Source: Eledone cirrhosa (Eukaryota). Taken from it: a stretch of 64,000 nt of DNA. The stretch spans positions 1,612,001 through 1,676,000 of the forward strand of contig OZ024766.1 of the NCBI GenBank assembly GCA_964016885.1, given 5' to 3'. The notes under the pieces were generated by a model. That model had not been told where the DNA came from and did not search any database. It was given only the letters and a program-made list of their open reading frames with translations. Both the position numbers and the translations under genes were made by a program. Positions 1-64,000 of the stretch are shown here, one piece after another (the stretch's first letter is position 1; each line of letters starts with the position of its first letter).

Positions 1-269
1 CACATATATATGTATGTATATACTTCAAAACATATGTTGTGTACATCGTATGAAATTTATGCCTGCTCCCTCTCTACATAATAAACAGAGCTACCCCCCT
101 GGAGGAATCAAAGCTCTACCCTCTCTTCCACTCACTCCCACTTTACTGGTGGCTAACTTTACTCTCAGATCTTTTGATTCTAAATTCTGTTTCCTTAATT
201 GGCCACCGTATCTGTATCAGTGAGCTGCCCAACGTTACCAAACTTAGACCAATTACATCAGTTGTCAAG

Positions 270-600
270 AGTTCTTAAACTATGCAGTCATATAAAAAGA
301 TTAACTCGTGGTGTGAGTAGGTTATGTCTGGAAGGAAGGTTGGCTGGTAAGAGAAGCAGAGGCCGGCAGCCAAAACGATGGCTTGATAATGTCAACTTAT
401 GGACTGGACTTGATCTTTGCTCTTTAAACTCTGCTGTTGGTGATTGAAAGGTATTATATATTCCTGGAAGAAAGGTTGGTTGGTGAGAGAAGCAGAGGCC
501 GGCAGCCAAAACGATGGCTTGACAATGTCAACTTATGGACTGGACTTGATCTTTGAACTCTGCTGTTGGTGATCGAACTTTGCGGAGAAATATCACATGT
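270..600 (+). mobile_element. RTE-clade LINE 3' ORF fragment with a local internal duplication
   Basis: Translates to LKLCSHIKR...LEGRLAGKRSRGRQPKRWLDNV..WTGL, an RTE-type C-terminus; roughly 328-445 is repeated at roughly 465-570. Confidence 0.75.
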
Positions 601-679
601 TGATGCGCAGTCTGCAGCTGGCGGGGTTTAGCGTCGCAAGAAGAACGTATTTTCTAGTTTAATTAGTATGGCGGTGCTC

Positions 680-802
680 ATACACAAGAATGCCACAGTA
701 CCGAAATATGCAGATGACATCAAGCTGTACCTTGAGATAAAAAGGGCAGATCCTGAACACTATAGATCTTTCCTGCAGTCTGACCTGGACACAATACAGT
801 AA
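680..802 (+). mobile_element. CR1/L2-group LINE reverse transcriptase fragment
   Basis: Frame reads IHKNATVPKYADDIKLYLEIKRADPEHYRSFLQSDLDTIQ*. Catalytic YADD at 707-718 followed by the LQxDL motif. Confidence 0.8.
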
Positions 803-921
803 AGGGTCACTTGGTCTACTAGTTTTATTCCTCTATAGTTGCTCCTATCTAGAGTATCACCTTTGCCCTAGTAGCAATTTATAATGATACTGCTTCACCA
901 GACATACAGACAGATATATAT

Positions 922-1252
922 ACATGGCTTAGTGGTTAGAGCATTGGCCTTGCAATCGAAAGGTTGTGAGTTCAATTCTCAGACCGGGTGATGTGTTGTT
1001 TCCTTGAGCAAGACACTTTATTTCACATTGCTCCAGTTTACTCAGCTGTAGAAATGAGATGATAGGGACTGGGGTCCCTATCATTCCACTGCAAAGTGGT
1101 CGTGGAGGTGCCACGGCAAAAAAAGCACCCAGCACTCACTGTAAATGAGGTTGGTGTTAGGAAGGGCATCCAGCTGTAGAGATCAAGCCAGCATCAATTC
1201 CCGTCCCACCCTTGCAAGCAGGGAAAAGTGGACGTAAAATGATGATGATGAT
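922..1252 (+). mobile_element. tRNA-derived CORE-like SINE (family A), near full length
   Basis: A box TGGCTTAGTGG, B box GAGTTCAATTC, CORE-like CCTTGAGCAAGACACTT, LINE-like 3' tail and (ATG)n end; near-identical copies elsewhere in the window. Confidence 0.9.
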
Positions 1253-1322
1253 ATATATATATATATATATATAATAAACTGAAGATCCAATAAAAGGGTG
1301 AAAGCAGCGATTCTTTGCTTAA

Positions 1323-1543
1323 CCCTTTAGCATTCCAACCGACCATATCCGGCTAGAATTCTCTCACCTCTTTCTGTTCAAACCAGTTGAAACTGGCTGC
1401 TTTATACTGATGTTAAGGTATTGTTCTCAAAATAAATAACATCAAAATCTCATAGATTCGATATTATGTGAGATATTTATGTAAGACAAAGTGTTTACTA
1501 CAAAATACAATGGTATATATAGAGTAATGTAAATGGTAAAGGG
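1323..1543 (+). mobile_element. piggyBac-like non-autonomous element (MITE), 221 bp
   Basis: TTAA at 1319-1322 and 1544-1547; termini CCCTTTAGCATT...AATGGTAAAGGG; an empty-site paralogue lies at 15286-15340. Confidence 0.85.
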
Positions 1544-1566
1544 TTAAACTTTAATCTGTACACATA

Positions 1567-1598
<32 letters not shown>

Positions 1599-1675
1599 CT
1601 GTTCACACAGACGCTATTTGCCAGATGTAGGACATTCCAACAGTGAAAGGCATGATTTTCTAAATATAGATGAGG

Positions 1676-1720
<45 letters not shown>

Positions 1721-1892
1721 TGTGTGGGTGTATATGTGTGTGTGTGTGTGTATATATGTGTGTGTGTGTTTCTGTCTGTGAATACACATATACGAGGGTA
1801 AGTAAAAACATTACCCACACTTAGGCCCTAACATATCTTTAGGTTTGCCACACAACCTTCTTCAGGTGTGGGCTTACAGTAAATATGGCCTG

Positions 1893-2058
1893 TCTGTCAG
1901 CAGTGTACCCCGGGGAGTGGTCTGTCAGCAGTGTACCCCGGGGAGTGGTCTGTCAGCAGTGTACCCCGGGGAGTGGTCTGTCAGCAGTGTACCCCGGGGA
2001 GTGGTCTGTCAGCAGTGTACCCCGGGGAGTGGTCTGTCAGCAGTGTACCCTGGGGTGG
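1893..2058. repeat. 28-bp minisatellite, about 6 copies
   Basis: Unit TCTGTCAGCAGTGTACCCCGGGGAGTGG. Confidence 0.95.
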
Positions 2059-2136
2059 GAGAAAGAGCAGTGGTCTGATTTCTCTGGTCAGAATACGTCT
2101 CAAAGTCAGCAATTCACACTAAAATACTGAAGCCTG

Positions 2137-2628
2137 TTGTGGTGGTGGTGTTGTAGTGGTGGTGTTGTAGTGGTGGTGAGGTGGTGTTGTAGTGGTGGTG
2201 GTGGTGGAGTGTGTGGTGTTGTAGTGGTGGTGTTGTAGTGGTGGTGTTGTAGTGGTGGTATTGTAGTGGTGGTGTTGTAGTGGTGGTGAGGTGGTGGTGT
2301 TGTAGTGGTGGTGTTGTAGTGGTGGTGTTGTGGTGGTGGTGTTGTAGTGGTGGTAATAGTGGTGGTGTTGTAGTGGTGGTGATAAGAACCACAGAACTGT
2401 GTGTACACAAATTTACATATATATGCGTGTATATACACATATATATATACACATATATATATACACACATATATATATATATATACACACATATATATAT
2501 ATACACACATATATATATATATATATATACACACACATATATATATATATATATACACACACATATATATATATATACACACACACATATATATATATAC
2601 ACACACATATATATATATATACACACAC

Positions 2629-2659
<31 letters not shown>

Positions 2660-2677
2660 TATATATAAATATATATA

Positions 2678-2722
<45 letters not shown>
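2137..2722. repeat. Compound microsatellite: (GTG/GTA)n then (TA/CA)n
   Basis: Direct inspection. Confidence 0.95.
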
Positions 2723-2724
<2 letters not shown>

Positions 2725-2772
2725 ACAGAGAGAGAGGGGGGGATTGTGTGAGAGAAAGTGTATAGAGTGCTT

Positions 2773-2807
<35 letters not shown>

Positions 2808-2952
2808 GGGTGTAGAAAAGACGACGGGGAGAACGGAAAAGTCGGCAGTTGACAACAACAGCAAGAGTTACCTCCCCATAACCACTCGCCAGTAGAAGTT
2901 ATCTCCCCCTTATACAAGAATGGCGTCTCGGGAATTGCTACAATATATAACA

Positions 2953-3151
2953 ATCGTTTCTACTTTTGGGGGCACAAGGCCAGCAATTACCCAGTGTATT
3001 ACTGGTATTTTATTTTATTTACACCCCCCCCCCGCCGTATGGATGAAAGACAAAGCTGAACCTCGGCGCGATTGGAACGCAGAACGTAAATGGCCATAAC
3101 TCTATGCCACAATGCACAGCATCGGACGCTCTACCGATCACTGCCAATCCA
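2953..3151 (-). mobile_element. tRNA-derived SINE family B
   Basis: Reverse complement of the family B body (GCCTTTCATCC..GGGTCGATAAAATAAAGTACCAGT...GCTGGCCTTGTGCC). Confidence 0.85.
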
Positions 3152-3155
3152 TGAT

Positions 3156-3337
3156 AGTTGAATTAGTAGTAATCGCTAGAACATCAGACGCCATGCTTTT
3201 GCGGCACAGAGTTACGGCCCTTTACCTTCTGAGTTCAAATCCAGCCGAGGTTTAGCTTTGCCTTTCATCCTTACGGGGTCGATAAAATAAAGTACCAGTA
3301 ATACACTGGGGAACTGCTGGCCTTGTTTGGAGATATT
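3156..3337 (+). mobile_element. tRNA-derived SINE family B
   Basis: B box GAGTTCAAATCC and core GCCTTTCATCCTTACGGGGTCGATAAAATAAAGTACCAGT. Confidence 0.85.
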
Positions 3338-3814
3338 ACCCCCCCCCCCCTCCCTCCCACACACACTCAACAATGTATACATACCAGGGTATATAGCGTG
3401 AGGGTATGCCTATATACACTGGTATATGTGTGTGTGCATGTATATATATATATATATTTGCATATGTAACTATGTGTGTGTATATATACATATCTATATA
3501 TACATACAAACATAAATAACATACATATACATACATATATATAACATACATATACATACATATATATAACATACATATACATACATATATATATAACATA
3601 CATACATATATATATAACATACATATACATACATATATATATAACATACATACATACACATATATATACATACACATATATAACACATACATACATATAT
3701 ATATACATACATACATATACATATACAGACACATATATACATATACATACACTTATATATACATACACATATATACATACACACATATATATATATATAT
3801 ATACATACACAAAC

Positions 3815-4690
3815 TATGTTGGATGTGCAATGTCAATGTACATGAACAACCAAGCATTGATGAGTTGAGAGGGGGATAAGTTGTGGTGTGTGGGAGAGAA
3901 GACTGAGATGGTATGGACATGTGATGTGTTGAGAGAGAAACTGGGTATAAGAGGGATAAGTTGTGGTGTGTGGGAGAGAAGACTGAGATGGTATGGACAT
4001 GTGATGTGTTGAGAGAGAAACTGGGTATCAGAGGGATAAGTTGTAGTGTGTGGGAGAGAAGACTGAGATGGTATGGACATGTGATGTGTTGAGAGAGAAA
4101 CTGGGTATAAGAGGGATAAGTTGTGGTGTGTGGGAGAGATGACTGAGGTGGTATGGACATGTGATGTGTTGAGAGAGAAACTGGGTATAAGAGGGATAAG
4201 TTGTGGTGTGTGGGAGAGAAGACTGAGATGGTATGGACATGTGATGTGTTGAGAGAGAAACTGGGTATAAGAGGGATAAGTTGTGGTGTGTGGGAGAGAA
4301 GACTGAGATGGTATGGACATGTGATGTGTTGAGAGAGAAACTGGGTATAAGAGGGATAAGTTGTGGTGTGTGGGAGAGAAGACTGAGATGGTATGGACAT
4401 GTGATGTGTTGAGAGAGAAACTGGGTATAAGAGGGATAAGTTGTGGTGTGTGGGAGAGAAGACTGAGATGGTATGGACATGTGATGCACATGGAGGATGA
4501 GCGCTGGGTAAAGATGTGCCAGGAAATGCCAGTAGAAGGAAGACCATGGGCGGAGGTGGTGAGAGCAGACCTCAGATCGCTGAAGCTCACGGAGGAAATG
4601 ACGAAGGACCGTGACAAGTGGAGAGATGCTGTGCTGAATAGGACCCGTCCCACCCTTGCAAGCAGGGAAAAGCAGACGTAAAATGATGAT
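3815..4690 (+). mobile_element. RTE LINE 3' fragment containing an 80-bp tandem amplification (about 8 copies)
   Basis: Encodes [35 protein letters not shown]...; unit recurs at 3901, 3981 ... 4461; ends in GCAAGCAGGGAAAAG...AAATGATGAT. Confidence 0.92.
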
Positions 4691-4819
4691 ATTTACATAC
4701 AAACATATACATACATATACACACACATGTATACACACACACAAACAGATACACATACATACAGATGTGAAGGAAGGAAGAATACTTGTGTGTGTGTGGA
4801 TGCACCAACAATGTCGATA

Positions 4820-5345
4820 AAACCATCAACAACACCACCACCATCACAACCACCAATACTATTATGACCACCACCACCACCACCATCACAACCACCAATA
4901 CTATTATGACCACCACCACCACTACTACCAACACCACCACCACTACTATCATGACCACCACCACCAACACTACCACTAACACCACCACCACCACCACCAC
5001 TACTACCAACACTACCACCACCACCAACACTACTACCACCACGACCAGCATCAACACTACCACCACTACCACCACCACCACTATTACCAACACTATCACC
5101 ACCACCACCACCACCACTACCACTAACACCACCACCACCACCACCACTACTACCAACACTACCACCACCACCAACACTACTACCACCACGACCACCATCA
5201 ACACTACCACCACTACCACCACCACCACTACTACCAACACTATCACCACCACCACCACCACCACTACTACCAACACTACCACCACCACCACCACCATCAA
5301 CACTACCACCACCACCACCACTATCGTGACCACTACCAGTAGTAG
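4820..5345. repeat. (ACC/ACT/AAC)n trinucleotide tract
   Basis: Direct inspection; source of the poly-T/V/G ORFs. Confidence 0.95.
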
Positions 5346-5557
5346 CGGAAGGCAACAGGATATTCTACAACCCTGGGCCAACATCTGATAACCACTAAGA
5401 GGAAGTACAAGTTGTATCTTCTACATTCTTTTTGGTAAATACTTCCACTGTTAGTCACGTACAACCTCTTGGATTGGACAGATATATATATGTGTATATA
5501 TATAATGTATATATATATATATACACACACGCATATATATATATATATATATATACA

Positions 5558-5870
5558 CAGTTTTGTATCGTAGAACCAGGGGTGTTTGGAACATAACTTA
5601 ACAAAGGTTCTTACATAAAATTATGATGGAAGGTTTTTAGATAAATATAAACACTTTAAAACAGTTTTGTATCATAGAACCAGGGGTGTTTGGAACATAA
5701 CCTAACAAAGGTTCTTACATAAAATTATGATGGAAGGTTTTTAGATAAATATAAACACTTTAAAACAGTTTTGTATCATAGAACCAGGGGTGTTTGGAAC
5801 ATAACTTAACAAAGGTTCCTACATAAAATTATGATGGAAGGTTTTTAGATAAATATAAACACTTTTTTAA
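5558..5870 (+). repeat. 104-bp tandem repeat x3, derived from a dispersed element
   Basis: Unit starts at 5558, 5662 and 5766; related sequence at 41.8-42.2 kb, 47.0 kb, 59.3 kb and 62.0 kb. Confidence 0.9.
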
Positions 5871-6206
5871 AAAATGGGGTGAGGGGGACTGTTTGGGGCA
5901 TTTTAATAGTGTGAAATCTTGATGATATTTAGCTGCTATTTCTAGTGACCAGTATGTCCACATAGCTGGTCTCAAAGCCGGCCATTACTGGGGAAGGGCA
6001 GAAAGAAAGTCTGGTAGCTAGAAATGTTGGCGTTCATGTTTATATAATGAGTTCTTTGAGAGGGGGTTGAGATAAAGCTGTTGTACAGATATGGAATGGC
6101 ATGTGTTGTGATTATGATTATCATGTATGTATATATATATAAGACCTTATCTCATGCACGATAAATATATACACATACATGTGTGAGTGTATATATGTAT
6201 ATATAT

Positions 6207-6305
<99 letters not shown>

Positions 6306-6389
6306 TTGATTGACTTACGAAACATGGAAATTTGTAATATTTTCAAATTTGCCCCCGTCACACAAACCCACATATATACCATATATACA

Positions 6390-6449
<60 letters not shown>

Positions 6450-6528
6450 AATATATATACAGACACATAAATATATACATATACATACATATACACATAA
6501 ATGCATACAAACACATAAATGCATACAT

Positions 6529-6564
<36 letters not shown>

Positions 6565-6619
6565 TACATGTACATATGTGTGTGCATGCATATGTATATT
6601 TGTATGTGTGCACGCATAT

Positions 6620-6863
6620 AAAACAGTACTGGGGTTGATATGATTGACTAAATCAAGGCAGTGCCCCAGTATGGCCACAGTCTAGTGACTGAAACCAGTA
6701 AAACAGTACTGGGGTTGATATGGTTGACTAAATCAAGGCAGTGCCCCAGTATGGCCACAGTCTAGTGACTGAAACTAGTAAAACAGTGCTGGGGTTGATA
6801 TGGTTGACTAAATCAAGGCAGTGCCCCAGTATGGCCACAGTCTAGTGACTGTAACCAGTAAAA
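6620..6863 (+). repeat. 80-bp minisatellite x3 (SINE-tail-like unit)
   Basis: GTGCCCCAGTATGGCCACAGTC at 6661, 6741 and 6821; same unit as 24733-25583. Confidence 0.92.
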
Positions 6864-6897
6864 TAACAGAATAATGTAAATTAGTTGAACATCTCAC

Positions 6898-6962
6898 CAA
6901 TTCCAGGTGTAAAAGAAGTGTAATTAAAAGGTAAAAAAGTCCCATAGAGGTGTTGTACTCAC
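6898..6962 (-). other. Candidate 65-nt exon / recursive splice site (copy 1)
   Basis: Minus strand: CTCAC branch point, long T/C tract, CAG|GTGAGT; second donor TTG|GTGAGA 65 nt downstream. One frame reads EYNTSMGLFYLLITLLLHLEL. Confidence 0.45.
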
Positions 6963-7298
6963 CTGGAAAAGAAGAAGAAGAAAAAAATTACAGGTGAGAA
7001 TTATAACAGAGGTAAAAATATAGGGTTTCCATGGAAATATTTACACATTGAAACTACAACTTTATATATATATATATATATATGCCACTACTATATATAG
7101 AAGCCATGCCTGTGTATTCCCTCCATTCTCGCAAGTTCTGATGAATTGACAGGTTATAACAATGTATTGGTGATCGATTGATGCTGAAGCAGGCGGGTAG
7201 CGATCTCTAGACCTACCAGTTCAGAGAAACAATTGTCAGCAATGTGATTAAAGCCCTTATTGTATAGCAAACCGTGTCACTCTTCTTTCTTTCTTGAT

Positions 7299-7349
<51 letters not shown>

Positions 7350-7350
<1 letters not shown>

Positions 7351-7525
7351 CTATATCTTTAAGCGTTGGTCAGTCAATGATAAACATTGATTGCCAAATA
7401 AATTAACTTGGAGATATAAAAGATACAGAAGTGAAAACCAACCAAACAGTGAGTGTGTTCTGTTATTATTTCTGGCAATATTATTACAACTATATGACCC
7501 TCCCAAAGTATAACACTATATATAT
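7350..7525. mobile_element. Solo arm of the foldback element at 14360-14880
   Basis: Near-identical to about 14708-14882; ends TGACCCTCCCAAAGTATAACAC. Confidence 0.8.
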
Positions 7526-7803
7526 TGTAAAAATATTGATGTAATTCAATTCAAAAACTCAACGTGCATTTTCCACACAGGAATGACGGAGTATTTCTAG
7601 AATAAGGAAATACCAAACTTAGATGATAAAGTACTTTATTTTTCAATAGCAATTACTTGCACCAAGCTAACTTTGATATGTAAAATTTCGAGCTGTGTAT
7701 TCTACATTTTTTTGTGTGTGTATGAGGTACTCCTGCAAAATCTGAAGTGCCCCGGACCCCCTAAGGACTAAATCCAACCCTGATCAAGACCTTTAATGAT
7801 AAG

Positions 7804-7881
7804 GCCGTGATATATATTTCGAGGATGATTTTGGCTACGTAATTCAGCATAGAAGCCAGTGCCATGATCTCATCAGACAGC
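7804..7881 (-). ncRNA. Type I hammerhead ribozyme (subfamily 2, long stem II)
   Basis: gctgt-CTGATGA-[long imperfect hairpin]-GAAA-tatata-TC-acggc; 5-bp stem I, AUC cleavage triplet. Confidence 0.7.
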
Positions 7882-8079
7882 TTCTTATATAATAAAGTTA
7901 CAGTCAAGGAGGTAATCCCAAAAAGTGACAAGGGAACGGGCAAACAGGGACGTTCATTAATCGAATGCCCGTTCCTGTTTGTCCGTTCTCTTGTCACTTC
8001 AATTTTGGGATTACGTCCTTGATTGTAACTTTATTATGTAAGAAGCTGTCTGATGGGATCATGGCACTGGCTTCTATGC
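7847..8079. repeat. Imperfect palindrome, about 105-bp arms
   Basis: GCATAGAAGCCAGTGCCATGATC...GATCATGGCACTGGCTTCTATGC with a spacer of about 17 nt. Confidence 0.9.
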
Positions 8080-8193
8080 ACGAGCAACACACACGTGGCT
8101 TGTTAGTCCTGCTAGGGACTTTCCTATGGCCAGCAATACCAACTATTGCAATCATCATCATCATCATTTCATTTTACCAAGTATCGCAATCAC

Positions 8194-8525
8194 CATCATC
8201 ATCATCATTCCACTTTTCCCTGCTTGCAAGGGTGGGACGGGAACTGATGCTGGCTTGATCTCTACAGCTGGATGCCCTTCCTAACACCAACCTCATTTAC
8301 AGTGAGTGCTGGGTGCTTTTTTGCCGTGGCACCTCCACGACCACTTTGCAGTGGAATGATAGGGACCCCAGCCCCTATCATCTCATTTCTACAGCTGAGT
8401 AAACTGGAGCAATGTGAAATAAAGTGTCTTGCTCAAGGAAACAACACATCACCAGGTCTGAGAATTGAACTCACAACCTTTCGATTGCAAGGTCAATGCT
8501 CTAACCACTAAGCCATGTGCCTCCA
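8194..8525 (-). mobile_element. SINE family A, full length
   Basis: Reverse complement of 922-1252 including the tRNA-like head. Confidence 0.92.
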
Positions 8526-8955
8526 CAATATATGTCACATATCAAGCGATGTCTGTGTTTGAAACTTTTCTAAGTATTAACACTCACATATACAATCTCT
8601 TTATTGCAAGTTTGGAGGGTGGGAAATACAAGAAGGGTGTTGATTTTATACACCATCAAGTGGTGTGTGTGTGCGTGTGTGTGTGCGTATGTGTGTGTGC
8701 GTGTGCGTGTGTGTGTGTGTGTGCGTATGTGTGTGTGTGTGCGTGTGTGTGTGTGCGTATGTGTGTGCGTGTGTGTGTGTGTGTGTGTGCGTATGTGTGT
8801 GTATATATATATATAAAAGAAGAATCTGTTTCTAAATTAAACAAATTCAGATTGGTTATAAAATAGTGACATTTATATTTATATATGTATATATATATAT
8901 ATATATATGTGTATGTATGTGTGTGTATATATATATGTGTGTGTGTGTATAGATT

Positions 8956-8994
<39 letters not shown>

Positions 8995-9642
8995 ATGGGT
9001 ATATTTACATATATGTATGTAGATGTATGTATATATATATATGTGTGCATGCATATATACATATATGTATGTATAGTTATATATATATATATATATACAC
9101 ACATACACACGTGTGTGTGTGTATGTATATTTATGGTGCCAAGATAAAAATGTCTGTAAAAAATTTCCATTAAAACAGAAGTTACAATGTTGTATGGAAC
9201 TGTGGTGGTGGTGGTGGTGGGGTGGTGGTGGTGGAGGGTGGTGGTGGTGGTGGTGGGGTAGTGGTGGTGGTGGTGGTGGTGGTGGTGGTGTTAGACTAGA
9301 TGTGGGGGGGGGGGGTACTAGAGGTGTGGGCTAGACAGGGGTGGATGAGAGATGTGGTGGTGGTGGTGGTGTTATAGTGGTGTAATGGTGGTGGTGGGGT
9401 AATGGTGGTGGTGTAATGGGTGGTGTTGTAGTGGTGGTGGTGGCAGGTAGAGTGAGGGGTGGGGGTACAGTGTGGTTAGAGAGGTAACATGGAGAGGGTG
9501 GGTGGGAGAGGGAAGGGGAGTAGAGAGAGAGAGAGGGGGGAATGTGTGGGAGAGGCAATAGAGTGGGGGTAGAGAGAGGCAATAGAGTGGGGATAGAGAG
9601 AGGAGAAGGGGAGTATATTATAATGGGTCAATTGTGTAAGGT

Positions 9643-10070
9643 ACCACCACCACCACCACCACCGCCACCACCACTGCCACCACCACCACCACCACCACCA
9701 CCACCACCACCAATGCCACCACCACCACCACCACCACTGCCACCACCACCACCACCACCACCACTGCCACCACCACCACCACCACCACCACCAATGCCAC
9801 CACCACCACCACCACCACCACCACTGCCACCACCACCACCACTGCCACCACCACCACCACCACCACCACCACCACTGCCACCACCACCACCACCACCACC
9901 ACCACCACTGCCACCACCACCACCACCACCACCACCAATGCCACCACCACCACCACCACCACCACCACCGCCGCCACCACCACCACCACCACCACCACCA
10001 CCACCACCGCCACCACCGCCGCCACCACCACCACCACCACCACCACCACCACCACCACCACCACCACCAC
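9643..10070. repeat. (CCA)n tract, about 140 units
   Basis: Direct inspection; source of the poly-Pro/poly-Gly ORFs. Confidence 0.97.
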
Positions 10071-10102
10071 TTTCGATTTTAGTCTTCACATTTATTATTA
10101 TT

Positions 10103-10278
10103 TCGGCAGTATTGGTAGAGAGTCGGACACCATGCTTTGCAGCATAGTGTTACGGCCCTTTACGGTCTGAGTTCAAATCTCGCCGAGGTTAACTTTGCCT
10201 TTCATCCTTAAAATAAAGTACCAGTAATACACTGGGGTAATTGCTGGCCTTGTGCCTAAAGTAGAAACAATTATTACT
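10103..10278 (+). mobile_element. SINE family B
   Basis: A-box-like TCGGCAGTATTGG, B box GAGTTCAAATC, family B core and tail. Confidence 0.88.
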
Positions 10279-10547
10279 GTATATATATATACGTGTGTGT
10301 ATATATGTATATATATGTGTATATATGTGTAAATATGTGTATATATGTGTAAATATGTATATATATGTGTATATATGTGTGTATATATGTATATATATGT
10401 GTATGTATGTGTATATATGTGTATGTATGTGTATATATATGTATATATGTGTGTATATATGTGTATATATGTGTGGATATGTGTGGATATGTGTGTGTGT
10501 GTGTATATATATATATGTGTGTATATATGTGTATATATGTGTGGATA

Positions 10548-10632
<85 letters not shown>

Positions 10633-10715
10633 ATGTATATATATATGTATATATATATATATATATATATGTGTGTATGTATATATATATGTATATATAT
10701 ATATATATATATATG

Positions 10716-10793
<78 letters not shown>

Positions 10794-11358
10794 CATATAT
10801 GTGTGTGTATGTATAAGCAGTCAATGTTTATATAAGGTATTTAAATAGAGTGTCGATATTTCGAACCAGTTGGTAAAAATTAACCTATATGTATATATAT
10901 ATATATAGATGTGTATATATATATATATATAGATGTGTGTGTGTGTGTATATATATGTGTATATATATGTGTGTATATATATATATGATCATATGTGTGT
11001 TTGCTTACCTCACCATGCGTATCTGTTCGTGTGTGTCTATATATGTGTAGATATACATATATACACACCATATAAGTATCTATACCATTCGCGCATGTGT
11101 GTGTATATATATGTGTGTATGTACATACACACATATATACACACCATCTGTGTTGTATGTTTTCAGGGGGAGTGTTGATAAAACACCCACACCACCCCCA
11201 CATTACACATTTCCTGAAATTCTCATTCTTTCCAAACAAACAAACACACACACATATATATATATGTATACACACCCATCTTTGTGTGTATATAAATATA
11301 TGTCTGTATGTGTGTGTGTGTGTATATATTTGTGTGTGTGTGTGTGTATATATGTATG

Positions 11359-11423
<65 letters not shown>

Positions 11424-11432
11424 ATGTATGTA

Positions 11433-11463
<31 letters not shown>

Positions 11464-11691
11464 ATATATGTGTGTGTGTATGTATGTATGTATGTATGTA
11501 TGTATGTATGTATGTATGTATGTATGTATGTGTGTGTATATATATACATATATATATATATATGTATATAACACCACTCCCAATAGTGAAATCTTAACTT
11601 CTTAACAGAAAAACGACCACAAATTATAGTAAATTTGGTGACCAGAGACAAGACTACTTAGTGTGACCCTGTTTATGTTATATACATATAT

Positions 11692-12112
11692 ATCATCATC
11701 ATCATCATCACCGTTTTACGTCCGTTCTTCCACGCTAGCATGGGTTAGACGGGTTGTCCTGTTGTGGGCAGTGTCTGGTCGGCTGACCATGCCTTGCTCA
11801 TACAGGAACTGATCTGGCTTGATTTCTACAGCTGGATGCCCTTCCGAACACCAACCTCATTTACAGTGTGGGCTGGGTGCTTTTTTGCCGTGGCACCTCC
11901 ACGACCACCTTGCGGTGGGGGAGTGGGGGCATATTGTTTATATGCTTCAGCATGTACCCGTGGGAGGTCGGGTACCCTGTATTACTGCGTGACGCCAGAA
12001 GTCACGGTCGTGTGTCATTGTCTTTGAGAGGTGTAGTTGGGTAAGGTCGGCTTTTATCACCTCATCCCAAGTCATCTTGGGTCTCCCCACTCCGCGGTTT
12101 CCATCAACTTCT
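11692..12112 (-). mobile_element. RTE LINE (second family) 3' end with a SINE-A-like segment in the 3' UTR
   Basis: EVDGNRGVGRPKMTWDEVIKADLTQLHLSK on the minus strand, then a UTR matching 28130-28460. Confidence 0.88.
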
Positions 12113-12156
12113 GGATATATATATATATACACACACATACATATATATATATATAT

Positions 12157-12377
12157 AGTTTACTCAGCCGTAGAAATGAGATGATAGGGACTGGGGTCCC
12201 TATCATTCCACTGCAAAGTGGTCGTCGAGGTGCCATGGCAAAAAAGCACCCCGCCCACACTGTAAATGAGGTTGGTGTTAGGAAGGGCATCCAGCTGTAG
12301 AAATCAAGTCTGAATCAGTTCCCGTCCCACCCTTGCAAGCAGGGAAAAAGCGGACGTAAAATGAAATGAAAATGATG

Positions 12378-12378
<1 letters not shown>
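12157..12378 (+). mobile_element. SINE family A, 5'-truncated
   Basis: Matches the 3' two-thirds of 922-1252. Confidence 0.9.
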
Positions 12379-12408
<30 letters not shown>

Positions 12409-13153
12409 GTCCGAACACAAAGGAACCAAACTCCTACTGCCTCCGTCTTTCTCTCTATCTCTCTATCCCTCTAAAATACACCAGGTCCGAACACAGAGGA
12501 ACCAAACTCCCGACTGTCACATTTTTTTCAGACATCCCTTATGCCACGGAAAAGAAAATCGAGTTATGCAAATAATCCACATGCAAATAGGATGAGTTTT
12601 CGTCGTCAACCTGAAAGGTGTGATGCGAGGGAAGAAGGACTTTCTAGCCAAAGACAGAAGCAAACAGAGTCTCGGTAAAAGTAAAACCATTGGTGAGCAC
12701 CAAGAAACACAGGAACAAGATAGATTTAGCCATATAGTTGCAACAAGAAATTACTCTGAAGAAAGACAACAGCGTTTGATTGCCGATAGAAACATCATTT
12801 TCTTACAAAAAAAAAAAAATGTGTGAAACGCAGCAAGGTGCGGGTAATTAGGCTAGTATATGTGTGTGTATATATATATATATAAATATATATACACACA
12901 CACAGTTCTCTCTATTCTGAATCACAGCACAATTGCACTTGCGAGTGAATGTGTGTTTATGTGTGTGTGTGAGAGTGTGTGTGTGAGTGTGTGTGAGTGT
13001 GTGCATGAGAGTGTGTGTGCATGAGTGTGTGTGTGAGTGTATGTGATGTGAGTGAGTGTGTGAGTGTGTGAGTGAGTGTGTGTGCATGAGAGAGTGTGCA
13101 TGAGTGTGTGTGTGTGTGTGTGTGTGAGTGTGTGTGAGTGTGTGAGTGAGTGT

Positions 13154-13192
<39 letters not shown>

Positions 13193-13647
13193 TGTGTGTG
13201 AGTGTGAGTGTGTGTGCATGAGAGTGTGTGTGTGAGTGTGTGTGTGAGTGTGTGAGTGAGTGTGTGTGCATGAGAGTGTGTGCATGAGAATGTGTGTGAG
13301 TGTGAGTGTGTGTGCATGAGAGTGTGTGCATGAGAGTGTGTGTGTGAGTGTGTGAGTGAGTGTGTGTGTGTGTGTGTGTGAGTGGTATAGCCAGCCTCTT
13401 TATCTTACAGCACACAAGCACCATCTATCAACCACTTGCTGTGTTTTATATAAACATTATATATATATAGGGCGGGGGGTATATATATAGGGCGGGGGGG
13501 TATATATATAGGGTGGGGGGGGTATATATAGAGGGGGGGGTATATATTTCACTAACATGACAGTGTGTGTATGTGTATATGTGTGTGTATATATATATAT
13601 ATTTACATACACAGATGTCAGCCAATCAAAGCTGCTAAAATACCACT

Positions 13648-13894
13648 TAGTAGTAGTAGTAGTGGTGGTAGTAGTGGTTACCACTTAGTAGTAGTAGTAG
13701 TGGTGGTAGTGGTAGTAGTAGTAGTAGTGGTGGTGGTGCTGGTAGTAGTGGTAGTAGTAGTGGTAGTAGTAGTAATGGTGGTGGTGCTGGTAGTAATGGT
13801 AGTGGTGGTAGTAGTGGTAGTAGAATAGTGGTTGTGGTGGTAGTAGTAGTAGTAGTGGTTGTGATAATAGTGGTAGCAGTAGTAGTAGTGGTGA

Positions 13895-13954
<60 letters not shown>

Positions 13955-14002
13955 CAGCAGTAGTAGTAGTAGTGGTAGTAGCAGCAGCAGTAGTGGTAGT
14001 AG
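13648..14002. repeat. (GTA/GTG)n tract
   Basis: Direct inspection. Confidence 0.95.
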
Positions 14003-14330
14003 AGGTCAGTGTCCAAGTCTCAGACCCGTACAGCAGCGCAGACTCCACTACAGCAATGAAGAGGCGGATTTTCAGGTCTTTACGAAGTCAGTTCAAAAGT
14101 GACACACAGGAGACTGAGGTTAGCTGGACATGCTCACCGACATCCAGAGTTGACATTGAACTCAGTGCTCCTGTGGGAACCCCTACATGGACACACTGGA
14201 AGAGGGAGACCGAGGTTAACGTATGTTGATGCCCTAAGAACAGACACTGGTCTGTTGGAGACGCAGGACATGGCAGCGATGATGAGGGACAGAGACCGCT
14301 GGAGAGAACTCGTCCATGGATCTTGGGAAT
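14003..14330. mobile_element. RTE-type LINE fragment with an inverted 5' segment
   Basis: Minus 14003-14090: LRKDLKIRLFIAVVESALLYGSETWTLT. Plus 14095-14330: RRLRLAGHAHRH...GRGRPRLTYVD...DRDRWRELV. Confidence 0.85.
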
Positions 14331-14359
14331 TTTACCTGGCCTATATATATATATATATA

Positions 14360-14880
14360 TATAGTGTTATACTTGGGGAGGGTCATATTGTTGTAATAAT
14401 ATTGCCAGAAATAATAACAGAACACATTCACTGTTTGGTTTGGGTTGGTTTTCACTTCTGTATCTTTTACATCTCCATAGTTAATTTATTTGGCAATCAC
14501 TGTTTATCATTGACTGATCAACAGTTAAAAAATATATATATATATATATAGTCTATCAAAGATCTTTCATTGCACATCTGCAACTTCATCATAAATTAAA
14601 TAAAAATGGTGTAGACATTACACTACAACGGGAAGAAACATAATAGTATACTGATGATGTCACAGATGTGTGACGAAAGAACTTTGTTAGACTATATATA
14701 TATTTATATCTGTATCTTTAACTGTTGGTCATTAAATGATAAACATTGATTGCCAAATAAATTAACTATGGAGATATAAAAGATACAGAAGTGAAAACCA
14801 ACCAAACAGTGAGTGTGTTCTGTTATTATTTCTGGCAATATTATTACAACAATATGACCCTCCCCTAGTATAACACTATA
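14360..14880. mobile_element. Foldback/MITE element with about 170-bp terminal inverted repeats
   Basis: 14360-14530 is the reverse complement of 14712-14880; terminus GTGTTATACT(T/A)GGGGAGGGTCATATTG; flanked by (TA)n. Confidence 0.85.
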
Positions 14881-15243
14881 TATATATATATATATATATA
14901 GGGCAGGTAAACAGACAGGCAGACAGGCAGACAGACAGACAGAGAGACAGACAGACAGACCTACTAAAACACTAACTAATAATAGTTGATTTCTTTGTAA
15001 CAGACTTGGCATTTTGTCTTGTGTGTGGGAGTTACTACCACTACTACTACTACTACTACTACTGGTACCACAAATACTACTACTACTAGTGGTACCACTA
15101 CTACTACTACTACTAGTGGTACTACCACTACTACTACTAGTGGTACTACCACCACTACTACTACCACCATTATCATCGCCACAAGAATTAATAAAAGAGT
15201 TACAAGCCGTTAAAACATATCTTTATATAGCTCTGTAACCTAT

Positions 15244-15274
<31 letters not shown>

Positions 15275-15385
15275 TTATTAAAATAACAGATTAAAGTTTA
15301 AGCAAAGAATCGCTGCATTCACCCTTAACGGGATCTTCTGAAACTAACAAAGTCAATCTGTAAACGCAGAAGTGGATATAATTAT

Positions 15386-15438
<53 letters not shown>

Positions 15439-15439
15439 T

Positions 15440-15590
15440 TTATACCACGTTCAATTGTGGGTTAATCACATTAAGTAAGGTACTCAATACATAGCAGAGT
15501 GTAAATTTTTAATATAGAAACGGCTTGTACAGGACTAGAACTGTTCCATCCAAAGGAAATCACAAGGAAAGCTTTCCTGGTGATTTCCTT
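15440..15590 (-). mobile_element. Penelope-like terminal-repeat fragment
   Basis: Shares AACAGTTCTAGTCCTGTA and ATGTATTGAGTAC with 33980-34080 and 51958-52062; local palindrome GGAAATCAC..GTGATTTCC. Confidence 0.55.
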
Positions 15591-15940
15591 GGAATTATTT
15601 ATTGCTCCATATATATTGGATGTAGTGTCCATTATCGAAGGGAACCTCAGAGAATGTCAGAAAGGGCTATTCTGTGCCTCAGTGTTTTGTGATGGAGTTA
15701 AAAGTCAAATACAAACCCCACCCCACCAGCACCACCATCACACACACACATGTATATATGCTAGTATATACACATTCAGATACCATATATATATATACAC
15801 ATATATATACACACATACATAATATATATATATATACACACACATACATACATACATAATATATATATACACACATAAGAACACACATTATATATATACA
15901 CATATACACACACTATATATATATATACACATATACACAC

Positions 15941-15973
<33 letters not shown>

Positions 15974-16090
15974 TATATATATATATATACACATATACAC
16001 ACTATATATATATATATATATATACATATACACACTATATATATATATATATACATATACACACTATATATATATATATATACATATACA

Positions 16091-16150
<60 letters not shown>

Positions 16151-16448
16151 ATATATTTATATACACATACCTAGAAACCTAATTTGCCAAATACATTAAT
16201 ATGAGGTTCTCGTGGTGACCATCACACCCCACCACCACACCTCACCCCACCACACCCCACCATTCCTTACCACACCGCATATTCCTCACCCATCATCACA
16301 ACCCCACCCCCACCCCCGCACAGCAATTTTCAGTCTGAGGCGGTAATTAATGAAGTAGGTGAATGTGAGAGAGAGGGGGGTGGTAGTGGTAGGAATCAGA
16401 TAGACAGAGGGGGGGGGGCAGATAGAGAGACAGAGAGCAAAAGATATG

Positions 16449-16480
<32 letters not shown>

Positions 16481-16562
16481 CAGAGAGAGAGAGGGGGGAG
16501 AGATAGAGAGAGAGAGGGGGAGAGATAGAGAGAGAGAGAGAGGGTGAGATAGAGAGAAAGAG

Positions 16563-16616
<54 letters not shown>

Positions 16617-16772
16617 GGAGGGAGAGAGAGAGAGAGATAGTGGGAGTGAGAAGTAGGTCAGGTAATTTGTAGACTAATTAGAATACAGGTGAGTGGAATA
16701 ATAATTGTCTCTACTTTTGGCACAAGGCCAGCAATTACCCCAGTGTATTACTGGTACTTTATTTTATCCAAT

Positions 16773-18172
16773 CAGAATTCTCTCACTTCTTTCTGTTCAA
16801 ACTGGCTGTAACTGGCCACTCATACTGATGTTAAGGTATTGTTCTCGAAAGAAATAATATCAAAATCTCATAGATTTGGTATTATGTGAGGTAAAGCCTT
16901 TACTGTGAAAATACAATAGTATATATAGAGTAATGTAAATGTTATGTGGGGTATTATGTGAGGTAAAGCCTTTACTGTGAAAATACAATAGTATATATAG
17001 AGTAATGTAAATGTTATGTGAGATATTATGTGAGGTAAAGCCTTTACTGTGACAATACAATAGTATATATAGAGTAATGTAAATGTTATGTGAGATATTA
17101 TGTGAGGTAAAGCCTTTACTGTGAAAATACAATAGTATATATAGAGTAATGTAAATGTTATGTGAGATATTATGTGAGGTAAAGCCTTTACTGTGACAAT
17201 ACAATAGTATATATAGAGTAATGTAAATGTTATGTGAGATATTATGTGAGGTAAAGCCTTTACTGTGACAATACAATAGTATATATAGAGTAATGTAAAT
17301 GTTATGTGAGATATTATGTGAGGTAAAGCCTTTACTGTGACAATACAATAGTATATATAGAGTAATGTAAATGTTATGTGAGATATTATGTGAGGTAAAG
17401 CCTTTACTGTGAAAATACAATAGTATATATAGAGTAATGTAAATGTTATGTGGGGTATTATGTGAGGTAAAGCCTTTACTGTGAAAATACAATAGTATAT
17501 ATAGAGTAATGTAAATGTTATGTGAGATATTATGTGAGGTAAAGCCTTTACTGTGACAATACAATAGTATATATAGAGTAATGTAAATGTTATGTGAGAT
17601 ATTATGTGAGGTAAAGCCTTTACTGTGAAAATACAATAGTATATATAGAGTAATGTAAATGTTATGTGAGATATTATGTGAGGTAAAGCCTTTACTGTGA
17701 CAATACAATAGTATATATAGAGTAATGTAAATGTTATGTGAGATATTATGTGAGGTAAAGCCTTTACTGTGAAAATACAATAGTATATATAGAGTAATGT
17801 AAATGTTATGTGAGGTATTATGTGAGGTAAAGCCTTTACTGTGACAATACAATAGTATATATAGAGTAATGTAAATGTTATGTGAGGTATTATGTGAGGT
17901 AAAGCCTTTACTGTGACAATACAATAGTATATATAGAGTAATGTAAATGTTATGTGAGATATTATGTGAGGTAAAGCCTTTACTGTGAAAATACAATAGT
18001 ATATATAGAGTAATGTAAATGTTATGTGAGATATTATGTGAGATAAAGCCTTTACTGTGAAAATACAATAGTATATATAGAGTAATGTAAATGTTATGTG
18101 AGATATTATGTGAGGTAAAGCCTTTACTGTGAAATACAATTGTATATATAGAGTAATGTAAATGTTTAAGGG
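16773..18172 (+). mobile_element. piggyBac-like MITE copy expanded by a 72-bp minisatellite (about 18 copies)
   Basis: Body matches 1355-1460; 72-bp period (17101, 17173 ... 17461); ends AAGGG-TTAA at 18176. Confidence 0.9.
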
Positions 18173-18499
18173 TTAAGTAAGCCATGCTATTAAGGTAGGC
18201 ATGACCTGGGCCAATACTTGCCAAAAGTTATCAAACTTATATTAATTAGATTTTTACAAAAATAATGTAGATTTTAAGAATATATAATTGTGGATTCTTG
18301 ACTGTGGTTTATTATATTACAGGTAAGTTAATGAGAACTTTCAACAGGAAAAGTTTCCTCCCCTCTGCTTTATCCAGACGTGAGGAACTTCAGATATTAT
18401 GTTACAAGTAACCTAACTCCTTAGTATTTAAACCAGCTGTATCCGGCCAGAATTCTCTCACCTCTTTCTGTTCAGACTGGCTGTAACCAGCTGCTCATA

Positions 18500-19228
18500 A
18501 GGTTGATACAGCTTGGCACAAGTGATGTGTGCATATGAACAGCAATGTTGCATGGTAGTGAGACCAGGGCGCTGTCTGTAGAAGACTTGCGTAGATTAGA
18601 AAGAAGCGAAGCTTGAATGCTCCGATGAATGTGTAATAGTAATATACGCGAACGGCAAAGCATAAACGAATTGAGAGAGAGGCTGCGTTAGCGGTAGACA
18701 GCTTCTGCGACCTAGGTGACCGAATTAGCAGCGGAGGCGGGTGTTCAGAAAGTACAATAACTAGGGTAAGAACGGGATGGAAGAAGTTCAGGGAACTACT
18801 GCCACTGCTGGCTGCAAAAGGCTTCTCCCTCAAAATGAAAGGCAGACTGTATGATGCGTGTATCCGAACAGCAATGTTGCATGGTAGTGAGACCTGGGCG
18901 CTGAAGGTGGAAGACTTACGTAGATTAGAAAGAAACGAAGCCTGCATGCTCCGATGGATGTGTAACAGTAATATACGCGAACGGCAAAGCATAAACGGAT
19001 TGAGAGAGAGACTGAGCATAAGAGGAATCAAACGCTATGTGCAGGAGAGGGGATTGCGTTGGTATGGACATGTGATGCGTATGAAGGATGACAGCTGCAT
19101 AAAAAGGTGCAGAGCACTAGAAGTCGATGGCAGCCGCGGAGTGGGGAGACCCAAGATGACCTGGGATGAGGTGATAAAAGCCGACCTTACCCAATTACAC
19201 CTCTCAAAGGTCATGTCACATGACCGTG
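18500..19228 (+). mobile_element. RTE LINE ORF fragment (post-RT region), partly duplicated
   Basis: MKGRLYDACIRTAMLHGSETWAL...LRWYGHVMRMKDDSCIKRC...GRPKMTW. Confidence 0.92.
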
Positions 19229-19421
19229 CCACCAGACCCCACCAGTCACCATTGCATGTGCCCCATCAGTGACAGCTACACCACACCACACAAGTCATTG
19301 CATCTGCCCCACCAGTCATCATAGCTACACCACCACCACCATCACCACCACCACCGCTCCAGGGACACACAGACATTATTAAGTCCACTCCTGCCAAAAG
19401 GTGTTTCCAGGCAGCATGCCA

Positions 19422-19800
19422 TGGTGGTGGTGGTGTGGTGGTGGTGGTGGTGGTGGTGGTGTGGTGGTGTGGTGATGGTGGTAGTGGTGTGGTGGTGGTG
19501 GTGGTGGTGGTGTAGTGAGGGTGTGGTGGTGGTGGTGGTGGTGATGTGGTGGTGGTGTGGTGGTGGTGGCGTGGTGGTGGTGGTAGGTGGTGGTGGTGGT
19601 GTGGTGGTGGTGGTGTGGTGGTGGTGGTGGTGGTGGTGTAGTGAGGGTGTGGTGGTGGTGTGGTGTAGTGAGGGTGTGGTGGTGGTGGTGGGGTGGTGGT
19701 GGTGGGGTGGTGGTGGTGTAGTGAGGGTGTGGTGGTGGTGGTGTAGTGAGGGTGTGGTGGTGGTGGTGGTGTAGTGAGGGTACTGTGGTGGTGGTGGTGA
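19422..19800. repeat. (GGT)n-rich tract
   Basis: Direct inspection. Confidence 0.95.
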
Positions 19801-20011
19801 CAGCTATGACAACCACCACCACCATCATATGGTAGTAATTTCACCCCACCCCCCACCCAGTCTCTGTCCAGTTCAGTAATTAGATATTTAACGATGAAGA
19901 CATGTAAAACCTTAATTACTGATAATTACTACTTTCCTGTTTTTTCTCGTTAGCGTACCTGTAATTGTAGATGTCTGAGGATCAGAGTATTCTTTGGGTC
20001 ACATTAACATG

Positions 20012-21193
20012 CACCCAGTACACTCTGCAATGTGGTAGTGTTGGTGTCATGATATAATACACCCAGTACACTCTGTAAAGTGGCAGTGTTGGTGTCATGA
20101 TATAATACACCCAGTACACTCTGTAAAGTGGCAGTGGTGGTCTCATGATATAATACACCCAATACACTCTGTAAAGTGGCAGTGGTGGTCTCATGATATA
20201 ATACACCCAGTACACTCTGTAATGTGGCAGTGGTGGTCTCATGATATAATACACCCAGTACACTCTGTAAAGTTGTAGTGTTGGTGTCATGATATAATAC
20301 ACCCAGTACACTCTGTAAAGTGGCAGTGCTGGTCTCATGATATAATACACCCAGTACACTCTGTAAAGTGGCAGTGGTGGTCTCATGATATAATACACCC
20401 AGTACACTCTGTAAAGTGGCAGTGCTGGTCTCATGATATAATACACCCAGTACACTCTGTAAAGTGGCAGTGCTGGTCTCATGATATAATACACCCAGTA
20501 CACTCTGTAAAGTGGCAGTGCTGGTGTCATGATATAATACACCCAGTACACTCTGTAAAGTGGCAGTGTTGGTGTCATGATATAATACACCCAGTACACT
20601 CTGTAAAGTGGCAGTGCTGGTCTCATGATATAATACACCCAGTACACTCTGTAAAGTGGCAGTGCTGGTCTCATGATAAAATACACCCAGTCCACTCTGT
20701 AAAGTGGCAGTGCTGGTCTCATGATATAATACACCCAGTACACTCTGTAAAGTGGCAGTGCTGGTCTCATGATAAAATACACCCAGTACACTCTGTAAAG
20801 TTGTAGTGTTGGTCTCATGATAAAATACACCCAGTCCACTCTGTAAAGTGGCAGTGCTGGTCTCATGATATAATACACCCAGTACACTCTGTAAAGTGGC
20901 AGTGCTGGTCTCATGATATAATACACCCAGTACACTCTGTAAAGTGGCAGTGGTGGTCTCATGATAAAATACACCCAGTACACTCTGTAAAGTGGCAGTG
21001 CTGGTCTCATGATATAATACACCCAGTCCACTCTGTAAAGTGGCAGTGCTGGTCTCATGATATAATACACCCAGTACACTCTGTAAAGTGGCAGTGGTGG
21101 TCTCATGATAAAATACACCCAGTCCACTCTGTAAAGTGGCAGTGCTGGTCTCATGATAAAATACACCCAGTCCACTCTGTAAAGTGGTAGTGT
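20012..21193 (+). repeat. 48-bp minisatellite, about 24 copies
   Basis: Unit ACACCCAGTACACTCTGTAAAGTGGCAGTGCTGGTCTCATGATATAAT; first half resembles the SINE A central CACCCAGCACTCACTGTAAA. Confidence 0.95.
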
Positions 21194-21194
21194 A

Positions 21195-21255
<61 letters not shown>

Positions 21256-21469
21256 TAGCAGTGGTACCCGGCGTTGCACGGAGTAAGGTATTGCTACCAT
21301 TACACCAACACATCAACCACAAGGTACGCTGCTGTGTTAACACTGTAGAGTTTTTACAGAAGGATTTTGTACTTTATGTCAGGCCTACTTAATACTGTGG
21401 GGGGAGAGGTCTGTGTTGGGGGGGGGGTCTATATATGTGTATATATATATATGTATGTATGTGTCTATA

Positions 21470-21509
<40 letters not shown>

Positions 21510-21519
21510 GACATACACA

Positions 21520-21588
21520 CAGGGTGACCACAAAAATGTATACACACTTCTAATAAATATATGTATACATTTTTGGGGCGACACCCTG
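21520..21588. mobile_element. Tiny Tc1/mariner-like MITE (69 bp)
   Basis: CAGGGTG..CAAAAATGTATACA and TGTATACATTTTTG..CACCCTG inverted termini. Confidence 0.6.
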
Positions 21589-21600
21589 TTTTTTAACTAC

Positions 21601-21985
21601 ATCTCTCCCCCTCTCACTCTCTCCCTATCACTACCTTTACCCCTCCCTCTGTATCACAATATCTCTCTCTCTACCCCTCTCACTCTCTCGCTATCACTAC
21701 CTTTACCCCTCCCTCTGTATCACAATATCTCTCTCTCTACCCCTCTCACTCTCTCCCTATCACTACCTTTACCCCTCCCTCTGTATCACAATATCTCTCT
21801 CTCTACCCCTCTCACTCTCTCCCTATCACTACCTTTACCCCTCCCTCTGTATCACAATATCTCTCTCTCTACCCCTCTCACTCTCTCGCTATCACTACCT
21901 TTACCCCTCCCTCTGTATCACAATATCTCTCTCTCTACCCCTCTCACTCTCTCGCTATCACTAGCTTTACCCCTCCCTCTGTCTC
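21601..21985. repeat. 66-bp pyrimidine-rich minisatellite, about 6 copies
   Basis: Period 66 (21661, 21727, 21793). Confidence 0.92.
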
Positions 21986-22288
21986 CAACTATTTCAGCCT
22001 CTCTATCTCTCTCTCTCACTCACTATCTCTACCCTTTTCTCCCCCCTCCCTCCCACTAATTCCCCCTCCCTCTCACCCCCTTCTACCCCCCTCCCTCTAT
22101 CTCTCAATATATATCTCCCCCTCCCTCTCCCCCCCCCTCCCTCCTCCAGTCACACCAGTTGATTCTGAATAGAGTAACATTCTTGAAATATTTCCATCAA
22201 AACAGCTTTCTACTTTAACCCTAGGTCAGTCCTGATCCTGTAGACCTGTCATATGATCTAATATAGACCAGCTGTGACAGTCTACCGT

Positions 22289-23435
22289 GGACTACACTAT
22301 CTAATGTGCCTTATATACAGACACAGTCTATCTAGGACTACATTATCTAATGTGTCCTGTCTTATATACAGACACAGTCTATCTAGGATTACACTATCTA
22401 ATGTGCCTTATATACAGACACAGTGTACCTAGGACTACACTATCTAATGTGTTCTGTCTTATATACAGACACAGTGTACCTAGGACTACACTATCTAATG
22501 TGTTCTGTCTTATATACAGACACAGTGTACCTAGGACTACATTATCTAATGTGTCCTGTCTTATATACAGACACAGTCTATCTAGGATTACACTATCTAA
22601 TGTGCCTTATATACAGACACAGTGTACCTAGGACTACACTATCTAATGTGTCCTGTCTTATATACAGACACAGTGTACCTAGGACTACACTATCTAATGT
22701 GTCCTGTCTTATATACAGACACAGTGTACCTAGGACTACACTATCTAATGTGTCTTGTCTGTATATGACACAGTGTACCTAGGACTACACTATCTAATGT
22801 GTCCTGTCTTATATACAGACACAGTGTATCTAGGACTACACTATCTAATGTGTCCTGTCTTATATACAGACACAGTGTATCTAGGACTACACTATCTAAT
22901 GTGTCCTGTCTTATATACAGACACAGTGTACCTAGAACTACACTATCTAATGTGTCCTGCCTTATATACAGACACAGTGTATCTAGGACTACACTATCTA
23001 ATGTGTCCTGCCTTATATACAGACACAGTCTATCTAGGACTACATTATCTAATGTGTCCTGTCATATACAGACACAGTGTATCTAGGACTACACTATCTA
23101 ATGTGTCCTGTCTTATATACAGACACAGTGTACCTAGAACTACACTATCTAATGTGTCCTGCCTTATATACAGACACAGTGTATCTAGGACTACACTATC
23201 TAATGTGTCCTGTCTTATATACAGACACAGTGTATCTAGGACTACATTATCTAATGTGTCCTGTCATATACAGACACAGTGTACCTAGGACTACACTATC
23301 TAATGTGTCCTGTCTTATATACAGACACAGTGTACCTAGAACTACACTATCTAATGTGTCCTGTCTTATATACAGACACAGTGTACCTAGGACTACACTA
23401 TCTAATGTGTCCTGTCTTATATACAGACACAGTGT
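22289..23435 (+). repeat. 51-bp minisatellite, about 22 copies
   Basis: Unit GGACTACACTATCTAATGTGTCCTGTCTTATATACAGACACAGTGTACCTA; inverted sister array at 47128-48550. Confidence 0.96.
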
Positions 23436-23444
23436 AAGGGGAAA

Positions 23445-23803
23445 TCAATTAAATCAACCCCAATGTATTACTGGTATTGTATCAACCCCAGCAAGAATGA
23501 AAGGCAAAGCTACAGTCGGAGGTATTTAAACCCAGAACGTAAAGGGATGTAACAAACCCCGGTTCAAAGAGAAGTCTCCAATGCTCCACCGATCCTGCCA
23601 ATCTACAGCAAATAATAGTTTCTGATTTAGGCACAAGGCCAGCAATTACCCCAGTACATTACTGGTACTTTATTTTATCAACCCCGTAAGGATGAAAGGC
23701 AAAGTTGACCTCGGCGGGATTTGAACTCAGTCCGTAAAGGGACGTAACTCTGTGCTGCAAAGCATGGCGTCCGACACTCTACCAACACTGCCAATCCACC
23801 GCC
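23445..23803 (-). mobile_element. Two adjacent SINE family B copies (first more diverged)
   Basis: ATGAAAGGCAAAG core at about 23497 and 23692; head CTGCCAATCCACCGCC ends near 23803. Confidence 0.85.
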
Positions 23804-24732
23804 AACTGTGTATATAATGGTGTGTATATATAATGATGTGTGTATATAACGGTGTGTATATGATAGTGTATATATAATGGTGTGTATATTGGTGTATATA
23901 ACGGTGTGTATATAATACTGTATATATAATACTGTATATATAATAGTGTATATATAATGATGTGTGTATATTGGTGTATATAATGGTGTATATATAATAG
24001 TGTATATATAATGATGTATATATAATGATGTGTATATAATAGTGTATATATAATAGTGTATATATAATGATGTGTATATAATACTGTATATATAATAGTG
24101 TATATATAATAGTGTATATATAATGATGTGTGTATATTGGTGTATATATAATAGTGTATATATAATGATTTGTGTATATTGGTGTATATAACGGTGTATA
24201 TATAATACTGTATATATAATGATTTGTGTATATAATAGTGTATATATAATGATGTGTGTATATTGGTGTATATAATAGTGTATATATAATAGTGTATATA
24301 TATTGGTGTATATATAATGAGATGTATATATAATAGTGTAAACTCAGCCAGATGAGGGCAGAGCCAGGATTCTGGGGTCTGGGGTAACGAGAGCCAACAT
24401 ATAAGAGGTCACCTGATACATGATGGCAGAGTGAAGGACAGCGTCCACCCCCACAACCCCCACCCCGGCATGTGAGGAGCTGAATGACGTCAAGGACACA
24501 TGTTGTGACACATTTGTGACGTCATGTAACACTTGTATGTATTGTATATACCTACATACACATATATATACGTATATATATATATACACACACACACAAT
24601 AGATATATATATAAATATACATACACCCACACACATATACACATTCCTATACACATATATACATGTATACACACATGCATACATATACATTTAGTCAGGT
24701 ACATACGCACACTGTAAATGTCTAATTACTGT

Positions 24733-25583
24733 CTAAATCAAGGCAGTGCCCCAGTATGGCCACAGTCTAGTGACTGAAACCAGTAAAACAGTACTGGGGT
24801 TGATATGATCAACTAAACCAAGACAGTGCCCCAGCATGGCCACAGTCTAGTGACTGAAACCAGTAAAACAGTACTGGGGTTGATATGGTTGACTAAATCA
24901 AGGCAGTGCCCCAGCATGGCCACAGTCTAGTGACTGAAACCAGTAAAACAGTACTGGGGTTGATATGGTTGACTAAATCAAGGCAGTGCCCCAGCATGGC
25001 CACAGTCTAGTGACTGAAACCAGTAAAACAGTACTGGGGTTGATATGATTGACTAAATCAAGGCAGTGCCCCAGCATGGCCACAGTCTAGTGACTGAAAC
25101 CAGTAAAACAGTACTGGGGTTGATATAGTTGACTAAATCAAGGCAGTACCCCAGCATGGCCACAGTCTAGTGACTGAAACCGGTAAAACAGTACTGGGGT
25201 TGATATGGTTGACTAAATCAAGATTGCCCCAGTATGGCCACAGTCTAGTGACTGAAACCGGTAAAACAGTACTGGGGTTGATATGGTTGACTAAATCAAG
25301 GCAGTGCCCCAGTATGGCCACAGTCTAGTGACTGAAACCAGTAAAACAGTACTGGGGTTGATATGGTTGACTAAATCAAGATTGCCCCAGTATGGCCACA
25401 GTCTAGTGACTGAAACCGGTAAAACAGTACTGGGGTTGATATGGTTGACTAAATCAAGGCAGTGCCCCAGTATGACCACAGTCTAGTGACTGAAACCAGT
25501 AAAACAGTGCTGGGGTTGATATGGTTGACTAAATCAAGGCAGTGCCCCAGTATGGCCACAGTCAAGTGACTGTAACCAGTAAA
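24733..25583 (+). repeat. 80-bp minisatellite, about 10.5 copies
   Basis: Period 80 (24841, 24921, 25001 ...); same unit as 6620-6863. Confidence 0.95.
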
Positions 25584-25618
25584 ATAACAGAACAATGTAA
25601 ATTAGTTGAACATCTCAC

Positions 25619-25683
25619 CAATTCCAGGTGTAAAAGAAGTGTAATTAAAAGGTAAAAAAGTCCCGTAGAGGTGTTGTACTCAC
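25619..25683 (-). other. Candidate 65-nt exon / recursive splice site (copy 2)
   Basis: Same architecture as 6898-6962; the ATG of copy 1 is ACG here. Confidence 0.42.
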
Positions 25684-25963
25684 CTGGAAAAGAAGAAGAA
25701 GAAACAGATTACAGGTGAGAATTATAACAGAGGTAAAAATATAGGGTTTCCATGGAAATATTTACAGTTAAATTACGTTATAATAAAACTCATGGGGTAT
25801 AAAAAATTTTGTTGTAACGAAAAATTCTTTATAATGAGATCGACAAACAAATTAAGGGTTTGTTTGTTATTACCTGAGGAATTGAATAAAATTATGTTAT
25901 AATGGATTTTGACCCCTTTCTCTCTGTCTGTATGTGTCTGTGTCTGTCTGTCTGTATGTCTGC

Positions 25964-26051
<88 letters not shown>

Positions 26052-27266
26052 CTAAAACTCTGCGATTGCTTGTTTGTTTGTCTGTAATGTAATACAGCCA
26101 AAAGGGCTCATAATGGGGAAAATACTTTGAAAGGAAGTTGCCCCTGAAATGGGAATACAAATGGAATAAAACAAGTTTCAGATAAATCGGAGCACGGGTT
26201 CCCAGGATATGGGGTTTATCTGGGTACCCTCATAAACAGAGAGAAAGAGATAGTGATTGTGAGGGAGTAGATTGAAAAATACTCAGAGAGAGAGAATATT
26301 TATACACACACACATACACACACACACACATTTATACACACACACACATTTATACACACACACATTTATACACACACACATTTATACACACACACACATT
26401 TATACACATACACATACATTTATACACACACACACACATTTATACACACACACATTTATACACACGCACATATTTATACACACATTTATACACACACACA
26501 TTTATACACACACACACACATTTATACACATACACATACATTTATACACACACACACACATTTATACACACACACATTTATACACACGCACATATTTATA
26601 CACACACACATTTATACACACACACATTTATACACACACACACACATTTATACACATACACATACACACACATTTATACACATACACACACATTTATACA
26701 CATACACATACATTTATACACACACACATTTATACACACGCACATATTTATACACACATACACACATACACACACACACATATATATATATGGACTTTCC
26801 AATTCCACTTTACATTATACACATGTCTGTGTCAGTGGTGAAGGGTAACCTGGAAAGCAGGGCAAGCAGTCCAATCGCCATGGCAGAAAGTGGGGCTGTG
26901 CAGCCTTACCCCCCCCCCGCCCCCACCCCTCCCCAATTCCCTCTAAATGACCCTCCCCGTCAAAGCTGAGTGTAATGTTATCTAGTGTGTATGTGTGTGT
27001 GAGTGTGTGAGTGTGTGTGTGTGTTATATTTTTATGTGACTACGATTTAGTAAACAGCCAAAATTCTGCTTCATCTGACGCAATTGAACAACTCAAGGTT
27101 CTACAATGCATGCACTGCCTGCGTTGCATGCATGCACCCTTCGCCCCTGGTCTGTGTATATTTTAATTATTTAAAACATGATTTTTTTTCAAGTGAATAT
27201 GTCCCAACAGGTCACTGGGGTCTCGTGTGTGTGTGGGAGTGTGGGAGTGAAGGAATGATAAATTAA

Positions 27267-27306
<40 letters not shown>

Positions 27307-27359
27307 TAAACACACACACACACACACAAATAAACACACACATACATACACAAATACAG

Positions 27360-27545
27360 AGAAAATGGTGAAGGTTGACAGCAAGGTAAGGGTGTTTAAG
27401 AAGGGGGTTGTAAAAGTCCCCCCACCTGCTGGTTCCATTTCAACAGATTATATTCATCAAAGGTCATCTATTGAAATGGAACCAGCAGGAGGGGACTTTA
27501 GCAACCCCCTTCTTAAACACTTACCTTGCTGTCAACCTTCACCAT

Positions 27546-27550
<5 letters not shown>
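27360..27550. repeat. Long inverted repeat, about 87-bp arms and 17-nt loop, extended by (CA)n/(TG)n
   Basis: AGAAAATGGTGAAGGTTGACAGCAAGGTAAG...CTTACCTTGCTGTCAACCTTCACCATTTTCT. Confidence 0.95.
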
Positions 27551-27615
<65 letters not shown>

Positions 27616-27825
27616 TGTGTGCGTGTCTGTGTGTGTGTGTGCCTGTATGCTTTTGTTCCTTTAAATCTACATCAACACTCCTTTACTCCCACACTCATTA
27701 ATGAAGATTTTACCTAAGAGTTCAACAATACTACATAATCCGGTGATGTTGTGAGCTTCATCTTTGCCGAAACAAGTTTTATATAATATACAAATATTAC
27801 ATTAATCAATTTTTTTATATATATA

Positions 27826-28460
27826 GCCTGCATGCGAAGCCTGCATGCTCCGATGGATGTGTAATAGTAATATACGCGACCGACAAAGCATAAATGAATT
27901 GAGAGAGAGACTGAGCATAAGAGGAATCAAATGCTGTGTGCAGGAGAGGTGGTTGCGTTGGTATGGACATGTGATGCGTATGAAGGATGATAGCTGCATA
28001 AAAAGGTGCAGAGCACTAGAAGTCAATGGAAACCGCGGAGTGGGGAGACCCAAGATGACCTGGGATGAGGTGATAAGAGCCGACCTTACCCAACTACACC
28101 TCTCCAAGACGATGACACACGACCGTGACCTCCCATGAGTACCCGACCTCCCATGGGTACAAGCTGAAGCATATAGACAATAAGCCCCCGCCCCCCACCT
28201 CAAGGTGGTCGTGGGGGTGCCACGGCAAAAAAGCACCCAGCCCACACTGTAAAGTGGACGTGTAGGCGCCACGAAAAAGCACCCAGCACTCACTGTAAAT
28301 GAGGTTGGTGTTAGGAAGGGCATCCAGCTGTAGAGATCAAGCCAGAATCAGTTCCTGTATGAGCAAGGCATTGTCAGCCAACCAGACACTGCCCACAACA
28401 GGACAACCCGTCTAACCCATGCTAGCGTGGAAGAACAGACGTAAAACGGTGATGATGATA
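27826..28460 (+). mobile_element. RTE LINE (second family) 3' end with composite UTR
   Basis: MLRWMCNSNIRDRQS...LRWYGHVMRM...; UTR contains the SINE A central block and ends CCCATGCTAGCGTGGAAGAACAGACGTAAAACGGTGATGATG. Confidence 0.92.
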
Positions 28461-28928
28461 TATATATATTCACATGCAAACATATATGTATATACATACA
28501 TTTGTATTTGTGTGTGTATACATAAACACACTCACAAATATATATATGCATATACATACAGTAACAAAAGGATATATATATATAATATACATACATGTGT
28601 GTGTATATATATATACACACACCAAATATATATATATACACACACACCAAATATATATATATACACACATACACACACCATATACATATATATATATATA
28701 TATAATATATATACATTTATATACGCGCACACACACACAAATATATATATATAAAATATATATACATATATATAGACAAAGACACAAAATTTCATATATA
28801 TATATATATATAAATATATATACATATATATATATAATATATATAGACACACACAAATAAATATATATATATATACATTTATATACACACACACAAATAT
28901 ATATATATATATACATTTATACACACAC

Positions 28929-28970
<42 letters not shown>

Positions 28971-28990
28971 TTATATACACACACACACAA

Positions 28991-29021
<31 letters not shown>

Positions 29022-29182
29022 CATATATATATCAGTAGCAGTGGTGTTACCAAACTGCTATCTAGCAGCTATTTGTAGCTATTTGGCAGCTGAACTATAA
29101 ATTCTACCCAAACAGAATAAACACTGTCTTGTTCTATTTTACATCAGAGCTAACCTATTATATAGATAGCAGATAACATAGT

Positions 29183-29635
29183 ATCATCATCATCATCATC
29201 ATCATCTTCGTTTAACGTCCATCTTCCACGCTAGCATGGGTTAGACGGGAGTTGTCCCACTTGAGGCAAGTTTGGTCGGGTGACCGTGTCTCGCTCATAT
29301 AGGACTATCTGGCAGGTTTTCTACGGCTGGATGCCCTTCCTAACACCAACCACATTTACAGTGTGGACTGGGAACTTTTTATCGTGTTACCTACACGACC
29401 ACATTACAGTGTGGACTGGGTGCTTTTTGTTGTGTCACCTACTTGACCACTTTACAGTGTGGACTGGGAACCTTTTACCGGGTTACCTACACGACCACAT
29501 TACAGTGTGGACTGGGTGCTTTTTGTTGTGACACCTACATGACCACATTACAGTGTGGACTGGGTGCTTTTTGTTGTGTCACCTACACGACCACATTACA
29601 GTGTGGACTGGGTGCTTTTTGTTGTGTCACCTACA
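29183..29635 (-). mobile_element. SINE-A-related 3' fragment continuing into a 48-bp minisatellite (about 6 copies)
   Basis: GCTGGATGCCCTTCCTAACACCAAC followed by repeats of ACGACCACATTACAGTGTGGACTGGGTGCTTTTTGTTGTGTCACCTAC. Confidence 0.85.
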
Positions 29636-29782
29636 TAAACCCACTACTGTGAAAATACAACAGTATATATAATGTAAATGTTATGCGAGGTATTATGTGT
29701 GTGCTGGTGTCTATATACAGACATATATATATATACACACCAACACATATACACACACACACACATCTATATATATATATAT

Positions 29783-29813
<31 letters not shown>

Positions 29814-30215
29814 CACACCAACACTAACACACACACACACACACCAACACTAACACACACACACCAACACTAACACACACACACACCAAAACTAACACAC
29901 ACACATATATATATATATATATACAGTATATATATATAGAACCACCAACATGTATTATAGCAAAGTAAAATCCTCAGCTCTCCACTCTTATCAGCAGTAA
30001 TTTGCTCAGTTATCTCCCCCTCTTGATAGTCTTAATGCTATGTTGTTAAATATTAATTTTACTACATTAATCTCCTGTGTTGGGAGATAAAAAAACAGCA
30101 ACGACTACATACCTACACATAGTGACACACAGTAACACACACAGCTACGCAGTAACACACACAGCTACACAGTAACACACACAGCTACACAGTGTTTGGT
30201 GAGAGAATTTCTGTG

Positions 30216-30553
30216 TGGAGGCACATGGCTTAGTGGTTAGAGCATTGACCTTGCAATCGAAAGGTTGTGAGTTCAATTCTCAGACCGGGTGATGTTTCCT
30301 TGAGCAAGACACTTTATTTCACATTGCTCCAGTTTACTCAGCTGTAGAAATGAGATGATAGGGACTGGGGTCCCTATCATTCCACTGCAAAGTGGTCGTG
30401 GAGGTGCCACGGCAAAAAAGCACCCAGCACTCACTGTAAATGAGGTTGGTGTTAGGAAGGGCATCCAGCTGTAGAGATCAAGCCAGAATCAGTTCCCGTC
30501 CCACCCTTGCAAGCAGGGAAAAGTGGACGTAAAATGAAATGATGATGATGATG
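30216..30553 (+). mobile_element. SINE family A, full length
   Basis: TGGAGGCACATGGCTTAGTGG head through the (ATG)n tail. Confidence 0.93.
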
Positions 30554-30809
30554 AGGTGTGTGTGTGTGAGAGAGAAAGGGTGTTTGTGACTGTGTGGTGT
30601 GACTGTGTGGTGTGTGTGTATGTGTTTGTGTGTGTGTACGTATGTGTGTGTGGTCAGCGTTCGTGGTTGAACAAAAGTATATGAAAGTGTATGTATGTAT
30701 ATATGTATGTGTATATATGTATCTATGTATGTATGTGTATGTATATATGTATGTATGTACATATGTATGTATGTATATATATATATATCTATCTATCTGT
30801 GTGTATATA

Positions 30810-30850
<41 letters not shown>

Positions 30851-31168
30851 GTATATATGTATGTATATATGCATATAAATGTGAGTGTGTGTATATGTAT
30901 ATTTATACTATATAATAAGAATGTATATGTATATATATATCAGCATGTGTATATAGTATATATATATATATATACGATATATGTATATATATAAATATAT
31001 ATACATACATATATATATATATACACATGATATATGTATGTATATATAGCTATGATGTAACAAAAGAAAAGGGCGGTAAAACTTCAGGTGGGGGGGGGGT
31101 AAGGAATGGGAGACACACCCACCTAAACATACCCTACACCTGTCCCCATCACAATCTCTCCCCTTCTG

Positions 31169-31749
<581 letters not shown>

Positions 31750-32096
31750 CTCTCCAACCATGACCACACAAGATCAATAAATGATTGTTGTGTCAGGAGT
31801 TCCCAGTGGAAGGAAGCTGCAGTGGAGGAAGACCTGGGTGTAAGAGGAATCAGATGTAGCGTGTAGGAGAGAAGACTGCACTGGTGTCGACATGTGCTGT
31901 GTATCGATGGTGATTGTTGGGTGAAGAATTACCAGGAGTTCCTAGGAGGCCCAGATCGACTGTGAAGTTAGGTCCATAACTTCTATGGCTCACCCTGAGC
32001 CAATCCACTGTGAAACACGTGTAAGAAGTCGATACACAATAAATATTTTGTATATCTAAATGAAACTTCCTCTTTTTTCTAAAATATACACTGTCT

Positions 32097-32523
32097 GCCT
32101 CAGGGGTCACACGTGTTTTTTGAGGGCCTCACACAACTAATTGCGCACTGAGGGTCCCCTAAAGGCCTCAGGGGTCACACGTGTTGTCTGAGGGCCTCAC
32201 ACAACTAATTGCGCACTGAGGGTCCCCTAAAGGCCTCAGGGGTCACACGTGTTGTCTGAGGGCCTCACACAACTAATTGCGCACTGAGGGTCCCCTAAAG
32301 GCCTCAGGGGTCACACGTGTTGTCTGAGGGCCTCACACAACTAATTGCGCACTGAGGGTCCCCTAAAGGCCTCAGGGGTCACACGTGTTGTCTGAGGGCC
32401 TCACACAACTAATTGCGCACAGTACAACTAATATTTTTTTCATTTTATATTACGTTCGCACTGTAAACACCTTTTTGTGGGCAGCAGGTGTGCTTGTAAA
32501 GGACCGCGTGTTTGTCATGCCTG
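32097..32523 (+). mobile_element. Partial hAT MITE copy carrying a 68-bp tandem repeat (about 4.7 copies)
   Basis: 3' end GTTTGTCATGCCTG and body match 45600-45725; period 68 (32101, 32169). Confidence 0.8.
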
Positions 32524-32547
32524 ATCTACACACACATATATATATAG

Positions 32548-32726
32548 GTAGACCACGAAAAACATGGGCGGAGGTGGTGAGAACAGACCTCAGATCATTG
32601 AAGCTCACGGTGGAGATGACGAGGGACCGTGACGAGTGGAGAGATGCTGTGCTGAATAAGACCCGTCCCACCCTTGCAAGCAGGGAAAAGCGGACGTAAA
32701 ATGATGATGATGATGATGATGATGAT
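32548..32726 (+). mobile_element. RTE LINE 3' terminus
   Basis: GRPRKTWAEVVRTDLRSLKL...[11 protein letters not shown] followed by (ATG)n. Confidence 0.92.
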
Positions 32727-32734
32727 ATAAAAAC

Positions 32735-33039
32735 CCTGCGAGAGTCAAGTCTGTTGGTTCGAGGGGCACAACTATTCAACTCCATTCCGGTACATGTCAG
32801 AAATCTATCAGGATGCAGTGTGGAATCATTCAAATTGCAGCTGGATAGATACTTAAGCACCATTAGAGATGAACCCCATCTCCCAGGATATACACAACGA
32901 GCACAAACTGACTCAAACTCGCTCCTACACATGTCAAAATTAAACAGAGAATCCAACCTGGCAACCACACCAGACTCTGGAGTCTTCGACTTGGCCTGAG
33001 CATGGACTCAAACTCAAATGAAATGAAATGAAATGAAAT
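32735..33039 (+). mobile_element. CR1/L2-group LINE 3' terminus
   Basis: RESSLLVRGAQLFNSIPVHVRNL...FKLQLDRYLSTIRDEP..NSLL with an (AAATG)n tail. Confidence 0.8.
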
Positions 33040-33043
33040 ATAT

Positions 33044-33130
33044 ATATTGTTATACTTTGGGAGGGTCATGTTGCCAATAAGAAACACACGCACCAGTTGG
33101 CAACATGACCCTCCCAAAGTATAACAATAT
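33044..33130. mobile_element. 87-bp mini-MITE with perfect 34-bp TIRs
   Basis: ATATTGTTATACTTTGGGAGGGTCATGTTGCCAA and its exact reverse complement, 19-nt spacer; terminus closely similar to that of 14360-14880. Confidence 0.85.
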
Positions 33131-33184
33131 CGGTTTCAACACACGATTTCAGATAAAGAATCTTGCTAAACAAATTCAGAAACG

Positions 33185-33223
<39 letters not shown>

Positions 33224-33534
33224 TATTAGATAGCTAACAAGCTTGAAACTAGTACAGCGTTCCTTTGTCAGTGTTGAACAAACGAGCAACAATGGTTGCT
33301 AGACACTACGGTTTAATACGGGATGTTTGTTTACAAACACACCGAGCATTATAATAAATATTCGGTGAATCCATACGTACATATATATATGTGTGTGCAT
33401 ATATGTATATATATATATATATATACATACTACTGTACGTCTGTATACATATATGTATGTACGTGTACATACTTATATTTAAGTAACAGCCGTACTAAGA
33501 GTGGGAAATGAAATTTTGTTTCATTTTTTCTGTA

Positions 33535-33566
<32 letters not shown>

Positions 33567-33575
33567 CACATATAT

Positions 33576-33776
33576 ATATAAAACGAAAAATCGGTGATGT
33601 ATCTGAACTCAGTGAGAGAACTTGCTCCGAAATCATTAGATGTGTCCGAGGAACCTGCGGCTCCAGAATCAGACAGATCCACACAGTGATTGCGTCTCAA
33701 GCTATCCGCCGGCGAAACAATTGTAACACACAATAAATTGAGTTCAGATACATCTCACTGATTTTTCGTTTTATAT
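33576..33776. repeat. Segment bounded by about 37-bp inverted repeats (Penelope-like or MITE)
   Basis: ATATAAAACGAAAAATCGGTGATGTATCTGAACTCA ... TGAGTTCAGATACATCTCACTGATTTTTCGTTTTATAT. Confidence 0.75.
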
Positions 33777-33854
33777 TATATCATACTCTGCTCTGTAAGA
33801 ACATAGAGTGCTCAACCGGCATACCGCCTATGGAAGTATCATAGCTACCATCAG

Positions 33855-33890
<36 letters not shown>

Positions 33891-33891
<1 letters not shown>

Positions 33892-34080
33892 AGTTTTAAT
33901 ATAGATGAGATTCTACAGGACTAGAACTGTTTCATTCCTTAGAAATCATCAGGATTCTTGATGATTTCTAAAGAATGAAACAGTTCTAGTCCTGTAGAAT
34001 CTCATCTATATTAAAACTTTTATACTCTGCAATGTATTGAGTACCTTACTTACTGTGGTTATCTCCGATTCAACCCGGAA
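33891..34080. mobile_element. Penelope-like terminal-repeat fragment with a near-perfect palindrome (33891-34019, about 63-bp arms)
   Basis: Arms carry (C/T)TGATGA..GAAACAGTTCTAGTC; continues into the ATGTATTGAGTAC family sequence; embedded in (TA)n. Confidence 0.65.
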
Positions 34081-34089
34081 TAACATACC

Positions 34090-34124
<35 letters not shown>

Positions 34125-34177
34125 GGTAAGGATTTTGATATATGTAGAAATAAGTATTTGAGGAAGGATCATAGTGA

Positions 34178-34212
<35 letters not shown>

Positions 34213-34624
34213 TGCACATATATATATATATATATACATGCTTTTACAAGTTGCAGTCATTAGTGGTATATATTTTAGACATATTTGATGAAATTCTCAC
34301 CAGTTTCTATTTACCAAATTTTTCTCACAAAACATACATATACACACGCACATATATATATATACATATATATACATATATATATACACTGATGCAAACA
34401 CACAGATATATACACATATATATATATACATATATACACTGATGAAAACACACACACACACACATATATATATATACATATATACACTGATGAAAACACA
34501 CACACACACACAAATATATATATATATATATATATATACTTACATACATATCTATACTTACTCATACACATACACCTATATATGTATACATACATACATA
34601 GACACAGATATACATGCATTCACA

Positions 34625-34669
<45 letters not shown>

Positions 34670-34742
34670 AGAGAGAGAGAGAGAGAGAAAGACACACAGA
34701 CACATATACACTCACACGTGCATGTATGTATATATATATATG

Positions 34743-34773
<31 letters not shown>

Positions 34774-34793
34774 ACATATTTACACTAACACAC

Positions 34794-34907
<114 letters not shown>

Positions 34908-35756
34908 ATATTTTAATTAAAAAATTTGAAAAAGAATCCAAACACCACCCCCACCACCACCCCAGTCACTCTCATCTCATCTTCACCTCCTCCACCACCT
35001 CCACCACCACCACCACCACCACCACCACCTCCTCCTCCACCACCATCATCATCATCATCATGGCTATGCTAGTAACACCATATAGGGTAATATAAGCCAG
35101 GAGAAGGAAATGTGGGATGTTGTTTGGGAAAGGGGGTGGAAACAGGCATGTATATATGTGTGTATATATGTGTGTGTGTATATATATATATGTGTGTGTG
35201 TATCTATGTGTGTGTGTATATATATGTGTGTGTATGTATATATATGTGTATATATATGTCTGTATATATATGTGTATATATATATGTGTATATATATATA
35301 TGTGTGTGTGTATATATATGTTTATTCTCTATATGTGTGTATATATATATGTGTATCTATGTGTGTGTGTATATATATGTGTGTATATATGTGTGTGTGT
35401 ATATATATGTGTGTGTGTATATATGTCTGTATATATATATATATATGTGTGTACATATATGTGTATGTATATATATGTGTGTGTACATATATATATATGT
35501 GTGTATATATTTATATGTATATATATATATGTGTATGTATATATTTGTGTATGTATATATATAACCCATGCTAGCGTGGAAAACAAAGATGATGATGATG
35601 ATGATGATATATATATATATATATACAGTACATGTATATGTATGTGTGTGTGTGTATATATTTATACTACACGTGTCATATACACTTACACACACACATA
35701 CATATGTATATATATATATAAATATATAAATATATATATTTATACATATACATGTA

Positions 35757-35820
<64 letters not shown>

Positions 35821-35928
35821 ATATGTGTATATATAGTCATGTATAACACGTTTTTATGAGTATTATATGAAAAAAACGTGGTAATTCGTAAAAAGGAAGA
35901 GCCAAGAATATGAGTATATATATACATA

Positions 35929-35979
<51 letters not shown>

Positions 35980-36222
35980 CATAGTGTGTGTGTGTATATC
36001 AATATATATAGTGTGTTTGTGAGTATATATATATACATACACAAACACATTCATATATATATATATACATATACACACACACATATATATATATATTCAC
36101 ATACACACATATGTATATATATAGGTGTGTATATATGAATATGCGTATATAAATATCTACGCTTTATAATTCAGAGAGAAAGGATGACGTTTTAAGGAAA
36201 GGGAGGGACAAGGATGTAGGTT

Positions 36223-36253
<31 letters not shown>

Positions 36254-36276
36254 TGTGTATATATATATATATATAT

Positions 36277-36314
<38 letters not shown>

Positions 36315-36334
36315 GTATATATATATATATATAT

Positions 36335-36370
<36 letters not shown>

Positions 36371-36472
36371 GTATATAGTGTATATAGTTATGTATATAAG
36401 TCAGAAAGTGTGGCATGTTAGGATAATAAAGGAACGAGTGTATAGAAATGCATATAATACATATATATGTGA

Positions 36473-36539
<67 letters not shown>

Positions 36540-36542
36540 AAT

Positions 36543-36645
<103 letters not shown>

Positions 36646-36750
36646 TATATATATAGACAGTCCTATGCGAGCAAGACAATCACTCTTGCCTCAAGTGGGA
36701 CTACCCCCCCGTCCAAACCCATGCAAGCGTGGAACACGGACGTTAAACGT

Positions 36751-36845
<95 letters not shown>

Positions 36846-36949
36846 AGGCTGACTGTAAGTGTGTGGTGGTGTATGTATGTATGTATGTATGCAGGCATAT
36901 GTCTCTCTCTATATATATATCAGTTATATATATGTGTATGTATATATGC

Positions 36950-36984
<35 letters not shown>

Positions 36985-37151
36985 ACATCTGCTCTGCCCC
37001 TCCAGGGTGCCAAGGGTTGGCAGGTCTCTTATAGACCAAGTCAGTACTGAAATTTGGGGGCTACTGACCTCATATATACATATATATATATATATATATA
37101 CATACATATATATATATATACATACATATATATATATATACATACATACAT

Positions 37152-37311
<160 letters not shown>

Positions 37312-37332
37312 CATACACATATATATATATAC

Positions 37333-37367
<35 letters not shown>

Positions 37368-37385
37368 CATATATATGTATATATA

Positions 37386-37479
<94 letters not shown>

Positions 37480-37639
37480 TATATTTCAAGAGTCTAAGCT
37501 TGTATAATCAAGACCCTGCCTCACCCAGCCTACTTCTATCCCCTATCCCGACCCTAGTCCTGAAAGGGGGGGGGGGGGGGGTAATGGCGGCTGGGGTTTA
37601 TAAGTGTTCTCACCTAGCCCCATATAACCAGTCTACAAG

Positions 37640-37671
<32 letters not shown>

Positions 37672-38095
37672 CACATATATATATATATACACACAAACAC
37701 ACCTTCAGTCCGCATATACATACATATATATAGGGGTGTGGGGTGGGGGAGGGAGATTTAGTGGGCGTGTGGGGGCAGGGGTAGCTATCTGCCTCCACCA
37801 CCACCACCTCACCAGCAAGGTAAGATAGTAGATGGCGTGGGGGAGACGTGTGGGGGGCTGTGGTTGGGGTGGGGGATGTGGTTGGGGTGGGGCCGTGTGG
37901 GTGGGGTGGAAGGCTGTGTGGGTGGGAGGATGTGTGGGGTGGGAGGCTGTGTGGGTGGGAGGTTGTGTGGGGTGGGAGGCTGTGTGGGTGGGTGGGCAGC
38001 TATCTTAGACAAGAAAGACAATGGCAGTAAGTATGTGAGGGAGTGTGTGACCAATTACATATATACATATATATATATACATATATACACACACG

Positions 38096-38169
<74 letters not shown>

Positions 38170-38246
38170 CACAGATATATATATACATATATACATATTT
38201 ATACACACATACACACACGTATATATATATACACACACACACACAG

Positions 38247-38343
<97 letters not shown>

Positions 38344-38387
38344 GATATATATATACATATATACATATTTATACACACATACACACG

Positions 38388-38499
<112 letters not shown>

Positions 38500-38566
38500 G
38501 ATATATATATACATATATACATATTTATACACACATACACACGTATATATATATACACACACACAG

Positions 38567-38631
<65 letters not shown>

Positions 38632-38634
38632 GAC

Positions 38635-38710
<76 letters not shown>

Positions 38711-38904
38711 TATTAGGGTTAACATTGATGCAATTCAATTCAAGCACTCAACGTACTTTCCCACAAAGGAGTGACGGAGTAAATATCGAATAACGAAAAG
38801 CGAAGTAGTTTCAGATGTTCAAAAACCCAAAAGCACGAACTTCATCCGTTCCCATGTCGATCCAATTTGGATTGCCTCGGAAACATAACCTTATTATGTA
38901 ACAA

Positions 38905-38978
38905 GCTGTCTGATGATGTCACGACACTCGCACACAGAACAGTGTGGCCAGTGTCGTCATTGAAATGTATATCACAGC
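38905..38978 (+). ncRNA. Type I hammerhead ribozyme (subfamily 2)
   Basis: gctgt-CTGATGA-[acgacact..cacac/gtgtg..agtgtcgt]-GAAA-tgtata-TC-acagc. Confidence 0.72.
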
Positions 38979-38989
38979 ATTATTATTAA

Positions 38990-39187
38990 GGGCGGTGGAT
39001 TGGCAGTATCGGTAGAGGGTCGGACGCCATGCTTTGACGTATAGAGTTATGGCCCTTGCCATTCTGAGTTCAAATCCCGCCGAGGTTGACTTTGCCTTTC
39101 ATCCTTACGGGGTCGATAAAATAAAGTACTAGTAATGCACTGGGGGTAATTGCTGGCCTTGTGCCTAAAGTAGAAACAATTATTATT
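38990..39187 (+). mobile_element. SINE family B, full length
   Basis: GGCGGTGGATTGGCAGTATCGG head, B box GAGTTCAAATCC, core, (ATT)n end. Confidence 0.92.
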
Positions 39188-39276
39188 AAAGGACTTGAAA
39201 ACATCTGAAACTACTTCGCTTTTCCTTATTCTATATATATATATATCATCATTTTACGTCCGCTTTTAAAATGATG

Positions 39277-39311
<35 letters not shown>

Positions 39312-39519
39312 TATATATACACATATATACATATTTATACATACATACACACACGTATATATATACACACACACACATATATATATACATATATACATAT
39401 TTATACACATACACACACGTATATATATACACACACACACATAAATATATATATATATATACACACACACATATATATATACATATATACATATTTATAC
39501 ACACACACACACACACACG

Positions 39520-39569
<50 letters not shown>

Positions 39570-39610
39570 CAATATTAAATAAATGGAAACTATATTTATA
39601 AAACCATATT

Positions 39611-39676
39611 TATTTCATTATATATATTTCGGGGATATCATATTAACAATATGCTATGCCTTCCTCAGACAAAATA
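39611..39676 (-). ncRNA. Type I hammerhead ribozyme (subfamily 1)
   Basis: tattttgt-CTGAGGA-[14-position hairpin, 11 pairs]-GAAA-tatata-TA-atgaaata. Confidence 0.72.
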
Positions 39677-39915
39677 CAATATAAACAGTTTTATAGATAA
39701 ATAGATTCGACATACCGTTATAACACCGACTTCCATTTGAAGAGGTTTAAGCTGGCAGTCCATATTTATACACACATACACACACGTATATATATACACA
39801 CACACACACATATATATATACACACACACACACATATATATATACACACACACACACATATATATATACACACACACACACACATATATATACACACACA
39901 CACACACATATATAT

Positions 39916-40044
<129 letters not shown>

Positions 40045-40137
40045 TATATATATATACACACACATATGTATACATATATGTAAACAAGGAGTTAACTACA
40101 TTTAGAACCAAGAGGACTTACTGTAAACCAAAGTTTT

Positions 40138-40551
40138 ATTAAACCGGCCATATCCGGCCAGAAATATCTCACCTCTTTCAGTTCAAACCAACCATAACTG
40201 GCCACTCATACTGATGTTAAGGTATTGTTCTCAAAATAAATAATATCAATATATCATAGCTTTGTTATTATATGAGTTAAAGCCTTTACTGTGAAAATAC
40301 AATAGTATATATAGAGTAATGTAAATGTTATGTGAGATATTATGTGAGGTAAAGCCTTTACTGTGACAATACAATAGTATATATAGAGTAATGTAAATGT
40401 TATGTGAGATATTATGTGAGGTAAAGCCTTTACTGTGAAAATACAATAGTAAATATAGAGTAATGTAAATGTTATGTGAGATATTATGTGAGGTAAAGTC
40501 TTTACTGTGAAAATACAATAGTATATATAGAGTAATGTAAATGGTAAAGGG
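40138..40551 (+). mobile_element. piggyBac-like MITE with about 4 copies of the 72-bp unit
   Basis: Body matches 1336-1543; ends AATGGTAAAGGG-TTAA (40552-40555). Confidence 0.88.
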
Positions 40552-41228
40552 TTAAGAAAGAAGACAGATGCACAGGAACCCAACAATAAGGGGACTTATG
40601 ACAGACTTTTTATATGACAGATGCACAGGAACTCTTTAACCTTTTCATGAGCACATCTCTAATGAAATAAACTATTTTAATTAATTAATTAATAGACACT
40701 TTTCATGGATTTACTAAAATTATTAATTATTTCATTATTAAGATAGTAACTTAATGTAGGTTCTTATATAAAGTTATGATCTCATCAAGGAAGTAATACT
40801 GCTGGGTGTATAGAAAGGGGAGAGATAGGAACTCTATACCCCTGTATATTGTACTAGATGTAAACTAAATTTGGACTTTAGATGCCTCATTGTAAACCAA
40901 TCAAAAACTAAGGTTTTAGTAAACAGAAAAGAAGTCAGGTTCTTGATCCCATCAAGGAAGTGATCCTGCTTGATATGTAGAGATGTAGGAACTCTATTAT
41001 ACACAACAGAAACTAGATTTATAATCAAGAAGTCTTAATATAAACCAAACAAAGACTGAGAATTTAGTCAACAGGAAAATAAACAAAACTCTGATTTTAT
41101 CAGGGAAGTAGCCCTGCTTGATATGTAGAAAAGGGGCAGGTATATCTCTATACCATGTACCCAGTTTAAACTAAACTTAGACTTGAAATGCCTTAATGTA
41201 AACTTAGAAAAGACTAAAGTTTTATTAA

Positions 41229-41417
41229 CCCTACTATATTTACTATCGTATTTTAGTGGTAATGGCTTTACCTCACATAATTATCTCATATAATATCGAA
41301 TCTATGAGATCTTGTTATTTATTTTGAGAATAATACCTTAACATCAGGCTGAGTGGCCAGTTATGGCCAGTTTGAACATAATTCTGGCTGGATATGGCCG
41401 GTTTAAATGCTAAAGAG
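41229..41417 (-). mobile_element. piggyBac-like MITE, diverged copy
   Basis: TTAA at 41225-41228 and 41418-41421; reverse-complement similarity to 1323-1543. Confidence 0.78.
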
Positions 41418-41831
41418 TTAAGTAGGAAAGCAGACAAAACTCTGGTTTTATCAGGGAAGTAACCCTGTTTGACCCTTTAGCATTTAAACCGGCCATATCC
41501 TGCCAGAATTCTCTCACCTCTTCCTGTTCAAACTGGCTGGTTACAGCTGCTCACACTGATTTATCTAAAAACCTTCCATCATAATTTTATGTAAAGACCT
41601 GTGTTAAGTTATGTTCCAAACAGCAGCTTAACTCCCTACGCCAGAAGCTGTCTTGACTTTATATGACATATCATACATATATTTAAACCTAACAGTTTTA
41701 TTTCAAAAATGTTGGTTGAGTAATCTCTCAGCTTACTAATGAAAAAGTTATTTCATTTAATTCTTCAAATTTTCAAAATTATATTAAAACGACAGGCAAT
41801 ATCTTTCATTAGAAATATGGTGTTAAAAGGG

Positions 41832-42235
41832 TTAAAGTGTTTATATTTATCTAAAAACCTTCCATCATAATTTTATGTAAGAACCTTTGTTAAGTTATGT
41901 TCCAAACACCCCTGGTTCTGTGATACAAAACTGTTTGTTTTAAAGTGTTTATATTTATCTAAAAACCTTCCATCATAATCTTATGGAGGAACCTTTGTTA
42001 AGTTATGTTCCGAACACCCCTGGTTCTGTGATACAAAACTGTTTGTTTTAAAGTGTTTATATTTATCTAAAAACCTTCCATCATAATCTTATGGAGGAAC
42101 CTTTGTTAAGTTATGTTCCGAACACCACTGGTTCTGTGATACAAAACTGTTTGTTTTAAAATGTTTATATTTATCTAAAAACCTTCCATCATAATCTTAT
42201 GGAGGAACCTTTGTTAAGTTATGTTCCGAACACCA
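41832..42235 (-). repeat. 108-bp tandem repeat, about 3.7 copies
   Basis: Period 108 (41833, 41941, 42049); reverse complement of the 5558-5870 unit plus 4 bp. Confidence 0.9.
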
Positions 42236-42817
42236 ATTATAGAGTGTCTTTCATTAGAAATATAGTCAGAAGAATCCATAGAAGTAGTCGATAGCTCTGC
42301 TACCAACATCTTATTTAGCAATGGTGAGTATGAGGTAAATTTTAGAGAAATATCACCTCTTCTTCACCCACTTATTCATGAGAGGGTCATGAGAGGGTCA
42401 GAGCCCTCAGACATACCTTTGAGAGGGGCCTATCAGGAGCAACCAATTGATCTGGCTGTATCACCAAGTGAGACCTGACCAGCTGAGATCATCATCATCA
42501 TCATCATCATCATCATTGTTTAACGTCCACCTTCCACGCTAGCATAGATGTAATCCAACCATCTTGCTTGGGGGTCAACCCCTGGGTCTCCTGTCAGTTG
42601 GTTTTGCCTGTAATATCAGAGCTGTGGAAAAGAAGGGTTCTACCTAGAGTGGCTCATAAGTTCCAAATGCATTTACGATTGTCCCCCTTGCTTCTGCTGG
42701 AGACCACCAGAGGGCAATAGCTCCAGTGTGTTTGCATATCTGCGGCTTTCTAAATGTTTACCTATAAACACACCGTATTTCTTGAGAAATACGAAGTTCC
42801 AATACATATCTGTATAA

Positions 42818-43166
42818 TGGAGGCACATGGCTTAGTGGTTAGAGCATTAGGCTTGCAATCGAAAGGTTGTGAGTTCAATTCTCGGACCGGGTGATGTGTT
42901 GTTTCCTTGAGCAAGACACTTTATTTCACATTGCTCCAGTTTACTCAGCTGTAGAAATGAGATGATAGGGACTGGGGTCCCTATCATTCCACTGTAAAGT
43001 GGTCGTGGAGGTGCCACGGCAAAAAAGCACCCAGCACTCACTGTAAATGAGGTTGGTGTTAGGAAGGGCATCCAGCTGTAGAAATCAAGCCAGAATCAGT
43101 TCCCGTCCCACCCTTGCAAGCAGGGAAAAGCGGACATAAAATGATGATGATGATGATGATGATGAT
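42818..43166 (+). mobile_element. SINE family A, full length
   Basis: Head, CORE-like block, tail and (ATG)n. Confidence 0.93.
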
Positions 43167-43199
43167 ACAGTTATGCATGAAGCTAATTCCTAATTCTAT

Positions 43200-44012
43200 A
43201 TATATTGCCATAAATTCTATAAAATGTACACAATGCAGATCTTGGATACCCAAGAGATGTAGCGGGATAGCAGGCAAACTAACAGGTAGGGAAAACTATG
43301 TATGCAGTAGATGTACAGGGAAATTTGACAGTAGAAGTCGCAGTGATAGACACATTTTTCAAATGCAGGTGGGTTCTATAGAAGTGGTTGATAGCTTCTG
43401 ATACCTAGGTGATCAGTTTGGCATGGGAGGGGAGGTGGTTCCGAGGCCATAGTATATAGAATAAGGATGGGTTGGAAGAAGTTTTGGGAGCTGCTTCCTC
43501 TGTTGACAAAGAAGGGTTTCTCCCTACGTATGAAAGGCCGGTTATATGATGCTTGTGCGCGATGCTGCATGGTAGTGAGACATGGGCAGCAACTGCAGAG
43601 GATATGCGACGGCTGGAGAGAAATGAAGCAAGCATGCTCCGTTGGATGTGTAATGTCAATGTGCGTGAACGACCAAGCATGGATGAGTTGAGAGAGAAAC
43701 TGTGTATAAGAGGGATAAACTGTAGTGTGTGGGAGAGAAGACTGAGATGGTATGGACATGTGATACACATGGAGGATGACCACTGGGTAAAGAAGTGCCA
43801 AGAAATTGCAGTGGAAGGAAAACACAGTAGAGGAAGACCATGAAAACACAGGTGGAGGTGGTGAAAGCAGACCTCAGATCGCTGAAACTCACAGAGGAGA
43901 TGACGAAGGACCGGGACAAATGGAGAAATGCTGTACTGAATAGGACCCGTCCCACCCTTGCAAGCAGGGAAAAGTGGACGTAAGATGACGACGATGATGA
44001 TGATGATGATGA
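43200..44012 (+). mobile_element. RTE LINE 3' portion with a Cys-rich (PHD-like) segment, frameshifted
   Basis: NSIKCTQCRSWIPKRCSG...YVCSRC, IEVVDSF*YLGD, GWKKFWELLPLL, MLHGSETW, LRWYGHV; (ATG)n tail. Confidence 0.93.
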
Positions 44013-44149
44013 TATATGGTGTATGGCCTACAGGATAGGATACTTGCTGTAGGATTAATGTCATCGGTTCAATTCCTGTACAGGCTGCTGTGTTGTACTC
44101 TTGAGCAAGACACTTCATTTCACCTTACCAGCCTTGTCATATTGTTACT

Positions 44150-44726
44150 ACAGAATGTACTGGATATGTTTATCATGTAAATCACCAACACTAGGGAGGT
44201 TATGTCTGACACGAGTGTAGAGCCCTCACAACCTTGTGTTTGGCAAGTTATCTATGGCTGGATGCCCTTCCTCACACCAACCACTTTACAGAGTGTACTG
44301 GGTGTGTTTATCGTGTAAATCACCAACACTAGGGAGGTTATGTCTGACACGAGTGTAGAGCCCTCATAACCTTGTGTTTGGCAAGTTATCTATGGCTGGA
44401 TGCCCTTCCTCACACCAACCACTTTACAGAGTGTACTGGGTGTGTTTATCGTGTAAATCACCAACACTAGGGAGGTTATGTCTGACACGAGTGTAGAGCC
44501 CTCACAACCTTGTGTTTAGCAAGTTATCTATGGCTGGATGCCCTTCCTCACACCAACCACTTTACAGAGTGTACTGGGTGTGTTTATCGTGTAAATCACC
44601 AACACTAGGGAGGTTATGTCTGACACGAGTGTAGAGCCCTCATAACCTTGTGTTTGGCAAGTTATCTATGGCTGGATGCCCTTCCTCACACCAACCACTT
44701 TACAGAGTGTACTGGGTGTGTTTATC
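44150..44726. repeat. 138-bp tandem repeat, about 4 copies, SINE-A-related
   Basis: Period 138 (44221, 44359, 44497, 44635); contains GCTGGATGCCCTTCCT. Confidence 0.92.
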
Positions 44727-45020
44727 AACAAAAGAGAGGTTGTCATCTTGACAGCTTTCTACAACTGGCAATTCAGCCACTCTACAGGGCGTGTTTATGT
44801 AGATCAGGTATGCCAAACTGAGGGTCCCTCTAGGGCCACACACGACAACTAATTAAGGCCTTTTGAATCTAGATACATTGTATAGAGTCCCTATCTAAAC
44901 CTTTCCCGATAAAACAGGGCCCCGTCTTCTTTCTTGTTTACTAAAACTTTAGTCTTAGCTAAGTTTACATTAAGGCATTTCAAGTCTAAATTTAGTTTAC
45001 ACTGGGTGCATTGTATAGAT

Positions 45021-45725
45021 CAGGCATGTCAAACTGAGGGTCCCTGAGTGCCACATGGGTCACATGTGCTGTCTAAGAGCCACATGGGTCACATGTGTTG
45101 TCTGAGGGCCACATATGTGTTGTCTAAGGGCCACATAGGTGACATATGTGTTGTCTGAGGGCCACATATGTGTTGTTTGAGGGCCACATGGGTGACATAT
45201 GTGTTGTCTGAGGGCCACATGGGTGACATGTGTTGTCTAAGGGCCACATGGGTGACATATGTGTTGTCTGAGGGCCACATATGTGTTGTCTGAGGGCCAC
45301 ATGGGTGACATGTGTTGTCTGAGGGCAACATGGGTGACATGTGTTGTCTAAGGGCCACATGGATGACGTGTGTTGTCTGAGGGCCACATGGGTGACATGT
45401 GTTGTCTGAGGGCCACATGGGTGACATGTGTTGTCTAAGGGAAACATGGATGACATATGTGTTGTCTGAGGGCCACAGGGGTCACACACGTGTTGCCTGA
45501 GGGCCACAGGGTCACACACGTGTTGCCTGAGGGCCACAGGGTCACACACGTGTGGTCTGAGGGCCACAGGGTCACACAGGTGTTGTCTGAGGGCCAGACA
45601 TGACAACTAATTGCGCACATTACAACTAATATTTTATATTACAAAGATAAAACCTGGTTGCGTTGTAAAAACTTTTGTGTGGGCCCCAGGTGTGCTTGTA
45701 AAGGGCTGCATGTTTGACATACCTG
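45021..45725 (+). mobile_element. hAT-superfamily MITE with an internal about 30-bp minisatellite
   Basis: TIRs CAGGCATGTCAAAC and GTTTGACATACCTG (13/14); perfect 8-bp TSD GTATAGAT at 45013-45020 and 45726-45733. Confidence 0.92.
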
Positions 45726-45904
45726 GTATAGATGTACAGAGTCACTACCTACATCTTTCCTACGTATTAAGCAGGGCCATTTTCTTGATAAAGCCAGTCT
45801 TGTTTTCTTTTCTGCCTGCTAAAAACTTAGTTTTTATTTGGTTTACAATAAAGCTTTTGATGTTAACTTTAATTTACATCTGCTAGAATTCCTATCTACC
45901 ATCT

Positions 45905-46496
45905 TTCTCGGGGTCCACCCCTGGGTCTCCTGCCGGTTGGTTTAAAATCTGTCCAGTGATTCTTTCCTGAGACATTCTAACCACATGCCCATAGTATCAG
46001 AGCTGTGATCTCTCAATTCAGAGAAGTAGCAGCTCTACCTGGAGTGACTCTCCAGTGATTCTTACCTGAGACATTCTAACCACATGTCCATAGTATCAGA
46101 GCTGTGATCTCTCAATTCAGAGAAGTAGCAGCTCTACCTGGAGTGACTCTCTAGTGATTCTTTCCTGAGACATTCTAACCACATGTCCATAGTATCAGAG
46201 CTGTGGTCTCTCAATTCAGAGAAGTAGCAGCTCTACCTGGAGTGACTCTCCAGTGATTCTTTCCTGAGACATTCTAACCACATGTCCAGAGTATCAGAGC
46301 TGTGATCTCTCAATTCAGAGAAGTAGCAGCTCTATCTGGAGTGACTCTCTAGTGATTCTTTCCTGAGACATTCTAACCACATGTCCATAGTATCAGAGCT
46401 GTGATCTCCCAATTCAGAGAAGTAGCAGTTCTACCTGGAGTGACTCTCCTGTGATTCTTACCCGAGACATTCTAACCACATGTCCATAGTATCAGA
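45905..46496 (-). mobile_element. RTE fragment amplified as a 99-bp tandem (about 5.5 copies)
   Basis: Minus strand IERSQL*YYGHVVRMSQERIT; period 99 (45961, 46060, 46159). Confidence 0.85.
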
Positions 46497-46704
46497 AGTG
46501 CCAGGAAATCCCAGTTGAAGGAAGACGTGGTAGAGGAAGACCACGAAAAACATGGGCGGAGGTTGTGAGAGCTGATCGCTGAAGCTCACGGAGGAGATGA
46601 CGAAGGACCGTGACAAGTGGAGAGATGCTGCGCTGAATAGGACCCGTCTCACCTTTGCAAGCAGGGAAAAGTGGACATAAAATGATGATGACGATGATGA
46701 TGAT
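46497..46704 (+). mobile_element. RTE LINE 3' terminus
   Basis: Matches 43795-44010; (ATG)n tail. Confidence 0.9.
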
Positions 46705-47127
46705 GGGTGAAGTATTTTAGTAGATAAATGGGAAGATCTTTTATCTTCACTGCCGTTACCAATTCTAAACATACACCCACCCAGCTACCGCAGAACTTTT
46801 TATTTCTACCACATCAAAGACCTTTCTTCTTAAAAAGGGAGGAAGGGTAAAACCTAAGATTGCCTGTCTTCAGGGACGAAGCAGACTAACGAAGGAATTT
46901 CTCTTGTTTACTTACCAACACTTCAGGTACCAAACTGACTGAAATCACACCTGGTTCTATAACACTAAGTTATGTTCCAAAAACCCCTGGTTCTAGGTTA
47001 AGTTATGTTCCAAACACACCCGGTTCTATGATACAAAACTGTTTTAAAGTGTTTATATTTATCTAAAAACCTTCCATCATAATTTTATTAAGTTATGTTC
47101 CAAGACAGGAAGGTCGCAGCTGATACA

Positions 47128-48550
47128 CTGTCTATATAAATGACAGGACACATTAGATAATGTAGTCCTAGATATACTGTGTCTGTATATAAGACAGGAC
47201 ACATTAGATAGTGTAGTCCTAGGTACACTGTGTCTGTATATAAGACAGGACACATTAGATAATGTAGTCCTAGATATACTGTGTCTGTATATAAGACAGG
47301 ACACATTAGATAATGTAGTCCTAGGTACACTGTGTCTGTATATAAGACAGGACACATTAGATAATGTAGTCCTAGATACACTGTGTCTGTATATAAGACA
47401 GGACACATTAGATAGTGTAGTCCTAGGTACACTGTGTCTGTATATAAGACAGGACACATTAGATAATGTAGTCCTAGATATACTGTGTCTGTATATAAGA
47501 CAGGACACATTAGATAATGTAGTCCTAGGTACACTGTGTCTGTATATAAGACACGACACATTAGATAGTGTAGTCCTAGATAGACTGTGTCTGTATAAAA
47601 GACAGGACACATTAGATAATGTAGTCCTAGGTACACTGTGTCTGTATATAAGACAGGACAGACACATTAGATAGTGTAGTCCTAGATAGACTATGTATAT
47701 AAGACAGGACACATTAGATAATGTAGTCCTAGGTACACTGTGTCTGTATATAAGACAGGACACATTAGATAGTGTAGTCCTAGATACACTGTGTCTGTAT
47801 ATAAGACAGGACACATTAGATAATGTAGTCCTAGATACACTGTGTCTGTATATAAGACAGAACACATTAGATAGTGTAGTCCTAGGTACACTGTGTCTGT
47901 ATATAAGACAGGACACATTAGATAATGTAGTCCTAGATACACTGTGTCTGTATATAAGACAGGACACATTAGATAGTGTAGTCCTAGGTACACTGTGTCT
48001 GTATATAAGACAGGACACATTAGATAATGTAGTCCTAGATACACTGTGTCTGTATATAAGACAGGACACATTAGATAGTGTAGTCCTAGATAGACTGTGT
48101 CTGTATATAAGACAGGACACATTAGATAATGTAGTCCTAGATACACTGTGTCTGTATATAAGACAGGACACATTAGATAGTGTAGTCCTAGATAGACTGT
48201 GTCTGTATATAAGACAGGACACATTAGATAATGTAGTCCTAGATACACTGTGTCTGTATATAAGACAGGACACATTAGATAATGTAGTCCTAGGTACACT
48301 GTGTCTGTATATAAGACAGGACACATTAGATAATGTAGTCCTAGATAGACTGTGTCTGTATATAAGACAGGACACATTAGATAGTGTAGTCCTAGATAGA
48401 CTGTGTCTGTATATAAGACAGGACACATTAGATAGTGTAGTCCTAGATACACTGTGTCTGTATATAAGACAGGACACATTAGATAGTGTAGTCCTAGATA
48501 GACTGTGTCTATATATAAGACAGGACACATTAGATAGTGTAGTCCTAGAT
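47128..48550 (-). repeat. 51-bp minisatellite, about 28 copies
   Basis: Reverse complement of the 22289-23435 unit; flank 48555-48623 is homologous to about 22213-22280. Confidence 0.96.
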
Positions 48551-48876
48551 ATATCATGGTTACAGCTGGTATATATTAGATCATATAATAGGTCTACAGG
48601 ATGAGGACTGACCCAGGGTTAAAGACAGAAATTCCTTTAATATCTAAACTTGCCCCACCTCAACTGTCAAGGAATGCATGTCTGTGTGTGTGTGTGTGCG
48701 TGTGTGTGTATATATTTGTGTGTGCGTGTGTATATGTATATATATACATATATATATATACATATATATATATATACATACATATATATATATACATACA
48801 TATATATATATATGTGTGTAGATAAATCTTTTAATATAAGGAACTGTTTCTTTGTTTTTATTCATTTTTATTAATT

Positions 48877-48925
<49 letters not shown>

Positions 48926-48942
48926 ATGTATATATATATATT

Positions 48943-48977
<35 letters not shown>

Positions 48978-49173
48978 TTACATATAGTGTCTGCCTTGTG
49001 TGTGTATATATATATATATGTATATGTTGTGTGTGTGTGTATATATATGTGTGTGTGTGTATATGTAAGTCCATATTTGCATGTGTGTGTTTATATATAT
49101 ACATATATATATAAATATATATATATATGTATATATATACACCAATAAATATATAAATATATATATATATATA

Positions 49174-49204
<31 letters not shown>

Positions 49205-49237
49205 ATAAATATATATATATATATATATATATAATAA

Positions 49238-49278
<41 letters not shown>

Positions 49279-49399
49279 TATATACATATATAATAAATAT
49301 ATATATATATATAATAAATATATATATATATATAATAAATATATATATATATAATAAATATATATATATATATATAAATATATATATATATAAATAAAT

Positions 49400-49430
<31 letters not shown>

Positions 49431-49434
49431 AAAG

Positions 49435-49466
<32 letters not shown>

Positions 49467-50508
49467 AGGGCAAAGAAGAAGAAGAAGGCAAAGAAGAAGA
49501 CGACAAGAAAGATTGAGGGGACGGGCAGGAAGTCTTTAGATAAAAATAACAGGTCCCTTCATGTTGAGATATTTGTATAGCTCTCTACTATAGATAGAGC
49601 ACTCTCTTTTCCTTTACCTTTTGTACGGAAATACTTAACACATATATATATGTGTGGGAGGGGGGGGATGTGTGTGTGGGGGTGTGTGGATGTGTGTGGG
49701 GGTGGGGGGTGGGGGGGGGATGTGTGTGTGTGTGTGTGTGGATGTGTGTGTGTGTGGATGTATGTGTGTGTGGATGTGGATGTGTGTGTGTATGTGGATG
49801 TATGTGTGTGTGTGTGTGTGTGGATGTGTGTGGGATGTGGATGTGTAGTGTGTGTGGATGTGTGTGTGGATATGGATGTGTGTGGATGTATGTGTGTGGA
49901 TGTGTGCGTGTGTCGATGTATGTGTGTGTGTGGATGTGTGTGTGGATGTGTGTGTGTGGGTGTGGATGTATGTAGATGTGTGTGTGTGTGTGGATGTGTG
50001 TGTGGATGTGTGTGGATGTGTGTGTGGATGTGTGTGTGTGGATGTGGATGTGTGTGTGTGTGTGTGTGGATGTGTGTGTGGATGTGTGTGTGTGTGGATG
50101 TGTGTGTGTGGATGTGTGTGTGGATGTGTGTGTGTGGATGTGTGTGTGGATGTGTGTGTGGATGTGTGTGTGTGGATGTGTGTTTGTGGATGTGTGTGTG
50201 TGTGGATGTGTAGTGTGTGTGTGTGGATGTGTGTGTGTGGATGTGTAGGGAGGGAGGGAGACGTGACAATGTGAGAGAGAGTGAGGTAAAGAGTGATAGA
50301 CAAAGATTGGGGTAAAGAGGGAAGAATATAATAGAGAGGGGGAAACAGAGAGATAGAGGGAGAGGTAGAGAGAGAGATAGAGAGAGAGAGAGAAAGAAAG
50401 AGAAATAGGGAGACAGAGATAGATAGAGAGATAGAGATAAAGGGGGAGATAGGGAGAGAGAGAAAGAGAAATAGGGGGACAGTGATAGATAGAGATAGAG
50501 ATAAAGGG

Positions 50509-50539
<31 letters not shown>

Positions 50540-50707
50540 AGAGAAAGAACAGCAGAGGAAGAAAGACTGATACAAGCACACGTACATATATACACACATA
50601 TATACACACATATATATATAGGTGTATGTATACGCATGTATGTATATGCATATATGTTAATATACGTTATATCTTTATATTACAACGTACGTGCCAGTAT
50701 ACTATGC

Positions 50708-50748
<41 letters not shown>

Positions 50749-50799
50749 TATATATACACACACAGGCGGTGTAGATTACAGGTCACATGCCTAAGAGAC

Positions 50800-50853
<54 letters not shown>

Positions 50854-50902
50854 CATACACATAAGTAAAGATGAGAATGTATATACGAGTCAAAGCATTC
50901 TT

Positions 50903-50960
<58 letters not shown>

Positions 50961-51118
50961 TACTCGTGTGTGCGTGTGTATATACTTATATATATATATA
51001 TACACACACACACTAGAGTGTATATATATATATATATATATACACACTAGAGTGTATATATATATAAACAATAAAGTGTGTATATATATATATATATATA
51101 TATACACACTAGAGTGTG

Positions 51119-51183
<65 letters not shown>

Positions 51184-51882
51184 TAGAGTGTGTATAAATA
51201 TATATATATATATATATATATACACACTAGAGTGTGTATATATATACACACACACACTAGATTGTGTGTGGTGCGCGCTATGTCAGTGAACAACTAATTA
51301 TATACATGTGTGTATATATGTCAACTTTTCATATACATACAAACAAATACGTGTATGTATATATATATATATACGTATATATATATACACACACACATTA
51401 AGAGTACGTATGTTTCGGAATGCATATATATGTCACGGATTCTGAGACATATATATATAAATATGTGTGTATATATTCACACACACACACACACACATAT
51501 ATGTTAAGTATTTCCGAGAAAAAAAGCTCTGTTTAATTAAACAGAGCTTTCTAAATATATATATATATACACACATATATATATATATACACATATATAT
51601 ATACTCTCACACACACACATATATATATATACACATATATATATATACTCTCACACGCACACATATATATATACACACCCACACATATATACACACACAA
51701 ACACATATATATACACACACACACACACACATGTATACACAAACACACACATATATACACAAACACACACATATATACACAAACACACATATATACACAA
51801 TACACACACACATATATATATATACATATATATATACTCACACACATATATACACAACACACACACACATACATACACACAC

Positions 51883-51913
<31 letters not shown>

Positions 51914-52059
51914 TATATATATACACAATACACACACCCATATATAATAACTTAATAATGAAACAGTTCTAGTCCTGTAGAAGCTATTTCTATATTTAAT
52001 ATTGTAAACACTCTACTAATGTATTGAGTACTTTACTGTGGTTACCCCCGATTGAACCT

Positions 52060-52122
<63 letters not shown>

Positions 52123-52156
52123 CACAAGTGTTTTTTAAGCTTCATATCATGTTCCC

Positions 52157-52227
52157 TATTTTATCTGATGAGAACGCAAATATCATCCCATGATGATATT
52201 TGTTTTTGAAATGCGCATAATAAAATA
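52157..52227 (+). ncRNA. Type I hammerhead ribozyme (subfamily 1)
   Basis: tattttat-CTGATGA-[gaacgcaaatatcatc ccat gatgatatttgttttt]-GAAA-tgcgca-TA-ataaaata; predicted cleavage after A52219. Confidence 0.8.
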
Positions 52228-52257
52228 CTTGGAACTCTTTTAACCATGTTTTGATAT

Positions 52258-52300
<43 letters not shown>

Positions 52301-52304
<4 letters not shown>

Positions 52305-52401
52305 AACGAGTAGGACCCCGACGGCTGAGCTCAAACCGTTTCGACGGCTAATTCTGGACGAAACGGCTTGAGCTCAGCCGTCGGGGTCCTACTCGTTCCT
52401 A
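52301..52401. repeat. Palindrome, 43-bp arms (42/43 paired), 15-nt loop
   Basis: TAGGAACGAGTAGGACCCCGACGGCTGAGCTCAA...; related fragments at 53229-53341 and 54350-54382. Confidence 0.92.
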
Positions 52402-52477
52402 TTACCCACTCTACTACCCTAAGTATTGAGTACTTTGGTGCGTTATGGTCCACCTGGTTCCTTACCACATTTCCTTC

Positions 52478-52539
<62 letters not shown>

Positions 52540-52626
52540 AATTCAGTCGGAAAGGTCCAGGAAAAAAGAGTGCTCTATGTAGGTTACAGAGCTCAATAGT
52601 TATTATATATTATTAATAACTATACG

Positions 52627-52755
52627 GAGGATTGGCAGTATCGGTAGAGGGTCGGACGGAGGTTAGCTTTGCCTTTCATCCTTACGGGGTCGATAAAATA
52701 AAGTACCAGTAATACACTGGTTTATTTGCTGGCCTTGTGCCTAACGTAGAAACAA

Positions 52756-52760
<5 letters not shown>
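52627..52760 (+). mobile_element. SINE family B with an internal deletion
   Basis: Head GGATTGGCAGTATCGGTAGAGGGTCGGACG joined directly to GAGGTTAGCTTTGCCTTTCATCC; B box lost. Confidence 0.88.
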
Positions 52761-52804
<44 letters not shown>

Positions 52805-52840
52805 ATTCAAAATATAAATATAGACATTCACGTAATCAAA

Positions 52841-52912
52841 ATATATTTTATTATATATATTTCGGAGGTACTGTGTTGTTTTCTCAGTACGTCCTCATCA
52901 GATAAAATATAT
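52841..52912 (-). ncRNA. Type I hammerhead ribozyme (subfamily 1), best-formed copy
   Basis: atatattttat-CTGATGA-gga c gtactg [11-nt loop] cagtac c tcc-GAAA-tatata-TA-ataaaatatat; 11-bp perfect stem I. Confidence 0.85.
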
Positions 52913-52999
52913 AAATTGATGTATGACATACGTCAACTGTGCTGATGGGTCAATTCCAGTCTTGGCAGTTATATATATATATATATATATATATATAAC

Positions 53000-53118
53000 G
53001 AAGGCGTGTGGCTGAGTGGTTAGAGTATTGGATTCACAATCGTGAGGTTGTGAGTTCGATTCCTGAACCAGGCGATGCGTTATGTCCTTGAGCAAGACAC
53101 TTTATTTCACGTTGCTCC
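53000..53118 (+). mobile_element. SINE A-related head and CORE fragment (variant subfamily)
   Basis: TGGCTGAGTGG, GAGTTCGATTCC, CCTTGAGCAAGACACTT. Confidence 0.82.
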
Positions 53119-53350
53119 TTCTACCTGGAGTTGCGACCGATAGATAGTATTAGCAATTGGAAAGACCAACGGAAACATAGTTTCCTCGGTCCGATTTGAC
53201 GAAAGTCGATCGACTAGAAAAAATATATAACGAAGGAGTTGTGGTAAGGAACCAGGTGGACCATAACGCACCAGAGTACTCAATACTCTGGTAGAGTCCA
53301 GCTCAAGCCGTCGTAACGGCTTGAGCTCTGCCGTCGGGGTTAAACATTTT

Positions 53351-53383
<33 letters not shown>

Positions 53384-53527
53384 GTGTGTATATATATATA
53401 TCCTGGGGGCGGGAGGGTGTTGATGCAATGGACGAGTGTGGCGCAATTTCCTGTCTACCAGATAACTTTGGTAAACGCACTCCACACTATTCTAATGACA
53501 CACACATATATATATATATACATATAC

Positions 53528-53598
<71 letters not shown>

Positions 53599-53663
53599 CA
53601 TATATATATACATATACATATACATATATATATACATATACATATATATATACACATATATAT

Positions 53664-53718
<55 letters not shown>

Positions 53719-53726
53719 TATACACA

Positions 53727-53886
<160 letters not shown>

Positions 53887-53931
53887 CATATATATATACA
53901 TATACATATATATATACACATATATATACAC

Positions 53932-53964
<33 letters not shown>

Positions 53965-54183
53965 TATACACATATATAAATATCAGTATATATACAGGAC
54001 AGTTCCCCTCTTCCTTACCAAATATATACAATACCAAACTTAATCAAAATGTTTTTTGACATTCCTCACGATTTTAAACGGAGTTATTGCTCTACATATC
54101 ATTTCTTACACATCTATCTTATATATATTTCTCTAAATGTATCTCCACACATCCTCTGAACTCTCGTCCTAACCTATTTACTC

Positions 54184-54211
54184 CTGACGAAGGGCTTGTG
54201 CCCGAAACGTC
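54184..54211 (+). ncRNA. Minimal hammerhead-like core; stem I not evident
   Basis: CTGACGA a gggc ttgt gccc GAAAC GTC. Confidence 0.5.
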
Positions 54212-54286
54212 GTCGTCCTTAGATGCCATTAGATATATACACAAATATACATACGTACGTACATGTATGCACGTACACATACGTAC

Positions 54287-54337
<51 letters not shown>

Positions 54338-55989
54338 CAAAACTCCGGGGGGGCCCCGACGGTTGAGCTCCTGCCGTTTCAACAATACATACATACGTAC
54401 ACACATTTATACACAGACATATACACACACACATACATACACTCATACATACACATACGCACACACTCACATATATATATACACACATACATATATAGAC
54501 ACATATACACATACATCTATATATATACACACACATATATATATATACACACATACATATATAGACATACATATATAGACACATATACACACACATAGAC
54601 ATAGAAAAACATCTATACACACAGACATATATATATATATATAGACATATACACACATACATCTATATACACATACATATATAGACATATACAAACATAC
54701 ATATATACACACACATATACAAACATATACAAACATACATATATACACACACATATACAAACACATCTATACATACAGATTTACAAACATACATATATAC
54801 ACAGACACATACAAACATACATATATACACATACATATATACACACATACAAACATACATATATACACACAGACATATACAAACACACATATATACACAT
54901 ACATATACAAACATACATATATACACATACAAACATCTACACATACAGATATACACATATACACAGACACATATACATACAGACATACATATACACACAT
55001 AGACATACATATATAAACATATACACATACATCTATACACAGACATACACACATACATCTATACATACATATACACACATAGACATATATATAAACATAT
55101 ACACATACATCTATGCACACAAACATACATATATACACACATAGACATATATATATACATATACACATACATCTATACACACAGACATCTACATATATAA
55201 ACACATACACACATACGTAGACACGTACATATATACATACATATACACACAGACATATATATACATCTATACATACATATACATCTATATATACATCTAT
55301 AGATACACGTACATCTATACATACATCTATACATACACGTACATCTATACATACATCTACATCTATACACACATACATAGACACGTACATCTATACATAC
55401 ATATACATCTATACATACACGTACATCTATACATACATATACATCTATACATACATATACATCTATACATAATATACATCTATACATACACGTACATCTA
55501 TACATACATATACATCTATACATACATATACATCTATACATACATATACATCTATACATACACGTACATCTATACATACATATACATCTATACATACATA
55601 TACATCTATACATACATATACATCTATACATACATATACATCTATACATACATCTACATCTATACACACATACATAGACACGTACATCTATACATACATC
55701 TACATCTATACACACATACATAGACACGTACATCTATACATACATATACATCTATACATACACGTACATCTATACATACATATACATCTATACATACATA
55801 TACATCTATACATACATATACATCTATACATACACGTACATCTATACATCTATACATACATATACATCTATACATACATATACATCTATACATACATATA
55901 CATCTATACATACATATACACACAAGCAACAGTTGCTACCATAGTGAGGCATAAAACATCGTCAGACTGCCTCAGAGACAAGAAAAGGC

Positions 55990-56590
55990 GCCCATATATA
56001 TATACCCACGTATATACACCGCCATATATATATACCCACGTATATACACCCATATATATATACCCACGTATATACACCGCCATATATATATACCCACGTA
56101 TATACACCCATATATATATACCCACGTATATACACCGCCATATATATATACCCACGTATATACACCCATATATATATACCCACGTATATACACCCATATA
56201 TATATACCCACGTATATACACCCATATATATATACCCACGTATATACACCCATATATATATACCCACGTATATACACCGCCATATATACCCACGTATATA
56301 CACACCCATATATATATATCCACGTATATACACCGCCATATATATATACCCACGTATATACACACCCATATATATATATCCACGTATATACACACCCATA
56401 TATATATATCCACGTATATACACCCATATATATATACCTACGTATATACACCGCCATATATATATACCCACGTATATACACACCCATATATATATACCCA
56501 CGTATATACACACCCATATATATATACGCACGTATATACACACTGATATACATATACCCACGTATATATATATATATATATACCCACGTG
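55990..56590. repeat. About 28-bp minisatellite (ATATATATATACCCACGTATATACACC)
   Basis: About 20 degenerate copies. Confidence 0.9.
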
Positions 56591-56874
56591 TATATATATA
56601 TATATACACACACACACGCACCCATATATGTCTATATACACACCCATATATATATATATGTATCGTATGTGTGTATATACATATATATATATATATATAC
56701 ACGCACCAATATATCTATATATATGTGTGTGTGTGTGGGTGGGTGTGTGTATATACATATGTATATACACACCTATAAATATATATACATATATCGTATG
56801 TGTGTATATACAAATATATACACACCCATATATATATTTACACACCCATATATATTCATCGTATGTGTGTGTAT

Positions 56875-56915
<41 letters not shown>

Positions 56916-57057
56916 CATCGTATGATCGTATGTGTGTGTATACACATATATATACATATATGTGTGTATAAGCACACAATCATATCTATGAATCAAATAT
57001 ATATTTATATATACGTACATAGATTTTTAAAAAACGATGTGATAATGTGTGTATATA

Positions 57058-57102
<45 letters not shown>

Positions 57103-57639
57103 ATATGTATGTGTGCGTATGTGTGTTTTAACGTATATAACGTATATGTATATACATCAACACACTCATTATCTCTATGTATATATATAGAGAGAGAGAG
57201 AGAGGGGGCGAGATCTGTGTGTATAATGATGGAGTGGATGTGATTGTGTATATATATATATATATACACACAGAAATATACAACTATACATTTATTTATA
57301 TATGTAAGTGCGTGTGTACATACATACATATATATACATGATATCAATATGTATATTGATCAATGACTATATTATATATATGTATATATATATAATGATA
57401 TATACACACACACATATATACGTATATATACATACTGAAAATTCAACACATGCAACAAATTGAAACATACATCCATAGATAGATAGACACAAAATATATA
57501 TACATATATACAACTTACCGATGAATTAATACCGTGTATACACCAATGTATATGCCTATATACATACATATATATACACGCCAGTATGTGTGTGTGTATA
57601 TATATATGTATATATATGTTTTTCCCGTAAAATACCACC

Positions 57640-57715
57640 CGCTTGATTGGGGCACCGACCGTTTTTCTATAATTACTCTTGAAATGTACAAGACTCGTGA
57701 CGTCACACCGGAAGA
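57640..57715. promoter_or_regulatory. Promoter-like island: CCAAT box, CRE and ETS
   Basis: ATTGG 57646-57650, TGACGTCA 57698-57705 and CCGGAAG 57708-57714 in a locally CpG-rich unique segment. Confidence 0.5.
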
Positions 57716-57962
57716 ATCCCTTCCTTTTGCTACACCTCTCACTTACACTCATACTCTCTCTATCTCTCTCTCTCTCGCTTTCACTTTCCATTTCTCTCTC
57801 TCTCTCTCTGTTTGTGTTTGTCTGTTCATCTATCTTTTCTTCGTTCTTTCTTTCTCTCTCTCTCTCTCTTTTTTTTCTCTCTTTCCTTTTCTCTCTCTCT
57901 CTCTCTCCTCTCTCTCTATCTCTTTATCCCCCTCTCTCTCTATCTGTCTGTCTATCTATCTC

Positions 57963-58011
<49 letters not shown>

Positions 58012-58215
58012 ATATATAAGATCAAAAGATGGTTAAAAGAGTCCCATGTATTCTTTTGATCTTATATTATTTATACTGCAGTCCTACAAACTGTAGAGTG
58101 CTTCTTATCCGATATCTGCATTGCTTTATTGTACTACAATAAAAACTCACCTCCTACATATATATATATACATATATACATATATATATATACATATATA
58201 TATTTATTAGCCCTT

Positions 58216-58254
<39 letters not shown>

Positions 58255-58259
58255 TAGAG

Positions 58260-58300
<41 letters not shown>

Positions 58301-58880
58301 AAGAGGGGAGAGAGATAACGCTTCTTATATATTTTCTTCTCTCTCTCTTTCTCTTTGTCCTTCAATCTCTCTATCTAATTATTCCCCCGTCTCCGCCTCA
58401 TCAGTACAACTTTTCTTCTCTCACTCACGCTCTCTCTTATCTTATAGTCTTTCCCACTCTCCCTCTCACCCTCTCTCTCTCTCTATATATATATATATCT
58501 TTTTCCTCCTTTTCCTCCGCCTTCCTCACTCCAGCTGTTATTTCTCTTCTCTCTCTCTCTCTCTCTCTCCCTCTCTCTCTCTCCCTCTCTCTCTCTCCCT
58601 CTCTCTTATAGTCTTTCCCACTCTCACACTCACCCTCTCTATATATATATATATTCTTTTCCTCCTCTTCCTTCGTCACTCCAGCCGCTGTTTCTCACTC
58701 TCTCTCTCTCCCTCTCTCTTATAGTCTTTCCCACTCTCACTCTCACCCACTCACCCTCTCTCTATATCCCTTTCCTCCCCTTCCCCTCTCTATTTAATGC
58801 CAGTTAAAGTCTTTTCACCATCTTAAAACATTCTTTACTTACGAAACAAACTTCTTATATTCTTCACAAATTGCCATTAC

Positions 58881-59210
58881 TCACACTCACATCTCGCACT
58901 TGAAGCATCACTCACACTCACACTCACATCTCGCACTTGAAGCATCACTTACACTCACACTCACAGCTCGCACTTGAAGCATCACTCACACTCACTCTCA
59001 CAGCTCGCACTTGAAGCATCACCCACACTCACAGCTCGCACTTGAAGCATCCCTCACACTCACACTCACATCTCGCACTTGAAGCATCCCTCACACTCAC
59101 ACTCACAGCTCGCACTTGAAGCATCCCTCACACTCACACTCACAGCTCGCACTTAAAGCATCCCTCACACTCACACTCACAGCTCACACTTGAAGCATCC
59201 CTCACACTCA
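58881..59210. repeat. About 37-bp minisatellite, about 9 copies
   Basis: Unit CTCGCACTTGAAGCATC(A/C)CTCACACTCACACTCACA(T/G). Confidence 0.92.
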
Positions 59211-59311
59211 TCAGTCACACTCAGGCCATCTGCCAGTTACAGTTTTGCTTAGCTGAGTTTGTCTGAGGAATTGGTAACATTCCGCCGTATTTTAGCTGTA
59301 GGAACTTTTTT

Positions 59312-59566
59312 TGTAAGAACCTTTGTTAAGTTATGTTCCACCCCTGGTTCTATGACAGAAAACTGTTTGTAAGAACCTTTGTTAAGTTATGTTCCACCCC
59401 TGGTTCTATGACAGAAAACTGTTTGTAAGAACCTTTGTTAAGTTATGTCCCACCCCTGGTTCTATGACAGAAAACTGTTTGTAAGAACCTTTGTTAAGTT
59501 ATGTCCCACCCCTGGTTCTATGACAGAAAACTGTTTGTAAGAACCTTTGTTAAGTTATGTCCCACC
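59312..59566 (-). repeat. 56-bp minisatellite, about 4.5 copies
   Basis: Period 56 (59313, 59369); deleted derivative of the 104/108-bp unit. Confidence 0.92.
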
Positions 59567-59794
59567 CGAAACCTTGTTAAAGAAGGTGACCACAATGCGG
59601 TCATTTCTCACGCTAGAAACAGCAGCCAAACGTCCCTCAAATCCCACCTTACTCGCTGTAAAAAAAAAAACACATATAGAAGAAAAAAAAATCATCGGAG
59701 TGGTCATAATTGGAATGAATTTAATCAAAGGTCTGCTACATTACACTTGTCCTAGGGTTAAAACAATAACAAAAACGAGTTGTCTTCCCTTGAG

Positions 59795-59880
59795 TTGCCC
59801 TCTCGCGTCGTTTAGTCTCGCGGTTGCTAAGGACAACCGACCGGTGCTTTCTTAATTTACAGATCGTAACATCCCGCCCT
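59795..59880. promoter_or_regulatory. CpG-rich island with an RFX X-box-like site and a GC box
   Basis: GTTGCTAAGGACAAC 59823-59837, CCCGCCC 59873-59879, two TCTCGCG. Confidence 0.4.
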
Positions 59881-59925
59881 CTTTCTCCTCCACCCCCTCC
59901 CCCTCATTTAGGCACTTTCTATGTG

Positions 59926-59958
<33 letters not shown>

Positions 59959-60232
59959 ATGTATATATATATATGTGTGTGTGTGTGTATGTATATATAA
60001 ATTTTTATATATTTATCTATATATAATGGGTTGTCAAGTATGAAATGTGTAGAAATTTATAGAAAAAAACAACAAATTTCTACAAATTTCATATTTGACG
60101 ATCCATTATATATATACATATATATATATATATGTGAATATATATATATATATATATATATATTTATTTATATATATTTATATATATGTGTGCGTAGAGG
60201 GAGGCAGAGACAGGAAAATTTGAAGGATAGAT

Positions 60233-60269
<37 letters not shown>

Positions 60270-60476
60270 GAAAGTAAATAGATAGACTAAGTAAATAGAG
60301 AGAAGTAATATATATATATACGTGTTGATATATATATATATATATATATACGCACACACAGATATATATACATACATATATATATAGAGAGAGAGGTGTA
60401 TCCAGTGAAGTTGTAATATTAGTGACGAGAAATACATGTTTAAACAGAGACTGTCTTAATAACTGACCATATATAT

Positions 60477-60511
<35 letters not shown>

Positions 60512-61305
60512 CATACATACATATACATACATGATACTAACACAATGGTTCCACATACAACGTGGTAGTCACTTTTGGAGCGCCCGTTTGTCGGTGTTTA
60601 CCTGGAGATAAACTACAACAATACAAGCACCACCTTTGAAATATACGACACACCTCAAGCTGCTCTCTGAACCTACTAAAAACAGTAGCTAAATATCTCC
60701 CTCAAGACATACATACATACAAATATATATATATATATACACACATAGATACAAATATATATATATACACACATAGATACAAATATATATGTATACATTG
60801 AAGCAACGTGCTTCTTTATACACACACACATATATATATATACACACACATAGATACAAATATATAAATATACACACAGATACAAATATATATAGATATA
60901 TACACACACAGATACAAATATATATAGATATATACACACATAGATACAAATATATATGTATGTATATATATGTATACATTGAAGCAACGTGCTTCTTTAT
61001 ACACACACACACACATATATATACACACATAGATACAAATATATAAATATACACACAGATACAAATATATATAGATATATACACACATAGATACAAATAT
61101 ATATGTATGTATATATATGTATACATTGAGGCAACGTGCTTCTTTATACACACACACACACATATATATATACACACATAGATACAAATATATAAATATA
61201 CACACAGATACAAATATATATAGATATATACACACATAGATACAAATATAGATATATACACACATAGATACAAATATATATATATAGATATATACACACA
61301 TAGAT

Positions 61306-61345
<40 letters not shown>

Positions 61346-61947
61346 AAATATATATAGATAAATACACACATAGATACAAATATATACGTACATATATAAA
61401 TATATATGCACATATATATACGTACATATACACATATTTATTCACACACACATACACACGCACATATATATACACACATAGATACAAATATTTATCGATA
61501 TATGTACATATATATGTGCACATACACGTATTTATTCGCGCACCCACATATATATATATATACGCACGTTCACACGTCTATCTTTATATATAAACTCGCA
61601 AACATACGCACTCACACCTGTGTGCGATCTTTATACACCACGGGCACTGGCGTAGTCTTCTACTACCAAATTCCACTGACAACGCCATAATTCCAGCACA
61701 AGGTATAACACAGCTTCTATTTAGTTGTTACCAAGAGAAACAGCTTACCACATAGCCACGTGTCGTTTGTATATATATATATATACATATATATATATAC
61801 ACACCAGATATACAAATATAAACACCTGTTTGGATATATAATACAAGTCTTGTTGGGTTGTCACGGACGGAACGTCCTGTGTTACAGGTATGGTTAATTC
61901 TTTCATTGCTGTACTTTCTAATGAAAGACACTTTCTCTTAATTATAC

Positions 61948-62326
61948 TGGTGGTTGGAACATAACTTAACAAAGGTTGTTACACCAGTTTTGTATCATAG
62001 AACCAGGGGTGGTTGGAACATAACTTAACAAAGGTTGTTACACCAGTTTTGTATCATAGAACCAGGGGTGGTTGGAACATAACTTAACAAAGGTTCTTAC
62101 AAACAGTTTTGTATCATAGAACCAGGGGTGGTTGGAACATAACTTAACAAAGGTTCTTACACCAGTTTTGTATCATAGAACCAGGGGTGGTTGGAACATA
62201 ACTTAACAAAGGTTCTTACACCAGTTTTGTATCATAGAACCAGGGGTGGTTGGAACATAACTTAACAAAGGTTCTTACAAACAGTTTTGTTACCATAGAA
62301 CCAGGGGTGGTTGGAACATAACTTAA
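61948..62326 (+). repeat. 59-bp minisatellite, about 6.4 copies
   Basis: Period 59 (61982, 62041); same parent as the 56/104/108-bp arrays. Confidence 0.93.
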
Positions 62327-62361
62327 GTACTGGTTGCTCTCTGACAGGTTGGTGGTCGTGC

Positions 62362-62711
62362 CCTTGGCCCTAGGGCTACCTCCCTACTTACTACCATAGG
62401 CACAGACCTGGCTACCTGTAGCAGTGTAGACTTCTGGTGTCCTTGGCCCTAGGGCTACCTCTCTACTTACCACCATAAGTACAGACCTGGCTACCTGTAG
62501 CAGTGGGGACTTCTGGTGTCCTTGGCCCTAGGGCTACCTCTCTACTTACCACCGTAGGCACAGACCTGGCTACCTGTAGCAGTGTAGACTTCTGGTGTCC
62601 TTGGCCCTAGGGCTACCTCTCTACTTACAACCATAGACACAGACCTGGCTACCTGTAGCAGTGGAGACTTCTGGTGTCCTTGGCCCTAGGGCTACCTCCC
62701 TACTTACCACC
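62362..62711. repeat. 79-bp minisatellite, about 4.4 copies
   Basis: Period 79 (62441, 62520). Confidence 0.93.
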
Positions 62712-62760
62712 AGAGGCGCTGAGCTGGTGTGTGTGTATGTGAGAGTGTGTGTGTGTGTGT

Positions 62761-63200
62761 GTTTCATGGAGGTTTTAAAGGATGCAGTGTCTCGACAGCT
62801 AACAACTGATGCAGGGAGTTTGGTCCATGGAGGTTTTAAAGGATGCAGTGTCTCGCCAGCTAACAACTAATGCAGGTAGTTTGTTCCATGGAGGTTTTAA
62901 AGGATGCAGTGTCTCGACAGCTAACAACTGATGCAGGTAGTTTGTTCCATGGAGGTTTTAAAGGATGCAGTGTCTCGACAGCTAACAACTGATGCAGGGA
63001 GTTTGTTCCATGGAGGTTTTAAAGGATGCAGTGTCTCGACAGCTAACAACTGATGCAGGTAGTTTGTTCCATTGAGGTTTTAAAGGATGCAGTGTCTCGA
63101 CAGCTAACAACTGATGCAGGTAGTTTGTTCCATGCTTCAGCAACTCTGAGCGTGAAATGTTTCTGAAAGTCATGGGAGCTGTGCTGTTTTCTGACTTTTG
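62761..63200 (-). mobile_element. CR1-type LINE 3' fragment amplified as a 61-bp tandem (about 6 copies)
   Basis: Minus strand KVRKQHSSHDFQKHFTLRVAEAWNKLPASVVSCRDTASFKTSM; period 61 (62881, 62942, 63003). Confidence 0.88.
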
Positions 63201-63411
63201 GCAAAAAGCCAAAAAGTTCTTTAAATGCAATAATTCAAAGAAATACGGAAGTAAAAAGCTAGGATTGTCTAAACCAATGTTTCCTCAGCTGTATTTTTAC
63301 TCACCTAACACTTTAGAACTGGTAAATTTCATCTCATACTCTATATTTAAAAATTTATTCAAGAGATATATTTATATAAACATCTACACACTTCTGTGTA
63401 TGTATGTATAT

Positions 63412-63546
63412 AATTGTTTCTACTTTAGGCACAAGGCCAGCAAATACCCAGTGCATTACTGGTACTTTATTTTATCGACCCCGTAAGGATGAAAGGCAAA
63501 GTCAACCTCGGCGGGATTTGAACTCAGATCGTAAAGGGACGTAACT
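63412..63546 (-). mobile_element. SINE family B, 5'-truncated
   Basis: Reverse complement of the core and tail. Confidence 0.9.
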
Positions 63547-63729
63547 ATATATATATTCTATATAACTGCTCTGTAGAACAACTGATGTTATTACATTGAG
63601 CTATTTATCTTACTGGTAATAAGGTAGTTTACTGTTTAGGGTTTAAAATATATATAACTATAAAAAGTTTTAGTATATACATAACCATAAATAGTATCCT
63701 TAATACTATATATCCAGTCAACATCTACA

Positions 63730-63767
<38 letters not shown>

Positions 63768-63781
63768 AGTCAACATCTACA

Positions 63782-63821
<40 letters not shown>

Positions 63822-64000
63822 CCAGTCAATTTCTGTACCTGTAATTTCCTCAAATTTATTTTTACACAAAAGAGTTTGGCTTTTGATAAAAAGCCAACAA
63901 ATTCTTCAAATGCAATAATTCAAAGAAATACGGAAGTAAAAAGCTAGGATTGCCTAAACCAATGTTTCCTCGGCTGTATTTTTACTCACCTAACACTTTA

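What the first reader, a model, noticed from the sequence alone, without database searches (positions are those of the whole stretch)
52157..52227. Second subfamily-1 hammerhead with different stem II/III sequence but the same fold
Same stem I (tattttat/ataaaata) and core as 52841-52912, but stem II is an unrelated 15-pair hairpin and the stem III palindrome is AUGCGCAU instead of AUAUAUAU. Sequence turnover with preserved pairing argues for selection on structure. It faces the 52841 copy convergently about 600 bp away, so transcripts of either strand would carry a cleavage site.
Basis: partly seen in the sequence, partly recalled or inferred. Interest (0 to 1): 0.75.

Follow-up and report, generated by a model that had tools for sequence, protein, structure and literature searches.

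The report
Hammerhead in Hydra-type Penelope end repeat
This is a real hammerhead-shaped RNA motif, predicted to cut itself when two copies pair, in a short leftover end-piece of a known kind of jumping gene with thousands of copies in this animal genome; its fold is kept across related families, but this copy and its facing neighbour are most likely ordinary, independent insertions.

Summary
Confirmed, but a known kind. 52157-52227 is a type I hammerhead with an intact core: 8-bp stem I, 3+12-bp stem II, palindromic AUGCGCAU stem III, predicted cut after A52219. It lies in a 149-bp, 5'-truncated pseudo-LTR piece set in (TA)n. Full elements read hammerhead, ~800-aa ORF, hammerhead. Their protein has the Hydra-clade Penelope motifs and folds closest to telomerase RT. 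The family has 2,049 exact-pattern copies; a wider pattern gives 11,259. Stem II is not unrelated to the neighbour's; its base (3 bp, C/Y mismatch) is shared. The convergent pair is ordinary: 10 of 100 anchors have another family's hammerhead within 750 bp, and such pairs occur in all orientations. About 98% of copies read through the cut site, and I found no clear truncation peak there. Cleavage is untested. The scan noted Hydra-type hammerheads with this mismatch before, on other DNA of this genome.

The parts
52122..52270 (+). 5'-truncated pseudo-LTR (pLTR) fragment of a Hydra-clade Penelope-like element, family A; ends at the family's first fixed 3' site, about 45 nt past the predicted cut
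   Evidence: 97.3% over 150 nt to the 3' pLTR of element L092; end classes; no PLE ORF match in the window (tblastn)
52157..52164 (+). hammerhead stem I, 5' arm (UAUUUUAU)
   Evidence: 100% of cells paired in 12 families
52165..52171 (+). catalytic core CUGAUGA
   Evidence: modal in 11 of 12 clusters of 3 or more copies, CUGACGA in the twelfth
52172..52207 (+). stem II: G-U, A-U, A-U, C/U mismatch, then 12 bp and a CCAU loop
   Evidence: 6 of the 7 basal pairs tested change on both sides across families
52208..52211 (+). catalytic core GAAA
   Evidence: invariant in alignment A1
52211..52218 (+). palindromic stem III AUGCGCAU: 2 bp plus a tetraloop in one molecule, 8 bp between two molecules
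   Evidence: forcing the monomer helix costs 3.5 kcal/mol; the minimum-energy homodimer forms the 8-bp helix
52219..52219 (+). A17; predicted cleavage 3' of this base (AUA triplet)
   Evidence: position; cleavage inferred from hammerhead rules, untested
52220..52227 (+). stem I, 3' arm (AUAAAAUA); a distal extension pairs 52151-52155 with 52231-52235
52063..52120 (.). (TA)n tract at the 5' junction (target site)
   Evidence: sequence
52263..52302 (.). (TA)n tract at the 3' junction (target site)
   Evidence: sequence
52767..52970 (-). separate pLTR fragment of related family B, holding the hammerhead 52841-52912; independent insertion
   Evidence: 91-94% to family-B loci L061 and L166

Best explanation
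The motif is the hammerhead of a Penelope-like retrotransposon family with Hydra-clade protein motifs, left here as a 149-bp end fragment in a TA microsatellite; the RNA likely cuts after A52219 only when two copies pair through the palindromic stem III, and this single copy is most likely inert. Shown: the fold; the place of the motif in both end repeats of full elements (about 210 nt before the first ATG and about 1 kb after the stop); thousands of copies; two fixed 3' ends; covariation between families; neutral decay of inserted copies. Inferred: the element's RT/endonuclease cuts (TA)n and starts copying inside the RNA at one of two sites about 45 and 130 nt past the ribozyme. Early stop of copying leaves short hammerhead-bearing pieces like this one, often as two opposed arms. 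The template is mostly uncut RNA, so cleavage does not set the insertion end. Selection keeps the fold only in the source elements, where a transcript with two end repeats can form the dimer, perhaps helped by the element's protein. The facing family-B copy is a second insertion into the same TA-rich hotspot.
For: Fold and chance controls. Copy numbers: 2,049, 9,404, 11,259. Same-strand hammerheads on both sides of the ORF in L092 and L097 (family A) and in L098, L100-L103 and L109 (sister family, 821-aa open frames). Protein: RLRW, SDKT, YRDD, CxCx5C, CxxC and CxH, matching the Hydra description in PMC8557442 section 11. Top fold matches are telomerase RTs (E 4.9e-9). Ends: of 89 family-A copies, 52 at site 1, 29 at site 2, 3 read into the ORF, 5 other; 20 of 23 opposed arm pairs have one of each. 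Covariation. Stem III is self-complementary in the modal sequence of all 12 clusters. The homodimer is -41.1 against 2 x -15.1 kcal/mol. Neutral decay. Neighbour statistics. Published: PLE hammerheads with palindromic helix III, low activity, dimer-dependent (PMC4209133); a protein-assisted PLE hammerhead, internal RT start and uncut RNA as main template (PMC11167929).
Against: No cleavage or expression data. Rfam and Pfam give no significant match. The endonuclease is identified by motif (LIY...YFG) and by the published clade description, not by a profile or fold hit. The clade call rests on motifs, with no tree. Family A has G10.1-U11.1, not the G-C pair that PMC4209133 calls highly conserved. 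PMC7229834 reports efficient cleavage by most invertebrate retrozyme hammerheads, whose helix III is 2 bp plus a tetraloop, so the dimer requirement is not certain. In one search one of five measures (pairs changed on both sides, 7 against 5.1) was reached by 36/500 shuffles, and the families are related, which inflates such tests.
Confidence: 0.85

Rival explanations
1. Same element, but the hammerhead cleaves as a monomer, so each solo copy in a host transcript is a live cleavage site.
For: A 2-bp helix III with a tetraloop is described as typical of invertebrate retrozyme hammerheads that cleave efficiently (PMC7229834 passages). Long stems I and II hold the fold. This copy has an intact core.
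Against: Forming the monomer helix costs 3.5 kcal/mol. All 12 families keep full 8-nt self-complementarity, including the loop positions. 9,404 copies read through the site.
Confidence: 0.2
2. The structure is kept for binding the element's protein or for positioning the RT start, and cleavage is slow or secondary.
For: About 98% of copies come from uncut RNA. No clear truncation peak at the cut. In the lizard PAc element, core mutants did not affect insertion in vitro and no RNA-seq reads ended at the site (PMC11167929). The first stem II pair varies G-C, G-U, A-U, next to a fixed C/Y mismatch.
Against: Catalytic core bases are invariant across 12 families. They show no shared variants among 22 family-A copies, whereas flanks have 52 non-singleton differences. 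That is what selection for catalysis predicts.
Confidence: 0.2
3. The convergent A-B pair is a host-selected device that cuts transcripts of both strands.
For: Both cores are intact and face each other 736 bp apart (core to core).
Against: No A-B pairing at 29 other A loci or 24 other B loci. Of 53 mixed-family pairs within 1.5 kb, 26 are direct, 19 convergent and 8 divergent (pairs not independent). Unrelated repeats lie between the two. Intact cores are expected in young copies (18 of 22).
Confidence: 0.04
4. It is a non-autonomous retrozyme (tandem, circular RNA) unit.
For: Type I hammerhead in a short AT-rich repeat; retrozymes are proposed PLE derivatives (bioRxiv 10.64898/2026.07.22.740005).
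Against: The fragment is collinear with the pLTR of protein-coding elements. Same-family neighbours within 1.5 kb are 39 divergent, 5 direct and 2 convergent of 46, and none of the 5 direct pairs is family A.
Confidence: 0.03

Closest known systems
Hydra-clade Penelope-like elements and their hammerheads (Craig et al. 2021, PMC8557442; passages, section 11, supplement passages and part 2 of 59 read), including Hydra-1_Obim
   Same: C-terminal endonuclease; RW, DKT, CxCx5C, CxxC and CxH motifs; (TA)n targets; type I hammerhead near the 3' end with a self-complementary helix III; tandem and inverted pLTR layout with a tail.
   Different: A distinct family: the listed Hydra-1_Obim hammerhead has other stems. 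The repeat unit here is 3.7-3.9 kb (published: generally under 3 kb), with a ~75-aa low-complexity linker insert. Stem II is longer and has a fixed C/Y mismatch not shown in the stem II columns of the listed Hydra motifs. The tail is about 85 nt (30-40 bp in the paper's general PLE description).
Minimal and palindromic-helix-III hammerheads of metazoan PLEs (Cervera and de la Pena 2014, PMC4209133, parts 1-2 of 4 read; Lunse et al. 2017 known only through the citation in PMC6765202)
   Same: Type I topology, large helix II, palindromic helix III, thousands of solo copies, many families with compensatory changes in one genome, and opposite-strand motifs 100-700 bp apart.
   Different: Longer stem I (8 bp plus extension), no extra base between A9 and 10.1, and G-U or A-U instead of G-C at 10.1-11.1 in most families.
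PAc Poseidon element of the green anole (PMC11167929, passages read)
   Same: Hammerhead in the pLTR, AT-rich targets, two fixed ends (tail), insertions made from uncut RNA.
   Different: Other clade; there the ORF start lies inside the hammerhead, here about 210 nt after the cut.
Animal non-LTR retrozymes (PMC7229834, passages and section 14; bioRxiv 10.64898/2026.07.22.740005, part 1 of 5)
   Same: Type I hammerhead, dimer-type helix III, link to PLEs.
   Different: Those are non-coding tandem units; this is a piece of a coding element.

Membership tests
Type I hammerhead ribozyme | Core CUGANGA ... GAAA ... UH with three helices, open at stem I | tested here: met
Type I hammerhead ribozyme | Helices supported by covariation | tested here: met
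   stem II 6 of 7 pairs and stem III 1 of 4 change on both sides; stem I 0 of 8 (5 invariant, 3 one-sided)
Type I hammerhead ribozyme | Match to an Rfam hammerhead model | tested here: not met
   none at E <= 10 (a library match, not part of the biochemical definition)
Type I hammerhead ribozyme | G10.1-C11.1 closing pair (highly conserved per PMC4209133) | tested here: not met
   family A has G-U; the 12 families show G-C 2, G-U 4, A-U 6 as modal pairs
Type I hammerhead ribozyme | Self-cleavage 3' of H17 | not testable with these tools
   no assay; genomic truncation test inconclusive
Dimer-type (palindromic helix III) hammerhead | Self-complementary helix III, weak as monomer, stable as dimer | tested here: met
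   computed only:
Penelope-like element | Direct pLTRs with hammerhead around one ORF; inverted 5' copy; tail | tested here: met
Penelope-like element | Telomerase-like reverse transcriptase | tested here: met
   model pLDDT 74.5; best matches TERT; YRDD; Pfam blank
Penelope-like element | C-terminal GIY-YIG endonuclease | tested here: inconclusive
   motif-level only (LIY...YFG...R...H); no profile or fold hit among the rows shown
Hydra clade | RWK-type motif, DKT, CxCx5C linker, CxxC and CxH around E and N | tested here: met
   (RLRWT/RLRWI, SDKT, CNCRIKNKC/CNCPVRTKC, CNLC, CLH); RW is followed by T or I, not K; homologues have RWK
Hydra clade | Insertion into (TA)n | tested here: met
Hydra clade | Placement in an RT phylogeny with published Hydra proteins | not tested
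   reference proteins seen only as cut text in the supplement
Neptune clade (first guess) | CX2-5CxxC linker and DKG | tested here: not met
   protein has CxCx5C and DKT
Non-LTR retrozyme | Non-coding head-to-tail tandem units | tested here: not met

The most novel reading that the evidence does not exclude
This lineage of Hydra-type elements has evolved a gated hammerhead. A fixed C/pyrimidine mismatch at the fourth rung of stem II and a weakened closing pair keep it off until two copies, or the element's protein, come together. The family-A clade has moved to a GC-rich palindrome (AUGCGCAU) that cannot pair with the AU-rich palindromes of its sister families, which insulates its RNA from cross-activation by more than ten thousand related copies. 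With about 98% of insertions made from uncut RNA, cleavage would act as a copy-number brake or switch, not as an end-forming step. The family series would then be a ready natural test set for what PLE hammerheads do.
Probability: 0.2. Interest if true: 0.55.

Novelty: new member of a known kind. Interest (0 to 1): 0.22.

Why it matters
As a locus it is ordinary: one of thousands of decaying end fragments. As a family it offers a clean series, 12 related families with a fixed core, swapped stem II pairs and three palindromes, plus many copies with open 821-aa frames in a sister family. That series could test whether Penelope hammerheads need dimers or protein, and why their cores are conserved when insertions come from uncut RNA. 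PMC8557442 calls this function still unclear.

Tried and rejected
Rfam over the window and over 141 bp: no hammerhead among the rows shown. Pfam and PDB sequence search: nothing significant for the ORF; the ESM Atlas gave RVT_1 and HTH_animal clusters as leads only.

Genomic trace of cleavage: 201 copies break within about 4 nt before the cut against 9,404 read-through (2.1%). About 6 of the 30 loci inspected were small indels or changes, not truncations (read by eye). Controls gave 31 (upstream, 3 positions; rough denominator 2,049) and 108 (downstream, no denominator taken), so there is no clear excess. Of the first 50 of 140 close mirror junctions, 2 were exact at the cut and 6 centred on the stem III palindrome (counted by eye); microhomology explains them.

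Palindrome as a family code: not unique, three palindromes for 12 families. Lunse et al. 2017 could not be read. Whether the locus lies in a host gene was not tested. Literature searches showed no paper describing this family. PMC13282606 (passages) lists Penelope families without the word ribozyme in its main text. Its supplements, and 58 of 59 parts of the PMC8557442 supplement, were not read in full and may bear on that.

Full report
Observation. The window reads TATTTTAT CTGATGA [36 nt] GAA ATGCGCAT A ATAAAATA at 52157-52227. This is a type I hammerhead with an intact core and an AUA triplet; the cut would fall after A52219. Folding gives stem I and a stem II of 3 + 12 pairs around a C/U mismatch (z -4.3). 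A strict descriptor finds this site and 52841-52912 in the window and nothing in 100 shuffled windows. Rfam does not recognise it.

What carries it. A DNA search of the own genome (3.0 Gb) returned 46 matches at 96-100% from 40 scored of 279 candidates. Exact patterns give 2,049 family-A copies, 9,404 for the clade's cut-site region and 11,259 for a pattern that covers both window hammerheads, each with 0 reversed-control hits. Longer copies lead upstream into an ORF. In 20 loci fetched from a protein search, the motif stands on the ORF strand on both sides in 8 (L092, L097, L098, L100, L101, L102, L103, L109). It lies about 210 nt before the first ATG in L094 and about 1 kb after the stop; the repeat unit is 3.7-3.9 kb. 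The window copy matches the 3' repeat of L092 at 97.3% over 52122-52270, and the window has no match to the ORF. It is a 5'-truncated end fragment between two (TA)n tracts.

The protein. Pfam and PDB sequence searches were blank. A model built on 15 homologues (pLDDT 74.5) matched telomerase RTs best. The motifs RLRW, SDKT, YRDD, CxCx5C, CxxC and CxH fit the Hydra clade as described in PMC8557442 section 11, and not Neptune, which I first assumed. The lead to Hydra came from earlier notes of this scan. No tree was built, and the endonuclease is identified by motif only.

Selection on structure. The 245 hammerheads found in 165 loci fell into 25 clusters, 12 of them with 3 or more copies; 13 single-copy clusters were left out. 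On one real copy per cluster, 97.4% of 227 pair cells pair, against 90.1 shuffled and 33-63% for slid partners. There are 28 cells changed on both sides against 12.0; 6 of 7 basal stem II pairs change on both sides; the count of such pairs (7) was reached by 36 of 500 shuffles. Relatedness inflates these controls. Stem I is nearly invariant. The modal stem III is AUGCGCAU, AUAUAUAU or AUAUGUAU, always self-complementary. In 22 family-A copies not chosen by their hammerhead, singleton changes are 1.5% in the core, 1.1% in stem I, 1.4% in stem II, 3.0% in stem III and 1.4% in flanks; non-singleton variants are 52 in flanks and 0 in core and stem I. The sample is small, but it reads as purifying selection in source elements and neutral decay after insertion.

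Mechanism. Shown: of 89 family-A copies, 52 end about 45 nt after the cut, 29 about 130 nt after it, 3 run into the ORF and 5 are other; 20 of 23 opposed arm pairs have one end of each kind. This is the PLE tail, which PMC11167929 ties to internal RT start sites. About 98% of copies run through the cut site, and I found no clear excess of 5' ends there. Computed: the monomer helix III costs 3.5 kcal/mol, and the homodimer's minimum-energy fold is the double hammerhead with an 8-bp helix III. Inferred: the element's protein cuts (TA)n and copies mostly uncut RNA from the internal sites; early stop leaves pieces like this one. The ribozyme likely works as a dimer in transcripts with two end repeats. 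Published work agrees on low, dimer-dependent activity (PMC4209133; review PMC6765202) and on protein help. PMC7229834 reports efficient cleavage for most invertebrate retrozyme motifs with a 2-bp helix III, so monomer activity is not excluded.

The convergent neighbour. It belongs to family B. B is linked by position to ORF remains 35-57% identical to the sister-family protein; that link is less firm than for A. No other A locus (0 of 29) or B locus (0 of 24) held the other family. Of 100 anchors on one chromosome arm, 10 had some other family's hammerhead within 750 bp and 21 within 1.5 kb; mixed pairs occur in all orientations. The two palindromes do not pair, and the two motifs are on opposite strands. 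PMC4209133 already notes opposite-strand motifs 100-700 bp apart. The pair is best read as two insertions in a TA hotspot.

Verdict. Real, well supported, and a new family of a known kind: the hammerhead in the pseudo-LTR of a Hydra-type Penelope-like element. Interest is low for the locus and modest for the family series. Hammerhead numbering and the cleavage rule are from established knowledge. The host looks like an octopus-type genome (my inference; not identified).

Noticed in passing
window 54184-54212 (+): Minimal hammerhead-like motif: CUGACGA, extra A, 4-bp stem II with UUGU loop, GAA, palindrome ACGU, C17. Stem I looks broken. Probably another Penelope family.
   Followed up: no
window about 39604-39680 (-), core at 39668: A third member of the same hammerhead lineage (cluster 16 type, CUGAGGA core, AUAUAUAU palindrome), missed by my first descriptor.
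   Followed up: partly
window 7804-7881 (-): Type I hammerhead-like motif with a 49-nt stem II region, AUAUAUAU palindrome, C17 and a 5-bp stem I.
   Followed up: no
window 52303-52485 and 53223-53350: Another (TA)n-inserted repeat family. The first copy begins with a long inverted repeat (about 52303-52402); similar copies occur in L092. No hit in earlier notes by sequence.
   Followed up: partly
family-A copies, e.g. L016, L017, L018, L128: 5' ends cluster near 69 nt before the core (24 of 89 at 66-71 nt), at a CATATG palindrome. This is either a transcript start or a microhomology junction; the sample is partly biased.
   Followed up: partly
L098-L103, L107-L109, L111: Young sister family with 818-821-aa open frames, 97-99% identical to each other, whose hammerhead has A-U at 10.1-11.1.
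   Followed up: partly
one search list, e.g. L174, L179: Recurrent 3-nt loss (ATA) right at the cut site in about 14 of 100 listed matches (by eye). Slippage in ATAATA is the simple reading; trimming and re-ligation of cut RNA is not excluded.
   Followed up: no
window 14060-14551, 18643-19272: Fragments that look like LINE (RTE-type) reverse-transcriptase C-termini (label from my recall, not from a search).
   Followed up: no
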